Shown here: positions 1-61,833 of the stretch, piece by piece
Position numbering within the stretch: the first letter of the stretch is position 1
How the letters are laid out: every line of letters starts with the position of its first letter
DNA from: a bacterium
GTDB taxonomy: Bacteria; Patescibacteriota; Minisyncoccia; Phycocordibacterales; JABMNX01
Length of the DNA: 61,833 nt
Reading direction: 5' to 3'
Assembly: GCA_002687905.1 (NCBI GenBank)
Contig: NZBM01000007.1
Coordinates: 1-61,833, forward strand
Notes under the pieces: generated by a model
The model's database searches: none
What the model saw: the letters and a program-made list of their open reading frames with translations, nothing else
Told to the model about the DNA's origin: nothing
Program-made: the position numbers and the translations under genes

Positions 1-1
1 A

Positions 2-925
2 TCAACCTTTACCTTAGCTGGAGTACAAGCTTTAACCACTGATGTAGATGAACTAGAGCTTAGAGTCGCTCAACTAGAGAACAATGTCCTTGCTGGGGGT
101 GCCGCGACGAGTACACCGAGCACTGGTGTGGTGAGCTCAACTATTGACGCTGTAATTGAATACTTAGCAGGGCTTGGTGCAAACATAACAGAGGGTATTG
201 CGTACTTTACAAACCTTGTTACAAATACTCTTACTGTTGGTAGCGTTGAGAAGCCTTCTGGAATCACACTTTACGATGAAAATACAGGAGCGCCGTATTG
301 TCTAAAGATAGTGAATGGCTCAATTCAAAACATCTCTGGAGTGTGTACCGGAGGGGTTGATGGGGTAGTGACTACAGTTGGAACAACAACTCCAGAAGGT
401 GGTGATACAGAAGCTCCAGTATTCACAGTCATGGGCAACAACCCAGCCATTTTAGCTATCGGCGCTTCATACTTAGACCCAGGGGCAACCGTAACTGATA
501 ATGTGAACACTAACCTAGGATTCACATACCTACTAGATGGAGTCTCTGTTACTTCCATTAATATAGATACATCCTCAGACAAGACTTACACCATTACATA
601 CTCTGCCACAGACCAAGCAGGCAACACTGGTACTGCAGAAAGAACAGTAATAGTAGGGGACGGCGGCACTACAACACCTTCTGTTGATACAACTGATACA
701 GAACAAGCTACGAGTACGCCGCAAGTCGCTGAAGACACCACAGATACGACGAGTGGAGCAACAAGCACTCCAAGCACAACTACCGATACAATTACTGACA
801 CGACAGATACAGCAACTTCAACGCCGGAGACTGCAAGTGCGCAAGCAGAAGATACAACAGCAACAGCCACAAGTACACCATCAGCAGGCACAACTACTTC
901 AGCCACCTCGACTCCCCAAACGTAA
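2..925 (+). CDS. C-terminal part of a large surface/tail-fibre-like protein with an Ig-like (DUF5011-type) domain and a Thr-rich tail; 5'-truncated by the window
   Basis: Frame is open from base 2 (STFTLAGVQALTTDVDELELRVAQLE, coiled-coil-like). Contains DTEAPVFTVMGNNP..YLDPGATVTD..YTITYSATDQAGN, then repeated ATSTP motifs. Confidence 0.6.
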   Translation, partial: STFTLAGVQALTTDVDELELRVAQLENNVLAGGAATSTPSTGVVSSTIDAVIEYLAGLGANITEGIAYFTNLVTNTLTVGSVEKPSGITLYDENTGAPYCLKIVNGSIQNISGVCTGGVDGVVTTVGTTTPEGGDTEAPVFTVMGNNPAILAIGASYLDPGATVTDNVNTNLGFTYLLDGVSVTSINIDTSSDKTYTITYSATDQAGNTGTAERTVIVGDGGTTTPSVDTTDTEQATSTPQVAEDTTDTTSGATSTPSTTTDTITDTTDTATSTPETASAQAEDTTATATSTPSAGTTTSATSTPQT

Positions 926-927
926 CC

Positions 928-958
928 AAATATATGGACATCCGATGTCCATATATTT
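928..958. repeat. REP-like palindrome, family A (core GACATC-C-GATGTC)
   Basis: AAATATATGGACATC-C-GATGTCCATATATTT has 15-bp perfect arms and lies 4 bp from the RAYT stop codon. Confidence 0.85.
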
Positions 959-962
959 TGTA

Positions 963-1637
963 TTATTCTAAGGCAACTGAATTCACTTGAGATTCATCAA
1001 AATTCTTAAGTTGCTTTCCAGTTTCATTGAGATATTCCTCCTCACTACCAAAGAAATCAAGGAGAGACTCATGCTGGATAACAGAGCGAAAGTTACATCC
1101 ACCAGAATAGTCAACATGGCTACTCCATTTGTATTTCTCCAAATACGCCAATGCTTTATTTGTGTTTTTAACTTTACCCTCGCGCCACTCTGGCATATAT
1201 AAATCTAGCGGATTGAAATGTATGTAATAAGGAATATATAAAAAATGCGCATCTGCTTTTATTAGCACTGATCGATATTTGCCTTGGAAGAGTGCGCCCG
1301 TGCGGTCGTATTTCTCGTTAAAATATTTTGCATACCCCATATTGAGTTTTTTCATGAACCTTGGAATGCCATCATCTACAACAGGGGACACGAGAAGGTG
1401 ATAGTGATTGGGCATCAAACAAAAACAATGAATCTTAACCAATAACCTCCTCTCAACTTTCCTATAAATATCCGTACATCCGATGTCGATAGCTTTCTTG
1501 TAGTGATAGTTGTTCGAGTTTGTGTTCTTTTGGTTATTAAACTGAAATAGATCATGAACAAAACGTAGATAATCTTGGTTGTCCATGAATATTTTACGTT
1601 TATCTACTCCACGATTTAATAAATGCCAAAAATCCAT
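963..1637 (-). mobile_element. REP-associated tyrosine transposase (RAYT, Y1 HUH family)
   Basis: Motifs HLLNRG, CLMPNHYHLL (HUH), GALFQGKY, YIHFNP (catalytic Tyr) and YKWSS; flanked by palindromes. Confidence 0.9.
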
Positions 1638-1648
1638 AACCCAATTTT

Positions 1649-1677
1649 AATATATCGACATCCGATGTCTATATATT
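1649..1677. repeat. REP-like palindrome, family A
   Basis: AATATATCGACATC-C-GATGTCTATATATT has one mismatch and lies 11 bp upstream of the RAYT start. Confidence 0.8.
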
Positions 1678-1879
1678 GATATGGGATTTAGTATGTATAG
1701 TTTTGCTGATATAATAAAATCACTACCATAAAGCTTGAATAATGCTGAGATAATATTGAACAATCTACACGAGCAAAGTAGTTTGTGAGTCAAATACACC
1801 CCAGACATAGATATATGAATTCGTTAGATAAAACCTAATAAATCACTCATATATATATGTACTGGGGTATAATCCCTCT

Positions 1880-3091
1880 ATGTTAATTTGTAGGAATTCT
1901 CTCCTGAGGCACATAATCCCCTTTGTTTTATTGGCCTTTTTGGTATTTTTAATTGCTCCAAATTCCGGTTTTGGAGTATATCCTGAAGTTAAGGAACTTG
2001 AAGGAAATAGAATGAGCTTTGATGAATTGGGTGAGTATTTTACAGATTTGACGGTCAAGAAAGGTGGAACTTATGGATTTGAAGTATTAAAGCGAGCCGA
2101 ACTTCCTCCTGGAACCGATTTACATTTTCTGGGGCATTTTGTGGGAGACGAGCTATACAGGCAAGAAGGGGTAAGTGGGATGAGTAAATGTACACATGGC
2201 TTTAGAAACGCATGTTCGCACGCGATGGTTATTGGAGCGATGGTTGAGTTTGGAGAAGGAGCACTTCCCCTTGTTAAGGAGGTATGCAAGGATGCGCCGG
2301 GCGGAAGTGGGGCTTACACAATGTGTTTTCACGGATTTGGTCATGGGGTTTTTGCTTATACTGGGTACAATTTTGAAGACACAGTGAAAATTTGCTCTCG
2401 TACCGGAACACCTGAAGCTAATAATAGAGAGTTTCCAGAATGTATCGGAGGGGCTGTAATGGAGCTTCTTGGTGGAGGAGGGCATGACAAAGAGCTTTGG
2501 GAGAAAGCAAGAGAGAAATATCTCTCAAAGACAGAGCCACGCTCACTCTGTGAGTTCTCATTTATGACAGACGAGATACGTCCCATTTGCTACACATATC
2601 TAACACCTCATTTATTTGAATTTGCCGGCGGTGATTTGGGACATTTAACAGAGGAAAACTATAGAGATGCATTTCTATATTGTGACGAGATACCAATAAG
2701 TCTTGAGGGCGACAGACTTTCCTGTTTCGGTTCTCTTGGAAAAGAGTTTGTGGTGCTTGCTCAAAACAGGGACGTAAGAAAGATTGACCAGATGACAAAC
2801 ACTCAACTAGATAAGGTGTACGAGCTATGCAAGATTACGGAAGATGAAGCGGGTCAAGCTGCTTGTGTAAGAAACGCTGTGCAGTCACTTTTCTGGGGAG
2901 GCGAGAATGATAGAGGTGCGGCAATTAGGTTTTGTTCATTAATTTATGATGATAAAAATCAGTTTGCGTGTTTCAGCGAACTTGTGGGTGCAGTCGGGTA
3001 CTATATAAAAGATAAATCTTATTACAGAGAGTTTTGTAGCGAACTTCCGGATGGACATATTAAGGGTTGTAGGAATACACTTTTAAGATGA
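1880..3091 (+). CDS. Membrane-anchored Cys/His-repeat protein of unknown function (paralog 1)
   Basis: 403 aa with an N-terminal TM/signal. Motifs HFLGHFVG, CSHA, CFHGFGHG, CIGGAVME and periodic Cys pairs. TATAAT lies 6 nt before the ATG. Confidence 0.8.
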   Translation: MLICRNSLLRHIIPFVLLAFLVFLIAPNSGFGVYPEVKELEGNRMSFDELGEYFTDLTVKKGGTYGFEVLKRAELPPGTDLHFLGHFVGDELYRQEGVSGMSKCTHGFRNACSHAMVIGAMVEFGEGALPLVKEVCKDAPGGSGAYTMCFHGFGHGVFAYTGYNFEDTVKICSRTGTPEANNREFPECIGGAVMELLGGGGHDKELWEKAREKYLSKTEPRSLCEFSFMTDEIRPICYTYLTPHLFEFAGGDLGHLTEENYRDAFLYCDEIPISLEGDRLSCFGSLGKEFVVLAQNRDVRKIDQMTNTQLDKVYELCKITEDEAGQAACVRNAVQSLFWGGENDRGAAIRFCSLIYDDKNQFACFSELVGAVGYYIKDKSYYREFCSELPDGHIKGCRNTLLR

Positions 3092-4086
3092 AAACAGAAT
3101 TTACAATATTATTAATTGTAGTATCGGCAGTTCTAGCTGTTTTTATATTTTCAAATATTGATATGGCTCCAGAGGATAAATTTAGGGGCTTGGCAGTAAG
3201 AGATTTTGAAAAGGAGCAAGAATTTTGGGATAAAAGAATTGATAAGGTTGGCGTAGATGTAGCTTATGTGGAGTTTAAAGAAGAGTATAAAGATTACCCA
3301 TATGGACCACAGCATACTTTAGCTCATATCTTCGGCATACTTTTATATGATAAGAAAGGAATAGAAGGTGTGGCGATTTGTGATGGGGCTTTTGCTTTTG
3401 GTTGTTATCACAGCTTTTTTGGTCTAGCAATAACGGAAGGTGGACTTGCAATGATTCACGATTTAGACAAGGCGTGTATTGCTGCTCATGGAGTAAAAGG
3501 TCTTGGATGTCCACACGGTATTGGGCACGGCATACTTTCTTTTGTTGGATACGACAATTTAGATGAAGCTCTTGATGAATGCAGAACTTTAACTTGGAAG
3601 GAGCCGATTGGAGGTTGTACTAGTGGGGTATTTATGGAATATAACTTTCTGACTATGGAAGACCCGCTTGGGCTCTCACACAGAGAGGAAGTGGAAGATA
3701 AACATTTTCCGTGTAGTTCTATTGAGGATAGGTTTAAACAGGCGTGCTATTTTGAGCAACCAACTTGGTGGAAGGTGGTTTATGCACCAGACGAAGGGTA
3801 TAGAAAGGTCGGAGAGCTTTGCGAAGAGGTTGAAGATACCTTAAACAGGGAAGCGTGCTTCAGGGGAATCGGGAACACAATTTCTGGGATAAGTGGTTTT
3901 GACATTGAATCAACAAAGAGCGAGTGTGAAAGTATGCCTGAAAGAGAGGGAAAGACACTGTGCCTTCAGGGTGCTGCGTGGCTTTTCTCTGCAGAACCAG
4001 GATTTGATAGTGTTTGGAAGAGTCTTTGTAGGGGATTAAATAAAGACGAAGAGTCGGTTTGTCTTTCAGGAGAAAATTTTATTTAG
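3088..4086 (+). CDS. Membrane-anchored Cys/His-repeat protein (paralog 2)
   Basis: 332 aa, ATGA overlap with the previous gene. Motifs HTLAHIFG, CYHS, CPHGIGHG and CTSGVFME. Confidence 0.8.
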   Translation: MKTEFTILLIVVSAVLAVFIFSNIDMAPEDKFRGLAVRDFEKEQEFWDKRIDKVGVDVAYVEFKEEYKDYPYGPQHTLAHIFGILLYDKKGIEGVAICDGAFAFGCYHSFFGLAITEGGLAMIHDLDKACIAAHGVKGLGCPHGIGHGILSFVGYDNLDEALDECRTLTWKEPIGGCTSGVFMEYNFLTMEDPLGLSHREEVEDKHFPCSSIEDRFKQACYFEQPTWWKVVYAPDEGYRKVGELCEEVEDTLNREACFRGIGNTISGISGFDIESTKSECESMPEREGKTLCLQGAAWLFSAEPGFDSVWKSLCRGLNKDEESVCLSGENFI

Positions 4087-4087
4087 T

Positions 4088-5296
4088 ATGAACGTAAATA
4101 TTATACACAAATATATAGTTGCAGGGATTGTAATTTTGGTTGTTTTGGTGGGTTTGGGCTTTTTCTATATTAATAATGTTAACTCTGGCTACATTGCGAT
4201 TGCAGATGAAATTATAGAGACCTGCAAGAACGAAGGGTATAGGCCGGCATGTTATGACGTTGAAATACCAAAGGTTATGGATAGGGGACTTTCTATGGAG
4301 GAGGCCTTTGAGGTAACAAAAGTAGTGCAAGACAAGGATGATGCATACCTGTATTGCCACGTTTTGGGCCACTATCTTGCAATAAAGGAGACCGCCAAAG
4401 ATCCTAGCCGATGGAAGGAGGTTGTATCTAGAGCTCCGGGCGGAATATGCTCAAATGGAGCCATCCACGGCGCTTTCCAAGAAAGATTTCGTGTTGAATC
4501 ACTACCTGATGCAGAGATTGAAGAGCTGAAACTAGAGCTTGAAGGAGTTTGCGAAAAGAGAGAAAACTGGAACCCAACACCGCTTGAGGGAGCAACTTGC
4601 ACGCATGCATTTGGACACCTGACGATGTATGTAACTGATGCAAATATAGACAAGTCACTTATTCTTTGTGATGAGATTTCTAACAACACTGATGGAAGGG
4701 ACTTGAGACAGCTTTGTTACGATGGCGTCTTTATGCAGCTTTACCAACCCCTTGAGCCAGATGATTTCGCACTAATTGAAGGGCAAGAGATTGAAACCAA
4801 GTCAGAGGCGATAGCATTTTGTGATCAGTTTGATGGAGAGATACGAGGTGCTTGCATAAGCGAGTCGTGGCCACTATGGAGAGAAGATCTTCAGAGTAAC
4901 CCACAAGAGACAGTGGATTTTTGTTCGCGCCTTAAGAATGATCCCAAAGAGGAAAAGAGATGTTATACCGCAATATTTTATGTCTTAACTGCTCTTTCTA
5001 ATTTAGACGAAGAATGGGTGAGTAATTATTGTACTGGCATAGAAGCTAGTCGTCAGCCACAGTGTTTCGCAAATGCGGCGTCTCGTATGATAGAAACCGA
5101 CTGGAGAAATATTGATAGGGCGATTGCACTTTGTAAGGTGGCGGATGGTTTTGGGGTATCTGACGAGTGTTATGACGAGTTATTACTTTACTCATCTTAC
5201 AATTTTGTGATTGGGTCAGAAGAGTTTGATCAATTATGTGATAGTCTCCCAGACCCTTGGCGTGGTCAATGTTTTGCTAGAAGTATTGATATATAA
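4088..5296 (+). CDS. Membrane-anchored Cys/His-repeat protein (paralog 3)
   Basis: 402 aa with an N-terminal TM. Motifs CHVLGH, CSNGAIHG, CTHAFGH and CYDGVFMQ. Confidence 0.8.
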   Translation: MNVNIIHKYIVAGIVILVVLVGLGFFYINNVNSGYIAIADEIIETCKNEGYRPACYDVEIPKVMDRGLSMEEAFEVTKVVQDKDDAYLYCHVLGHYLAIKETAKDPSRWKEVVSRAPGGICSNGAIHGAFQERFRVESLPDAEIEELKLELEGVCEKRENWNPTPLEGATCTHAFGHLTMYVTDANIDKSLILCDEISNNTDGRDLRQLCYDGVFMQLYQPLEPDDFALIEGQEIETKSEAIAFCDQFDGEIRGACISESWPLWREDLQSNPQETVDFCSRLKNDPKEEKRCYTAIFYVLTALSNLDEEWVSNYCTGIEASRQPQCFANAASRMIETDWRNIDRAIALCKVADGFGVSDECYDELLLYSSYNFVIGSEEFDQLCDSLPDPWRGQCFARSIDI

Positions 5297-5306
5297 TCAC
5301 AACGAT

Positions 5307-5798
5307 ATGAAAGGATTACTCATAGGGACTCTACTTTTCTTTCCACTCATCTCTTTTTCTCATGGCACTGGAGCTTCTCTTGAAAGAGTTGTAGACGGGA
5401 TACTTATAGATATAGGGTATTCTCCTGAAGAAATAGAGGCGGGAGTAAAAGCGCAATTTGACTTTAATATATTAAAAGAGAGCACAGAAGACGAAGTTAA
5501 CTTTAGTGACTTGTGGTTTCGTATAATAAAAGACGACAAAACATTTTTTGCTGGCGGGATACACAGACCATCTATAGGTCTTCCAACTGTTGCTTATATT
5601 TTTCCTGAAAGCGGTGAATATGAGCTTTCTGTAAGATTCCAGAAAGACAGAGAAGTATTGACCGAAAGCACTTTTATACTTGAGGTTAAAGAAAATAAAG
5701 AGAATGGAGAATCAACGCCTTTAGGTATGGTGGTTGTAGGACTTATTGGACTTATTGCCGGGGCTATTCTTGCTATTTTTGTTAGACGAAGGAACTAG
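5307..5798 (+). CDS. Secreted, C-terminally anchored Ig-like protein with a predicted mature N-terminal His-Gly
   Basis: ATG at 5307 gives the signal peptide MKGLLIGTLLFFPLISFS|HG. A YIFPESGEYELSV beta motif is followed by a C-terminal TM and RRRN. Confidence 0.7.
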   Translation: MKGLLIGTLLFFPLISFSHGTGASLERVVDGILIDIGYSPEEIEAGVKAQFDFNILKESTEDEVNFSDLWFRIIKDDKTFFAGGIHRPSIGLPTVAYIFPESGEYELSVRFQKDREVLTESTFILEVKENKENGESTPLGMVVVGLIGLIAGAILAIFVRRRN

Positions 5799-5819
5799 GT
5801 TGCGTGTTATAATCTAGCA

Positions 5820-6218
5820 ATGTTTAACAGAGTTTTAGTAATCATAGTTATAATCCTTCTTGGTTGGGTTGGCTACATCTTTTACCAAAAGCAAGGGAAC
5901 CCTCTTTCAGGAGACACTGCCGTTGGCGCAACTTCTTCAAAAGACGCTGATCACACTGTATTTATTGACGCAGATGGTTTTCACCCAAGCGAGCTAAACA
6001 TAAAGCTTGGAGAGAGAGTATTGTGGCAAGCGTCTGAGCAGCTTTGGGCATGGCCTGCTTCAAATCTTCATCCAACACACGAATTATATTCAGAATTTGA
6101 CCCGGGTAAGCCAATCGGGCCGGGAGCGTCGTGGGCATTTACTTTTGATAAGGTAGGAAATTGGGCGTATCACGACCACCTAAGGCCACAACTTAGAGGG
6201 ATTGTGAGGGTCAGGTAA
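5820..6218 (+). CDS. Membrane-anchored cupredoxin-like protein
   Basis: GFHPSELNIKLGERVLW, SNLHPTH and PGASWAFTFDKVGNWAYHDHL follow the plastocyanin-like pattern. Confidence 0.75.
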   Translation: MFNRVLVIIVIILLGWVGYIFYQKQGNPLSGDTAVGATSSKDADHTVFIDADGFHPSELNIKLGERVLWQASEQLWAWPASNLHPTHELYSEFDPGKPIGPGASWAFTFDKVGNWAYHDHLRPQLRGIVRVR

Positions 6219-6221
6219 GCT

Positions 6222-7250
6222 ATGAAGAAGGTAAGAGTAGGAATAAATGGTTTCGGAAGAATTGGCCGCTCTTTTTTTCGTATTGCAAAGGACAGGGATG
6301 ATATAGAAATAGTTGCGATAAATGATTTGGGAGATATTGAAAATCTTGCGTATCTTCTAAAGTATGATTCTGTATATGGAGTGAGTGATTTTGAAGTTGA
6401 AGTAAGGGGAGAAAATATAGTAGCAGGAGGTAGAGAATTCAAATTTTTAAGCGAGGACACTCCAGAGAATCTGCCGTGGGGCAAGTTAAATGTGGATGTA
6501 GCTCTTGAATCAAGCGGAGCTTTTACGAGTTACGAAAAATCGCAGGCTCACTTGAGTGCCGGAGCAAAGCGCGTTGTGGTGTCAGCTCCTGTTAAAGATG
6601 CGCCACCTTCAGGGGTTGTGGGGGCAACAGTTCTTATGGGAGTAAATGAAGATGTGTTAAAGATGTGCGATATAAGCTCAAACGCATCTTGTACTACGAA
6701 TGCAGGAAGTCCAATAATGCAGATTCTTAAAGAAACTATAGGAGTTGAGAAGGCACTTTTAAATACAATTCACGGATACACTGCGAGTCAGGGATTAGTT
6801 GACGGACCTTCAAAAAAGAAGGATTTCAGGCGCGGACGCGCCGCTGCGGTAAATATAGTGCCCTCAACAACCGGAGCTGCAATTGCCACAACCAAAGCTA
6901 TAACAGATTTGGAAGGTAGGTTTGACGGAATGGCAATACGGGTGCCCACGATTGCGGGATCAATCGTAGACATCACTTTCATCTCTAAAAAAGAGACTAC
7001 GGTGGAGGAAATAAATGAAATATTAACCCATGCAGCGGGCGAGAAAAGATGGAATGATATTTTCTCTGTAACGGACGAACCAATTGTATCAAGCGATATT
7101 CTAGGAAGTAGATATGCATCAATCGCAGACCTGTCATTTACTAGAGTGGTTGATGGGAATCTGGTAAAAGTACTTTCTTGGTATGACAACGAGGTGGGCT
7201 ATACATACACTTTAGTTGATCATGTAGCGAAAACCGGTCAGCACACATAA
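6222..7250 (+). CDS. gap: Glyceraldehyde-3-phosphate dehydrogenase (type I)
   Basis: GINGFGRIGR, SNASCTTN and WYDNE. Confidence 0.97.
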   Translation: MKKVRVGINGFGRIGRSFFRIAKDRDDIEIVAINDLGDIENLAYLLKYDSVYGVSDFEVEVRGENIVAGGREFKFLSEDTPENLPWGKLNVDVALESSGAFTSYEKSQAHLSAGAKRVVVSAPVKDAPPSGVVGATVLMGVNEDVLKMCDISSNASCTTNAGSPIMQILKETIGVEKALLNTIHGYTASQGLVDGPSKKKDFRRGRAAAVNIVPSTTGAAIATTKAITDLEGRFDGMAIRVPTIAGSIVDITFISKKETTVEEINEILTHAAGEKRWNDIFSVTDEPIVSSDILGSRYASIADLSFTRVVDGNLVKVLSWYDNEVGYTYTLVDHVAKTGQHT

Positions 7251-7252
7251 AA

Positions 7253-7699
7253 ATGAAGATATATTTTGCAACAGATCATGCAGGACTTGGGCTAAAAAAG
7301 GTCCTTAAGGAGTTTGTGGAAGATCTTGGGCACGTCGTTGAGGACTTGGGAGCACATGAGCTTGATGAGAGTGATGACTATCCTGATTTCATTTCTATTG
7401 CAGCAGAAAAAGTTTCAAGTAATCCAACAGACAGGGCGATAGTATTGGGAGGTTCCGGGCAAGGCGAAGCCATTGTCTCAAATAGATTTAAAAATGTGCG
7501 AGCAGTTGTTTATTACGGAGGAAACAAGGAAGTGATTAAATTGTCGCGAGAACATAACGATGCAAATATTCTTTCAATTGGCGCTCGCTTTATTTCGGCT
7601 GAGGAGGCAAAAGAGGTAGTAAAAATATGGCTTGAAACTCCTTTCTCTGGTGAAGAGCGACACAAAAGAAGAATAGAGAAGATAGAAAAATATGGCTGA
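7253..7699 (+). CDS. rpiB: Ribose-5-phosphate isomerase B (RpiB/LacA/LacB family)
   Basis: TDHAG, DYPD, GGSGQG, SREHNDAN and RHKRR. Confidence 0.93.
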   Translation: MKIYFATDHAGLGLKKVLKEFVEDLGHVVEDLGAHELDESDDYPDFISIAAEKVSSNPTDRAIVLGGSGQGEAIVSNRFKNVRAVVYYGGNKEVIKLSREHNDANILSIGARFISAEEAKEVVKIWLETPFSGEERHKRRIEKIEKYG

Positions 7700-8342
7700 A
7701 ATAATTCCGGCAATAATGCCGAAGTCATACGATGAGCTGGAGGAGAAAGTGTCCTCGCTACTTGGAGTTGTGCCCGTGGTTCAGATTGATCTTATGGATG
7801 GAATATTTGTTAAAAGTAAAAGCTGGCCATATTTAAAAGGGGAATTAGTACCGGATTATTTACCAAATATTCACGAGATAGACTATGAAATTGATTTAAT
7901 GGTTAAAGACCCAAGAGATCGAGCGCACGAATGGGTTATGGCTGGAGCAAAAAGGATAATTCCCCACCTTGAGGCTTTTAAAAATCCGGCGGATGATTTG
8001 GCAGATTTAAGACACGATGATGTTGAGCTTGGTATTGCGGTAAATACCACAACTTCTAATGAAAAAATTGAGGAAGTAATAGGACTTGTTGATTTTGTGC
8101 AGTTTATGGGAATTGAGCGTATTGGATATCAGGGAGAAGTATTTGATGAGAGAGTAGTTGGGAAGATTATTTCTTTGCGTGATAAAAATCCTGAAATTAT
8201 AATTAGTGTTGATGGGGGAGTTAGTCTACTGAGCGCTCCTGAGTTAATTGAAGCCGGTGCAAATAGATTGGTTTCAGGTTCTACAATCTGGAAGAGTGAT
8301 AATATAGAAGAGACGATTGAGTCTTTAAAGGAATTGGTATGA
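7692..8342 (+). CDS. rpe: Ribulose-phosphate 3-epimerase
   Basis: QIDLMDG, DLMV, VDGG and LVSGS. Confidence 0.88.
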   Translation: MAEIIPAIMPKSYDELEEKVSSLLGVVPVVQIDLMDGIFVKSKSWPYLKGELVPDYLPNIHEIDYEIDLMVKDPRDRAHEWVMAGAKRIIPHLEAFKNPADDLADLRHDDVELGIAVNTTTSNEKIEEVIGLVDFVQFMGIERIGYQGEVFDERVVGKIISLRDKNPEIIISVDGGVSLLSAPELIEAGANRLVSGSTIWKSDNIEETIESLKELV

Positions 8343-9202
8343 GTCTAGTTGACGATAAAAAAGTATGTGAGTTAGAGGCAAAGGCAGTAGAGATTCGGGA
8401 GACTCTTATTGAGATGCTTGTTGAAGCCGGCTCAGGCCATACAGCAGGACCTTTAGGTATGGCGGATATTTTTACTGCTTTTTATTTTCATATTCTTAAT
8501 CACGACCCTAAGAATCCTAATTGGGACGAGCGAGACCGTTTAATACTTTCAAATGGACACATCACTCCAATTCGCTATTCTGCAATGGCACACTCCGGCT
8601 ATTTTTCAATTGAAGAAGCAAAGACCTTAAGAAAGTTTGGCTCACGTATGCAGGGGCACCCGGAGCGAGAGAAACTTCCAGGTGTTGAGACTACGTCTGG
8701 TCCGCTTGGCTCAGGTCTCTCTGAGGCAGCGGGAATTGCCTATGGTGCACGTATGGACGGTAAGAAATTCCGGGTATATTGCCTTATGAGTGATGCCGAA
8801 CATCAGGCTGGAAATTTATGGGAAGGGGCAATGTTTGCGGGAGACAACAAGCTTTCAAACATAACTGGAGTAATAGATAGAAACAATATTCAGATAAACG
8901 GTATGACGGAGAATGTTATGCCACTTGAGCCACTTGCTGATAAATACAGAGCGTTTAATTGGCATGTAATTGAGGTAGACGGCCATAATATTCGTGAGTT
9001 TATAAATGCAGTAGAGGAGTCAAAGGCAATATATGAAAAACCAACTGTAATAATTGCGCACACAATACCTGGAAAAGGAATAAAGGAGATTGAATTTGAC
9101 TATAAATGGCACGGCAAACCTCCAAAAAAAGAAGAAGCGGATAAATTCTTGAGAGAGTTAAGGACTTTAGGTGGCACAATAGAGTGTTACGATCAAGATT
9201 AA
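8339..9202 (+). CDS. Transketolase, N-terminal subunit
   Basis: GSGH, DRLILSNGH, QGHP, SGPLGSG and HTIPGKG. Confidence 0.93.
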   Translation: MSLVDDKKVCELEAKAVEIRETLIEMLVEAGSGHTAGPLGMADIFTAFYFHILNHDPKNPNWDERDRLILSNGHITPIRYSAMAHSGYFSIEEAKTLRKFGSRMQGHPEREKLPGVETTSGPLGSGLSEAAGIAYGARMDGKKFRVYCLMSDAEHQAGNLWEGAMFAGDNKLSNITGVIDRNNIQINGMTENVMPLEPLADKYRAFNWHVIEVDGHNIREFINAVEESKAIYEKPTVIIAHTIPGKGIKEIEFDYKWHGKPPKKEEADKFLRELRTLGGTIECYDQD

Positions 9203-9203
9203 T

Positions 9204-10193
9204 ATGATAGTTCCTGACGCAAAACTTCTAAAAGATGTGTTTGATAAAGAGAGTCTAGAAAAGGGCTCGACTCGTGATGGCTTTGGACGTGGAGTTATTG
9301 AAGCTGGGGAAAAAGATGAAAGGGTAGTGGTGCTTTGCGCTGATCTTGCTGAATCTACACGCTCGCATTGGTTTAAGGAAGAATTTCCGGAGCGCTATAT
9401 TGAGGTTGGAGTAGCAGAGCAAAATCTAGCAACTATTGCGTCAGGTCTAGCTAATTACGGAAAGATTCCTTTCATTACGTCATATGCCGCATTTTCGCCC
9501 GGAAGAAATAATGAGCAGATAAGAACCACGATTACTCTTTCAAATCTACCTGTAAAGATAGGGGGAATGCACGCCGGGGTCTCAGTTGGCCCAGACGGGG
9601 CAACTCATCAGCAACTTGAAGATATCGCGCTTATGCGAGTTCAACCGAATATGTGTGTTATTTATCCGGCTGATGTAGAGGAGGCTAGAAAAGCTACAGT
9701 AGCTTCCGCAAAACATAATGGTCCGGTGTATCTTCGTTTCGCGCGATCAAAGACACCTATTTTTACGAGCTCTGACTCCCCATATGAAATTGGAAAAGCA
9801 AATATGCTTTATGAAGGAGACAGTCCGGAAGTAGTGATAATTTCAACAGGTCCTCTTACATACAACGCACTAGTTGCGGCAAATGAGCTTTCTGACGAAG
9901 TCTCTGTTAGCGTACTTAATTTACACACTATAAAGCCAATGGACGAGGAGGCGGTATTAAATGAAGCAAAAAAGACAGGTGCGGTTGTAACGGTAGAAGA
10001 ACATCAAGTGGCAGGAGGAATGGGCTCTGCAGTTGCAGAATTTTTATCCCTCAATAACCCAGTTCCAATTGAGTTTATTGGAATTAAGGATCAGTTTGGC
10101 CAATCTGGCGAGCCAGATGAATTAGTGGAATACTATGGTATGGGGGTTGAGAGTATAAAAGAAGCGGTTAGAAAAGTAGTAAAGAGGAAATAA
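9204..10193 (+). CDS. Transketolase, C-terminal subunit
   Basis: GVAEQN, GPDGATHQ and VTVEEHQ. Confidence 0.93.
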   Translation: MIVPDAKLLKDVFDKESLEKGSTRDGFGRGVIEAGEKDERVVVLCADLAESTRSHWFKEEFPERYIEVGVAEQNLATIASGLANYGKIPFITSYAAFSPGRNNEQIRTTITLSNLPVKIGGMHAGVSVGPDGATHQQLEDIALMRVQPNMCVIYPADVEEARKATVASAKHNGPVYLRFARSKTPIFTSSDSPYEIGKANMLYEGDSPEVVIISTGPLTYNALVAANELSDEVSVSVLNLHTIKPMDEEAVLNEAKKTGAVVTVEEHQVAGGMGSAVAEFLSLNNPVPIEFIGIKDQFGQSGEPDELVEYYGMGVESIKEAVRKVVKRK

Positions 10194-10639
10194 TGTTTAT
10201 AGAGCTTCTAATTCTAAGTTTTGTTGCGGCGTTTTTTGGAACGATAGTAATGACAGTTGGTCAGGAAATTGAGATCAGAATTAAGAAAAGACCCATAAGC
10301 TATACACTTGCAATTGCGATTTTTAAAATACTTCGTCTTGATTTTAATAAGCTAAATAAGGGAATGAAAATAGTTTCGAGCTATATAGTTCATTTTGCAT
10401 ATGGTACAGCGCTCGGTTTCCCTCTTGCTTTTTTCGAATATTTTGGATTTATGGATTTCTATATTGTACTTATCGTTTACTTTCTAATAGTCTGGATCCA
10501 AGGTCTTATTGTGGTTCCACTTCTTGGAATTGCAGGGTCGCCTTGGACGTGGGGACTTAAACCGGTCTTAACAGAGATGGTTCATAAATTTGTTTATTCA
10601 ATTGCTACTCTAATAATATTTACGAGTCTGGTTATATGA
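10193..10639 (+). CDS. Hypothetical membrane protein (about 4 TM)
   Basis: Hydrophobic 148-aa ORF, translationally coupled to its neighbours. Confidence 0.7.
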   Translation: MFIELLILSFVAAFFGTIVMTVGQEIEIRIKKRPISYTLAIAIFKILRLDFNKLNKGMKIVSSYIVHFAYGTALGFPLAFFEYFGFMDFYIVLIVYFLIVWIQGLIVVPLLGIAGSPWTWGLKPVLTEMVHKFVYSIATLIIFTSLVI

Positions 10640-10854
10640 TAGAGTCCGGAAAATATAAGCATTCAAAAACAGGGAATTTGTACAAGGTATTAGGAGAGAC
10701 AAAGCATTCAGAGACACTGGAAGAGCTTGTGGTGTATGAGGCGCTTTATGAAAATAAAGAGTCAAAATTGTGGGTGCGTCCGCTTTCAATGTTTAAGGAT
10801 TTGGTTATAGTAGGTGGTGAGAAAAAGAAGCGTTTTGAATATATAAAAGAATAA
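10636..10854 (+). CDS. DUF1653 family protein
   Basis: GKYKHSK..HSETLEELVVYEALY..LWVRPLSMF..RF. Confidence 0.85.
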   Translation: MIESGKYKHSKTGNLYKVLGETKHSETLEELVVYEALYENKESKLWVRPLSMFKDLVIVGGEKKKRFEYIKE

Positions 10855-10858
10855 TAAA

Positions 10859-11968
10859 ATGACGGGCAAGGAGAGAGTATGGGGTCTGCTTGAGAAAGCA
10901 GGTATAACAATAGACGGCAATAATCCTTATGACATCAGGGTTTTTAACGATAAACTCTACGATCGTGTATTTTCAGGCGGCCCACTCGCTGTTGGAGAGA
11001 GCTATGTTGATGGGTGGTGGGACGCAGACAATCTCTCAGAATTTTTTACAAAAGCACTTTCTGCAAGACTTGAGGATGAAATAGCTAATTTTGGGCTTCA
11101 TATACATATTCTTAAAGCTAAATTAACTAACCTTCAGGGTGTAAGGCGTGCTTTCGAAGTAGGCGAGAGGCATTATGATGCAGGAAATGATTTATATAAA
11201 AAAATGCTTGATAAAAGAATGGTATATACATGTGGGTATTGGAAAGACGCGAATAATTTGGGAGAAGCGCAAGAGCATAAATTGGATCTGGTTTGTAAAA
11301 AAATTGGTCTTAAAAAAGGAGACAGAATACTTGATATAGGATGTGGGTGGGGAAGCTTTGCAAAAGTTGCAGCAGAGCATTATGGCGCGGAAGTGGTTGG
11401 AATCACAATATCAAAAGAGCAAAAAGCACTTGCAGATGAGCTGGTAGAGGGTCTTCCGGTTGAGATACGTATTCAGGATTACAGAGCGCTCAACGAGAAG
11501 TTTGATCATATTGTATCACTAGGAATGTTTGAGCATGTAGGATACAAAAATTACAGAGAGTTCATGAAAGTTGCGCACCGCTCACTTAAGGATGATGGAC
11601 TCTTCCTACTTCACACAATAGGAGGTAATAAATCAGTCTTTACTACTGACCCGTGGGTAGAGAAGTACATTTTTCCTAACGGCATGCTTCCTTCAATAAA
11701 GCAGATTGGGGATTCAATCGACGGATTATTTGTTATGGAGGACTGGCACAATTTTGGAACTGATTATGACAAAACTTTAATGTCGTGGTTTGAAAATTTT
11801 GATAAAGGCTGGGAGAGTATCAAGGAAAATTATGATGGGCGATTTTATAGAATGTGGAAATACTATCTTTTGCTCTCAGCCGGCTCCTTCAGGGCTCGCA
11901 AAAACCAGCTTTGGCAGATCGTACTTTCAAAAAACGGAGTGAGCGGCGGATATACATCAGTTCGCTAG
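10859..11968 (+). CDS. cfa: Cyclopropane fatty acyl phospholipid synthase
   Basis: HYDAGN, YTCGYW, LDIGCGWG, SLGMFEHVG and YIFPNG. Confidence 0.95.
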   Translation: MTGKERVWGLLEKAGITIDGNNPYDIRVFNDKLYDRVFSGGPLAVGESYVDGWWDADNLSEFFTKALSARLEDEIANFGLHIHILKAKLTNLQGVRRAFEVGERHYDAGNDLYKKMLDKRMVYTCGYWKDANNLGEAQEHKLDLVCKKIGLKKGDRILDIGCGWGSFAKVAAEHYGAEVVGITISKEQKALADELVEGLPVEIRIQDYRALNEKFDHIVSLGMFEHVGYKNYREFMKVAHRSLKDDGLFLLHTIGGNKSVFTTDPWVEKYIFPNGMLPSIKQIGDSIDGLFVMEDWHNFGTDYDKTLMSWFENFDKGWESIKENYDGRFYRMWKYYLLLSAGSFRARKNQLWQIVLSKNGVSGGYTSVR

Positions 11969-11984
11969 GTGGCTCTGTAGAGCC

Positions 11985-12020
11985 AAAATTTGCGACTCAA
12001 CCGGTTGAGTCGCAAATTTT
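11985..12020. repeat. 36-bp perfect palindrome, family B (copy 1)
   Basis: AAAATTTGCGACTCAACCGGTTGAGTCGCAAATTTT between the convergent cfa and pfkB genes. Confidence 0.9.
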
Positions 12021-12030
12021 TAAGTACAAT

Positions 12031-13026
12031 TTAATTGATTTTGGTTGCCTTATAATCAGCTGGCGCCTTTTCAAGTAATTCTTCAATTTTATCTTTAGTT
12101 AGAAGTCCTTCCTGGGCCCCAACTTTTTGTGTTACTGACATTGAATTTATTGGGCCCCGCGAAAGTGCTTCTGGAATACTCATATCAAGTGCGAGCATAG
12201 AGGTAAATGTTGAGGCAAAAGAGTCTCCCGCTCCAGTTCTATCAACAGGTGGCGCTGGATCAGGATACATCGGCATATGCCACATCTCCTCTCCATCATA
12301 TGTGTTTGCCCCGTCCGGACCTTCTGTGATTATTGCGATTTTTGGTCCAAGTGCGTGTATTCCTTTAAGAAGCTCTTTTATATCATCTTCTTTTGTATCT
12401 AGAATTCTCTGCGCTTCGTCCTTATTGCAAAAGAATAATTCTGACACTTCATATATATCTTTCAATTTCTCATACCCTAATTTCATCTGAAATGTACCCG
12501 GCTGAAATGCTAACTTTGTTTCTGAATTAACTTTTATATAATCTGCAATCTCGTGATGGAAAGGCAGAGAATTTTCTCCAAGTGATGATAAGTACATCCA
12601 CTTAGGAGGAGTCTTAAAATCTGGAAGCGAGTATTCATATTCATGGTGTTTTACCAGAATGGTACGTTCTGCCTCATAACGAAGTACGTAGTGATAGTTT
12701 GATTCCTTTCCTTTGTGCACTTTCACGTAATCACAAGACACTCCCTCTTTCTTTAATGCATTTATTTGGTCTTCTCCGTTTTCATCATCTCCAAGATTAG
12801 TCGCTAGAGCAGATTTAAGTCCAAGACGGCGAGCAGAGACTGAAGCGTTTGGACTGTTGCCAACTGCATGCACTACAACCACATTTTCATACGGGATTTT
12901 GTCTCCAAAACGCACACAGAGCATACAGTTTTTATCATCTATTTCACAATTTACACGAGCGTCTTTTAGTTCTATAAAGGCATCTGTAGTGATATCGCCT
13001 ATTGCTACGAAGTCTAATTCATCCAT
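12031..13026 (-). CDS. PfkB-family carbohydrate kinase
   Basis: VGNSPNAS, FCNKDEA and DRTGAGDSF. The start may instead be the ATG at 13038. Confidence 0.9.
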   Translation of the reverse strand: MDELDFVAIGDITTDAFIELKDARVNCEIDDKNCMLCVRFGDKIPYENVVVVHAVGNSPNASVSARRLGLKSALATNLGDDENGEDQINALKKEGVSCDYVKVHKGKESNYHYVLRYEAERTILVKHHEYEYSLPDFKTPPKWMYLSSLGENSLPFHHEIADYIKVNSETKLAFQPGTFQMKLGYEKLKDIYEVSELFFCNKDEAQRILDTKEDDIKELLKGIHALGPKIAIITEGPDGANTYDGEEMWHMPMYPDPAPPVDRTGAGDSFASTFTSMLALDMSIPEALSRGPINSMSVTQKVGAQEGLLTKDKIEELLEKAPADYKATKIN

Positions 13027-13070
13027 ATTGTCCGTCATTATAGCACTAAGGAGCGTGTTACAATTGCTCT

Positions 13071-13937
13071 ATGATGACACTTAGGGAAGCTGTAAAGGAA
13101 GCAGAAAACAAGGGTGTAGCGATAGGGCATTTTAATATTTCAGACACCGAGGGGTTAAATGCAATTTTTGACGCAGCAAAATCTCTCAACGTTCCTGTAA
13201 TAATTGGAACTTCAGAAGGCGAGAGGGATTTTATTGGAGTTAATCAGGCAGTGGCGTTGGTTAAGAGCTTAAGAGAAGAGCACAACTTCCCTATTTATTT
13301 AAATGCAGATCACACGTATTCAGTTGAAAAAGTAAAAGAAGCAATTGACGCAGGGTATGATGCAGTCATTTTTGACGGCACAAAGCTTCCTTTTGAAGAA
13401 AATATAGAGAAAACAGAAGAAGTGGTTGAATACGCTAAAAAAAGCGGAAGGGATGTTTTGGTTGAGGGGGAGATTGGCTATATAGGAACTTCTTCGAAAG
13501 TTTTAGACGAAATCCCAGATGGCGCAGAGATTACAGAAGAAAGTCTTACTAAACCAGATGAGCTTAAAGAGTATATTGATAAGACGGGGGTGGATTTGGT
13601 AGCGCCCGCAGTTGGAAATCTTCACGGAGTACTTAAAAAAGGGAAAAATCCAAACATTTCAATTGAGAGAATAAAGGAGCTTAGAGAAGTTGGAGGTGTG
13701 CCGGTGGTTCTTCACGGAGGCTCTGGAATATCTGATGGGGAATTTAGTGAGGCAATTAAAGCTGGGGTTTCGATAATTCATTTAAATACTGAAATAAGAC
13801 TTGCGTACCGCGAAGGTATAGAGGAAGTGCTTGAGGAGAAACCGGATGAGATAGCGCCGTATAGATTTCTTAAGGGAGGAGTTGAGGAAATGCGCGAGTT
13901 GGTAGAGAAGCGCTTAAAGTTATTTAACAACTTATAA
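13071..13937 (+). CDS. fba: Class II fructose-bisphosphate aldolase
   Basis: NADH, VEGEIG, AVGNLHG and VLHGGSG. Confidence 0.93.
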   Translation: MMTLREAVKEAENKGVAIGHFNISDTEGLNAIFDAAKSLNVPVIIGTSEGERDFIGVNQAVALVKSLREEHNFPIYLNADHTYSVEKVKEAIDAGYDAVIFDGTKLPFEENIEKTEEVVEYAKKSGRDVLVEGEIGYIGTSSKVLDEIPDGAEITEESLTKPDELKEYIDKTGVDLVAPAVGNLHGVLKKGKNPNISIERIKELREVGGVPVVLHGGSGISDGEFSEAIKAGVSIIHLNTEIRLAYREGIEEVLEEKPDEIAPYRFLKGGVEEMRELVEKRLKLFNNL

Positions 13938-13957
13938 ATCAATACCTTCCTACCCAC

Positions 13958-13985
13958 AAAACCTTACGATATATCGTAAGGTTTT
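13958..13985. repeat. 28-bp perfect palindrome, family C (copy 1)
   Basis: AAAACCTTACGATATATCGTAAGGTTTT overlaps the stop codon of the HTH gene. Confidence 0.9.
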
Positions 13986-14385
13986 AGAGTTCGTCCATAA
14001 ACTTCTTGAATGATCTGGTTCTACCAGTAAAAGCAAGCGCTACGATTGATTCTAGAAGGGCATCTAAAGAGCCATCCTTGCTGTTTCTCCAAACCCAGTC
14101 GGAAGTATGGCGGTATTTTCCCAATTCAACTTCAAGCTTAAATCTTTCTGCGGTTGATGGACTTACACCTAACAGATCACTTATTTTATAAAGCGATACC
14201 CCTTTCTTTATAAGAAGGATCATACCAATACGTTTTGCGAGCATAATAGTTTCTGTCTCTGTTAACAGCTCTTCTAGGACTTGAATACGGGTTTTTGTTC
14301 CTGTCTTTCCGAAAAGTGCATATAAATGTCTCTCAAGACTTTTCTTGATCTTCCCACCAACTTTCTTTTGTGAGATATGTGGCAT
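13984..14385 (-). CDS. TrpR/YerC-like helix-turn-helix protein
   Basis: MPHISQK..LLTETETIMLAKRIG..GVSLYKISDLLGVSPSTAER matches the TrpR/YerC pattern. Confidence 0.75.
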   Translation of the reverse strand: MPHISQKKVGGKIKKSLERHLYALFGKTGTKTRIQVLEELLTETETIMLAKRIGMILLIKKGVSLYKISDLLGVSPSTAERFKLEVELGKYRHTSDWVWRNSKDGSLDALLESIVALAFTGRTRSFKKFMDEL

Positions 14386-14421
14386 ACACAAACCTTACGA
14401 TATATCGTAAGGTTTGTGTAT
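14384..14421. repeat. 38-bp perfect palindrome, family C (copy 2)
   Basis: ATACACAAACCTTACGATATATCGTAAGGTTTGTGTAT overlaps the start codon of the HTH gene. Confidence 0.9.
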
Positions 14422-14476
14422 AGTATAGGTTGTGTACAATTCTGGCTCAGTAGTAGTATCGCGTTATAATGTTTCC

Positions 14477-15442
14477 ATGAAAGTATATGTAACAAGAAAG
14501 ATTCCTGAATCGGGAATAAAATTGCTTAAAGACAGAGGGCACGAAGTTCAAGTAAGCGAAAAAGACGGAGTTCTGACTGAAGAGGAATTACTTTCAGCGC
14601 TTTCAGAAAAACCATATGATGCAGTGCTCTCACTTCTAACAGATAAAATAGACACTAAAGCATTTGATGCGGCGCCGAATGCAAAGATTTTTGCAAACTA
14701 TGCCGTTGGGTATAACAATATAGATATTGAAGAGGCGAACAAGAGAGGAATAACGGTTACAAATACTCCCGGTATTCTTACAAACACCGTAGCGGAGCAT
14801 ACTATTGCTTTAATGCTTTCAATTACCTCAAGAATTGCAGAGGGTGACAGGTTTACTCGCGCTGGGAAATACGACGGTTGGGCACCACTTCTTCTTTTAG
14901 GGACGGATCTGAAAGACAAAACGCTGGGGATTCTTGGGGCGGGCAGAATTGGTCAGCGTGTTGCGCACATTGCATCGCGTGGACTTGGAATGAAACTTTG
15001 TTATTACGATGTAAAACAGAACAGAGAATTTGAGAGTGAATATGGTGCAAAATTTGAAGTGAGTGTTGACTCTGTATTAAAAGTTGCTGATGTCGTAACA
15101 GTCCACGTTCCCCTTCTTGATTCCACAAAACATTTAATAAACAAAGAGCGGCTGGAGATGATGAAAGAAAGCGCTTACCTTATTAACTCCTCACGCGGAC
15201 CAGTGATAGATGAGAGTGCGCTAGTTGAGGTCCTTAGGGAAAACAAAATAAAAGGAGCGGCACTTGATGTATTTGAAGACGAGCCGAAGCTGGCAGAGGG
15301 GCTTCCAGAATGTGAGAATGTAGTCATTACACCGCACATTGCGTCAGCCACAGAAGAGACAAGAGGAAAGATGTCAGAAATGGCCGCGCAAAATATTATT
15401 GATTTTCTAGAGGGAAAGACTCCGGAAAACAAAGTTGTATAG
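14477..15442 (+). CDS. D-glycerate dehydrogenase / glyoxylate reductase (2-hydroxyacid dehydrogenase)
   Basis: AVGYNNID, GAGRIG, INSSRG, LDVFEDEP and TPHIAS. TATAAT lies 6 nt before the ATG. Confidence 0.92.
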   Translation: MKVYVTRKIPESGIKLLKDRGHEVQVSEKDGVLTEEELLSALSEKPYDAVLSLLTDKIDTKAFDAAPNAKIFANYAVGYNNIDIEEANKRGITVTNTPGILTNTVAEHTIALMLSITSRIAEGDRFTRAGKYDGWAPLLLLGTDLKDKTLGILGAGRIGQRVAHIASRGLGMKLCYYDVKQNREFESEYGAKFEVSVDSVLKVADVVTVHVPLLDSTKHLINKERLEMMKESAYLINSSRGPVIDESALVEVLRENKIKGAALDVFEDEPKLAEGLPECENVVITPHIASATEETRGKMSEMAAQNIIDFLEGKTPENKVV

Positions 15443-15548
15443 TTAATAATACTAACTGTTGACTGATGTCATAATTCTCCCAACTGGAGTATATTGCTAA
15501 GCCGGTTTTATCGTTGCAATTTATAGCTAAATTCGTATACTACTCCTT

Positions 15549-16196
15549 GTGTTAACGCTAGAAATAAAAGAGAGAAATACTAAAGAAAAGGGCGCGGAAG
15601 GCTCTATTCCGGCGGTTTTTTATGGCCCAAAAGAAAAGTCCACTTCCATTTCAATATCAAGGAAGGATTTTGCAAAGCTATGGAAAGAAGCCGGAGAGTC
15701 AACCGTTGTGACACTCTCTGGTGCCGGAGATAATAAAGAAGCTCTTATTCACGAGGTTGATTTAGACCCACTTTCGTATGAGCCAAGACACGTTGATTTT
15801 TATGTAATGGAGAAAGGAAAGAAAGTGAAGGTCTCTGTTCCAGTTGAGTTTGTAGGGGTATCACCCGCTATAAAAGAGTTAGGAGGAACTTTAATTAAGG
15901 TTACCCAAGACATTGAAGTGGAAGCGATGCCGAAAGATCTCCCGCAAGGTTTAGAGGTGGATATTTCAAAGATTGTAGACTTCTCAAGTAATGTAACAGC
16001 AGCTGACGTCGCACTTCCTCAGGGTGTAGAGCTTGTAACTGCTCCTGGTGAGGTTCTTGCTTCAGCCGCCGAGGCTAAGGAAGAAGAGGAAGAAACAGCT
16101 CCAGAGGTTGACCTAGAGTCAATTGAGGTTGAAAAGAAAGGAAAGCAAGAAGAGGGCTCGGGGGAGGAAGAAAAGAAAGAAGACTCTGGCGAATAA
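15549..16196 (+). CDS. rplY: 50S ribosomal protein L25 (CTC type)
   Basis: IPAVFYG, HVDFY, VPVEFVG and an acidic tail. Confidence 0.92.
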   Translation: MLTLEIKERNTKEKGAEGSIPAVFYGPKEKSTSISISRKDFAKLWKEAGESTVVTLSGAGDNKEALIHEVDLDPLSYEPRHVDFYVMEKGKKVKVSVPVEFVGVSPAIKELGGTLIKVTQDIEVEAMPKDLPQGLEVDISKIVDFSSNVTAADVALPQGVELVTAPGEVLASAAEAKEEEEETAPEVDLESIEVEKKGKQEEGSGEEEKKEDSGE

Positions 16197-16219
16197 TTTG
16201 TTTTTGATATACTAGTTTT

Positions 16220-17527
16220 ATGAAGAGCCTGAATTTAACAGGTTTGTTTGTTGGCATTACCGCGCTTTTTGTAATTGCGATTAGTGGTGTTTCTTTTGCG
16301 CAAAGTGAGAGCGAGCAAGTAGCAAACAGGAGAGCTCAACTTGAGAAAGACCTAGCGGCGATTGAAGCAGAGATAGATAAACAAAGGGTATTCCTTGAAA
16401 AGAAGCAGCGAGAACGTGTGTCTCTTGAAAGGGATGTCGCAATCATTGAGCATGAAATAGAGAAGGCGCAATTATCAATTCGTGCGCGTGATTTAGAAAT
16501 AACCAAGATAACCGAAAATATATCCGGGAAAGAGGAGACTATAGGAGCTCTTAATGAAAAATTAGTAAGAGAGAAACAGTCGCTAGCCCAGCTTATAAGA
16601 CGCACAAATGAGATAGATGATTACACGATCGCGGAGATTCTGCTTGGAAACCAAGATTTATCCGATTTCTTTGAAGACTTGGATAGTTTTGAAGAGATAA
16701 AAGGTGCGCTTGACCAGTCATTTGATGACATAGAGGTTACCAAAGAAAATACTGAAGCTCAGAAGGTTCAGCTAATAGACAGGAGGACTTCAGAGCAGGA
16801 GTTAAGACAGATTCAAGTATTTGAGAAAAGAAAGATAGAGAGGAGGGAAGATGAGAAGCAGAAAATTCTTGATGTTACGAAAGGAGAGGAAGGTGCTTAC
16901 CAGTCTCTTATAAATGAAAAACAGAAATCTGCAGCTCAGATTAGAACCGAGCTCTTTACACTTCGTGGAACAGCAGCAATTCCTTTTGAGAGAGCGCTCG
17001 AGTTAGCAAATGCTGCTTCAGCAAAGACGGACGTAAGGCCAGCTTTTATTCTTGGGGTTATAGCTGAAGAATCAAACCTTGGAGAAAATGTTGGTACTGG
17101 AAATTGGCGCACTGACATGCACCCAACTCGCGACCGCCCAGTTTTTGAGGATATTACAAATAGACTTGGGCTTGATCCCGACCAGTTGCCGGTTTCAAAA
17201 AAGCCCTGGTATGGCTGGGGTGGCGCAATGGGACCTGCGCAGTTTATTCCTTCAACCTGGATTTTATATGAAAAGCGAATTGCTAAGATAACCGGACAAG
17301 ATCCGCCAAATCCATGGGATCCAAGTACGGCATTTATGGCTTCAGCTCTTCTTTTGATGGACAATGGAGCTGACAAGGGTACGTATTCAGCAGAAAGGCT
17401 TGCCGCATTAAGATATTTTGCAGGGTGGAGAAATGCTACAAAGCCGGCATATGCATTTTATGGAGACGAAGTTATGGAGCTCGCTACTAAATACCAGGGA
17501 CTCATAGATATTCTCGCCTCATCCTAA
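16220..17527 (+). CDS. Secreted coiled-coil lytic murein transglycosylase
   Basis: Signal peptide, long coiled coil, EESNLG and GAMGPAQFIPSTW. Confidence 0.85.
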   Translation: MKSLNLTGLFVGITALFVIAISGVSFAQSESEQVANRRAQLEKDLAAIEAEIDKQRVFLEKKQRERVSLERDVAIIEHEIEKAQLSIRARDLEITKITENISGKEETIGALNEKLVREKQSLAQLIRRTNEIDDYTIAEILLGNQDLSDFFEDLDSFEEIKGALDQSFDDIEVTKENTEAQKVQLIDRRTSEQELRQIQVFEKRKIERREDEKQKILDVTKGEEGAYQSLINEKQKSAAQIRTELFTLRGTAAIPFERALELANAASAKTDVRPAFILGVIAEESNLGENVGTGNWRTDMHPTRDRPVFEDITNRLGLDPDQLPVSKKPWYGWGGAMGPAQFIPSTWILYEKRIAKITGQDPPNPWDPSTAFMASALLLMDNGADKGTYSAERLAALRYFAGWRNATKPAYAFYGDEVMELATKYQGLIDILASS

Positions 17528-17592
17528 TTTGACCGCCTAGAGAAATCGTGATATAGATTTTGCGGTTTAGGTCCTAATTCAGGGAGGGAAAG

Positions 17593-17904
17593 ATGGCAAT
17601 AGTAGCCACTTTAGAATTCCGCCCTGCAAGTTGCGAGCGGAGCTCTAGAGAGCTTGATAGAATTCTTCGAAAAGAGGATCCGGACGAAATACGCTGTTTT
17701 GATTTCAGGCGTACAGCATGTCTGATGTCTCACTGGCGTTACGGCACTAACAATGTAGAAGTACGTTGTGAAGACGGGTGTGAATACGCAAGAGAAGAAG
17801 ACGCTCTTGGTGTAGTGAAGCTTCTTGCTTCACAAAAAGGGCATCCTGCGGAATTTGCAGGAAGGTATATTGGTATGTTCTCAGATTATGAAAGGAGCTC
17901 GTAG
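17593..17904 (+). CDS. Orphan hypothetical protein
   Basis: TTGACC-17-TATAGA promoter-like site at 17529, SD AGGGAGG at 17581 and a downstream hairpin. Confidence 0.55.
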   Translation: MAIVATLEFRPASCERSSRELDRILRKEDPDEIRCFDFRRTACLMSHWRYGTNNVEVRCEDGCEYAREEDALGVVKLLASQKGHPAEFAGRYIGMFSDYERSS

Positions 17905-18009
17905 ATTTGCATTTAAGCACGACGGAGAGAAAGTGAGCGCATCGTTCATTATAGGCGTTAGAGCACCACTAAACGCCTATCAGTTGGTAACGCTTAAGAA
18001 CGGATATTG

Positions 18010-18035
18010 AGGCCGCCCGCGCATACGGGCGGCCT
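18010..18035 (+). terminator. GC-rich hairpin, probable terminator
   Basis: AGGCCGCCCG/CGGGCGGCCT 10-bp stem followed by T-rich sequence. Confidence 0.65.
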
Positions 18036-18075
18036 GTTGTATTTATAGAGCAATATTGTATAATCACCGCGATGA

Positions 18076-18201
18076 ATCCCGTTAGAGATCACTTGCGGTT
18101 GTTGGCGGGATGATATGCTTATGACGAAAAAAGTCGAAAAAGTAGATATTGTAAGGGTAATAAACGGAAGTGACTTCGTCGCTTCCTATCTCTAACGGGA
18201 T
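18076..18201 (+). mobile_element. MITE-like insertion with 14-bp inverted ends at the rpmE start
   Basis: ATCCCGTTAGAGAT...ATCTCTAACGGGAT with ATGAA repeated on both sides; the right end matches 22352-22371. Confidence 0.7.
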
Positions 18202-18454
18202 GAAAAAGGATATTCATCCAGAAAACTACAGAGACGTTATATTTGTCGATAACTCAAGCGACACGCGTTTTCTCATTGGCTCAACAGTTGAGACTGACGA
18301 GAAGGGTAAATGGGAAGATGGAAAGGAATATCCACTACATAGAGTTGAGATATCTAGTGCTTCTCATCCATTCTACACAGGAAAAGACAAGGTGATTGAC
18401 GCCGCAGGGCGTGTAGAGAAATTCAAGAGTCGCGCTGCAAAGGCTGGCAAATAA
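18200..18454 (+). CDS. rpmE: 50S ribosomal protein L31, type B (zinc-free)
   Basis: [22 protein letters not shown] and GRVEKF; no Cys. Confidence 0.95.
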
Positions 18455-18502
18455 CTATCTAAATCTTTGTCTATTTCCCGCAATAGCGGGTATTCTTTTT
18501 AT

Positions 18503-19450
18503 ATGAGTGAAATTGAGAAATATAGGGATAATCACAAAACTGCTTTTCTTGTAGAGCAGTATGACCGATTGCTTTCTGAAGAAGAGGGAGTTGGCTCAAT
18601 GAGCGATAGTGGAATGGAGGAGTTAAAAGAAGAAGAACTCAAAAGAATAGAAAATGAGAAGAAATCTCTAATAGAGCAGATGGAGCAGATTACGAGAGCA
18701 GACGTTGAGGAGGAGAAATTTCCAAATGAGGTTGTTCTTGAAGTACGAGCCGGTGCGGGTGGTGAAGAAGCCGCGCTTTTTGCAGAGGAATTAGCTCTCA
18801 TGTATCAGCGCTACGCTGAGAGCAGGGGGTGGAGGACAAATATTTTAAATGAATCAAAAAGCTCTCTTGGGGGATACAAGGAGGCATCAGTTGAGATTAA
18901 AGGAGAAGGAGTTTTTAAAGAGCTTCGGTTTGAGACAGGAGTGCATCGTGTGCAGAGAATCCCCGCAACAGAGAAGCAGGGAAGGATTCACACTTCTACC
19001 GCGTCAGTCGCAATTCTTCCAATAAGAAAGAAATCAAAAATTGAAGTAAGCCCGGATGATTTAGAGATAGAGTTTTCGCGCTCCGGTGGAGCTGGTGGGC
19101 AGAATGTAAACAAAGTAGAAACTGCAGTTCGTATTATTCACAAACCAACGGGGATTGATGTACGCTCTACTGCCGAGAGAAGCCAGCAGAAGAACCGTGA
19201 GAAGGCTATGGGAATACTTCTATCAAAACTAGAAACTCTTCACGAAGAAGAAGAGGCTAAAAAACATTCAGAGGAGAGAAGGGAGCAGATTGGTACTGGA
19301 GACAGATCAGAGAAAATAAGGACATATAACTTCCCGCAAGACAGGGTTACCGACCACCGTATAAAAGAGTCTTGGTCAAATATTGAGGGAATAATGGGCG
19401 GGGCTATAACTCCTATAATTGAAATCTTAAGTAGAGAATCAAGTGACTAA
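18503..19450 (+). CDS. prfA: Peptide chain release factor 1 (short N-terminus)
   Basis: [12 protein letters not shown] (PxT), GGQ and RTYNFPQDR. Confidence 0.93.
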
Positions 19451-19493
19451 AAACCTTGCTACTTAGCCTATTTTACTGTAGAATCGCTCTCGT

Positions 19494-20234
19494 ATGTCTG
19501 ATATGACTACAGAAAAAGATCCATTTATAGAGCGCCTATTTAATATCGGTGCGCATTTTGCCTTTTCAAAATCAAGGAGACACCCATCAATGTCCCCATA
19601 TATTTTCGGGGTTAAAAATAAGGTAGAGATATTTGACCTAGAAGAGACCAAAAAGAAGCTCGAGGAGGCAAAGAAATTTGTTTCAAAACTTGCTTCAGAG
19701 AGAAAGAATATTCTTTTTGTTGGAGGAAAAAACGAGGCTAGACAAGCTATAACTCGAGGTTCCGAGTCAATTGATATGCCCTACGTCTCAAGGCGTTGGG
19801 TTGGGGGAACACTTACGAACTTTCCTGAAATAAAAAAAAGAATTGATAGACTTGAGAAGCTACAGGACGAAAGAGATAGAGGGGAGCTTGGTAAGTACAC
19901 TAAAAAAGAACGCCTCATGATTGATAGAGAGATTGAGAGACTTGAATATATATTTGGAGGACTTCTGTCCCTAAAAGAGCTTCCGGGGGCACTATTTGTA
20001 GTTGATACAAAACAAGAAAAGATTGCGGTTGATGAAGCAAAGAGAAAGGGGATTCCTGTTATTGCGCTTATGAACTCGGACTGTAATCTAGAAGATGCAG
20101 ACTACCCTATACTTGCCAATGACTCATCTATTACGAGCATTACATTCTTTGTAAATGAGATGATAGATACATATAAGGAGAACTTAGGGGCTAAGAAAGA
20201 GGAGTCAAAAGAAGAAAAGAAAGAAGATAAATAA
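19494..20234 (+). CDS. rpsB: 30S ribosomal protein S2
   Basis: GAHF, RWVGGTLTN and ANDSS. Confidence 0.95.
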   Translation: MSDMTTEKDPFIERLFNIGAHFAFSKSRRHPSMSPYIFGVKNKVEIFDLEETKKKLEEAKKFVSKLASERKNILFVGGKNEARQAITRGSESIDMPYVSRRWVGGTLTNFPEIKKRIDRLEKLQDERDRGELGKYTKKERLMIDREIERLEYIFGGLLSLKELPGALFVVDTKQEKIAVDEAKRKGIPVIALMNSDCNLEDADYPILANDSSITSITFFVNEMIDTYKENLGAKKEESKEEKKEDK

Positions 20235-20235
20235 A

Positions 20236-20727
20236 ATGGCAATTACAACTGAGCAAATTAAAGAGCTTAGAGATCGTACTGGTATCTCTATGATGCAGGT
20301 AAAGAAGGCGCTTGAGGAAGCCGGTGGAGACACTGAAAAAGCGGTGGATATACTAAAGAAGGTCGGTGCTGCGGTTGCAGCTAAAAAAGCTGACAGAACA
20401 CTCGGAGCTGGTGTAGTGGAGTCATACATTCACAATACAAAAGAGGTTGGCTCAATGGTGGTGCTTTCTTGCGAGACAGACTTCGTGGCTAAAAACGAAG
20501 AATTTGTGGCATTGGCTCGCGATATAGCAATGCATATCACAGCAACTAACCCTGAATTTCTCTGCGAAGATGATATAAAGGAAGGGGGCGATAGTGATTC
20601 AGTACTTCTAAATCAACCTTTTATAAAGGATTCAGGTAAGACGGTGAATGACCTTATAGAGTCAGCGATACAAAAGTTTGGAGAGAGGATTGAAATCACA
20701 ACGTTTGTAAGATTTTCTGTAAAGTAA
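20236..20727 (+). CDS. tsf: Elongation factor Ts (short form)
   Basis: IKELRDRTG, CETDFVA and located after rpsB. Confidence 0.93.
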   Translation: MAITTEQIKELRDRTGISMMQVKKALEEAGGDTEKAVDILKKVGAAVAAKKADRTLGAGVVESYIHNTKEVGSMVVLSCETDFVAKNEEFVALARDIAMHITATNPEFLCEDDIKEGGDSDSVLLNQPFIKDSGKTVNDLIESAIQKFGERIEITTFVRFSVK

Positions 20728-20728
20728 G

Positions 20729-21115
20729 ATGTTTCAAATAATACTATTTGGGGTCTCTTTGACTCTACTCATTGCATTTTTTTCTATCAAGCTTTTTGAA
20801 GTTAGAGGAGGTCGCGTTCTTTTTGAAGAAAAAAGAAAGGAGCTTGATAAGAGGGTTCTAAATGAGTTTGAAAGACGAAAGATTAAAGCACCTCAAATAG
20901 AGCTTGACGGAGTCCTTCACTTTATCCACGATGTACTTCATAATGTTGCCGTTGGAGTTCACGGCTCGGTTCGTGTCGCAGAGAGGCATACGGCTCGTGC
21001 GGTAAACTCCATAAAGGGAAGGCGTGACAATATAAAAAGAAATAGCACCTCTTCAGAGTTCCTAAAGAACGTTGGGGATTACAAGAACAAGCTTAAGCGC
21101 CCGGAACATAAATAG
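20729..21115 (+). CDS. Hypothetical protein with an N-terminal TM
   Basis: 128-aa ORF starting 1 bp after tsf. Confidence 0.7.
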   Translation: MFQIILFGVSLTLLIAFFSIKLFEVRGGRVLFEEKRKELDKRVLNEFERRKIKAPQIELDGVLHFIHDVLHNVAVGVHGSVRVAERHTARAVNSIKGRRDNIKRNSTSSEFLKNVGDYKNKLKRPEHK

Positions 21116-21209
21116 CCCGAGTAAAATCCACCCCAGCTGTTTTGATGGACAAAAAATGAGTAGTATTACCAGATTAGCTGTCTTGGCAGATAACAAAAGG
21201 GTGAATATT

Positions 21210-21285
21210 GCCACCTTAGCTCAGTTGGTAGAGCAATTGTTTTGTAAACAATAGGTCGTCGGTTCGAGTCCGACAGGTGGCTCCA
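21210..21285 (+). tRNA. tRNA-Thr(TGT)
   Basis: GCCACCT/AGGTGGC acceptor stem, AGCTCAGTTGGTAGAGC D-arm, ATTGT-TTTGTAA-ACAAT anticodon arm, GGTTCGAGTCC T-arm and encoded CCA. Confidence 0.96.
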
Positions 21286-21291
21286 AGGAAT

Positions 21292-21308
21292 GAGTCCGAC
21301 AAGTGGCT
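21292..21308 (+). repeat. Duplicated tRNA 3' end (att-like scar)
   Basis: GAGTCCGACAAGTGGCT versus GAGTCCGACAGGTGGCT at 21266-21282 (16/17 identical). Confidence 0.7.
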
Positions 21309-21319
21309 AAAGTAAAGCG

Positions 21320-21353
21320 AAATTTGCGACTCAACCGGTTGAGTCGCAAATTT
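21320..21353. repeat. 34-bp perfect palindrome, family B (copy 2)
   Basis: AAATTTGCGACTCAACCGGTTGAGTCGCAAATTT. Confidence 0.9.
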
Positions 21354-21378
21354 TGTTGTTTAAGATATACTCTCATTT

Positions 21379-22098
21379 ATGAGCAAATATCATATTCACC
21401 CTCTTACGAGCATTATTCGTGAAGTAAATAATATCTTTTCTGGGATGGGTTTTACCTTTGCCGAGGGACCTGAAATTGAGACAGAATATTACAACTTTGA
21501 CGCTCTTAACGTGCCTAAAGACCACCCCGCGCGTGATATGCAGGATACTTTTTTTGTGGACAGCAAAAATGAGAAAGTACTTCGAACTCACACTAGCCCA
21601 GTTCAGATTCACTATATGGAAAACCACGAACCACCAATAAGAGTAATTGTTCCCGGAAAGGCTTATAGAAATGAGGCAACCGATATGACCCACGAGGCGC
21701 AATTCCACCAAGTAGAGGGGCTTGTGGTTGGGGACGACATAACGCTTGCGCATATGAAAGGAGTACTCAAGCAGTTTTTTGAGAAATTTTTCAAAGGAAG
21801 TGTAGAAATACGACTTCGTCCCGGGTTCTTTCCTTTTGTTGAGCCGGGAGCCGAAGTAGATATGCGACTCGTTGGCGAGAATGTGCCGGAGAAGCTCCGT
21901 GGTAAGTGGATTGAGATGCTTGGCTCAGGAATGGTTCATCCAAATGTTCTTAAAAGTGCTGGAATTGATCCAGATAAATATCAAGGTTGGGCATTTGGAA
22001 TGGGTCTTGAGCGTTTAGGAATGCTTAAATACGGAATTGATGATGTGAGAGCGTTTAGCGATGGAGATTTACGTTTTATTGAGCAATTTAGTGTTTAG
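21379..22098 (+). CDS. pheS: Phenylalanine-tRNA ligase alpha subunit (N-terminally trimmed)
   Basis: HPLT, HPARDMQDTF, LRTHTSPVQ, FPFVEPG and FGMGLERL. Confidence 0.95.
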   Translation: MSKYHIHPLTSIIREVNNIFSGMGFTFAEGPEIETEYYNFDALNVPKDHPARDMQDTFFVDSKNEKVLRTHTSPVQIHYMENHEPPIRVIVPGKAYRNEATDMTHEAQFHQVEGLVVGDDITLAHMKGVLKQFFEKFFKGSVEIRLRPGFFPFVEPGAEVDMRLVGENVPEKLRGKWIEMLGSGMVHPNVLKSAGIDPDKYQGWAFGMGLERLGMLKYGIDDVRAFSDGDLRFIEQFSV

Positions 22099-22373
22099 CC
22101 CGTTAGAGACTAATATGTGGTATACATACGTACTTCAGAGTAAGAAAGATAGTAAGTATTACACTGGAAGTACAGGTAATATACGGAAGCGCTTAAAAAA
22201 ACACGAAGAAGGTCGTGTGGTATCAACACGGGAACGATTACCAATATCTTTAGTATATTGCGAAATTTGTAATAATCAGGGAGATGCTTATGTTAGAGAG
22301 AAGTATTTAAAAACAGGTATGGGAAAAAGATATATTAGAAATCGTATTAAACGCTTCCTGTCTCTAACGGGCT
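22097..22373 (+). mobile_element. Inverted-repeat-bounded element carrying a GIY-YIG nuclease
   Basis: AGCCCGTTAGAGAC (22097-22110) and GTCTCTAACGGGCT (22360-22373) form a perfect 14-bp inverted repeat. Confidence 0.7.
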
Positions 22374-22384
22374 GCATATGCTGA
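22115..22384 (+). CDS. Small GIY-YIG nuclease
   Basis: MWYTYVLQS..YYTGSTGNIRKRLKKH..AYVREKYLKTG. Confidence 0.9.
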   Translation: MWYTYVLQSKKDSKYYTGSTGNIRKRLKKHEEGRVVSTRERLPISLVYCEICNNQGDAYVREKYLKTGMGKRYIRNRIKRFLSLTGCIC

Positions 22385-24261
22385 TTAGTTACGAGTGGCT
22401 AAAAACATTTTTTGACAAAGAATTACCAGGACCTGATGAAATATCAGAGAAATTAATATTTCATTCTTTTGAGGTTGAAGGGGTAGATAAAGTGGGAGAC
22501 GACACAGTTTTTGATATAGACGTGCTTCCAAACAGAGGGCACGATGCACTTTGTCACCGTGGAATTGCAAAGGACGTCTCTGCTCTTTTTGTCATTCCGT
22601 TTAGAAAAGACCCGCTTCTGGGAAGCGGCGAACTTACACCAGAGTCAAACTCACTTGAAGTGACTATCGAGGATTCCAAAAACTGCAGACGCTTCACGAG
22701 TTCGGTGATAAAGGGCGTTGAGGTAAAAGAATCTCCCGACTGGCTAAAAAATCGCTTGGAGGTGCTAGGACAGAAATCAATAAACAACGTAGTGGATGCA
22801 ACGAATTATGTAATGTTTTCTATAGGGCAACCTCTTCACGCTTTTGATATGGATAAATTAGAGCAGAAAGACGGGGGAGCAGCGATTAATGTAAGGGGTG
22901 CAAAGAACGGGGAGAAAATAAATACTCTTGATGGAGGCAAGCACGAGCTTGATAAAACTATGCAGGTAATATCAGATAAAAATTCAGGAGAGGCAATTGC
23001 CATTGCCGGCGTTAAGGGAGGGGCGACAACGGAAGTAGACGAGAACACCAAAAATGTAGTTATTGAAGCTGCTAATTTTGATCCAATAATTACCAGAAAT
23101 ACTGCCCGCAAGCTAAAGCTACAGACTGATGCGTCAAAGCGTTTTGAAAACGTGCTTTCAAGTAGGTTGCCGGTATATGGTCAGCTAGAAATAGTGGAGT
23201 TGATTCAGGAGGTCGCCGGAGGGACACTTGATGGATATGTAGATGAATACCCCACAAGAGAGGAAAATATAGACGTTTCCTTTTCAACTAATGATGTAAA
23301 CAAGCTTCTTGGCACAAGCATTAGTGATAAAGACACAGAGGATATTTTGAGGCGATTAGGCTTTGTGTATGAGAAAAATGGAGGTGAATATTTAGTCACG
23401 CCTCCTTTTGAAAGGTTGGACATACGTATAAAGGAGGACTTAATAGAGGAGGTTGGCAGGGTTTATGGATATGAAAATATACCGGAGGAAGAGCCAGGCA
23501 CTCTTTCTAAGATAGAAATAAACAAGCGTTACTTCTATGCGGAGAAAATCCGCGACATTTTAACGAAAGAAGGATTCACTGAAGTTTATAATAGGTCACT
23601 TAGGGACAGTGGAGAAGTAAAGCTTGAGAATTCACTAGCAAGTGACAAAAATCATGTTCGCGCGAATCTAAAAAACGGAATAGAGGAGTCGCTTACACTG
23701 AACGAGAGAAATGCGCCACTTCTCGGAAAGGACTCCGTGAGGATATTTGAGATTGGAAATGTATTTAAAAAGGATAGTGAGTACACGTCAGTATGCTTGG
23801 GAGTTAGAGGCAAAGACGGACTGGAAAGTGCTGTGAGAAAAATAAGCGAATCACTTGGAGTTGAAGTTAGAGGGGAGAAAGGGGAGGAAATTTTTGAATT
23901 TAATTTAACTGATCTTCTAGATAAACTCTCTGAACAAGAATCTTATGAAAATCTGCCTGTAGTGAGTGAGGCGGTTTATGAACAATTCTCAACTTATCCG
24001 TTTGTACTCCGCGATATTGCAGTATGGACTCCGGAAGGGACAGATGCAAGTGAAGTTATGGAGGAGATAAAAAGTAAATCAGGAGAGCTTCTTAAAATGC
24101 ATACACTCTTCGATACTTTTGAGAAAGAAGAACGTGTCTCGTATGCGTTTAGGCTAGTATTTCAGTCGCCGGAAAGAACTCTTACGGACGAAGAAATAAA
24201 CAAAATTATGGATGAAATTTCTGCTTATATAAGCTCAAAAGAAGGTTGGGAGGTTAGGTAG
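22378..24261 (+). CDS. pheT: Phenylalanine-tRNA ligase beta subunit (lacks the B2 OB domain)
   Basis: PNRGHDAL, INNVVDATNY, GQPLHAFD, DLIEEVGRVYGY and a C-terminal FDX-ACB domain. Confidence 0.95.
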   Translation: MLISYEWLKTFFDKELPGPDEISEKLIFHSFEVEGVDKVGDDTVFDIDVLPNRGHDALCHRGIAKDVSALFVIPFRKDPLLGSGELTPESNSLEVTIEDSKNCRRFTSSVIKGVEVKESPDWLKNRLEVLGQKSINNVVDATNYVMFSIGQPLHAFDMDKLEQKDGGAAINVRGAKNGEKINTLDGGKHELDKTMQVISDKNSGEAIAIAGVKGGATTEVDENTKNVVIEAANFDPIITRNTARKLKLQTDASKRFENVLSSRLPVYGQLEIVELIQEVAGGTLDGYVDEYPTREENIDVSFSTNDVNKLLGTSISDKDTEDILRRLGFVYEKNGGEYLVTPPFERLDIRIKEDLIEEVGRVYGYENIPEEEPGTLSKIEINKRYFYAEKIRDILTKEGFTEVYNRSLRDSGEVKLENSLASDKNHVRANLKNGIEESLTLNERNAPLLGKDSVRIFEIGNVFKKDSEYTSVCLGVRGKDGLESAVRKISESLGVEVRGEKGEEIFEFNLTDLLDKLSEQESYENLPVVSEAVYEQFSTYPFVLRDIAVWTPEGTDASEVMEEIKSKSGELLKMHTLFDTFEKEERVSYAFRLVFQSPERTLTDEEINKIMDEISAYISSKEGWEVR

Positions 24262-24375
24262 TTTCTAGGGCTAGATAGAGCCTTATTTTAAGGGACAAAA
24301 ATGTGTAAAAACCCTTTATTTATAAGGGGATTTTTGCTAAAATAGGGGTGCCTGAGAGGGCATTTATTTTAGTAT

Positions 24376-26475
24376 ATGCCAGCGAAAAAAACAGATAAAA
24401 AAGTTGCAAAACAGGCTCCAGACAAAGGGGGCGCAAGCCCAGCCAAGACAGCCCCTGGCTCATATAAGGCCGAGGATATTACAGTCCTAGAGGGGCTTGA
24501 GGCGGTACGTCGCCGCCCAGGGATGTATATCGGCACCACTGGTCCTGAGGGACTCCACCACCTTATATGGGAGGTTTTTGATAATGCGCGAGATGAGGCA
24601 ATGGGAGGTTTTGCAAACGATGTTGAAGTTGCACTTCTTCCGGGTAATCGAGTACGAGTAGTTGATAACGGTAGAGGTATTCCTGTTGATACTCACAAGA
24701 AAACAAAAGTATCAGCACTTGAGACCATAATGACCACGCTTCACGCTGGAGGAAAGTTTGGTGGTGAGGGCTACAAAGTCTCTGGTGGACTCCACGGTGT
24801 AGGTATTTCGGTAGTTAATGCGCTTTCTACTAACACACTTGCTGAAGTACATCGTGATGGCGGCAAATACATACAAGAGTACAAGGATGGCGGAAAGGCA
24901 AAAGGAAAGGTAAAGAAAGTTGGTACTTCAAAAATAACAGGAACAGTAATTACATTTGAGCCCGACGAATCAATCTTCGGAGATATTTCATTTGATTGGG
25001 ACAAAATAGTTTCGCACCTTCGGCTTCAAGCTTATTTAGTAAAAAAGCTAAGAATTTCCATTTTCGATTTTCGAGATCACACGGAAAAACTTGACGAGGA
25101 AGGTATCTTTTATATGCGAGAGCTTAATCGCGGGGTTCCGTCAATGACTTTCTATTTTGAAGGAGGACTCGAGTCACTTGTTACTTTCCAAAACCGATAC
25201 CAAAAGCCAATTCACAAAAACGTTTTCTATATTGAAAAGGAAGTAGACGGGGTAAATGTTGAAGTAGCGCTTCAGTACGTGGATGATATTTCGGCTCGTC
25301 TTTCAGCTTTTGCAAACAATACATATAACGCCGAAGGCGGAACACACGTCACTGGTTTTAAAACGGCACTGACTAGGACACTAAATGCATACACCAAGAA
25401 AAATGGAGCAAAAGATAATGAAGCATTCACTGGGGACGACGTACTTGAGGGTCTTACTGCAGTAATTTCGGTAAAGCTCCAAGAGATTCAATTTGAAGGC
25501 CAGACAAAGGGTAAATTAGGCTCTGTGGAGGCACGTGGTGCAACAGAGAGTGTTTTTGGAGATGCATTTGCCAGTTTTCTTGAGGAGCATCCAGATGATG
25601 CCCGTGCGGTTATAAATAAAGCCACATTAGCTCTTAAGGCAAGAAAAGCGGCAAAGGCTGCAAAAGATAGCGTACTTAGAAAAGGCGCGCTTGAAGGCCT
25701 CACTCTTCCAGGGAAACTTGCCGATTGTCAGGTGAGAAACGCTGACGAAGCAGAGCTTTTCATAGTTGAGGGAGATTCTGCAGGAGGCTCATCAAAACAA
25801 GGACGTGACAGGCGGACCCAAGCCATACTTCCTCTTCGCGGGAAAATTCTAAATGTTGAAAGGGCGCGGCTTGATAAAATACTTACATCAAATGAGATAA
25901 AGGCACTTGTTGTAGCACTTGGAACAGCAATAGGGGATACATTTGACCTTGAGAAGCTTCGCTATCACAAGATAATTATTGCAACAGACGCTGACGTTGA
26001 CGGGGCACACATTAGGACGCTTCTACTCACGCTTTTCTATCGTTACTTTAGACCGGTTGTAGACGGAGGTTATCTATACATTGCTCAACCTCCACTCTAC
26101 AAAATTAAGAAAGGGAAGGATTTTGATTATGCATATACTGAAGCCGAGAAGGATAAGATTGTCGGAAAGGATATTTCTATTCTAGAGGAAGTTGACTCAT
26201 CGTCTGGTGAAGAGGAGGCGGAAGAAGAGGAGGAGGAAAGCGCAAAGAAAAAGACGAGCAAGATAAGTATTCAAAGATATAAAGGGCTTGGTGAGATGAA
26301 TCCAAGTGAGCTTTGGGAGACTACGATGGATCCAGAAAGGAGAGTTCTAAAACAAGTTACGGTTGAAGATGCGCAGGAGGCTGATAAGATTTTTGACATT
26401 CTTATGGGGACAGACGTCGCATCAAGAAAAAGCTTCATTCAATCAAACGCCAAGGCTGCTAACCTGGATATTTAG
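24376..26475 (+). CDS. gyrB: DNA gyrase subunit B
   Basis: VRRRPGMYIG, GGLHGVG, VEGDSAGG, PLRGK, DADVDG and RYKGLGEM. Confidence 0.93.
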   Translation: MPAKKTDKKVAKQAPDKGGASPAKTAPGSYKAEDITVLEGLEAVRRRPGMYIGTTGPEGLHHLIWEVFDNARDEAMGGFANDVEVALLPGNRVRVVDNGRGIPVDTHKKTKVSALETIMTTLHAGGKFGGEGYKVSGGLHGVGISVVNALSTNTLAEVHRDGGKYIQEYKDGGKAKGKVKKVGTSKITGTVITFEPDESIFGDISFDWDKIVSHLRLQAYLVKKLRISIFDFRDHTEKLDEEGIFYMRELNRGVPSMTFYFEGGLESLVTFQNRYQKPIHKNVFYIEKEVDGVNVEVALQYVDDISARLSAFANNTYNAEGGTHVTGFKTALTRTLNAYTKKNGAKDNEAFTGDDVLEGLTAVISVKLQEIQFEGQTKGKLGSVEARGATESVFGDAFASFLEEHPDDARAVINKATLALKARKAAKAAKDSVLRKGALEGLTLPGKLADCQVRNADEAELFIVEGDSAGGSSKQGRDRRTQAILPLRGKILNVERARLDKILTSNEIKALVVALGTAIGDTFDLEKLRYHKIIIATDADVDGAHIRTLLLTLFYRYFRPVVDGGYLYIAQPPLYKIKKGKDFDYAYTEAEKDKIVGKDISILEEVDSSSGEEEAEEEEEESAKKKTSKISIQRYKGLGEMNPSELWETTMDPERRVLKQVTVEDAQEADKIFDILMGTDVASRKSFIQSNAKAANLDI

Positions 26476-26479
26476 ACTT

Positions 26480-27127
26480 ATGAAAAAGGAGGAAAAGCGA
26501 GGATTACACATATCTCGCTTTATGCGCTCTTTTGCGCGCCTAGATTCGCCTGAAGATATTAAAGTTGTGAGTCTGCCTAATCCTGTGGATAATAGAACCA
26601 TGAATGAGCGTGGCAGAACCGAAGAGAATAGTAACTCTAAAAGAAGAGTTACAAGCGACAGATTGGTATTTAAAAACGACGGCGAGGAAACGCCGTCGAT
26701 TGAGCTTAAGAGGGAGGCAAACGAGGAAGAAGGGGTCGTAAGCACCCAAAACTCTGAAAGAATAAGACAGACTCCTAGAAATACCAAGGGAGATGTAAAC
26801 GCATTTATACAGTGCTTAATTAATGGTGAAAGACGTGACACATTTGATGTTCTTCACGAACTTGATATTAAGGGAGATGATTTGGAAATTTTTCTAAGCA
26901 TGGCAATTTGCGAACTTGATAGGGTAAGAAGTGTTCGTGTGGGGAACGGAGCAAGTCATGCCGATGAATATCTTTTAAATATGTGCAAGGAGCTAACGGC
27001 CCCAGAGCTCGAAGAGGTAATAGTGCTTTTAACTGCGGGAGTGGACCATAGTTATCGCTCGGCTCAAGCGGGAGTGAAGGTGGCAGTGCTTCGCGTCCTT
27101 GATTTCATCTATTCAATAAAACACTAA
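26480..27127 (+). CDS. Hypothetical protein
   Basis: ATG 4 nt after the gyrB stop gives 215 aa. Confidence 0.6.
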   Translation: MKKEEKRGLHISRFMRSFARLDSPEDIKVVSLPNPVDNRTMNERGRTEENSNSKRRVTSDRLVFKNDGEETPSIELKREANEEEGVVSTQNSERIRQTPRNTKGDVNAFIQCLINGERRDTFDVLHELDIKGDDLEIFLSMAICELDRVRSVRVGNGASHADEYLLNMCKELTAPELEEVIVLLTAGVDHSYRSAQAGVKVAVLRVLDFIYSIKH

Positions 27128-27131
27128 AAAG

Positions 27132-27173
27132 CCATTCTCCAGTTCTACTCCATGGAGTAGAACTGGAGAATGG
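27132..27173. repeat. 42-bp loopless perfect palindrome between convergent genes
   Basis: CCATTCTCCAGTTCTACTCCA|TGGAGTAGAACTGGAGAATGG. Confidence 0.9.
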
Positions 27174-27220
27174 GCTAAATAAAAGGAATTGTTTAAAGTT
27201 TTTTAAAGATTTAAAGATTT

Positions 27221-28459
27221 TTAAGATCGGCTGGCTATTTCTCCCTTTAGCTCAGAGATCAACTCGTCCACTTTCTTCTCTCCCACTTCACCTTTGTCTC
27301 TGCTTTCTACGTTTACGGTTTTTGAATTCAACTCTTTATCTCCAACTACAAGCAGATATGGCACTTTTTCAGTTTTTCCATTTCTTATCCTCTTTCCAAG
27401 AGTCTCATCGCTAGCATCTAGCTCAACTCTGATATCTTCAGCGCGAAGCCTTTCCTCTACTTCTTTAGCAAATTCCCGGTGTCCTTCACCGATTGGAAGA
27501 ACCTTGGCTTGAACAGGCGAAAGCCAAAGCGGAAATGCTCCGGCGTATTTCTCAATTAAAAAGGCCATGACGCGCTCAATTGCACCAACTGAAGAGCGGT
27601 GTACTACAAAAGCCCTTTTTTCCTCTCCATCTTCTCCTACATAAGTGAGATTAAATTTCTCTGGCATACAGAAATCATATTGAACGGTGAAGGCGGTATC
27701 CTCTTTGCCATTGGCATTTTTCATTTGAATATCAATCTTTGGTCCATAAAATGCAGCTTCGCCTTCTGCTTCAACAAAATCCGCCTTCCTTTTTGAAAGC
27801 ATTTCTCTCATTAAATCTTCTCCCTTATCCCATGCGGCATCATTCTCAAAATATTTTTCTTTATCATTCCTGTCACCAAGAGAAAGTCTGTACCAATACT
27901 CTTTGCCCAACGTAAGTCCTAAAACTCCCGTTACGTATTCAATTAAATCAAGGGCCTTTTCCATCTCTTCAACAGCTTGCTCTTCATTGGCACAAATTAT
28001 GTGTGCATCTGCTAAACAGAATGTGCGTACGCGCTGAAGACCCATTAGCTCTCCCGATTGCTCATATCTATATAGCCCAGCTAACTCCCCAATTCTTATT
28101 GGGAGTTCACGATAGCTGTGTGGTTTTGAGAGATAAAGTTCAAAATGATGAGGACATGTCATTGGGCGGAGCATAAACTCCTCGTCATCAATAGCCACAG
28201 GGGCGTACATTGAATCTTTATAGTGAGGGTAATGTCCGGATTTTTTATACAAATCAAGTTTTGCAATATCAGGAGTGTGAACATGTTGGTATCCACGGCG
28301 AATCTCTTCGTCCACTATAAAACGTTCAAGCTCTCTTCTTATTGCAGCGCCTCGGTGAGTAAAAAGAGGAAGCCCCTTCCCTACGTCATTTGAGAAAGTA
28401 AATAAATCAAGTTCTTTACCCAATTTCTTGTGGTCGTTTGGCTCTGATTCCTGGTTCAT
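27221..28459 (-). CDS. thrS: Threonine-tRNA ligase lacking the N-terminal TGS/editing domains
   Basis: Starts near DHKKLGKELDLF; contains RPMTCP, YRYEQSG and AFYGPKID; 412 aa. Confidence 0.95.
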   Translation of the reverse strand: MNQESEPNDHKKLGKELDLFTFSNDVGKGLPLFTHRGAAIRRELERFIVDEEIRRGYQHVHTPDIAKLDLYKKSGHYPHYKDSMYAPVAIDDEEFMLRPMTCPHHFELYLSKPHSYRELPIRIGELAGLYRYEQSGELMGLQRVRTFCLADAHIICANEEQAVEEMEKALDLIEYVTGVLGLTLGKEYWYRLSLGDRNDKEKYFENDAAWDKGEDLMREMLSKRKADFVEAEGEAAFYGPKIDIQMKNANGKEDTAFTVQYDFCMPEKFNLTYVGEDGEEKRAFVVHRSSVGAIERVMAFLIEKYAGAFPLWLSPVQAKVLPIGEGHREFAKEVEERLRAEDIRVELDASDETLGKRIRNGKTEKVPYLLVVGDKELNSKTVNVESRDKGEVGEKKVDELISELKGEIASRS

Positions 28460-28489
28460 GAGCTCAATATTAACACAGATAGCGCGTAT

Positions 28490-31400
28490 TTAAAGGGCTT
28501 TCACGGCTTCAGCCACAATACTTGTGTCCCCATTTCTTGCAGATAAACGCCCTTTTATTGAGATGCAATTTTCAGCCTGGAGAAGATCCTTATGGTTTGT
28601 AAATAGGCGAGGGAATATTACAACCTCCACATTGTCTGAAAAATCAGCGATGCGAAGAAATGCCATTTGATCTCCTCCTTTGGTTAAAATTACACGAGCA
28701 TCTTCAATAATTCCCGAGACCACGGTTTGCATTCCCTCTCTTAACTCTTCTTTTATTTTATGAATATCAGCTGAGCGCTTTTCTAGTTTCTCTCTATATT
28801 TATCAAGCGGATGCCCCGAGATGTACAGTCCAAGAAGCTCGCGCTCCCACAATAATTTTTCGTCCATTGAAATTGGATCTGATTTTGGAAGAACGAGAGT
28901 AGAGGAGCTATCATTTTGAGGGAGAGCTCCAAAAAGAGAATCTTGACTATCAGGTAAATCTGCGAACTCTTTGCTGTATGAAAGAAGCATCTCAATATTT
29001 GAGAGCATAGTTCCTCTTTCTTCAAACTGATCAAGTGCGCCGGATTTAATCAACGACTCAAGTGATTTTCTGTTTAGGTTTTTATCTTGTACGCGCTCAA
29101 GGAGATTGGCTATTGAAGTGTATTTTCCATTGTCTTTTCTTTCTTGTATGATGCTGTCTGCTATACCTTCACCAAAGTTTTTAATTGAGTAAAGTCCAAA
29201 ACGAATTGTGGGCAACTCTCCTGGCACAACGGAAAAATCCCCAAAACTCTCATTAATATCAGGGGGGAGAACGGCGATATCCATACGCTTACACTCATTT
29301 ATGCCCTCGGCAATTTTCTCAACATCACCTGCATCCGCTGTAAGAACCGCAGACATATATTCAACAGGGAAGTTGGTTTTCATATAAGCGGTTTGATAAG
29401 CCACCTTTCCATAGCTTACGGAATGCGCCTTGTTAAAGCCGTATGCAGCAAAAGGCTCAATCCATTTCCATATCCGCTCAGCCTTTGCTCTGTCCCATTT
29501 ACTTATCTTCATACATCCTTTGATAAACTTCTCTTTTTGCGCGGCCATCTCAGCTGGAATCTTTTTACCCACGGCTTTTCTAAATTTGTCTACCTCTTTC
29601 CAAGAATATCCAGCGAGATCGTGCGCCATTATTAGAAGATCGTCTTGATATACCAAGATTCCATTTGTCCTGTTTAAAATTTTCTCAAAAGCTGGGTCAA
29701 GATAACTTATTAAATTAGGGTTGTGTTTTCTTTCAATATATTGAGGTATGAATTGCATCGGGCCGGGGCGATAAAGAGCGACCATAACATTTATATCGTG
29801 AATAGATGACGGCCTAAGTTCTTTTAGAAAATGAGTCATACCGGAGCCGTTCAATTGGAAAAGCCCCATAGTTTCTCCTCTGGCCAAAGACTCAAAGGTT
29901 TTCTTGTCGTCTATTTTTACGTCCTCTATATTAATTTCTACATTTCTTATTTTTCTTACACGCCTAACTGCGTCTGAGAGTATTGCCAAGTTTTTAATTC
30001 CTAGGAAATCAAATTTTAGAAGTCCGGCATCCTCAACTGCATACATGTCGTACTGGGTTATTTTCTTGCCACCTTTAGGATCAAACTGAAGCGGTACGTA
30101 CTCTTCAAGAGCTGTAGGGGCGATAACAACTCCAGCAGCGTGAACAGAGATATGTCTGGCGCACCCCTCGATACTTTTTGCTAGATCTATAATCTCCTTT
30201 ACATCGCGCTCCTTTTTATATAATTCTCTAAGGTCCGGCATCATCTCCATTGCTCTATCTATAGTCATTGGAAATCCCTGTGAGCCAAATGGAATTATTT
30301 TTGCGATTCTATCTCCGAGTCCATACGGATGCCCTAAGGCGCGCGCTACGTCACGAACAGCTGCGCGAGCCATCATAGTTCCGAATGTGCCAATTTGAGC
30401 GACTCTATCTTCACCGTATTTCTCACGCGCATATTGTATTACCTCATCGCGTCTGTTATCTGCAAAGTCCATATCAATATCTGGAGGAGAAGGTCTGTCT
30501 GGGTTTAGAAATCTTTCAAATGGAATTTGATATTCAAGGGGGTCAACATTCGTAATTTCTGATAAATAAGTCGTGAGAGAGCCCGCCACAGAGCCACGAA
30601 TTGTTGTGAGTATTTTTTTCTCGTGGGCAAAACGCATCAAATCTCCAACTACTAGAAAATACGGAGAATAGCCTTTGTCTTTAATTATCTTTAGTTCATA
30701 ATCCAGTCTATCTTTTAGCTCCTTACTTTTTTTAAGACCTTTTTTAGAGATTCCACTTTCTGCAAGTTTTTTTAGTGCACTATCAGCAGTTTCTCCTTTA
30801 GAAAGTTTAAAGTCGGGGAATACCCACTTTCCAAGTTCAATCTCTAGATTGCACTTTTCCGAGATTTCTATTGTATTTTGAAGCGCTTGCGGTACGTCCT
30901 TAAAGAACTCGTTTGCCTGTTCGTTTGATATAAATGAAAAATCTTCGTTTCTATTACTATCTCTATCAAGAGAAGCACTAGTCTGAATTTTGACCATAGT
31001 CTCTCTTGCTAGCCGGTCATTTGGTTTTATGTAGTAGGAATCGTGCGCTGCCACAAGAGGAGTGCTTGTCTCTTTAGCAAACTTTTTAATTGAGTCCATT
31101 AAGTTTTGGTGCCCATCAATTTCTGGATGATGTGTTATTTCAAGATAGACATTATCTTTACCAAAAACTTTCTTGTACCAATCTATAGTTTCTCTTGCTC
31201 GCTCTTCGTCATTTTCACGAATCGCCTTTGTGACTTCACTTGCAAATGACGGCAGGATTGCTATTTGTTCATTATTAAACTCCTCAAGAAGTTCTCTGTC
31301 CACTCTAGGTTTGTAGTAGAAACCCTCAAGGTTTGCCTTAGTAACTGACTTAAGAAGATTCCTATAACCTTTTTCGTTTTTAGACAAAAGTACAAGTCTT

Positions 31401-31663
31401 GAAGTCCTGTTATCAATCCTAGATTCTTTGTCGTGTCTTGTGCGAGGGGCAACGTATGCATCTACTCCAATGATAGGTTTTATATTTTTACTTTTGCAGG
31501 TCTTATAAAATTCAATTGCGCCGTATAGATTTCCGTTGTCAGTGAGAGCGAGTGCTGGCATTTCATTTTCAGTAGCAACATCTACTAGGTCTGGAATTTT
31601 AGGGAGCGCGTTTAATAGAGAATAATGTGAGTGGGTATGTAGGTGGACGAAGGAGTTCTTCAT
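28490..31663 (-). CDS. dnaE: DNA polymerase III alpha subunit
   Basis: FVHLHTHSHYS (PHP domain), PDIDMDF, KFDFLG and YGFNKAHS. Confidence 0.97.
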   Translation of the reverse strand: MKNSFVHLHTHSHYSLLNALPKIPDLVDVATENEMPALALTDNGNLYGAIEFYKTCKSKNIKPIIGVDAYVAPRTRHDKESRIDNRTSRLVLLSKNEKGYRNLLKSVTKANLEGFYYKPRVDRELLEEFNNEQIAILPSFASEVTKAIRENDEERARETIDWYKKVFGKDNVYLEITHHPEIDGHQNLMDSIKKFAKETSTPLVAAHDSYYIKPNDRLARETMVKIQTSASLDRDSNRNEDFSFISNEQANEFFKDVPQALQNTIEISEKCNLEIELGKWVFPDFKLSKGETADSALKKLAESGISKKGLKKSKELKDRLDYELKIIKDKGYSPYFLVVGDLMRFAHEKKILTTIRGSVAGSLTTYLSEITNVDPLEYQIPFERFLNPDRPSPPDIDMDFADNRRDEVIQYAREKYGEDRVAQIGTFGTMMARAAVRDVARALGHPYGLGDRIAKIIPFGSQGFPMTIDRAMEMMPDLRELYKKERDVKEIIDLAKSIEGCARHISVHAAGVVIAPTALEEYVPLQFDPKGGKKITQYDMYAVEDAGLLKFDFLGIKNLAILSDAVRRVRKIRNVEINIEDVKIDDKKTFESLARGETMGLFQLNGSGMTHFLKELRPSSIHDINVMVALYRPGPMQFIPQYIERKHNPNLISYLDPAFEKILNRTNGILVYQDDLLIMAHDLAGYSWKEVDKFRKAVGKKIPAEMAAQKEKFIKGCMKISKWDRAKAERIWKWIEPFAAYGFNKAHSVSYGKVAYQTAYMKTNFPVEYMSAVLTADAGDVEKIAEGINECKRMDIAVLPPDINESFGDFSVVPGELPTIRFGLYSIKNFGEGIADSIIQERKDNGKYTSIANLLERVQDKNLNRKSLESLIKSGALDQFEERGTMLSNIEMLLSYSKEFADLPDSQDSLFGALPQNDSSSTLVLPKSDPISMDEKLLWERELLGLYISGHPLDKYREKLEKRSADIHKIKEELREGMQTVVSGIIEDARVILTKGGDQMAFLRIADFSDNVEVVIFPRLFTNHKDLLQAENCISIKGRLSARNGDTSIVAEAVKAL

Positions 31664-31717
31664 TTTTCAATTATAACGCCCCTCCTAGCTCTCTGCCAAA
31701 ATGCATATAATAGGACT

Positions 31718-32302
31718 ATGAAGCATAGATATGTAGTCGGGATAGACGAGGTAGGGCGTGGCCCTATAGCTGGGCCTGTTTCAGTATGCGCGGTTCTTAT
31801 TCCCAGAAATTTAGGTAGAAAAGATTTCAGAGGAGTTCGTGACTCAAAAAAACTCTCATCGAAAAAAAGAGAAGAATGGTTTTTGTATATGAAAGATAAA
31901 AAAGAAAAAGGTCGGCTAAATTATGCGGTAGCATCTGTTGGGCCAAAAAAGATTGACGATATTGGTATATCAAAATCAATAAGACTGGCTACTAAAAGAG
32001 CTATAGACAGACTTGGTGTTAGGCCAGAGGAGTGCAAGGTTTTACTTGACGGAGGGCTTAGTGCACCGAGTAAATTTAAAGATCAAAAAACAATAATAAA
32101 GGGCGAAGACAAAGAATTTTCAATCGCTCTAGCTTCAGTTATTGCGAAAGTGACTCGAGATAAAAAAATGCGTCGTCTGTCAGGTGTTTACCCACATTAT
32201 TTATTTGAAGAGCATAAAGGGTATGGAACATTTAAACATTATCAAATTATTAGGAAGAAAGGGATGTGCGAGATTCACAGGAGAAGCTTTATACACCTAT
32301 AG
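31718..32302 (+). CDS. rnhB: Ribonuclease HII
   Basis: GIDEVGRGP, DSKKL, ASVIAKV and HKGYGT. Confidence 0.95.
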   Translation: MKHRYVVGIDEVGRGPIAGPVSVCAVLIPRNLGRKDFRGVRDSKKLSSKKREEWFLYMKDKKEKGRLNYAVASVGPKKIDDIGISKSIRLATKRAIDRLGVRPEECKVLLDGGLSAPSKFKDQKTIIKGEDKEFSIALASVIAKVTRDKKMRRLSGVYPHYLFEEHKGYGTFKHYQIIRKKGMCEIHRRSFIHL

Positions 32303-32344
32303 TTTGAGAGTTGCCATATAAGAAAAAACTGTTATATTTCAAGG

Positions 32345-32647
32345 ATGGGAAGCAGAATGCGCGTTACAAAAGGACATGGAGGAAATAGGCGCTCACATCA
32401 TGCACTTAGTGAGCCGGGTCTTTCGGAGTGTTCAAATTGCGGCGCCAAACATCTTCGCCATCGTGCTTGCCAGAATTGTGGTCAGTACAAGGGTCGCTCA
32501 GTCTTTGATGTTCTTAAAAGAACAGGACGACTTCTAGCTAAAAAAGAAGCTCGTCAAAAAGAAAGACAGGTTGCACCCGAGGAAAAGGTCCCAGAAGAAA
32601 AAGCTCCTAAAGCACTTAGTGCAGAAGGACTTTCTAAGCGTGATTAA
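32345..32647 (+). CDS. rpmF: 50S ribosomal protein L32
   Basis: RRSHHAL and CSNCG..HRACQNCGQYKG. Confidence 0.92.
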   Translation: MGSRMRVTKGHGGNRRSHHALSEPGLSECSNCGAKHLRHRACQNCGQYKGRSVFDVLKRTGRLLAKKEARQKERQVAPEEKVPEEKAPKALSAEGLSKRD

Positions 32648-32675
32648 AACGCAATTGTTCATTTTTTAGTTCTTT

Positions 32676-33584
32676 ATGGCAAATCGCCACCTTTCAAGAA
32701 GTATAGTTTTACAAACGCTCTTTGAGTTGGATTTTGAGGATAAGCTCAGTGGGAGTGATAGTGTTGTAGAGGAGGTTTTAGTACGAAATGTTAAGGAGTT
32801 TGCACCCGGTATGGGTGATTTTTCATTTATGAAGCAGCTTCTTGAGACAGTTCTCAAAAAAAGAGATGAATTGGATGAGATAATAGAGAAAGCGGCCCCA
32901 GAATGGCCGGTAGATAAAATATCTGTTGTAGATAGAAATATTCTTCGTCTCGGACTTTCAGAGCTTTTATTTTCAGACAGAAATGAAGTCCCGGCTAAAG
33001 TTGCGATAAATGAAGCAATTGAACTTGGCAAGACATTCGGAGGTGAAAATAGTGGAAGATTTGTAAATGGAGTTCTAGGAGCAGTTTATAAAGAGATTGG
33101 AGAGCCAGGCAAAGACGAGGTCTCAAAGAAAAAGAAATCAGACATACCGTTTGAGAAAATGCCAATAGAGAGACTTGGAGGAGCTGTGGTTTACGCAAGG
33201 GATGGAGAGGAGGTTTATTTGGCACTTGTGCATGATGTATTTGGTCATTGGACTCTTTCAAAAGGTCACGTAGAAGAGAGTGAGGAATTAAAAGAGGGTA
33301 TAAAAAGAGTTGTTCTTGAAGAAATTGGTCTTGAGGTGAGCGTTGGAGATGAGCTTGGAAGAAACGAATACGTTGCCACACAGCCTGAAAAGGGAAAGAT
33401 TAGAAAGCAGGTAGTGTATCATCTTTGTGAATCAAAATTCGTTGAAATTGAACTTGCAGACAAAGGGGGTCTTGACGACGCGAAATGGTTTAAGCTTACA
33501 AATATTTTAGACTTAAATTTTTATGACGACATGCTCCCTATTGTTACAAAAGCGATCAATATTTTAGTGAAAAAAGATGAGTGA
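32676..33584 (+). CDS. nusB: Transcription antitermination factor NusB fused to a C-terminal NUDIX domain
   Basis: DRNILRL, VAINEAIELGK and FVNGVLG, followed by WTLSKGHVEESE..RVVLEEIG. Confidence 0.9.
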   Translation: MANRHLSRSIVLQTLFELDFEDKLSGSDSVVEEVLVRNVKEFAPGMGDFSFMKQLLETVLKKRDELDEIIEKAAPEWPVDKISVVDRNILRLGLSELLFSDRNEVPAKVAINEAIELGKTFGGENSGRFVNGVLGAVYKEIGEPGKDEVSKKKKSDIPFEKMPIERLGGAVVYARDGEEVYLALVHDVFGHWTLSKGHVEESEELKEGIKRVVLEEIGLEVSVGDELGRNEYVATQPEKGKIRKQVVYHLCESKFVEIELADKGGLDDAKWFKLTNILDLNFYDDMLPIVTKAINILVKKDE

Positions 33585-34266
33585 TTACAAAGATTTTGAA
33601 AAGAAGATTGGGGTGGTATTTAAGGATGAGTCAAAGTTAATACAAGCTTTCACCCACCGTTCTTATCTAAATGAACACAGGGATTTAGATATAGGTCATA
33701 ACGAGAGACTAGAGTTTTTGGGCGACGCTGTTCTTGAGCTGGTAGTTACAGATTTTCTTTTCAATAAATACAAAGACAAACCAGAGGGCGAACTAACAGC
33801 TTTTCGTTCTGCTCTCGTAAACACCTCCTCATTGTCCGCATCAGCAAATGAGCTTGGGGTAAATGATTACTTAATGCTTTCAAAAGGTGAAGCAAAGGAC
33901 ACAGGTAGAGCAAGGCTCTATATTCTTGCGAACACTTTTGAAGCTATTATTGGAGCAATTTATATGGACCAAGGGTATGATGTGGCTGAAAAATTTATAT
34001 CAAAAATAATTCTTCATAAGACAGAAGAGATGGTGGACAATAGATTGTGGCAGGATGCTAAAAGTAGATTTCAAGAAGCTTCGCAGGAAAAAGAAAACAC
34101 TACACCAGCTTATAAGCCCACGAAGGAGACCGGCCCAGACCACGACAAACATTTTATGGTGGGAGTTTATTTGGGAGGCAAGCTAATAGCTGAAGGAGAG
34201 GGTAAATCAAAACAAGAAGCAGAGCAGGAGGCAGCTGGTAATGCCCTAGAGAAGAAAGGTTGGTAG
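33577..34266 (+). CDS. rnc: Ribonuclease III
   Basis: NERLEFLGDAVL plus a dsRBD. Confidence 0.97.
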   Translation: MSDYKDFEKKIGVVFKDESKLIQAFTHRSYLNEHRDLDIGHNERLEFLGDAVLELVVTDFLFNKYKDKPEGELTAFRSALVNTSSLSASANELGVNDYLMLSKGEAKDTGRARLYILANTFEAIIGAIYMDQGYDVAEKFISKIILHKTEEMVDNRLWQDAKSRFQEASQEKENTTPAYKPTKETGPDHDKHFMVGVYLGGKLIAEGEGKSKQEAEQEAAGNALEKKGW

Positions 34267-34282
34267 GGTTACAATATAGCCT

Positions 34283-36508
34283 ATGTATTTAAAGGGTATA
34301 GAGCTTAGTGGCTTTAAGTCGTTTGCAAAAAAGAGTGAATTTGAATTCTCCTCATCAATTTCAGCAATAGTCGGACCAAATGGTTCTGGTAAGTCAAATG
34401 TGGCAGAGGCTTTTAGATTTGTTCTAGGAGAGCAGTCTATGAAAAGTATGCGTGGAAAGCGAGGAGAAGATCTTATATGGGGAGGCTCCCAAGCTACACC
34501 AAGGTCAAACAGAGCTCTTGTTAAAGTTACTTTTGACAATACTAAAAAGCTCCTAGATCTTGATTTTGATGAAGTTGAAATAGAGAGGATAGTTCACAGA
34601 GATGGAATAAACGAATATAAACTAAACGGAAGTTCCGTCAGGTTAAAAGATGTTGTAGAGCTTTTAGCAGGAGCAAATATTGGCTCAACAGGTCATCACA
34701 TAATCTCTCAAGGGGAGGCCGATAGGATTTTAAATGCTAATTTGCGTGAGCGTCGTGAGATGATAGAGGACGCTCTTGGTCTTAAAATATTCCAATACAA
34801 GAAAAATGAAAGTGAAAGAAAACTTGATAGAACTGCTGAAAACATCAAACAAGTTCAGTCGCTAAGAAGGGAAATTGCTCCTCATCTTAAATTTTTAAAA
34901 AAACAGGTAGACAAATTAGAAAAAAGCAAAGAGCTTCGTGTAGAACTCAAAGAAAAACTGCATGAGTACTTAAAAAGAGAAGAAGTCTACCTAACTTTTA
35001 CCGAAGAAGATATTGCCTCAAGAAAAGAAGGCCCCAAATCAAAATTAGAGACGCTCGAGGTGGAGCTTGAAAAAGCGAGGAAGACTTTAGAGTCGGCGAG
35101 TAAAGAAGATATTCGTGGGCAGGAAGTCTTAACTATTGAAAGAGAGCTTTCGGGGGCAAGAAGCAAAAGAGATGAACTTTCAAGAGAAGTTGGGCGAATT
35201 GAAGGGCAGGTTTCCTTTGCAGAAAGGCACGGGAGCACACCAACTGAAGCAAGCTCTGTTCCAATGTCCGAATTAAAGGCTTTTGAGTCTGAACTAGACG
35301 AGAGTTTTAATGAAGCTAACAAGAGCGATGATCCAAAAGCTATACGCCTTGCAATTTCTAAGATAAAAAGCGCGTTCACCTCCCTCATAGAGAAATACTC
35401 AAAAGAAAGTGTTGGTACTGAAGCAAAGGAGGAAGTGAGAGCTCTTAAGGAGAAAAAAGAGGCCTTAGATACGGAACTGTCACTAATTGAGAGTCATGTA
35501 GATGAATTGAGCGAGACATATAAAAATCTTCAGAATGAAATAGAAACATCAAAGGACGAAGAGAGAGGAGCGGAAAGAGAAGTATTTAGGATTACAACAG
35601 AGAAAAGAGAGCTTGAGACCGGGCTTAGAGATATGGCCAGAGAAGAAGAGATGCTTACAAGGGCAAGGGAAGAGTTTAAGCAGAATCTAGAAGAAGGGGC
35701 AGTGCTCGGAGGAAGAGAGGTGCTTGATTATAGTAATTTCGATATAGACCACGATTCAGTAGTGAAAGAGTCGCGAGAGATACAAGACGAAAGAAGAAAG
35801 ACGATAGAGAAAATTAAGATAAGACTTGAAGAGTTTGGAGGAGGCTCCGGCGAGGAGATAATGAAAGAGTACAGAGAAGTGGTGGAAAGAGATGAATTTT
35901 TGGAGAGAGAGATTGAAGATTTAGAAAGGTCAGCAGAGACTTTGAAGCAATTAATATCTGATCTGGAGGAAAGACTCGGACTTCAGTTTAGGGAAGGTAT
36001 TGAAAAGATTAATAAAGAGTTCCAACATTTCTTCGAGCTTCTTTTTGGTGGTGGTACAGCAGAGCTTTCTGTCATAAAGCAACAAAAAAGAAAAAAGAGA
36101 GATACTGATATAGAAATATCCGAAGAGGAGATTGATGAGAGTGATGAAACAGAGGAGGGAATAGATATTGAAGTGGCTCTTCCGCGAAAGAAAATTAAAG
36201 GACTTGAAATGCTTTCTGGTGGGGAAAGGGCTCTCACCTCAATCTCACTTCTTTTTGCAATGAGCCAAGTTAATCCCCCTCCATTTTTAATTCTTGATGA
36301 GACAGACGCCGCTCTTGATGAAGCAAACTCAAGAAAATATAGCACAATGATTAGTGAGCTTTCAGAAAAGACTCAGCTTATTTTAATTACACACAATAGA
36401 GAGACTATGAGTGTCGCGGGTATTTTATACGGAGTAACAATGGGAGCAGACGGCGTTTCTAAGCTACTCTCCGTTAAGTTTGAAGACGCGGTAAGGGTGA
36501 CCAAATAA
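34283..36508 (+). CDS. smc: SMC-family ATPase (short)
   Basis: GFKSF, GPNGSGKS, LSGGE, ILDETDAALD and ITH motifs with coiled coils. Confidence 0.88.
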   Translation: MYLKGIELSGFKSFAKKSEFEFSSSISAIVGPNGSGKSNVAEAFRFVLGEQSMKSMRGKRGEDLIWGGSQATPRSNRALVKVTFDNTKKLLDLDFDEVEIERIVHRDGINEYKLNGSSVRLKDVVELLAGANIGSTGHHIISQGEADRILNANLRERREMIEDALGLKIFQYKKNESERKLDRTAENIKQVQSLRREIAPHLKFLKKQVDKLEKSKELRVELKEKLHEYLKREEVYLTFTEEDIASRKEGPKSKLETLEVELEKARKTLESASKEDIRGQEVLTIERELSGARSKRDELSREVGRIEGQVSFAERHGSTPTEASSVPMSELKAFESELDESFNEANKSDDPKAIRLAISKIKSAFTSLIEKYSKESVGTEAKEEVRALKEKKEALDTELSLIESHVDELSETYKNLQNEIETSKDEERGAEREVFRITTEKRELETGLRDMAREEEMLTRAREEFKQNLEEGAVLGGREVLDYSNFDIDHDSVVKESREIQDERRKTIEKIKIRLEEFGGGSGEEIMKEYREVVERDEFLEREIEDLERSAETLKQLISDLEERLGLQFREGIEKINKEFQHFFELLFGGGTAELSVIKQQKRKKRDTDIEISEEEIDESDETEEGIDIEVALPRKKIKGLEMLSGGERALTSISLLFAMSQVNPPPFLILDETDAALDEANSRKYSTMISELSEKTQLILITHNRETMSVAGILYGVTMGADGVSKLLSVKFEDAVRVTK

Positions 36509-36518
36509 CCCAATATTT

Positions 36519-36551
36519 GAGCCAAAATTTGCGACTCAACCGGTTGAGTCG
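36519..36551. repeat. Palindrome family B (copy 3, right arm truncated)
   Basis: GAGCCAAAATTTGCGACTCAACCGGTTGAGTCG is identical to 11980-12012. Confidence 0.85.
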
Positions 36552-36552
36552 A

Positions 36553-38490
36553 TTATTTTTGAAGTATTTTCCAGCTTATTCTTCTCTCGTCTAGGTCTGC
36601 GTCAAGAAGCTCTATCTTAACTTCATCTCCAACTGCATATCTTTTCCTGCCTTTTTTACCAACCAAGGAATAACCTCCTTTTTCAAGCTCATAGTAGTCG
36701 TCCATATCAGCCAGGCGCACAAGCCCTTCTGCCTTTGTCTTTCTTTCTTCAATAAATATCCCAAAATCAGTGACGCCAGTTATAAGGCCGTTAAATTTCT
36801 CACCAATATGCTCTTTCATATATTCAACCTGCTTGTATTTTATACTTTCTCTTTCAGCAGCTACGGCTTCAATTTCACGTTGTGAAGACTTTATGGCTAA
36901 ATTACTATATCTCTTCAGTTCGTCATTTGGAATTGGAGATTTGTCTAAATGTCCAAAAAATATTCTGTGCGCCATCATATCGGGGTAGCGTCGTATTGGT
37001 GAAGTGAAGTGAGTGTAGTGTCTAAATGAGAGGCTAAAGTGACCTATATTTTTTGTTGAATAAATCGCTTTTGCCATTGAGCGAATGGTGGCCATTTGGA
37101 TTAATTTCTCTTCAGGTTTTCCCTTAATGCTTTCAAGTAATTTATTTATTTCTTTTGAAGACATTTCACCTTTTTTTGTCTTAATATCGTAGCCAATTGC
37201 GCGAAGAAATATCTCAAGTTCAGCAATTTTTTCATTTTTTGGAACATCGTGAATTCTATAGATAAAAGTGGGCGTGCCTAGGCCCTGCGCCTTGCATAAT
37301 TCAAAGATAAATTCAGCCACGCCCTTGTTTGCCATAAGCATAAAATCCTCAATCAAAAGATTTGTCTCAAGGCGTTCCTTTACCACTACATCTATTGGCA
37401 TCCCCTTTTCGTTTAATTTAAATTTGACTTCATCTTGCTCAAAAGAAATAGCGCCCTCTTTCATTCTCTTGACTCTTATTTTCTTAGCCAAGTCTCTTAT
37501 CTTTGTTAGTTCATCTATAAAAACCCCGTTCTTTTCATCAAGTACATCCTGCGCCTCTTTGTAGGTAAATCTTTTGTCAGAGTGGATAATGGTTTTTCCA
37601 AACCACTTATCTTTAATTTCACCACTGCTATCAAGTGTAAATACTGCAGAAAAAGTAAGTCTATCCTCATCTGGTTTTAGACTACATATATCGTTTGAAA
37701 GTATTTCAGGAAGCATGGGAATAGTACGGTCTACTAAGTAAACAGACGTACCTCTTTTTTGCGCTTCCTTATCTACTTCACTATTTGGACGCACATAGTG
37801 AGTAACGTCAGCTATGTGAATTCCCACCTCTATATTTCCATTCGGAAGAGTTTTCACGGACAGAGCATCATCAAAATCTTTCGCATCATCTGGATCAATG
37901 GTAAATGTTGGAGTATCTCTAAAATCTCTTCTTTTGTTTATTTCCTCATCGGTAATTTTTCGATTATCATTTATCTCTTTTGCCTCTTTTTCTACTTCCT
38001 TTGGAAAACTTGTATCAAATTCGTGTCCAAGGACTATGGCTTGCATCTCAGTCTCATGCTCTCCTTTCATTCCCAAAGTTCTTAGCACTGCTCCTTCTGG
38101 ATATTCATCTCCTTTTTCCCAGCGAGTAATTTCTACTAAGGCTTTCGTACCTTCCTTAATCCTTTTTTTCTCTGCGTCTTTAGTAGAGATGTCAGCATAC
38201 ATTCGCCTGTCATCGGAAACTAGGAAAAATCCTTCCTCGTCTCTTTCAATAGTTCCCACAAACTGAGTCTTGTCTCTTTCAAGTATTTCAACAACTTTTC
38301 CTTGCTGGCGTTTATCTCCCCTAGTCTTAACAAGCCTTGCCTCAACCATATCTCCGTTAAGGGCGGTGTTTAGATTCTCAAATGGAATTTCAATATCTTT
38401 TTCAAATCCTTCAAGAGGAACATATCCGGTACCACGTGCAGTAACGCTTATTATTCCTTTGAACTTCTTTCCTGCATCACTATTTTTCAT
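36553..38490 (-). CDS. rnr: Ribonuclease R
   Basis: TIDPDDAKDFDDA, HIADV, HFTSPIRRYPD and an S1 domain. Confidence 0.95.
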   Translation of the reverse strand: MKNSDAGKKFKGIISVTARGTGYVPLEGFEKDIEIPFENLNTALNGDMVEARLVKTRGDKRQQGKVVEILERDKTQFVGTIERDEEGFFLVSDDRRMYADISTKDAEKKRIKEGTKALVEITRWEKGDEYPEGAVLRTLGMKGEHETEMQAIVLGHEFDTSFPKEVEKEAKEINDNRKITDEEINKRRDFRDTPTFTIDPDDAKDFDDALSVKTLPNGNIEVGIHIADVTHYVRPNSEVDKEAQKRGTSVYLVDRTIPMLPEILSNDICSLKPDEDRLTFSAVFTLDSSGEIKDKWFGKTIIHSDKRFTYKEAQDVLDEKNGVFIDELTKIRDLAKKIRVKRMKEGAISFEQDEVKFKLNEKGMPIDVVVKERLETNLLIEDFMLMANKGVAEFIFELCKAQGLGTPTFIYRIHDVPKNEKIAELEIFLRAIGYDIKTKKGEMSSKEINKLLESIKGKPEEKLIQMATIRSMAKAIYSTKNIGHFSLSFRHYTHFTSPIRRYPDMMAHRIFFGHLDKSPIPNDELKRYSNLAIKSSQREIEAVAAERESIKYKQVEYMKEHIGEKFNGLITGVTDFGIFIEERKTKAEGLVRLADMDDYYELEKGGYSLVGKKGRKRYAVGDEVKIELLDADLDERRISWKILQK

Positions 38491-38541
38491 TGATAGAGTA
38501 TAACCTATTGAATAAATATATGGCTCTGATAGTATTTAAAT

Positions 38542-38651
38542 ATCCGGATCCCGACTTGACCTGACCCGATCCGGTGATTGGCGGAATACCCACCATCGTC
38601 AGTGTCCTCCCTGTTGCCTCGGGGCGCCGCGCAAGCGCGGCGCCCCATTTT
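38542..38651 (+). ncRNA. Candidate small RNA (about 110 nt)
   Basis: TG-A-TAGTAT extended -10 at 38527-38535, a GC-rich body and a strong terminal hairpin at 38621-38646 followed by ATTTT. Confidence 0.4.
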
Positions 38652-38690
38652 CGTTGACAAATACCGTTATTCTGGTAAATTTTGGTCTTA

Positions 38691-39155
38691 ATGCTAAAGA
38701 TTCGCTTGCAGAGAATAGGAAGGAAAAATGACCCGTCATTTCGGGTTGTTGTTGTTGATTCACACCAAGGACCGAAGAGCGGAAAATATGTTGAGCTTCT
38801 TGGCTCGTATAATCCCAAACTAAATACAGTTTCTATAGACGACGAGCGTGCCAAGTATTGGATAGGGCACGGTGCGCAAGTATCAGACACAGTTCATAAT
38901 ATTCTAGTTAAAGAGGGTGCTATTTCTGGAGAAAAGATAAATGTGTTACCAAAGAAATCTCCTGTAGTTAAGGAGGAAGAGGCCGAGGTTAAAGACGAGT
39001 CTAAAAATGAGCCTAAAGAAGAGTCAAAAGAAGGCGAAAGCGAAGAATCAGCTCTTGAGGAAGCGGTAGAAGAAAAGCCTGCTGAAGAGGAAGAGGGAAA
39101 AGAAGAAGCAGATTCTCCGGCCGAAGAAAAAGAGGAGGAAGAAAAGAAAGAGTAG
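38691..39155 (+). CDS. rpsP: 30S ribosomal protein S16 with an acidic tail
   Basis: MLKIRLQRIG, LGSYNP and GAQVSDTV; TTGACA at 38654. Confidence 0.95.
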   Translation: MLKIRLQRIGRKNDPSFRVVVVDSHQGPKSGKYVELLGSYNPKLNTVSIDDERAKYWIGHGAQVSDTVHNILVKEGAISGEKINVLPKKSPVVKEEEAEVKDESKNEPKEESKEGESEESALEEAVEEKPAEEEEGKEEADSPAEEKEEEEKKE

Positions 39156-39240
39156 TTTGACTTCTACTTATATTGTGTAATCATTGCGGCAACGGCTCAT
39201 GGGTCGAATGCCGGTTTTTACTTTAAGCTAGTGCGACAAT

Positions 39241-39558
39241 ATGGAAGACGATCAGAATTTTCTTGAGCACGTAGTTAAATCGCTAGTTGATAACCCAAAC
39301 GATGTAAAAATCAACCGAACGGTAGATGAGATGGGAGTACTCCTTACCTTATCTGTAAACCGCGAGGACATGGGGAAGATTATTGGCCGATCAGGTAACA
39401 CTGCAAAGGCAATAAGAACTCTTCTTCGTGTAGTCGGAATGAAAAACGACGCAAGGGTTAATCTCAAAATAGAGGAGCCTGAAGGAGGTACTGGAGGAGC
39501 TCCTACTGAAGATGTAACTAAGTCAGTTGACGAGGCGATGGAGGACCTCAAGCTTTAA
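39241..39558 (+). CDS. khpA: KH-domain RNA-binding protein (KhpA/YlqC family)
   Basis: LVDNPNDV and DMGKIIGRSG (GxxG); located between rpsP and trmD. Confidence 0.85.
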   Translation: MEDDQNFLEHVVKSLVDNPNDVKINRTVDEMGVLLTLSVNREDMGKIIGRSGNTAKAIRTLLRVVGMKNDARVNLKIEEPEGGTGGAPTEDVTKSVDEAMEDLKL

Positions 39559-39581
39559 AGGACTCTAATGTTCTCGACATG

Positions 39582-39621
39582 AAGCAAAAATCGTGGCACA
39601 ATCGTGTCACGATTTTTGCTT
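39582..39621 (+). terminator. Hairpin (terminator or REP-like)
   Basis: AAGCAAAAATCGTG...CACGATTTTTGCTT arms followed by T-rich sequence. Confidence 0.55.
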
Positions 39622-39631
39622 TTGTATTTAT

Positions 39632-40273
39632 ATGATTCACTTTCACATAATTACACTCTTTCCGGAAAGCATTGAGGGATATCTTAAATCCTCAATTATT
39701 GGACGTGCAGAAAAGGATAAGAAGATAAAAATCTCCTATTATAATCCACGTGATTTTACAAAAGACAGACACAAGAGAGTTGACAGGCGTCCTTATGGTG
39801 GGGGTCCCGGGATGGTGCTTGAGGCGGAGGCTGTGCTTAGAGCAGTAGAAAAGGCGGTTGGGAAGAAGAAAGATGTAGTGACAATTTTCTTTTCTCCGGG
39901 AGGTAAGGAATTTAATACAAAGGTAGCTAAGTCGCTGTCAAAAAATGCAAAGCATGTAGTACTTATAGCAGGTCATTATGAGGGAGTAGATGCGAGAGTG
40001 AGAAAAATTCTAAAAGCAAAAGAAATTTCGGTTGGACCATATGTACTAACTGGGGGAGAGCTTCCGTCTGCAATTTTAATAGATGCGACTACAAGGCAAA
40101 TTAAAGGAGTTCTTGGAAATTATAGCTCTCTTGAGGAGGGCAGAGTGGCAAGTAAGGATGTCTATACGCGCCCGGAGGTTTTTAGATGGAAGGGAAAAGA
40201 GTACAAAGTGCCAAAAGTGCTTTTATCAGGACATCACAAAGAGATAGAAAAATGGCGCCACAAAAAGAGCTAG
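39632..40273 (+). CDS. trmD: tRNA (guanine-N1)-methyltransferase
   Basis: PYGGGPGM, GHYEGVDAR, YVLTGGE and VLLSGHH. Confidence 0.95.
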   Translation: MIHFHIITLFPESIEGYLKSSIIGRAEKDKKIKISYYNPRDFTKDRHKRVDRRPYGGGPGMVLEAEAVLRAVEKAVGKKKDVVTIFFSPGGKEFNTKVAKSLSKNAKHVVLIAGHYEGVDARVRKILKAKEISVGPYVLTGGELPSAILIDATTRQIKGVLGNYSSLEEGRVASKDVYTRPEVFRWKGKEYKVPKVLLSGHHKEIEKWRHKKS

Positions 40274-40302
40274 TTGACAAGAGGGTTGGCTTAAGGTAGT
40301 AT
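40274..40302 (+). promoter_or_regulatory. Sigma70 promoter
   Basis: TTGACA-17 bp-TAGTAT. Confidence 0.7.
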
Positions 40303-40377
40303 GATTTCGGGTCAAATTCGGGAAGGAGGAACTTCCCAGACCCACTGAGGAAGAACAAAAACCCAAAGGGGGCTGTT

Positions 40378-40581
40378 ATGACACTTACTGGCTGCATAGT
40401 TTGTACGTACAACGACGGGAACGGCGGGACGGAAAAATGCTACCTCTATCAATGTCCCAAAACCCGGCCAACCAAAGAAAAGGGACGAGTGGCCCCCCCA
40501 AGAAGCCACAGGTCCTCACCAACAAGTAGAGACGGAAACCCCGCTCCGAACCCAGCGGACACGGACAGGGACGGTTGCTAG
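40378..40581 (+). CDS. Orphan small Cys-containing protein
   Basis: 67 aa with CIVC..CYLYQC. A purine-rich SD precedes the ATG; promoter upstream and terminator downstream. Confidence 0.45.
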   Translation: MTLTGCIVCTYNDGNGGTEKCYLYQCPKTRPTKEKGRVAPPRSHRSSPTSRDGNPAPNPADTDRDGC

Positions 40582-40613
40582 GAGCGTGATTCGAAGGCGC
40601 TTCAGTTGAAGAA

Positions 40614-40643
40614 TCGCCGCGACGCACTCTAGCGTCGCGGCGA
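40614..40643 (+). terminator. Rho-independent terminator
   Basis: TCGCCGCGACGC/GCGTCGCGGCGA 12-bp stem followed by ATTTCCTTT. Confidence 0.7.
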
Positions 40644-40847
40644 ATTTCCTTTGTATAAAGAATTTGACAGAATTATCCTTCTCCTCTATACTCTATTTAT
40701 TCAGAGAGATTGAGTCTTTGGTGGAGAGGACACATTTTTTTACAAATCAAATCGAGAAAATTACGTAGAGTTTTTTATAACAATTTTCTCGAGGACGGCG
40801 CAAAAGGGAATAACTCTTTTTTGTGCCCGTATTTTGCTGTATAACGA

Positions 40848-43800
40848 ATGGCGATAAAAAAACTTGATCAAAAGCAATTCGGTCGCTTTAAGGAGCCGCT
40901 TGCGCCAATGCCACATTTCATAAAGGCGCAGACGGATTCTTTTGAGTTACTACTTAAAGAAGGTATTGGAGAAATCTTCAAAGAGTTTTCTCCTATTAGT
41001 GATTACTCCGGCAAGAAGTTTGACCTGGAGTTTCTTTCTTTTGAAATGGGGGAGCCAAAGTATGATGAATACTTTGCAAAGAAAAATGTGCTCACCTACG
41101 ATGCACCTCTTCGTACAATTGCAAAGCTTAAAAACAAGACCACAAGGGAGACCAAAGAACAGGAAATCTTTCTGGCAGACTTTCCAATGATGACTTCACA
41201 CGGCACCTTCATAATTAATGGTGCAGAGCGCGCAATAGTTCCACAGCTTGCGCGCTCTTTTGGTGTTTTCTTTACAACAAAGGAAATGAAAGGAAAGAAT
41301 CAGTTTGGAGCAAAGATTATTCCAATGCGCGGCGCGTGGGTTGAGCTTGGAAGTGAACCAGACGGTTGTATTTACGTAAAGATTGATAGAAAAAGGAAGT
41401 TTCCGGTTACAACACTACTTCGCATAATGGGAGCTAGCTTTGATAAGGATATGTTTGACCTTCTAAAGAGCAATCCTCATTCAAAAGAGATGCTTGAGAA
41501 GTGTTTTGAAAAAGATACAGCCACAACAGCTGAAGAGGCTTACATTGAAATTCATAAAAAACTACGTGACGGCGATTTAGCTACCGCCGACAACGCGCGA
41601 GAATATATTAGCTCAATATTTAGTGATGAGCGCTACGACCTGTCGCGAGTTGGAAGAAGACATTTCAATATGCGCTTTGGTATGAGTACCGACGACAAGG
41701 AGCTTGAGAGAAGAACAATTTCTCTTGATGACGTGGTTAGAATAGTTCTAAATATAGTGGAGCTAAACAACACCCCAGGGGCTGGCGCTGATGATATTGA
41801 CCACCTTGGTTTTAGGCGAGTTCGCTACGTAGGGGAGCTTCTTCAGCAAAAAATAAGAGTGGGAATGTCTAGAATGAAGAGAAACATTCAAGACAGGATG
41901 TCCACTGTTGAAGCGGAAACAATCTTACCTATTCAATTTATAAACCCAAGACCATTTCACGCTGCAGTAAGGGAATTTTTTACAACAAACCAGCTTTCCC
42001 AATTCATGGGTCAGCAGAATATACTCTCTGAACTTGAGCACTTAAGAACTCTGTCAGCGCTTGGCCCGGGAGGACTCACCCGTGAGAGAGCTGGATTTGA
42101 GGTTCGCGACGTTCACCCAAGTCATTATGGGAGACTCTGCCCTATCCACACTCCTGAAGGTCCAAATATTGGACTAATCCTTCACCTTGCGGTTCATGCA
42201 AGGATTAATGAGTTTGGAATAATTGAGACTCCTTATGCAAAGGTTGAAAGTGGAAAGATAACGGGTGAGGTGGCGCATTTAAATGCACTTGAGGAAGAAA
42301 AAGAAAATATAGCGCACGCCGCTACTCCATATGATAAAGATGGAAATATAACAGAGGAGCTTGTTGAGGTTCGTATTAAAGGAGAGCCTGGTTTGGTGGA
42401 CAAAAAGGAAGTTGGCTATATTGATATCGCTCCAAATCAAGCATTTTCAATAGCAACATCAATGATTCCTTTCCTTGAGCACGATGATGCAAACCGCGCT
42501 CTTATGGGCTCAAACATGCAAAAGCAAGCTACTCCTTGTATTGTTCCTGATGCTCCTATTGTAGCTACGGGTATTGAAGAGTCTGCGGCAAGAGATTCCG
42601 GAAGGTTGATTTATGCCAAGGAAGCAGGAGAGGTAACTTATGTTGATGCAGGGAAAGTGGAAGTAAGCGGTTCAGGTAAAAAAGAAGTTTATCCTCTTGT
42701 TACTTTCTCAAGAACAAACGATATGTCGGCATTTCACCAACGACCTGTTGTAGATTTAGGACAGAAAGTCAAAAAAGGCGAGCTTCTAGCTGACGCGTCT
42801 TCAACCGACAGAGGGCAAGTAGCACTCGGGCAGAACATTCGCGTGGCCTTTATGTCATGGTCCGGAGCAAACTATGAGGACGCTATTATTATCTCAGAAA
42901 GGCTTGTTAAAAACAGTAAGTTTACAAGTATTCACGTTGAGGAATTCACAGTAAGTGTTCGTGACACAAAGCTTGGCCCTGAAGTAACAACTCATGACAT
43001 ACCAAATGTAGGGGAAACAAAACTTAAAAATCTTGACGAGGAAGGGGTTGTAAGAATTGGTGCAGAAGTTCGCCCTGGAGATATTCTTGTAGGAAAGGTA
43101 ACTCCAAAAGGAGAAACCCAACTTACCCCAGAGGAAAGGCTACTCCGCTCAATTTTTGGGGAGAAAGCTAAAGACGTTAAAGACACATCCTTAAGAATGG
43201 AAGGAGGAAAGCGTGGGCGTGTGGTGGGAGTTAAGGTGTTTTCAAGAGAAAATGGTGACAATTTAGATTCCGGAATAATAAAGAAAATTCACGTTGAAAT
43301 AGCTCAGCTAAGAAATGTCTCTGTTGGAGATAAACTTGCGGGGCGACATGGTAACAAAGGTGTTATCTCGAAAGTGCTTCCCGAGGAGGATATGCCTTAC
43401 ACAAAGGATGGTGAGCCTATTGACTTAATTCTTACACCGCTTGGGGTGCCTAGTCGTATGAACTTGGGGCAGATTCTTGAGCTTCATTTAGGCCTTGCTG
43501 CAAACTCTCTTCAATACCAAGCGATCGTACCTCCATTTACTGGAGCAACTGATAAAGAAATACAGGACGAGCTAAAAGAGGCAGGATTTCCTGAAAATGG
43601 AAAGATAAAACTTTATGACGGAAGAACAGGAGAGTCATTTGATCAAGATATTGCCGTTGGTTATATGTATATCCTTAAGCTTCATCATATGGTTGAGGAC
43701 AAGATTCATATGCGTTCAATTGGTCCTTATTCTCTAATTACACAGCAACCTCTTGGTGGGAAAGCTCAAAATGGAGGACAGCGATTTGGGGAGATGGAAG

Positions 43801-44027
43801 TATGGGCTCTACTTGGCTATGGCGTAGCACATATTTTACGTGAAGTGCTAACTATTAAATCAGACGACATAGTAGGACGTTCTGCAGCATTTGACGCGAT
43901 AGTTCGAGGTGAAAGGATAACTAATTTACAAACCCCGGCAGCATTTAATGTGCTACTTAAACACTTACGCGGGCTTTCTCTTGATGCAAAACTTGAGCGA
44001 CTAGAGGACGTTGAAGAAGAAAAATAA
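40848..44027 (+). CDS. rpoB: RNA polymerase beta subunit
   Basis: RDVHPSHYGR, TPEGPNIG, GDKLAGRHGNKG and GQRFGEME. Confidence 0.98.
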   Translation: MAIKKLDQKQFGRFKEPLAPMPHFIKAQTDSFELLLKEGIGEIFKEFSPISDYSGKKFDLEFLSFEMGEPKYDEYFAKKNVLTYDAPLRTIAKLKNKTTRETKEQEIFLADFPMMTSHGTFIINGAERAIVPQLARSFGVFFTTKEMKGKNQFGAKIIPMRGAWVELGSEPDGCIYVKIDRKRKFPVTTLLRIMGASFDKDMFDLLKSNPHSKEMLEKCFEKDTATTAEEAYIEIHKKLRDGDLATADNAREYISSIFSDERYDLSRVGRRHFNMRFGMSTDDKELERRTISLDDVVRIVLNIVELNNTPGAGADDIDHLGFRRVRYVGELLQQKIRVGMSRMKRNIQDRMSTVEAETILPIQFINPRPFHAAVREFFTTNQLSQFMGQQNILSELEHLRTLSALGPGGLTRERAGFEVRDVHPSHYGRLCPIHTPEGPNIGLILHLAVHARINEFGIIETPYAKVESGKITGEVAHLNALEEEKENIAHAATPYDKDGNITEELVEVRIKGEPGLVDKKEVGYIDIAPNQAFSIATSMIPFLEHDDANRALMGSNMQKQATPCIVPDAPIVATGIEESAARDSGRLIYAKEAGEVTYVDAGKVEVSGSGKKEVYPLVTFSRTNDMSAFHQRPVVDLGQKVKKGELLADASSTDRGQVALGQNIRVAFMSWSGANYEDAIIISERLVKNSKFTSIHVEEFTVSVRDTKLGPEVTTHDIPNVGETKLKNLDEEGVVRIGAEVRPGDILVGKVTPKGETQLTPEERLLRSIFGEKAKDVKDTSLRMEGGKRGRVVGVKVFSRENGDNLDSGIIKKIHVEIAQLRNVSVGDKLAGRHGNKGVISKVLPEEDMPYTKDGEPIDLILTPLGVPSRMNLGQILELHLGLAANSLQYQAIVPPFTGATDKEIQDELKEAGFPENGKIKLYDGRTGESFDQDIAVGYMYILKLHHMVEDKIHMRSIGPYSLITQQPLGGKAQNGGQRFGEMEVWALLGYGVAHILREVLTIKSDDIVGRSAAFDAIVRGERITNLQTPAAFNVLLKHLRGLSLDAKLERLEDVEEEK

Positions 44028-44028
44028 T

Positions 44029-47000
44029 ATGGAACCAAAAAGAAGAGAACATGATCCAATAAATTTTGATGCAGTGACCCTTAGGCTCGCTTCTCCTGAG
44101 CGTATTTTGGATTGGTCATATGGTGAGGTAACAAAGCCGGAGACAATTAACTACAGAACTCAACGCGCAGAGAAAAACGGGCTTTTTGATGAGAAAATTT
44201 TTGGACCGGAAAAAGACTATGAATGTTACTGTGGAAAATATCGCGGAATAAGATACAAAGGAATTGTTTGTGATAAATGTGGAGTTGAAGTCACTCGCTC
44301 AATAGTTCGTCGCGAGAGGATGGCTAACATTGAGCTTGCGATCCCTGTTGCTCACATTTGGTTTTTAAGAGGAATTCCATCGAGAATTGCTCTTATTCTT
44401 GGTCTTTCAGCAAGCGACGTTGAGAAGGTGGCGTATTTTGCAGGATACATAATCACCAAAGTAGATGAGACAGAGAGAGCAAGTCTTCTTAAAGAGCTTG
44501 ATAGTGAGTATAAAAACAAAGTCGGCGCTTCAAAAGATGCAAAGACAAAGACTAAATTGAAAGAACTTCTAACCGCAACAAAACAAGACATACAAAGCAT
44601 TCAAGAGATGGCAGTGGTCGACGAGGCTACGTACCATAAATTTGCTGTTAAATATGGAGGTCTTTTTGAGGCAGAGATTGGAGCAGAGGCAGTTTACAAC
44701 ATATTTAAGAATATAAATCTAGATAAGTTAATCAAGAAGTTAAACGAAAGACTAGAAGTGGCAGGCGCAGTAGAGCGTGAGAAATTAAACAAGAGATTAG
44801 CGCTTCTAAAGTCAATGAGAAAAGCGGGCGTTCGCCCAGAATGGATGTTTTTGGTAAGGCTTCCGGTTATTCCACCGGCTCTAAGACCAATGGTTCCGCT
44901 TGAAGGAGGGAGGCATGCCTCATCTGACGTAAATGACCTCTACCGTAGAGTCATAAACAGAAACAATAGATTAAAGAAGCTTCAGGACATAAATGCGCCA
45001 GAGGTAATTCAGAGAAATGAGAAGAGAATTCTTCAGGAGGCAGTTGACGCTCTAATTGATAATTCAATTAGGCACGGAAATACAATGTTCTCTGCTATGA
45101 GTCAGTCTCAAAGACGTCCGCTCAAGTCTTTGTCTGATTACCTAAAAGGAAAGCAGGGATACTTTAGAGGAAACCTTCTTGGAAAAAGAGTGGACTATTC
45201 CGGGCGTTCCGTGATTGTTATTGGTCCTGATCTTGAGATAGACCAGTGTGGACTTCCAAAACATATGGCGCTTGAGCTATTTAGACCTTTTGTAATAAGT
45301 AAGCTTCTTGAAAAAGAACTGGCATATAACATACGAGGAGCCGGAAGATTAATTGAAGACGGAATCCCCGAAGTATGGGCAATCCTTGAGGATGTAATTA
45401 AGGACAAACACGTACTTCTAAACCGTGCCCCAACACTTCACAGACAGGGTATTCAGGCTTTCAGACCAATTCTAATTGAAGGAAATGCGATTCAAATTCA
45501 CCCACTTGTTTGTGAGGCATTTAATGCGGACTTTGACGGTGACCAGATGGCCGTTCACGTCCCTCTTTCAGATGAGGCCCAGCTTGAAGCTAAAGAGATA
45601 ATGTCAGCAAGAGAAAACGTACTAAAACCGGGAAGCGGTGAGGTTGTAACTAATGCTAGGCAAGACATTATCCTTGGCTGTTATTGGATGACAAAAATAG
45701 TTGAGGGTGAAAAGGGAGAAGGTAAATTCTTCCCGTCGCCTAATAATGCGATTACGGCATATGACTTTGAAGACGTAGGATTTCGCTCAAAGATAAAAGT
45801 GATGCCTACTACTAGTGACAAATATAAAGATTTTAATGGGGAAGTGTTTGAAACTTCCGTAGGAAGGCTTCTGTTCAACAGTGTTTTGCCTAAGGACTTT
45901 CCATTTATAAATGATGAGATGACCAATAAGAAGATGGCAGGTTTGGTTGAAGTTCTTATTGATAAGTACGGACTGGAGGAAATACCTTACATCTTAGACA
46001 AAATCAAAAACTTTGGCTTTAAGTATGCAACACACGCCGGTGTTACGTGGAGCCTTTCTGACGTTACGGTTCCTCCTGGAAAAGAGGGAATAGTTGATGA
46101 GGCTAAAAAAGAGGCCGCAGAGATTATAGCTCAATACAATGAGGGACTTCTTTCAGCAAATGAAAAGGTTAGGATGCTTGTAAAAGTGTGGCAGGACGTA
46201 ACAACTAACATCGAAAAACTTCTTCCGGACACACTTGATCCAAACGGCTCTGTTCACGACATGCTTTTCTCTGGTGCACGAGGTTCGGTTAGGCAGTTAA
46301 ACCAAATGGCAGGGATGAAGGGTCTAATTCAGAATACAAAAGGGGAGGTAATTGACTTCCCTATTATTGCATCGATGAAAGAGGGGCTTACTCCTATTGA
46401 ATACTTTGTTACTACGCACGGTGCTCGTAAAGGTCTTTCTGACACTGCGCTTCAAACCGCAAAAGCCGGATACCTAACAAGAAGGCTCTTTGATGTGGCG
46501 CAAGATATAATCATAACGGAGAATGATTGTTCAACTAAGGAAGGAGTAGAAATAAGTCGCGACAGTGCGTCTGGAATAAAGATTTCATTTGCAAGAAATC
46601 TTCGCGGAAGAATACTTTCAGAAGCTGTTAAATCTGGAAGAAAGACACTCTTTGAGAAAGGACATATGCTTAGTGCGGCTGACGCAGAAGTTATAGAGGC
46701 TGACGAAGGAGTAGAGGCCGTAATACTTCGTTCACCCATGACATGTAGAACTCCACACGGGATTTGTAAGAAATGTTATGGAGCCGATATTTCAACGAAT
46801 GAACTTGTAGAGATCGGAGAAGCTATAGGGACAGTAGCAGCGCAAGCCATTGGTGAGCCGGGAACCCAACTTACTATGCGTACTTTCCACACCGGAGGAA
46901 CCGCAAGTGTTGGTGGAGACATTACCCAAGGACTTCCGCGTGTTGAGGAGGTGTTTGAGCGTCGTCAACCAAAAAACCCAGCCGCAATAGCCCACATTTC

Positions 47001-47712
47001 AGGAACAGTGTCTGAAATTCGCGACGAAGGAAAGGAGAAAATACTTGTACTTCTTCCAGATGGAACAAGTAAGACCACAAAGAAAAAAGACTTAGAATAC
47101 CCAATTCACTTTCTTAGAATGCTATTGGTGAAAGTGGGAGACAAAGTAGAGAAAGGACAATTCCTAACAGATGGCTCGGCAAATCTTGAGGAGCATTTTA
47201 AATTTGCAGGAAAAGAAGCAACCCAAGAGTACATAATTAGTGAGACAAGTAGAATCTACGAGCTTCAAGGTGTGACTATTTCAAGGAAACACATTGAAGT
47301 CATAATTAGGCAGATGTTCTCGCGAAGAAAGATTAAGCAGTCCGGAGACACTGAATTTTCAGTAGGAGATATGGTTGAGGAGTTTGATCTTCTTGCGGAA
47401 AACAAGAGAGTTAAAGGTGAAGGAGGCGAGCAGGCTGTTGCCGATGCGCTCCTCCTTGGAATTATGGAAGTGTCTCTTTCAAGAAAGAGCTTCCTTTCGG
47501 CTTCTTCATTCCAGAACACAACCCGCGTGCTTATAAATGCGGCTGTTAAGGGTGGAGTAGACAAACTAAGAGGACTTAAGGAGAACGTTATTATCGGAAG
47601 GCTAATTCCAGCTGGAACTGGCTACGAAGGAAGTCCTAAGAATGAAAAAGTGGCAGAACTTAAAAGAGAGCTCTCTCAAAAAGACGCCGAAATGAGGGGA
47701 GAAGAAGAGTAG
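44029..47712 (+). CDS. rpoC: RNA polymerase beta' subunit
   Basis: NADFDGD, LLGKRVDYSG and GEPGTQLTMRTFH. Confidence 0.98.
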   Translation: MEPKRREHDPINFDAVTLRLASPERILDWSYGEVTKPETINYRTQRAEKNGLFDEKIFGPEKDYECYCGKYRGIRYKGIVCDKCGVEVTRSIVRRERMANIELAIPVAHIWFLRGIPSRIALILGLSASDVEKVAYFAGYIITKVDETERASLLKELDSEYKNKVGASKDAKTKTKLKELLTATKQDIQSIQEMAVVDEATYHKFAVKYGGLFEAEIGAEAVYNIFKNINLDKLIKKLNERLEVAGAVEREKLNKRLALLKSMRKAGVRPEWMFLVRLPVIPPALRPMVPLEGGRHASSDVNDLYRRVINRNNRLKKLQDINAPEVIQRNEKRILQEAVDALIDNSIRHGNTMFSAMSQSQRRPLKSLSDYLKGKQGYFRGNLLGKRVDYSGRSVIVIGPDLEIDQCGLPKHMALELFRPFVISKLLEKELAYNIRGAGRLIEDGIPEVWAILEDVIKDKHVLLNRAPTLHRQGIQAFRPILIEGNAIQIHPLVCEAFNADFDGDQMAVHVPLSDEAQLEAKEIMSARENVLKPGSGEVVTNARQDIILGCYWMTKIVEGEKGEGKFFPSPNNAITAYDFEDVGFRSKIKVMPTTSDKYKDFNGEVFETSVGRLLFNSVLPKDFPFINDEMTNKKMAGLVEVLIDKYGLEEIPYILDKIKNFGFKYATHAGVTWSLSDVTVPPGKEGIVDEAKKEAAEIIAQYNEGLLSANEKVRMLVKVWQDVTTNIEKLLPDTLDPNGSVHDMLFSGARGSVRQLNQMAGMKGLIQNTKGEVIDFPIIASMKEGLTPIEYFVTTHGARKGLSDTALQTAKAGYLTRRLFDVAQDIIITENDCSTKEGVEISRDSASGIKISFARNLRGRILSEAVKSGRKTLFEKGHMLSAADAEVIEADEGVEAVILRSPMTCRTPHGICKKCYGADISTNELVEIGEAIGTVAAQAIGEPGTQLTMRTFHTGGTASVGGDITQGLPRVEEVFERRQPKNPAAIAHISGTVSEIRDEGKEKILVLLPDGTSKTTKKKDLEYPIHFLRMLLVKVGDKVEKGQFLTDGSANLEEHFKFAGKEATQEYIISETSRIYELQGVTISRKHIEVIIRQMFSRRKIKQSGDTEFSVGDMVEEFDLLAENKRVKGEGGEQAVADALLLGIMEVSLSRKSFLSASSFQNTTRVLINAAVKGGVDKLRGLKENVIIGRLIPAGTGYEGSPKNEKVAELKRELSQKDAEMRGEEE

Positions 47713-47748
47713 TTGAAAGAGGCGGTTGGTGGGACTAATATTGTTTCT

Positions 47749-49449
47749 ATGATCTCTCCAGTAGATCAAATAAAAGAAAGACTAACTATCGTTGATGTAG
47801 TTTCCTCGTATATAAAGCTAATTAAGGCTGGTAGGAACTTCAAAGCCCGCTCCCCTTTTTCAAATGAGAAAACGCCGTCCTTTTTTGTTTCTCCTGATAG
47901 GGATATGTATTACTGTTTTTCAACCAGCCAAGGAGGGGACATATTCACCTTTACAGAGAAGATGGAAGGAGTGGATTTTAAAGGAGCTTTAAAAATACTT
48001 GCGGACAGAGCGGGTGTTGACTTGGTTTATGAAGGTTCTACAAGAAGAGATGAAAAGGAAGTTCTTTATAAGATACTTGATGATGCCACAAGACATTTTG
48101 AGGACAATCTTAAAAGAAGGAAAGACGTAAGAGACTATATGAAAGAAAGGGGAGTAAGTGAAAGAACAATGAAAATATTTCGTATAGGCTATGCGCTTGA
48201 TGAGTGGCAAAACTTGCACGAATATCTTGTAGGGAAAAGGTATAAGGAAAGCGATATAGAGAGCGTGGGTCTTTTAAAACAAGCTGAAAACAACAAACGT
48301 AAGTACGACGCATTTCGCGGAAGGATAATCTTTCCAATAAGGGACAATGCCGGAAGAATTGTGGCATTTTCAGGAAGAGTCTTTGAGGGAGGGGAAGGAA
48401 TGGGTAAATATATAAATTCTCCGGAGACGGCACTTTATCACAAGTCACGCATTTTATTCGGTTATGATTTTGCAAAATCTACCATTAGAAAACATGACTT
48501 CTCTATAGTGGTAGAGGGGCAGATGGATGTCTTAATGGCTCATCAGGCTGGTTTTACCAATACGGTTGCGGTCTCAGGCACTTCGCTTACTGAAGAGCAG
48601 CTTAAGCTTTTAAATAGGCTGTCAAGAAATATCGTTTTGGCTTTTGATTCCGATGATGCCGGAGTGTCTTCTGTAAAAAGGAGCTCAGAGTTAGCACTTT
48701 CTCTTGGAATGGATGTAAAGGTTGCAACTATGAAGAAAGGAAAAGACCCGGCTGATCTTATTAAAGAGAGCAAGGAGAAGTGGAGAAAGACCATAAAAGA
48801 ATCAAAACACATTATAGAGTTTCTACTCGATCTTTTAGAAGAGGAAAAACTTGATTCAAGGTCGTTTAGGAAGAAAGTTAGTGAAGAGGTACTACCTTTT
48901 GTAGCGAGAATTACAAGTAAGATTGATCAGGGACACTTCATAGAGATGGTTTCAAAAAGGATAAACATTCCGGAGGATACTGTAAGAGAGGAAGTATCAA
49001 GAATAAAAATAGATACTACAGAAATTAGTGAACCTAAAAGACCGGTAAGTCAAAACAGAGGCACAAGAAGAGACAAGATAGAAAGAAGACTACTCGGTAT
49101 AATTAATTGGCAAGAGTCTTTAAAAAAGCCGTTAATTGATACCGAGGGACTTAGAAAATCCTTTTCCCGCGTAGTTGGTAAGACTCGTCTAAGTGAATTA
49201 GAGGAATCTACTCAAACCAACGAAGACGCCTTTCGCGCCGAGATAGTGCATAGGAACGGTACTATAGATGAAGATATTAAGGAATTAATAAACGCTCTTT
49301 CAGTAGAGAATGAAAAGAGTAAGTTATCACGCATAACAGAAGATCTTAAGAGAGCTGAGTCTGAAGGCGACGGCAAGAAAGCAAAGGAGCTTTTGGAGAA
49401 GAGTAAGAAACTTTCAGAGGCTATTGCTAAGTTATCAATCAATGAGTAA
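47749..49449 (+). CDS. dnaG: DNA primase
   Basis: [22 protein letters not shown] and FDSDDAG. The zinc-finger ligands are degenerate (SPFS/CFST). Confidence 0.95.
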
Positions 49450-49459
49450 AGTACTACGT

Positions 49460-50782
49460 ATGCCAAAATCCAAGAAAGTAGCAAAGAAAAAAGCTAAAAA
49501 GAAGGTAGCAAAGAGGGCGACCAAGAAGAAATCCCCCAAGCGCTCAATTCGAAAAGCTGTCAGGAAAGCTGTAAAAAAGGTGGTTAAAAAAGCCGCCAAA
49601 AAGAAGGTAGCAAAAAAGAAAGTAGTAAAGAAAGCGGCTAAGAAAAAAGTTGCTAAAAAGGCACCTAAGAAAGTTGCTAAAAAAACAAAGAAGTTAAGCA
49701 AGAAAGAAAAAGACAAGCAAGATAAAGCAGAAGGGCTTCTTGTAAAAGGACGCGAGCGCGGCTACGTTACATATGACGAGATTCTTAAAGAGTTTCCAAA
49801 AATAGAGGAGGACGTGCTTTTCCTTGAGGAAATGTACGAGAAATTTAATACTGCAAATGTAGATGTTCTTGAGGGAGGCGGAATGCTTGAAGAAGCGGCT
49901 ACAGAGGAGCTTCTAGATAAGAAAAACCTATATAGAAGGGGAAGTGAATCCACATATGATTCTATTCAAATGTATCTTAGAGAGATTGGTCGCTATTCTC
50001 TTCTTGTGGCACAGGAAGAAAGAGAACTGGCGCAAAGAATTTTAGACGGAGACGGTGAAGCCAGAAACCTCCTGGCTCGTGCAAACCTTAGGCTGGTAGT
50101 ATCAATTGCAAAGCGCTACGCAGGACGAAGTCCTGATCTTACTCTTCTTGACCTTATTCAAGAGGGAAATATTGGACTGTTTAAAGCGGTTGATAAATTT
50201 GACCACACAAAAGGATACAAGTTCTCAACGTATGCAACGTGGTGGATTAGGCAAGCCATAACAAGAGCGCTAGCCGATCAGTCTAGAACAATTCGTATTC
50301 CGGTTCATATGGTTGAGACCATTGCGAAATATAAGCAGGTCTCCCGCAGACTTGCGCAGGACTTAGGGCGTGATCCACTTCCTGAAGAGATTGCAACCGA
50401 AATGGGTCTTGAAGTAGAGAAGATTCATAATATTGAAAAGATTAATCAAGACACGGTTTCACTTGAAAATCCTGTAGGAGATGAGGATGACGGAAAAAGT
50501 ACACTAGGAGACTTTATACCAGATGAAAGAATTCTATCGCCTGACCAGATGTCCGCAAGAAGGATTTTAACCGATCAAGTACATCAGATTCTTCACGAAC
50601 TTTCACCAAAAGAAAGAAAAATTCTTGAGATGCGTCATGGTCTTGAAGACGGAATTTACCACACACTTGAAGAAGTTGGGAAAGAATTCGGAGTAACACG
50701 TGAGCGAATTCGACAAATTGAAGCGAAAGCATTAGAGAAAATACGAACCCACGAGCGCTCAAATCAGCTTAAAAACTACTAA
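49460..50782 (+). CDS. rpoD: Primary sigma factor with a Lys/Ala/Val-rich N-terminal extension
   Basis: [25 protein letters not shown] and [10 protein letters not shown]. The start may instead be the ATG at 49442. Confidence 0.95.
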
Positions 50783-50817
50783 AATTTAGGATAATAGAGC
50801 GTGATATACTTGCCTCG

Positions 50818-51630
50818 ATGAGGCAAAAACCTCCTATAGAGCACTGGAGCTACTCTTCCTTGATGTCTTTTTTGAGGAATCCTTTGGCGTGGTATAAGCG
50901 CTATGTTGAGAAGGTTTACGACACTCCTTCGTCACCTTCTTCCTTTGTTGGGCGCGCAGGCCATTTAGCACTTGAGAATTTCTATAACGGAATGCCAAGA
51001 GATAAGGCAATTGAAAGTGGTCTTAGCTACATACAAAATGTGGCTGATTTTGATATAAATTTTGGCAAAATAAAGACCAATACCGCAAAGAAGAAAAAAC
51101 GCGTTTCAATGGAGAGGGAATACAATCAAGCAATATCATTCTATTTAAATAGACCGCCAAGACATAAAGTGCTTGGCGTAGAAGTGAGTGGTACTGTTGA
51201 GGTGGACGGCTTAGAGCTTCCTATAAAAGCGATTTCAGATTTAGTGGTTTCTTCAAGGGTGGAGAGAGGAGCGGTTGATATAGTTGACCATAAATTTGTT
51301 GATACTTTTAGCAGTAAGGGCTCGCAGAAGACTCTTTTTATTATCCAAGCCATATTTAATTACTACACGATAAGCGATTTATATGGAAAGCCTGTAAAGA
51401 GATTTATTATCCAGGAATGTAAAAGAAAGAGAAACACAGACGGCTCTTCTCAAATGAGGCGTCACATTATCAACTTTGATGACTGCAAGGAGGAATTTGC
51501 TTTATTTCACAGGCTAGTAAACGATGCTACAAAAGAGATTAGCCGCCCCAGAATGTATCTTCCAAACCCATCGGATATGTTTGAGGGGGAGAATTCTTTT
51601 GATATATATCGACTAGGTCTGGTTGAGTGA
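50818..51630 (+). CDS. PD-(D/E)XK nuclease family protein
   Basis: WSYSSL, GRAGHLALE and ISDLVV..IVDHK. Confidence 0.75.
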   Translation: MRQKPPIEHWSYSSLMSFLRNPLAWYKRYVEKVYDTPSSPSSFVGRAGHLALENFYNGMPRDKAIESGLSYIQNVADFDINFGKIKTNTAKKKKRVSMEREYNQAISFYLNRPPRHKVLGVEVSGTVEVDGLELPIKAISDLVVSSRVERGAVDIVDHKFVDTFSSKGSQKTLFIIQAIFNYYTISDLYGKPVKRFIIQECKRKRNTDGSSQMRRHIINFDDCKEEFALFHRLVNDATKEISRPRMYLPNPSDMFEGENSFDIYRLGLVE

Positions 51631-52353
51631 TTATCCTTCTTCTTCAATAGTAGGAACACCGATGAAGCCCCCGTCATTAAGGATTGATTGAACAAAACCA
51701 TCGAGTGAGCTAAACGGTTGTGCCCCCTCAATAGGAACTTGTTCGTCTCCTACAATTATTACTGTGTGCGGAGTGCCGCGAGCACCACTGTCAACAGCTT
51801 CTTGGTAGCTTTTTGAAACTTCTTTTCTGAATTTTCTGTCATCAAGACATTTTTCAAACTCATTTCTATCTAGCCCTACTTCCTCCGCAATTTCGGGTAA
51901 ACGGTCCAGGTTTAGTCCATTGTTTGACGGAGTTACCTCAAACAATCTGTCGGCATATGCCCAGAATCCGTCATTTCCACCAACATCCGCTGCACACTCT
52001 GTAGCCTCGGCTTCAATAGTAGCCTTTGAGTGGAGTTGGGCAATTGGGAAGTGGCGGTAGACCCAGGCTACTGTTCCGTCAGCACCATACTTGTCTATTA
52101 TTTGGTGCATTGAATTGTGGAAATCCTTACAGAATGGACACTCAAAATCAGAATATTCAACAAAAACTATTGGAGCTTCTGGATTTCCAAGGATATGGTC
52201 ATCCGCGTTAACTGCGGGAACTTGTGGTTCGTCCTTAATATCTGTATCAGTCGGCTTATCAGAAGGTGTGCGATTAGTAAGATATATTGCTCCTCCAATT
52301 AGAGCGCCCGCTACTATTACTGCGATTGGAATAGTTAATTTGTTTTCTCCCAT
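51631..52353 (-). CDS. DsbA-family thioredoxin-fold protein
   Basis: N-terminal TM, EYSDFECPFC and GTP (cis-Pro). Confidence 0.9.
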   Translation of the reverse strand: MGENKLTIPIAVIVAGALIGGAIYLTNRTPSDKPTDTDIKDEPQVPAVNADDHILGNPEAPIVFVEYSDFECPFCKDFHNSMHQIIDKYGADGTVAWVYRHFPIAQLHSKATIEAEATECAADVGGNDGFWAYADRLFEVTPSNNGLNLDRLPEIAEEVGLDRNEFEKCLDDRKFRKEVSKSYQEAVDSGARGTPHTVIIVGDEQVPIEGAQPFSSLDGFVQSILNDGGFIGVPTIEEEG

Positions 52354-52405
52354 ATATAATTTAAGATTAGTGATGACATTTTATCATAGTTAAAGTTTTT
52401 TCAAG

Positions 52406-53200
52406 ATGGATCTAATTTTTGCCATATTTTTGGGAGTTGTACAGGGTCTAACCGAGTTTCTTCCTATTTCCTCTTCGGGACACCTCATATTAGCTCGGGA
52501 GTTTTTTGGAGTTACCGGGTCTTATGACTTGGCAGTAGATGCTCTTCTTCATTTTGCAACAGCCTCCGCGATACTAGTTTACTTTAGGAAAGATTTCTTA
52601 CGCATATTAAGAAGTCTTTCAAATTGGCTCTCCCGAAGGCCAATGGAGAGCGAAAATAAGACTCTGTTTTTTGCACTTGTTTTTGGTACTTTGCCTGCGG
52701 TTGTATTAGGAATACTTCTTGAGGGTTTGATGGAGACTACATTTAGAGACGCAAGCTTGGTTGCATGGGCTTTGATATTGGGCTCCCTACTCATGCTTTT
52801 GGGGGAGAGGCTTGGAAGACAGGCTGATAAGATAACTGTCCGCAAAGGGCTCATAATAGGATTTTTCCAATCTCTTGCACTTATTCCTGGGATGAGTCGC
52901 TCCGGTATGGCTATTTCAGGTGGGCTATTACTTGGATTAAACAGGGAAGAGGCAACAAAATTTGCATTTATGCTCGGCTTTCCAATTTTAATAGGAGCGG
53001 GGCTTGCAAAGGCGGCAGAGCTCTACTCAACAGGAGTGCTCATATCAGACGCTTTTTCTTTGACCCTTTCAATAATTGCAGCATTTACAACAGGACTATT
53101 TGCAATACATTATCTTCTTAAGTTTCTTAAAAACCATTCCCTTAATGTATTTATTATTTATAGATTAGCACTCGCAGCTTTGGTTTTGATTCTCTTATAA
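52406..53200 (+). CDS. uppP: Undecaprenyl-diphosphatase
   Basis: QGLTEFLPISSSGH and PGMSRSG. Confidence 0.95.
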   Translation: MDLIFAIFLGVVQGLTEFLPISSSGHLILAREFFGVTGSYDLAVDALLHFATASAILVYFRKDFLRILRSLSNWLSRRPMESENKTLFFALVFGTLPAVVLGILLEGLMETTFRDASLVAWALILGSLLMLLGERLGRQADKITVRKGLIIGFFQSLALIPGMSRSGMAISGGLLLGLNREEATKFAFMLGFPILIGAGLAKAAELYSTGVLISDAFSLTLSIIAAFTTGLFAIHYLLKFLKNHSLNVFIIYRLALAALVLILL

Positions 53201-53205
53201 CCCTT

Positions 53206-53230
53206 ACGACCCGCGCTATGTGCGGGTCGT
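53206..53230. terminator. Hairpin between convergent genes
   Basis: ACGACCCGC/GCGGGTCGT stem. Confidence 0.6.
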
Positions 53231-53237
53231 CCTGTGT

Positions 53238-53351
53238 CTATTTTCGGCTACCTCTCAGGCATGAAGAGATGTGGTCTCCGTAGTAGAGAAGCGGTGAAGT
53301 GGCGGCTCCAGACAGAACCACCAAGGCGCCAAGGACTATTAGGTCGGACAT
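53238..53351 (-). CDS. Unannotated 37-aa small membrane protein
   Basis: MSDLIVLGALVVLSGAATSPLLYYGDHISSCLRGSRK, with GTGAGG 5 nt before the ATG and a hairpin after the stop. Confidence 0.5.
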   Translation of the reverse strand: MSDLIVLGALVVLSGAATSPLLYYGDHISSCLRGSRK

Positions 53352-53397
53352 GTAGGCCTCACTTTTTAATTGCTACCTAAATAATGCCACAGAAAAA

Positions 53398-53973
53398 TCA
53401 GAAAGGTAATGAATGGGTGAGAGTAGAATCCTCCTTTTTCTCCCAGTCCGAAGTATTCAGCTCAATAGTCTTTATGTCGCCACAGTTTTTGTACTTTAAC
53501 TGACCTTTTTTAAGTGCATAGTCATAGAGCTCCTTGGTGATTTTCACATCATCAAGGCAGTATTTCTTAACTTTCTCTACTTCGCCCTCTTTCCACCATT
53601 TCACAGCATCAAGTCCATTTCCGCTTTTATTTGTGCCAAGAGTAGCTTCAGCGACAGAATCTAGTCTCAACCTTTTTCCAAGAGAGTTCTTTATCTCTTT
53701 TAGAAGGTCAATACTTTTAATGCTGTGCAAATCTCCGTGATAATACTTATTCAAAAGTGGAATATCAAAGTGGTCAGAATTGTAACCAATTAAAACGTCA
53801 GCACTTTCAATCACCGGCCACAGTTCTGAAAACTCTTCCACTAAGTAGGCTCTGTATTTGTCAGTTGAAGAATCATAGACTCCAACTACTGAAATATCTA
53901 AAGACTTCGGGTCAAAACCACCCGATCCTAAGAATTCATTACTAGTTTCAATATCAAAGACTATCTTTTTCAT
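53398..53973 (-). CDS. RNase H-like / DEDD 3'-5' exonuclease domain protein
   Basis: FDIET, GYNSDHFD and YCLDDV. Confidence 0.85.
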   Translation of the reverse strand: MKKIVFDIETSNEFLGSGGFDPKSLDISVVGVYDSSTDKYRAYLVEEFSELWPVIESADVLIGYNSDHFDIPLLNKYYHGDLHSIKSIDLLKEIKNSLGKRLRLDSVAEATLGTNKSGNGLDAVKWWKEGEVEKVKKYCLDDVKITKELYDYALKKGQLKYKNCGDIKTIELNTSDWEKKEDSTLTHSLPF

Positions 53974-53986
53974 CTTCTAGGTAAAT

Positions 53987-55234
53987 TTAGCTCCAGATAG
54001 CAGAAGCGATATCTCCTTTACTCACTTCTTTTTCTTCTCCTGTCTCTAGGTTCTTCAGCTTAAATTTTTCACTTTTTATCTCCTCTTCACCAATACAAAT
54101 CACGTAGGGTATAGACTTCTTGCTCGCAAGTTTTACCTGGTCACCTACTTTTTTACTCGAGGCATCTACCTCAACGTTTAGCCCCACACTCCTTAGTTCG
54201 CGGGCGAGTCTGGTTGAGAAATCTACAACATCTTTATCGAGCGTGCACAAGTATAAATCTGTATTTGATTCATATTCTGGCATTAGGTTGTAAGTTTCAA
54301 GAAAATCCTTCATTGTCACATCTCCCATTCCAAAACCAACAGCTGAAAGCGGCTCTTCGTCAAAGATAGAGAGCAAGTTGTCATAGCGTCCACCACCAAA
54401 AAGAGAGCGTGTATTTTCACCCCCTGTATCATAGACCTCAAACACAATTCCTGTGTAATAGTCAAAGCCGCGCACTATAGCAGTGTTTATTACGACGTTT
54501 GTTACTCCCAGACCTTCAAGTCTTCTAACCAGCTCTTCCAAGTTTTTTGATGAGCTCGCCCTTCCTAGAAGCTCGCTTAATTTAGCCGCTTTATCTCCAA
54601 TAAGACCTTCAAGTTTTTTAGAGAAGTCGTCAATCTTATCCTTTCTATCAAGGAGTCGCATTACACCAGCTCTCTCTCCATCTTTAAGATTAAGTTCATC
54701 AAATACTGACTCAAGAAGCCCTCGATCAGAAACTCGTATTTCAAAGTCGCTGTCCTCGGCACCGAAGGCTCTCATTATCTCTGAAGCAAGGGCTATTATC
54801 TCAACTTCTCCGTCAAGTCCCCCCACTCCAAATATGTCAGCATTTAGTTGCCAGTGCTCACGCAGACGGCCTTTCTGCGGTCTTTCATAGCGAAATACAT
54901 TTGGAATTGAATACCAGCGCAGAGGCAGCATTAGCTCGCGTCTTTTTGCGGCAAGCATTCTGGCAACAGTTGGGGTCATCTCTGGCCTTAAAGTAACCTC
55001 ACGCTCACCTCTGTCTTTAAAGTTATATGTTTGCTCATTTACTATCTCATCGCTTGTTTTTCCACGATAGAGCTCTGAAGGCTCAAGGACAGAGGCCGAA
55101 TATTCTGTATAGCCAAAAGACTCTGCCACCATAGACATAGTGTCAGTTATGTAATTTTGTACGAATTGTTGTTCTGGGTAAAAGTCACGGACTCCTTTAT
55201 ATGACTCCGTGGGAACCCCGTTTTTATTGCTCAT
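53987..55234 (-). CDS. hisS: Histidine-tRNA ligase
   Basis: LRPEMT, RYERPQKGRLRE, RGFDYYTG and GGGRYD. Confidence 0.96.
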   Translation of the reverse strand: MSNKNGVPTESYKGVRDFYPEQQFVQNYITDTMSMVAESFGYTEYSASVLEPSELYRGKTSDEIVNEQTYNFKDRGEREVTLRPEMTPTVARMLAAKRRELMLPLRWYSIPNVFRYERPQKGRLREHWQLNADIFGVGGLDGEVEIIALASEIMRAFGAEDSDFEIRVSDRGLLESVFDELNLKDGERAGVMRLLDRKDKIDDFSKKLEGLIGDKAAKLSELLGRASSSKNLEELVRRLEGLGVTNVVINTAIVRGFDYYTGIVFEVYDTGGENTRSLFGGGRYDNLLSIFDEEPLSAVGFGMGDVTMKDFLETYNLMPEYESNTDLYLCTLDKDVVDFSTRLARELRSVGLNVEVDASSKKVGDQVKLASKKSIPYVICIGEEEIKSEKFKLKNLETGEEKEVSKGDIASAIWS

Positions 55235-55265
55235 AGGCCCAATTGTAGCCTAAATATGTAAACGA

Positions 55266-55301
55266 GGAACCCCCTCTGGCTTTTCGGCCAGAGGGGGTTC
55301 C
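55266..55301. terminator. 15-bp-stem hairpin
   Basis: GGAACCCCCTCTGGC-TTTTCG-GCCAGAGGGGGTTCC. Confidence 0.65.
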
Positions 55302-55576
55302 CGCTGCTCGGTCTACTCTAGTGGGAGCGATATTCCGCTCTTAGTTTAATTTGGGATTTTCTGTGCGAACTCAGCCACACTATTTTTTTATCCCTTAACT
55401 ACTTATTAATCCGGAATCCTCCAAACAGAGTAAACTTAATTTAAGTATTTATCTTCATTTTTTTAAGTCAATAAGGAAAACAGCCATTTCAGTGGGAAAG
55501 CTGTGGAGATGCTGTGTAAAACTAAAAAAAGTTGTGGATAGCTAGTTTCAGGCTTCTAGTATATGCTTCTTAGGTT

Positions 55577-55999
55577 ATGTCTAAGAAGAAAGCGAGAAAA
55601 AATGGTCTTGTTGTTAAAAAATCAAAGCCGGGTGCTGGTTTTGGGCTTTTTGTTACAGAACCAATAAAGAAGGGAGAGTTCATAATTGAGTATGTAGGGG
55701 AGATCATCCCTACAAAAGAAGCTGACGAGAGGGGAACCAGGTATCTTTTTGATATAAGTACTAGAAGAGTTGTAGATGGTTCGCCTCGCTACAATCTAGC
55801 TCGTTATATAAACCACTCTTGCAAGCCAAATTGCGAGCCTGAAATAGATGGAAGTCATATCTATATTTATGCGCTTAGAAATATAAAGGAAGGTGAGGAA
55901 CTTGGATATGATTACGGCAAAGAATATTTTGCTGAATATCTAAAAGGGTGTTGCAAGTGCGGGAACTGCAACGGCTCAGACAAGATATTAAAAAAATGA
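55577..55999 (+). CDS. SET-domain protein-lysine methyltransferase
   Basis: GFGLF, EYVGE, RYINHSCKPN, EELGYDY and a post-SET CKC..C. Confidence 0.92.
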   Translation: MSKKKARKNGLVVKKSKPGAGFGLFVTEPIKKGEFIIEYVGEIIPTKEADERGTRYLFDISTRRVVDGSPRYNLARYINHSCKPNCEPEIDGSHIYIYALRNIKEGEELGYDYGKEYFAEYLKGCCKCGNCNGSDKILKK

Positions 56000-56098
56000 C
56001 AGTCTCTGCGTTTTTCAGACAGCCACAATAGCATCTATTTGAGCTCTGCAGCCCGAATATTAGATCTATAGATCGAAAAATTTACTGACAACTCAAAA

Positions 56099-56144
56099 AA
56101 CCCTCCTTAATATCTCAGCCATGGCTGAGATATTAAGGAGGGTT
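56099..56144. repeat. 46-bp loopless perfect palindrome
   Basis: AACCCTCCTTAATATCTCAGCCA|TGGCTGAGATATTAAGGAGGGTT. Confidence 0.9.
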
Positions 56145-56211
56145 AAAAAATTGTATTCAAAAAATGTTTAAAAATATTCAAAGAGGTATAGCAAAATAAA
56201 AAAGCCGGTCC

Positions 56212-56240
56212 GCAGCGGAAGGGAAAGTCCCTTCCGCTGC
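56212..56240 (-). terminator. Rho-independent terminator of the GC-rich orphan gene
   Basis: 13-bp stem GCAGCGGAAGGGA/TCCCTTCCGCTGC with a T-tract on the minus strand. Confidence 0.75.
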
Positions 56241-56265
56241 AGTACCGTACTTGTTGTGGTCGCCG

Positions 56266-56952
56266 TCAGGCTGGCACTATCTCGGCCTGATGTTCGAGCG
56301 GCTCGTTCTCTGGGCCTCCCACAAGTTTCGCGGGGAAACCGCTGTCACCGGGGTCCGGCCGGTCGTCCACGTCGGCGCCGGCGACCTCGGGCACCAAGAC
56401 ATGACCGCTCTCGCCGATCTCGAAGGCGTGCTCCACGCCGATGACGCCGCCGAGCTTGAGCATCGCGCGGAGCAGGTCGTCACGGTGGAAGCCGCCGTAA
56501 CCCGCGCTGTCGATCTTGCCGAAGGCCTGAAGTCTGCCGACGATGCTGCCGTACATGTCCGAAAGCGCCTCACGCTCGAACTCCTCGGACCACATGGCCA
56601 GGACCTCGGCGCAACCGGCCAGCGTGATGACCGTGGCGTCATCGTCCTCGATGATCTTCAGGAACTGGGCCTCGAGCTCGCCGGTGCCGTTGGCGGTGGC
56701 CAGGTCGCGAAGGCGCGCGATGTGGTTCTCGAACTTCTCGTAGCGACCCACGACTACTGCAACCGCCGCGCCGGAAACGGCGATGGCGGCGAAGTTGCCC
56801 AGGATGCGACACTCGCTGACTAGGTCCAGATGACCCTGCAAGACGCCCTGGCGGTAGATGTTGGAGGTCTCCGACGAATAGCCGAGGATGTTCATGATCG
56901 CACCCGGCAGGACAACGTGGTATTCGGGTAGTTTGTCGATCAGCTGGTTCAA
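56266..56952 (-). CDS. High-GC orphan protein (228 aa)
   Basis: TTG start 7 nt after GGAGGT on the minus strand, with strong G/C bias at third codon positions. Confidence 0.7.
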   Translation of the reverse strand: MNQLIDKLPEYHVVLPGAIMNILGYSSETSNIYRQGVLQGHLDLVSECRILGNFAAIAVSGAAVAVVVGRYEKFENHIARLRDLATANGTGELEAQFLKIIEDDDATVITLAGCAEVLAMWSEEFEREALSDMYGSIVGRLQAFGKIDSAGYGGFHRDDLLRAMLKLGGVIGVEHAFEIGESGHVLVPEVAGADVDDRPDPGDSGFPAKLVGGPENEPLEHQAEIVPA

Positions 56953-57024
56953 TGTACCAACCTCCCATTTTATAGAACAACCCGCCAATTTGGCGGGATC
57001 TGCACCCTCTGCGCAGACCAGAGA

Positions 57025-57053
57025 ATGGTAGCATGGGTAATTAATAGTGTCAA
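57025..57053 (-). promoter_or_regulatory. Sigma70 promoter for the GC-rich orphan
   Basis: TTGACA-17 bp-TACCAT with a TG extension, on the minus strand. Confidence 0.7.
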
Positions 57054-57123
57054 TATAAAATGTTAAAAGCCGGCACGAACGTAGTGTTCGTGCCGAAGGC
57101 GGCCTTAACTAAGCTCAATTAAT

Positions 57124-57333
57124 CTATGTGGTTAGAGAAAATAGACCCTGTATAGCCACAAGCGTAACGACGTTTATTCCCACTATTAATGTAAATATAG
57201 GGAGTTTCTCGTCAAAATGTTTTGCGCCTTTCACCGTCGTCCAAATACTATATGTAATAACTATCATTAAAAGCACAACCGCCGCGAGAAATGCTATTGC
57301 AAGGGAGTGCACTACCTCAACTAAAATATCCAT
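57124..57333 (-). CDS. Small two-TM membrane protein
   Basis: 69 aa with two hydrophobic segments; hairpin at 57071-57095 downstream. Confidence 0.6.
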   Translation of the reverse strand: MDILVEVVHSLAIAFLAAVVLLMIVITYSIWTTVKGAKHFDEKLPIFTLIVGINVVTLVAIQGLFSLTT

Positions 57334-57481
57334 TTATTTACTCTGTTTAAATATTAATCTCGGCTAAATAGACCGAGCAGCGAATGAAATTATATCATGA
57401 CTATCTTTAAAAACGACATATTCCACATCAGGTTTCAAATACAAAACACCTCCTTCAAAAGAGGCGTTTTGTTGAGTTTCC

Positions 57482-57865
57482 TTAGGCGTAGAAACCGACG
57501 TATGACAGATATGCTCCCACCGCAAGAGAGAGAAGAAGAAGTCCTCTCAAAAGAGTGTAGTTGTCCTTAAATCTCTTTTTCCAAGAATGCGCGAATTCTG
57601 GGTATGCCATATAGACTATTCCTTTAGCAAGTGCCGCCCAACCAAAGAATGTTACAAGACCAACCCAGCTAGCCTCCCAGATGTTGTGTACCAGAACGTG
57701 CAAGATTCCTATGATCAGAGATACAAAAGCTATTGTAAAAACAAAATTATCGTCATCCACCAAGTCCATTAGTCTTCTGATTGATTTCTTGTTTATCAAA
57801 AAAACAGCACCGACTATTAGGAGATAAAGTCCCCAAGCTTGCGCCAAAAATAGAGATAAATCCAT
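57482..57865 (-). CDS. Hypothetical membrane protein (4 TM)
   Basis: 127 aa; HNIWEASW..TFFGW..KG. Confidence 0.75.
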   Translation of the reverse strand: MDLSLFLAQAWGLYLLIVGAVFLINKKSIRRLMDLVDDDNFVFTIAFVSLIIGILHVLVHNIWEASWVGLVTFFGWAALAKGIVYMAYPEFAHSWKKRFKDNYTLLRGLLLLSLAVGAYLSYVGFYA

Positions 57866-57933
57866 ATTTAGATTATTAATGCTAATAGTTTAATTCTATT
57901 CCCTTTGTGGCCCCAGGCAATTACGTTGTCCAC

Positions 57934-58152
57934 TTAGAAAGCTAAGACGCCCAATCTATAGAGCAAATTCCCAACCCAGAGAACCAGAATTAAATATGCT
58001 GTGGTCCATCCCTTTGTAGCAGGGAAGTAGCGTGAGAAAAGGCGAAAGTGTTTTGAATACCACTTATCGCCGCCACACCAAGAGACTAGGTTAGCACCAA
58101 TGCTGTCTATAAGAAGCACAAAGAAAACTATTAACTCAAGTGTTATTTCCAT
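57934..58152 (-). CDS. Small membrane protein
   Basis: 72 aa; LLIDSIGAN..RYFPATKGW. Confidence 0.7.
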   Translation of the reverse strand: MEITLELIVFFVLLIDSIGANLVSWCGGDKWYSKHFRLFSRYFPATKGWTTAYLILVLWVGNLLYRLGVLAF

Positions 58153-58264
58153 ACGTTTATTTTAATCTTTTATATAAAAGAAGTGCAATAAAATTGTCAA
58201 CAGGCAGAAACGAAAAAATCCCCGACTAAAAATAGTGGGGATTTTTTCGTTTTAGCTTCGTTTG

Positions 58265-58465
58265 TTAAACTTTGCTTACATTCACTGCTTGAGGACCTTT
58301 ATCACCTTCAGTCACTTCGAACTCTACGTCGTCACCCTCTTTAAGAGAGTCAAACTCAGCATTCTTAAGTTCGTTTGAATGAAAGAACAAGTCCTTCTCT
58401 GCGCCTTCATACTTGATAAAGCCGTAGCCCTTATCCATGATGCGCACAATAGTACCTTTTTCCAT
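58265..58465 (-). CDS. Cold-shock domain protein
   Basis: KGYGFI, DLFFH and KGPQAVNV; terminator hairpin at 58208-58252. Confidence 0.95.
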   Translation of the reverse strand: MEKGTIVRIMDKGYGFIKYEGAEKDLFFHSNELKNAEFDSLKEGDDVEFEVTEGDKGPQAVNVSKV

Positions 58466-58625
58466 TTAGAATGAAACTAAACGAGTAAATCTTTGTGCGG
58501 TTTTACCCGCACGCTTCAAATACACTCTAAAGATTAAACCCGACTAGTTCTCCTCAGTAGTTATTTGATTTGTGCATTATATTACGCTGCCAGTCAAATG
58601 TCAAGAGGTTCAAAAATTAGATTTC

Positions 58626-58748
58626 TTATTTCTTTCCTTTCTTGCTAGCTCTTTCGGCAAGCATGGTGCGCTTTATAGCGAGACGTTTTTTTGTCTTCTT
58701 TGAGCGTGGCGTTCTTCTTTTTTCTATTCCTGTACTTCTTTTTGCCAT
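58626..58748 (-). CDS. Unannotated 40-aa highly basic protein
   Basis: MAKRSTGIEKRRTPRSKKTKKRLAIKRTMLAERASKKGKK, with TATAAT 9 nt before the ATG. Confidence 0.6.
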   Translation of the reverse strand: MAKRSTGIEKRRTPRSKKTKKRLAIKRTMLAERASKKGKK

Positions 58749-58829
58749 AATCACGCGATTATACCCAAATATTTAAAAAACGCTATATATCATTTAGCTT
58801 TTCCATTTTACTTCGCTTATACTTACACA

Positions 58830-59399
58830 ATGGTTTTTACAAAAAAGAAAAACCAACAAGCTTTGGCGTTTATTGTGCTCTCGGTATCAATTTTTGTTGT
58901 TTGGCATGCTGTGACTTTTAATAAAGAAGAAGTAGGAGGTTTTTCCTTTGAGAAAGTACCAGAGGATGTAGTCTTTTTAAGGCATGAGGAGGACGAAAGG
59001 ATTGCTGAGGAAGAAGGGGGTGTAGCTATGCTTCATTATGCTACGCCTGAGGCAATAGAAAATGGGGGGCCAATATATGGGCGCTTAGGACACACCATAG
59101 TTTCAATTGAGTATGAGATTCCAATAGACAGCATAGGAGAGCGCCCAATAGGGAAAGAAGGTGAAGGAGGATTTGATTTGATTATTGAGGAATTAGCGGA
59201 AGATAAGAATATTGTTTATGACCATATGCACATTGGTATAGCAAACTCACACACCGGGGGCGAACACCAAGATGATGGGCATAACCATGAACATAATTCC
59301 TCACAAAGCCTTCAGGGGGAAGGAGGAGATGTTTATTTGCTTCACTTTATGCTTATCTCGCACGAAGATGAGGTTAGGTACGGTCTAACTTGTAGTTAA
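58830..59399 (+). CDS. Membrane-anchored His-rich protein
   Basis: N-terminal TM; YDHMHIG, HTGGEHQDDGHNHEH and LHFMLISH. Confidence 0.75.
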   Translation: MVFTKKKNQQALAFIVLSVSIFVVWHAVTFNKEEVGGFSFEKVPEDVVFLRHEEDERIAEEEGGVAMLHYATPEAIENGGPIYGRLGHTIVSIEYEIPIDSIGERPIGKEGEGGFDLIIEELAEDKNIVYDHMHIGIANSHTGGEHQDDGHNHEHNSSQSLQGEGGDVYLLHFMLISHEDEVRYGLTCS

Positions 59400-59483
59400 A
59401 GAGTCGCTCTTGTTGCTGGCTTTTGTTTACAGGTGTTTTGTGTGGGTATAGAATGAAACTGTAGTTATTTTAATTTGCTCTCT

Positions 59484-60734
59484 ATGAACAGTTCAAAAAA
59501 AGTTGTTGCAACAACGGTCCTTGTTGTGTTGGTTATTGGTGCTTATTACTTTATACACCAATCAGATGAAGTAGATATAACGGGTTTACATATTATGCCA
59601 AATGGCACGGTCATGAATGGTGCTGGCGAAATATTTAAGGATGCAGAAGTGCTTCCTGATGGAAGAATTAAGCTTGGCAATGGAAGAATTGTAGAGAGAG
59701 ACATATTAAGCTTTCCAAAGCGCGGACCAGAAGACAGGGTGGAGAAATTAGAATATGTGATGAAGGATGGAGTTAAGGAGTTCAATCTTTCCATAGATGA
59801 AGTTCAGTGGGAATATGCCGACGGTAAGTATGTTCACGTTTGGGCATTTAATGGCCAGATTCCAGGACCTGAAATCCGTGTCACAGAAGGGGATAAGGTT
59901 CGTGTTGTTGTAAAAAACAATCTTTCGTATATGCCAGGGACTACGGTCCATCACCACGGGTTATTACTAAATGGAAGTAAATTTGACGGCGTTCCGGGGC
60001 TTGATCAATATCCTATAAAACCTGGCGAGACATTTACTTATGAATATACAGCTAATAATGCGGGGACTCATTTCTATCATACCCACGGCTCAAATCATAA
60101 AGACGTGGCAATGCAAGACGATATGGGTCTTTCAGGCGCTTTTATTATTGAACCTCGAAATAGATTTGACGAGAGGCATTCTTCAAATTATGACAAAGAA
60201 TGGGTTTACATGCTTGACGAGTGGGCAGTTGGAGACAGCGGAGTAAACCACGCACTCCATCTTATGGGTGAGGACGGAGAGCACGTACACCAGACCGCAA
60301 ACGTTTTTACGATAAATGGGAGAATATTTCCAGATAATTTAACTGGAGAGGACACCATCAAAGTTGATGAAGGCGATAAAGTTTTAATTCGCTTAATAAA
60401 CAATGGTAGCGAGGCAATTCATCCAATGCATACCCATGGACATCAGTTTGAGTTAATTGCCATTGACGGGAATCTCGTTCCTTTTGCTGCTCGGCAAATA
60501 ATGGACGTTATAACAGTAAATCCGGGTGAGAGGAGAGATATTTTAATGAGAGCCAACAACCCTGGAACGTGGCTATTCCATTGTCATAACATACACCACG
60601 CTATGGGAGGTATGATCCTGGGCTTCTTTTACAATGGATATGAGCCGTGTTGTTTGGACAATCCAGATGAAGCCGAAGAGCTCTTAGAAGATCACACTCA
60701 TGACGGTAGCGAAGGAGAAGACCACGGGCACTGA
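59484..60734 (+). CDS. Two-domain multicopper oxidase, membrane anchored
   Basis: HHHG, YHTH, HPMHTHG and HCHNIHHAMGGM; N-terminal TM and a His-rich tail. Confidence 0.9.
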   Translation: MNSSKKVVATTVLVVLVIGAYYFIHQSDEVDITGLHIMPNGTVMNGAGEIFKDAEVLPDGRIKLGNGRIVERDILSFPKRGPEDRVEKLEYVMKDGVKEFNLSIDEVQWEYADGKYVHVWAFNGQIPGPEIRVTEGDKVRVVVKNNLSYMPGTTVHHHGLLLNGSKFDGVPGLDQYPIKPGETFTYEYTANNAGTHFYHTHGSNHKDVAMQDDMGLSGAFIIEPRNRFDERHSSNYDKEWVYMLDEWAVGDSGVNHALHLMGEDGEHVHQTANVFTINGRIFPDNLTGEDTIKVDEGDKVLIRLINNGSEAIHPMHTHGHQFELIAIDGNLVPFAARQIMDVITVNPGERRDILMRANNPGTWLFHCHNIHHAMGGMILGFFYNGYEPCCLDNPDEAEELLEDHTHDGSEGEDHGH

Positions 60735-60817
60735 TTTACACTTGTCTGTTATGGCAAAGAGACTAATTCTCAATTACGAAAGACTCCATTACTATATCAG
60801 CATTGTCGTCAAGTATA

Positions 60818-61080
60818 GTTAATGGGGATAGTTAATGGGAATTAATGGGTTAATGGGGATAAGGGGTTAATGGAAGTTAATGGGGATAAGAGTTAATGGG
60901 GATAAGTACAATTAATCACTAAGTTAATGGGAAGTTAATGTTAATGGGTTAATGGGGATAAGTACAATTAATCACTAAGATACGTGGCATAGTATTTTCA
61001 TGCCACGAATGAATAGAGGTTAATGGGGATAAGTACAATTAATCACTAAGATACGTGGTGTTAATGGGGATAAGTACAAT
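60818..61080 (+). repeat. Array of 13 tandem, 5'-coterminal, variably truncated copies of the RAYT left end (GTTAATGGGGATAAGTACAAT...)
   Basis: Units start at 60818, 60831, 60841, 60849, 60866, 60876, 60892, 60923, 60934, 60940, 60948, 61019 and 61060. Confidence 0.9.
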
Positions 61081-61111
61081 TAATCACTAAGATACGTGGC
61101 ATAGTATTTTC

Positions 61112-61783
61112 ATGCCACGAATGAATAGAGTAGCGGTAGGTGATACTGTGTATCACGTCATTAACCGCGCAAACGGCAGAGCCACTATCTTTAAGTCAAA
61201 GAAAGACTACCAACACTTTGAGAGTCTATTAGGAGAGGGAAAACAATTAGTTGGTATGAGAATTCTTTCGTACTGCATTATGCCAAATCATTGGCATCTA
61301 GTGCTTTACCCTAAAAAAAATACAGATATGGGAGAGTTTATGCGCTGGGTAACAACAACGCATGTACGCCAAAGACATTCTCAAACAGAAAGTATTGGGT
61401 ATGGTCATCTCTATCAAGGTACATACAAGTCATTCCCTGTTGAATCTGATAAGCATCTCATTGACCTAATACGTTACGTTGAACAAAACCCACTTAGAGC
61501 TAAACTAGTTAAAAGAGCAGAGAATTGGCAGTTCTCTAGTTTATGGAGAAGAGAGAAAGGTACATCAACACAACAAAAACTTCTTTCTAAATTACCAACA
61601 GCACTACCTAATAACTACATTGAAAGTGTTAATCAAATTTTAAATAAAGAAGTTCTAGAAACGCTTAGAAACTCAGTAAACAAAGGCACACCTCTTGGTT
61701 CTAGTAAATGGACGAAACGCATGGTGGAGAAATATTGCATGGGTAGTACATTAAGAGAACCTGGGCGTCCTAAAAGTGCATGA
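61112..61783 (+). mobile_element. RAYT-like Y1 HUH transposase
   Basis: YHVINRA, YCIMPNHWHL (HUH), GHLYQGTYKS, YVEQNP and WQFSS. Confidence 0.9.
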
Positions 61784-61809
61784 TATTAGGACACATAAAT
61801 CAGTGAAAT

Positions 61810-61830
61810 ATTGTACTTATCCCCATTAAC
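61810..61830 (-). repeat. Right inverted end of the RAYT element
   Basis: ATTGTACTTATCCCCATTAAC is the exact reverse complement of 61060-61080. Confidence 0.9.
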
Positions 61831-61833
61831 ATG

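What the first reader, a model, noticed from the sequence alone, without database searches (positions are those of the whole stretch)
60818..61830. HUH transposase preceded by 13 copies of its own left end, all sharing one 5' boundary
Seen: the RAYT gene lies between 21-bp inverted ends (61060-61080 and 61810-61830). Upstream are 12 extra head-to-tail copies of the left end. Each begins at GTTAAT (one is ATTAAT) but stops at a different point, from 6 to 71 bp; the longest runs through the first six codons of the transposase. Several junctions carry 1-2 nt that do not match the template (GG, AA, A, T). This pattern fits neither a slippage microsatellite nor a CRISPR array. Known: HUH enzymes cut ssDNA at a fixed position, stay bound to the 5' end through Tyr, and join it to a free 3'-OH. 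Inference: a fixed 5' end with a random 3' end is the footprint expected if the enzyme repeatedly joins its cleavage site onto prematurely ended strands. The array could therefore record past reactions and mark the cut site at |GTTAATGGGG. The window ends 3 bp after the right inverted end, so a mirror array may have broken the assembly.
Basis: partly seen in the sequence, partly recalled or inferred. Interest (0 to 1): 0.85.

Follow-up and report, generated by a model that had tools for sequence, protein, structure and literature searches.

The report
Nested end-copy arrays beside HUH transposase
A small mobile gene for a DNA-cutting enzyme is preceded by a dozen truncated copies of its own end that all start at the same base, and relatives in many bacterial phyla carry similar stacks, which probably record aborted reactions of the enzyme and mark where it cuts.

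Summary
Twelve partial copies of the left end (6-71 nt) lie head to tail at 60818-61059. All start at the base where the full end starts (61060), and six junctions carry 1-2 unmatched bases. Contigs from three other studies reproduce the junctions they cover. They also show an extra 15-nt unit and mirror-image units at the right end.

The gene is a Y1 HUH transposase of the RAYT-like "TIRYT/TIRtron" kind, flanked by inverted repeats rather than REP hairpins.

Similar arrays recur across the family. A conservative test finds 44 of 298 homologous ends (41 of 160 loci) positive, against 10 of 2900 control positions. They occur at either end.

Best explanation (about 0.55): the enzyme nicks at the outer repeat edge and holds the 5' end. 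A polymerase extends the flank 3'-OH a short way, often stalling in the conserved G-run. The held 5' end is then rejoined, duplicating the copied stretch.

No enzymology or long reads were available. I found no published description. This is a new feature of a known element type.

The parts
60818..61059 (+). Array of 12 head-to-tail, 5'-coterminal truncated copies of the left end, with junction fillers
   Evidence: The junctions covered are reproduced in contigs of runs X2, X3 and X5.
60818..60830 (+). unit 1, 13 nt, no filler
60831..60840 (+). unit 2, 9 nt + filler A
60841..60848 (+). unit 3, 8 nt, first base A instead of G
60849..60865 (+). unit 4, 15 nt + filler GG
60866..60875 (+). unit 5, 8 nt + filler AA
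60876..60891 (+). unit 6, 15 nt + filler A. Run X3 has a form without this A.
60892..60922 (+). unit 7, 31 nt, contains the whole 21-nt inverted repeat. Run X3 carries an extra 15-nt unit directly 5' of it.
60923..60933 (+). unit 8, 9 nt + filler AA
60934..60939 (+). unit 9, 6 nt
60940..60947 (+). unit 10, 8 nt
60948..61018 (+). unit 11, 71 nt, runs through the start codon and six codons
   Evidence: Present as a separate 71-nt contig in X3.
61019..61059 (+). unit 12, 40 nt + filler T
   Evidence: The junction is bridged in X2 and X5.
61060..61080 (+). Left terminal inverted repeat of the complete element. Its first base (61060) is the inferred cut site on the top strand. The conserved core GGGGATAAGTAC starts at 61066.
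61095..61119 (+). 8-bp stem enclosing the start codon (ssDNA fold z = -2.75). Not conserved in the family.
61112..61783 (+). Y1 HUH transposase gene (223 aa). HUH motif is H60-W61-H62. Y122 is taken to be the catalytic Tyr.
61810..61830 (-). Right terminal inverted repeat. The inferred cut site on the bottom strand lies after 61830. Mirror units follow it in runs X3 and X5.
61831..61833 (+). Right flank (ATG). It continues into the reverse complement of contig C10. Compared with run X2 this genome lacks about 13 nt of flank next to the end.

Best explanation
The locus is a single-copy, TIR-flanked Y1 HUH transposon (a 'TIRtron' encoding a TIRYT, a RAYT-like enzyme). The array is a by-product of the enzyme acting in place. 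The proposed steps are all inferred. (1) The enzyme nicks the strand that reads 5'-GTTAATGGGG exactly at the outer edge of the inverted repeat. It stays attached to the new 5' end through Tyr122, leaving a 3'-OH on the flank. (2) A host polymerase extends that 3'-OH, recopying the start of the end while displacing the protein-linked strand. (3) Synthesis stops early, most often when it reaches the conserved G-run where the protein presumably sits. One to three unmatched bases are sometimes added. (4) The protein-linked 5' end is rejoined to this nascent 3' end. One strand now holds an extra partial copy, and the next replication fixes it. Repeated cycles at any copy long enough to be recognised stack up units that share a 5' start and differ in 3' end. 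The same reaction on the other strand at the right end gives mirror arrays. Resection of the flank 3'-OH instead of extension gives flank deletions that abut the end. Shown here: the anatomy, its recurrence across the family, its restriction to the outer side of the ends, and its polymorphism. Inferred: every enzymatic step.
For: Fixed 5' start, variable 3' end and short fillers in 12 of 12 units. The same pattern is seen at homologous ends: 21 of 158 ends (21 of 80 loci) in genome records against 6 of 1600 control positions. In metagenome contigs it is 23 of 140 ends (20 of 80 loci) against 4 of 1300. Together this gives 44 of 298 ends and 39 distinct arrays, 21 at left ends and 23 at right ends, with 3 loci positive at both ends. 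Among order-level relatives, 3 of 6 full-length loci pass the test and two more show arrays by eye. Where the other end could be matched, the unit start coincides with the outer limit of inverted-repeat complementarity in 7 of 9 ends, with at most 1 nt extra. Unit ends are non-random: 77 of 138 stop 1-3 nt into the GGG(G) core, with a second cluster 7-8 nt in, as expected for synthesis running into a bound protein. Fillers, read on the strand with the fixed 5' end, are mostly purines: none 74, A 15, G 9, AA 9, T 3 and C 1 of 147. Recent activity is visible. Run X3 has one extra 15-nt unit directly 5' of the 31-nt unit that contains a whole repeat. X3 and X5 have mirror units of 8 and 61 nt at the right end. 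This genome lacks about 13 nt of right flank that X2 has. L113 differs from L063 only by one extra unit of about 50 nt next to the full end. The protein has the HUH motif and the conserved Tyr, a Pfam Y1_Tnp match at 58 bits against a cutoff of 23, and a predicted fold closest to E. coli TnpAREP, 4er8_A, E 6e-7. A nick, extend and rejoin scheme was already proposed for the sister enzyme TnpAREP to explain BIME amplification (PMC3333891, section 25 read). That paper's introduction restates the 5'-phosphotyrosine and free 3'-OH chemistry.
Against: No biochemical data exist for any TIRYT, so the cut position, polarity and ability to join arbitrary 3' ends are assumed. Characterised relatives (TnpAREP, IS608 TnpA) act on folded single strands and choose the 3'-OH partner by sequence. 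Joining to variable 3' ends would therefore be unusual. Many short units begin with G and end in a G-run, so their boundaries are ambiguous by 1-3 nt and could be made by slippage. In some loci (for example L014) the 'fillers' repeat (AC, AC, GAC), so the 5' boundary may be fuzzy. A few test-positive parses look doubtful (L003, L028, L141). About three quarters of loci show no array by the test. One L053 unit has an internal jump that the simple model does not predict. No read spans the whole array.
Confidence: 0.55

Rival explanations
1. Run-off and template switching. The enzyme nicks at the same boundary, but the copies are made on the opposite strand. A polymerase copying the nicked strand runs off at the nick, adds a base or two, re-primes at an internal position and copies to the nick again.
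For: It gives the same final anatomy, including fillers, the fixed boundary and mirror arrays. It needs no unusual joining specificity from the enzyme.
Against: Run-off addition is usually A on the nascent strand (recalled knowledge). That would read as T on the strand with the fixed 5' start, yet the fillers there are A/G-rich with few T: A 15, AA 9, G 9, T 3 of 147. Re-priming without homology is inefficient, and junction microhomology is at most 1 nt in the window. The clustering of unit ends in the G-run has no obvious cause in this model.
Confidence: 0.15
2. Plain replication slippage or microsatellite-like expansion between short G-runs at the end, without any role for the transposase.
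For: Most units are short: 97 of 147 are 5-9 nt. They often start with G and end in a G-run. Some arrays are near-periodic, for example L069 and L157.
Against: Unit lengths in one array range from 6 to 71 nt with one common start, so there is no period. Long units of 29-71 nt share the same start. Fillers occur at half of the junctions. The arrays are confined to the outer side of the ends of this one gene family, with 44 of 298 ends against 10 of 2900 control positions in the same loci. The start coincides with the edge of the inverted repeat.
Confidence: 0.1
3. Selected function. The stacked partial ends would be extra binding or decoy sites that regulate the transposase or its promoter.
For: The arrays are widespread across phyla. 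The left array lies just upstream of the gene.
Against: Most units lack the conserved core beyond 1-3 G. Arrays occur as often at the 3' side of the gene as at the 5' side, 23 against 21 ends. They differ between near-identical genomes. Three quarters of loci have none by the test.
Confidence: 0.05
4. Repeated imprecise excision and re-insertion at the same spot, or nested self-insertions later trimmed by deletion.
For: The element is mobile: near-identical ends lie in different flanks in L108, L109 and L063, and its distribution among relatives is patchy.
Against: Nested insertion would leave matching remnants of the older copies on the far side of the element, and none are present. It also needs a dozen hits at one nucleotide. 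There is only one copy in the genome.
Confidence: 0.05
5. Assembly artefact of a repeat-rich contig end.
For: The window is a short-read-style contig that ends at the element. No single contig from other runs spans the array.
Against: Junctions are reproduced without differences in contigs from three other studies. Comparable arrays sit inside long contigs, for example L053 in a 1.66-Mb contig and L113 in a 43-kb contig.
Confidence: 0.03

Closest known systems
TIRtron / TIRYT (TIR-associated tyrosine transposase; Di Nocera et al. 2013, PMC3733652; probably subclass 2.1 of Quentin et al. 2018, PMC6006769)
   Same: A RAYT-like Y1 HUH gene flanked by terminal inverted repeats at fixed distances, with a GGGG-led core, no REP hairpins and a C-terminal extension (passages read). 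Here the core lies 45-54 nt upstream of the start in most homologs.
   Different: The passages I read describe single, dimeric or grouped TIRs. They do not describe nested, 5'-coterminal truncated copies stacked outside the ends. The window's core GGGGATAA does not fit the published GGGGWSAS at two positions. Patescibacteria are not mentioned in those passages. Figures and supplements were not visible.
REPtron: TnpAREP (RAYT) with REP/BIME, and the BIME amplification model of Ton-Hoang et al. 2012 (PMC3333891, Fig. 7B legend and section 25)
   Same: Closest solved fold (4er8_A). The proposed scheme is the same: cleavage, use of the 3'-OH as a primer for a host polymerase, then attack of a new 3'-OH on the Tyr-5'P, adding a tandem unit. 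That paper also mentions resection of the 3'-OH.
   Different: In that model the second 3'-OH comes from a second sequence-specific cleavage, so whole units are added. Here the 3' ends are variable and carry fillers. There are no REP hairpins and no dispersed repeat family in this genome. The NCBIfam RAYT score is below its cutoff.
IS200/IS605 (IS608, ISDra2 TnpA) peel-and-paste transposition
   Same: Y1 HUH fold and motifs. 5'-phosphotyrosine chemistry, as summarised in PMC3333891.
   Different: Those elements have no inverted repeats, use subterminal hairpins and process one strand only. Here the ends are inverted repeats and arrays occur on both strands. The only hairpin in the window's left end is not conserved in the family: 13 of 145 loci against 4 of 145 shuffled controls.
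Rolling-circle initiators and transposons (RCR plasmid/phage Rep, IS91/ISCR, Helitrons, Replitrons)
   Same: Nick, 3'-OH-primed strand displacement and rejoining of the protein-held 5' end. One rearrangement endpoint is fixed at the nick. I recall nick-site illegitimate recombination in pC194 and M13 (Michel and Ehrlich, 1980s), but I did not see those papers. Replitron insertions show 'fuzzy ends' (PMC10288648, passages).
   Different: There is no helicase, no second Tyr and no full-circle replication. The product here is a stack of aborted starts, not read-through or multimers.
CRISPR arrays and microsatellites
   Same: Head-to-tail short repeats.
   Different: There are no spacers and no constant repeat length or period. 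Every unit is a prefix of the adjacent element end.

Membership tests
Y1 HUH transposase superfamily (Pfam PF01797 Y1_Tnp) | Profile match above the curated cutoff | tested here: met
   58 bits against a cutoff of 23, E 1.3e-15, residues 11-126
Y1 HUH transposase superfamily (Pfam PF01797 Y1_Tnp) | HUH metal-binding motif and one conserved Tyr on the following helix | tested here: met
   H60, W61 (near-invariant), H62 and Y122 are conserved in 22 aligned homologs. That these are the catalytic residues rests on family knowledge.
Y1 HUH transposase superfamily (Pfam PF01797 Y1_Tnp) | TnpA-like fold | tested here: met
   AF2 model with mean pLDDT 80.9. Best PDB matches are 4er8_A TnpAREP (E 6e-7), then ISDra2 and IS608 TnpA.
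RAYT / REPtron (REP-associated tyrosine transposase, NCBIfam NF047646) | Equivalog profile score above cutoff | tested here: not met
   62 bits against a cutoff of 80
RAYT / REPtron (REP-associated tyrosine transposase, NCBIfam NF047646) | Gene flanked by REP hairpins that are dispersed in many copies in the genome | tested here: not met
   The flanks are 21-nt inverted repeats and not palindromes. No further copy of the core at 2 or fewer mismatches lies elsewhere in the 591-kb genome.
TIRtron / TIRYT (Di Nocera 2013) | RAYT-like gene bounded by terminal inverted repeats at similar distances from the coding sequence | tested here: met
   Exact 21-nt repeats at 61060-61080 and 61810-61830. Homologs have repeats in the same places.
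TIRtron / TIRYT (Di Nocera 2013) | TIR motif GGGGWSAS | tested here: inconclusive
   The window has GGGGATAA, which fits at 6 of 8 positions. Among homologs, 42 of 153 left ends fit the published motif and 67 of 153 have GGGGATAAG.
TIRtron / TIRYT (Di Nocera 2013) | C-terminal HTH-like extension (Quentin 2018 subclass 2.1) | tested here: inconclusive
   A helical extension at residues ~130-207 is modelled, but no Pfam HTH family matches at E <= 0.01. Their subclass profiles were not available.
IS200/IS605 insertion sequences | NCBIfam IS200 profile above cutoff; subterminal hairpins; no inverted repeats | tested here: not met
   21 bits against a cutoff of 55. Inverted repeats are present. The hairpin is not conserved.
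Tandem repeat / microsatellite | Constant period | tested here: not met
   TRF finds only fragments with periods 8, 13, 18 and 41. Unit lengths run from 6 to 71 nt.
HUH-mediated nick, extend and rejoin reaction (mechanism, not a family) | Cleavage at the unit start with a 5'-phosphotyrosine on the element side, and joining to nascent 3'-OH ends | not testable with these tools
   Only sequence footprints are available

The most novel reading that the evidence does not exclude
TIRtrons move by a symmetric, replicative 'nick-and-displace' pathway not described for Y1 enzymes. TIRYT nicks the 5' edge of each inverted repeat on opposite strands and stays on both 5' ends. Host polymerase primed from the flanks copies the element out. 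The nested arrays are then a heritable ledger of aborted initiations. Cut sites at single-nucleotide resolution, and recent activity, could be read directly from genome sequence for thousands of elements in uncultured lineages.
Probability: 0.25. Interest if true: 0.85.

Novelty: new variant of a known kind. Interest (0 to 1): 0.7.

Why it matters
TIR-flanked RAYT-like genes are very common: 3441 homologs at E <= 1e-10, found in Patescibacteria, Planctomycetota, Nitrospirota and other phyla. No member has been studied biochemically as far as the papers I read show. If the arrays are reaction footprints, they give the probable cut site, the strand polarity and the symmetry of the reaction without an experiment. 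They would also be natural evidence for the nick, extend and rejoin scheme that was only proposed for the amplification of REP/BIME repeats. They offer a sequence-only marker of recent transposase activity. There is a practical side too. These stacked ends break assemblies: the window ends at the element, and 20 of 80 metagenome contigs stop within 120 nt of the gene. In small, fragmented genomes of uncultured bacteria this is worth knowing.

Tried and rejected
My first two array statistics were poor and I dropped them. One used a fixed template anchor 90 nt outside the gene. The other counted 6-mers over 400 nt. The anchor fell inside the arrays, and the 6-mer count barely separated real ends from controls. 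The chain test replaced them.

Subterminal hairpins as recognition elements were tested. The left-end stem is significant in the window (z -2.75), but the right-end stem is not (z -0.47). A start-codon stem of 6 bp or more is found in only 13 of 145 homologous loci against 4 of 145 shuffled controls. I do not use it.

A search for dispersed copies of the repeat (MITE- or REP-like) in the genome found none.

The metagenome scan gave no near-identical copy of the element. The best full-length match is 71% identical, and one partial match is 77%. Strain-level comparison of this exact array therefore rests only.

In one search, run X8 has no cover at about 60650-61170, and run X2 has none at 60928-61023. 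I draw nothing from these holes.

Literature searches for a prior description used RAYT/tandem/truncated, TIRYT, IS608/left end/tandem/abortive, tyrosine transposase/TIR/partial copies/nested and Patescibacteria/IS200/HUH. None listed a paper on nested end arrays. Only three held papers contain the word TIRYT, and two are versions of one work.

The pC194 review holds no passage on nick-site recombination. The Replitron paper mentions only 'fuzzy ends'. Figures and supplements of all papers were not visible. Figure 9 of PMC3733652 marks 'single, dimeric or grouped' TIRs, so it may show some clustering that I could not see.

I did not use complex prediction, the search of protein representatives, the protein-atlas search or the look-up of encoding contigs.
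Full report
WHAT IS THERE. The window is the whole of contig C7 of a 591,505-bp, 18-contig genome rated 99.71% complete. Its last kilobase holds a 223-aa ORF (61112-61783, + strand) between exact 21-nt inverted repeats, 61060-61080 and 61810-61830. Parsing 60818-61059 against the left end gives 12 head-to-tail units. Each begins with the first base of the end; one has A for G. They match it for 13, 9, 8, 15, 8, 15, 31, 9, 6, 8, 71 and 40 nt. Unmatched bases A, GG, AA, A, AA and T lie at six junctions. The 71-nt unit includes the start codon and six codons. The 10-mer at the unit start occurs 8 times in the window against 0.06 expected, and 0 of 100 shuffles reached 8. In the rest of the genome it occurs only at the end of contig C10. 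Tandem Repeats Finder sees only fragments with different periods. This is a nested set of prefixes and not a periodic repeat.

IS IT AN ARTEFACT? One call of read laying was allowed, and only assembled contigs (Logan), not raw reads, were on offer. I laid four runs from four studies. A 2423-nt contig of X2 covers 60400-60921 (units 1-7) without a difference. Short contigs of X2, X3 and X5 bridge the junctions 61018/61019 and 61059/61060. X3 and X5 have depth in all 30 bins. The best holders may include the source sample, so not all of this is independent. No contig spans the whole array.

The runs also show variation. X3 has a form without the filler A at 60891, and a contig that adds one more 15-nt unit directly before unit 7. 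After the right end, X2 reads straight into flank. X3 and X5 read one filler base, an 8-nt reverse-complement copy of the end, two more bases and then the same flank. Both also have a joint 61830 -> T -> 61770, which is a 61-nt mirror unit.

In this genome the last 18 nt of C7 equal the reverse complement of the last 18 nt of C10. The contig therefore simply continues into C10. Compared with X2, about 13 nt of flank next to the end are missing and one base is added.

WHAT THE GENE IS. Pfam gives Y1_Tnp at 58 bits against a cutoff of 23. NCBIfam gives REP-associated tyrosine transposase at 62 bits, below its cutoff of 80, and IS200 at 21 bits, below 55. In an alignment of 22 homologs, H60, H62 and Y122 are invariant. 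An AlphaFold model (mean pLDDT 80.9) is closest to E. coli TnpAREP bound to a REP hairpin (4er8_A, E 6e-7), then to ISDra2 and IS608 transposases.

The genome holds no other copy of the repeat, so there is no REP or REPIN population. The literature has a name for RAYT-like genes flanked by inverted repeats instead of REPs. They are TIRYT genes in 'TIRtrons', with a shared TIR motif GGGGWSAS (PMC3733652, passages). They were later equated with subclass 2.1 of the Y1 superfamily, which has a C-terminal HTH-like extension (PMC6006769, passages and section 20). The window's core (GGGGATAAGTAC) is a close variant of that motif.

The family is large: 3441 proteins at E <= 1e-10. The best matches, at 65-80% identity, carry source names such as Minisyncoccia, Paceibacteria and Kaiserbacteria. 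Matches at 44-52% come from Planctomycetota, Nitrospirota and others. A GGGG-led core lies within 90 nt outside the gene at 134 of 153 left ends and 135 of 154 right ends. On the left it lies mostly 45-54 nt from the start.

The element looks mobile and not domesticated. Only 8 of 59 relatives searched have it. The same-genus copy is only 47% identical. Near-identical ends sit in unrelated flanks in L108, L109 and L063.

THE ARRAYS ARE A FAMILY TRAIT. I wrote a conservative chain test. Starting from a candidate boundary 25-85 nt outside the gene, it steps outward through units of at least 5 nt. Each unit must match the end from that same boundary and must abut the next unit with at most 3 unmatched bases.

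In 80 loci from species-representative genomes, 21 of 158 testable ends (21 loci) have chains of 2 or more units, and 9 loci have 3 or more. Random positions in the same loci gave 6 of 1600. In 80 loci from metagenome contigs, 23 of 140 ends (20 loci) have 2 or more and 15 loci have 3 or more. Controls gave 4 of 1300.

The two sets overlap a little: there are 148 distinct gene sequences among the 160 loci, and 39 distinct arrays. Three of the positive parses (L003, L028, L141) look doubtful to me. The test also misses interrupted arrays that are obvious by eye (L037, L053 and L059; L084 and L085).

Arrays occur at left ends (21), right ends (23) or both (3 loci), always on the outer side. Unit lengths within an array vary, for example 7, 7, 13, 17 in L014 and 7, 12, 17, 6, 7, 7, 18 in L102. 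They are therefore nested prefixes, as in the window.

REGULARITIES THAT BEAR ON MECHANISM (45 ends, 147 units, window included).
(i) The unit start lies 4-10 nt outside the G-run. The leader sequence differs between lineages.
(ii) Where the same 10-mer could be found at the opposite end (9 ends), complementarity stops within 1 nt of the unit start in 7. The other 36 ends could not be tested this way.
(iii) Unit ends are not random. Of 138 units with a reference G-run, 77 stop 1-3 nt into it. A second cluster lies 7-8 nt in, and a tail reaches 65 nt.
(iv) Half of the junctions (74 of 147) have no filler. The rest have 1-3 nt, mostly purines when read on the strand with the fixed start. Part of this may be parsing ambiguity where leaders start with A or G.
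(v) Single-unit differences between near-identical genomes lie directly 5' of a copy that contains the whole repeat. Examples are the X3 variant and L113 against L063. Gain cannot be told from loss.

HOW IT MOST LIKELY WORKS. HUH Y1 enzymes cut DNA, remain bound to the 5' phosphate through tyrosine and leave a 3'-OH (stated in PMC3333891). A fixed 5' start is what a sequence-specific, protein-protected 5' end would give. A variable 3' partner is what a growing or resected 3'-OH would give.

I therefore favour the following sequence. The enzyme nicks at the outer edge of the repeat. Short strand-displacement synthesis runs from the flank 3'-OH and stalls mostly where the enzyme sits on the G-run core. 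The held 5' end is then rejoined, and the duplication is fixed at the next replication. The same reaction on the other strand gives the mirror arrays. Resection in place of extension gives the flank deletion seen in this genome.

This is the scheme Ton-Hoang et al. drew for BIME amplification by TnpAREP, with one difference: the second 3'-OH is a stalled nascent end and not the product of a second cut. Every enzymatic step is inferred. What is shown is the anatomy, its specificity for this family's ends, its symmetry and its turnover. I put this at about 0.55.

RIVALS. I cannot exclude a variant in which the nick is the same but the copies arise by run-off and re-priming on the other strand (0.15). 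The filler composition and the G-run clustering lean against it. Pure slippage could make some of the short G-to-G units (0.1). It does not explain the common start of 6-71-nt units, the fillers, the match to the repeat edge or the restriction to this family's ends. A selected binding-site array (0.05), repeated excision and re-insertion (0.05) and assembly artefact (0.03) fit the data poorly, for the reasons given under each rival.

COMPARISON AND NOVELTY. The element type (TIRtron/TIRYT) is known. The chemistry is that of the HUH superfamily, and a nick, extend and rejoin scheme has been proposed for its sister enzyme. What I could not find in print is the nested, 5'-coterminal stack of truncated ends itself, or its use to read the cut site. 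I read passages and two sections of PMC3733652, PMC6006769 and PMC3333891. Figures and supplements were not visible, and Figure 9 of PMC3733652 may show 'grouped' TIRs. I rate this a new variant of a known kind: a new, family-wide feature that makes an uncharacterised transposition mechanism testable.

CAVEATS. The evidence is comparative and sequence-only. The read evidence consists of contigs, not reads. The chain test forces a common 5' start, so it cannot itself prove 5' coterminality for very short units. The window and the long units in homologs carry that point. That the organism belongs to Patescibacteria is inferred from the names of the closest homologs and the genome size. I did not test it.

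Noticed in passing
window 929-1677: A second, distant Y1 HUH gene (963-1637, minus strand, 224 aa, HYH motif, 28% identical to the first). It is flanked on both sides by 29-nt palindromes (929-957 and 1649-1677), with a third degenerate copy inside the gene (1467-1495). This is a REPtron-like layout. The palindrome occurs nowhere else in the genome.
   Followed up: partly
window 61816-61833 and the end of contig C10 of the same genome: The last 18 nt of C7 are the reverse complement of the last 18 nt of C10, so the two contigs join at the right inverted repeat. The assembly broke at the repeat.
   Followed up: yes
window 61831-61833 against run X2: This genome has 'ATG' between the right end and the shared flank, where run X2 has 15 nt. 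About 13 nt of flank abutting the end are missing and one base is added. This looks like a deletion with one endpoint fixed at the element boundary.
   Followed up: partly
L053, about 60-150 nt upstream of the gene: An array of at least 7 units in a 1.66-Mb Phycisphaeraceae contig. One unit joins the 10-nt leader directly to 16 nt from around the start codon (an internal jump). Two short units carry the first 1-3 nt of the same jump.
   Followed up: no
L084 (relative G049), upstream of the gene: Three perfect tandem copies of about 52 nt. Each runs from the end boundary through the start codon and the first codons.
   Followed up: no
loci L091-L170: In 20 of 80 metagenome loci the held DNA stops within 120 nt of the gene on at least one side. 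In several, the gene starts 34-57 nt from the contig end, which is about at the repeat. These ends often terminate assemblies.
   Followed up: partly
window 58830-60734: Directly upstream of the array lie a 419-aa ORF with multicopper-oxidase-like His motifs and an acidic/His-rich tail, and a 189-aa His-rich ORF. I assessed both by eye only and did not search them.
   Followed up: no
window 61095-61119: An 8-bp stem pairs the start codon and the next five bases with upstream sequence (z -2.75). L014 has the same stem, but the family as a whole does not (13 of 145 loci).
   Followed up: yes
window 2-925: An open-ended ORF with a long Thr/Ser/Pro-rich low-complexity tail at the start of the contig. 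Not examined.
   Followed up: no
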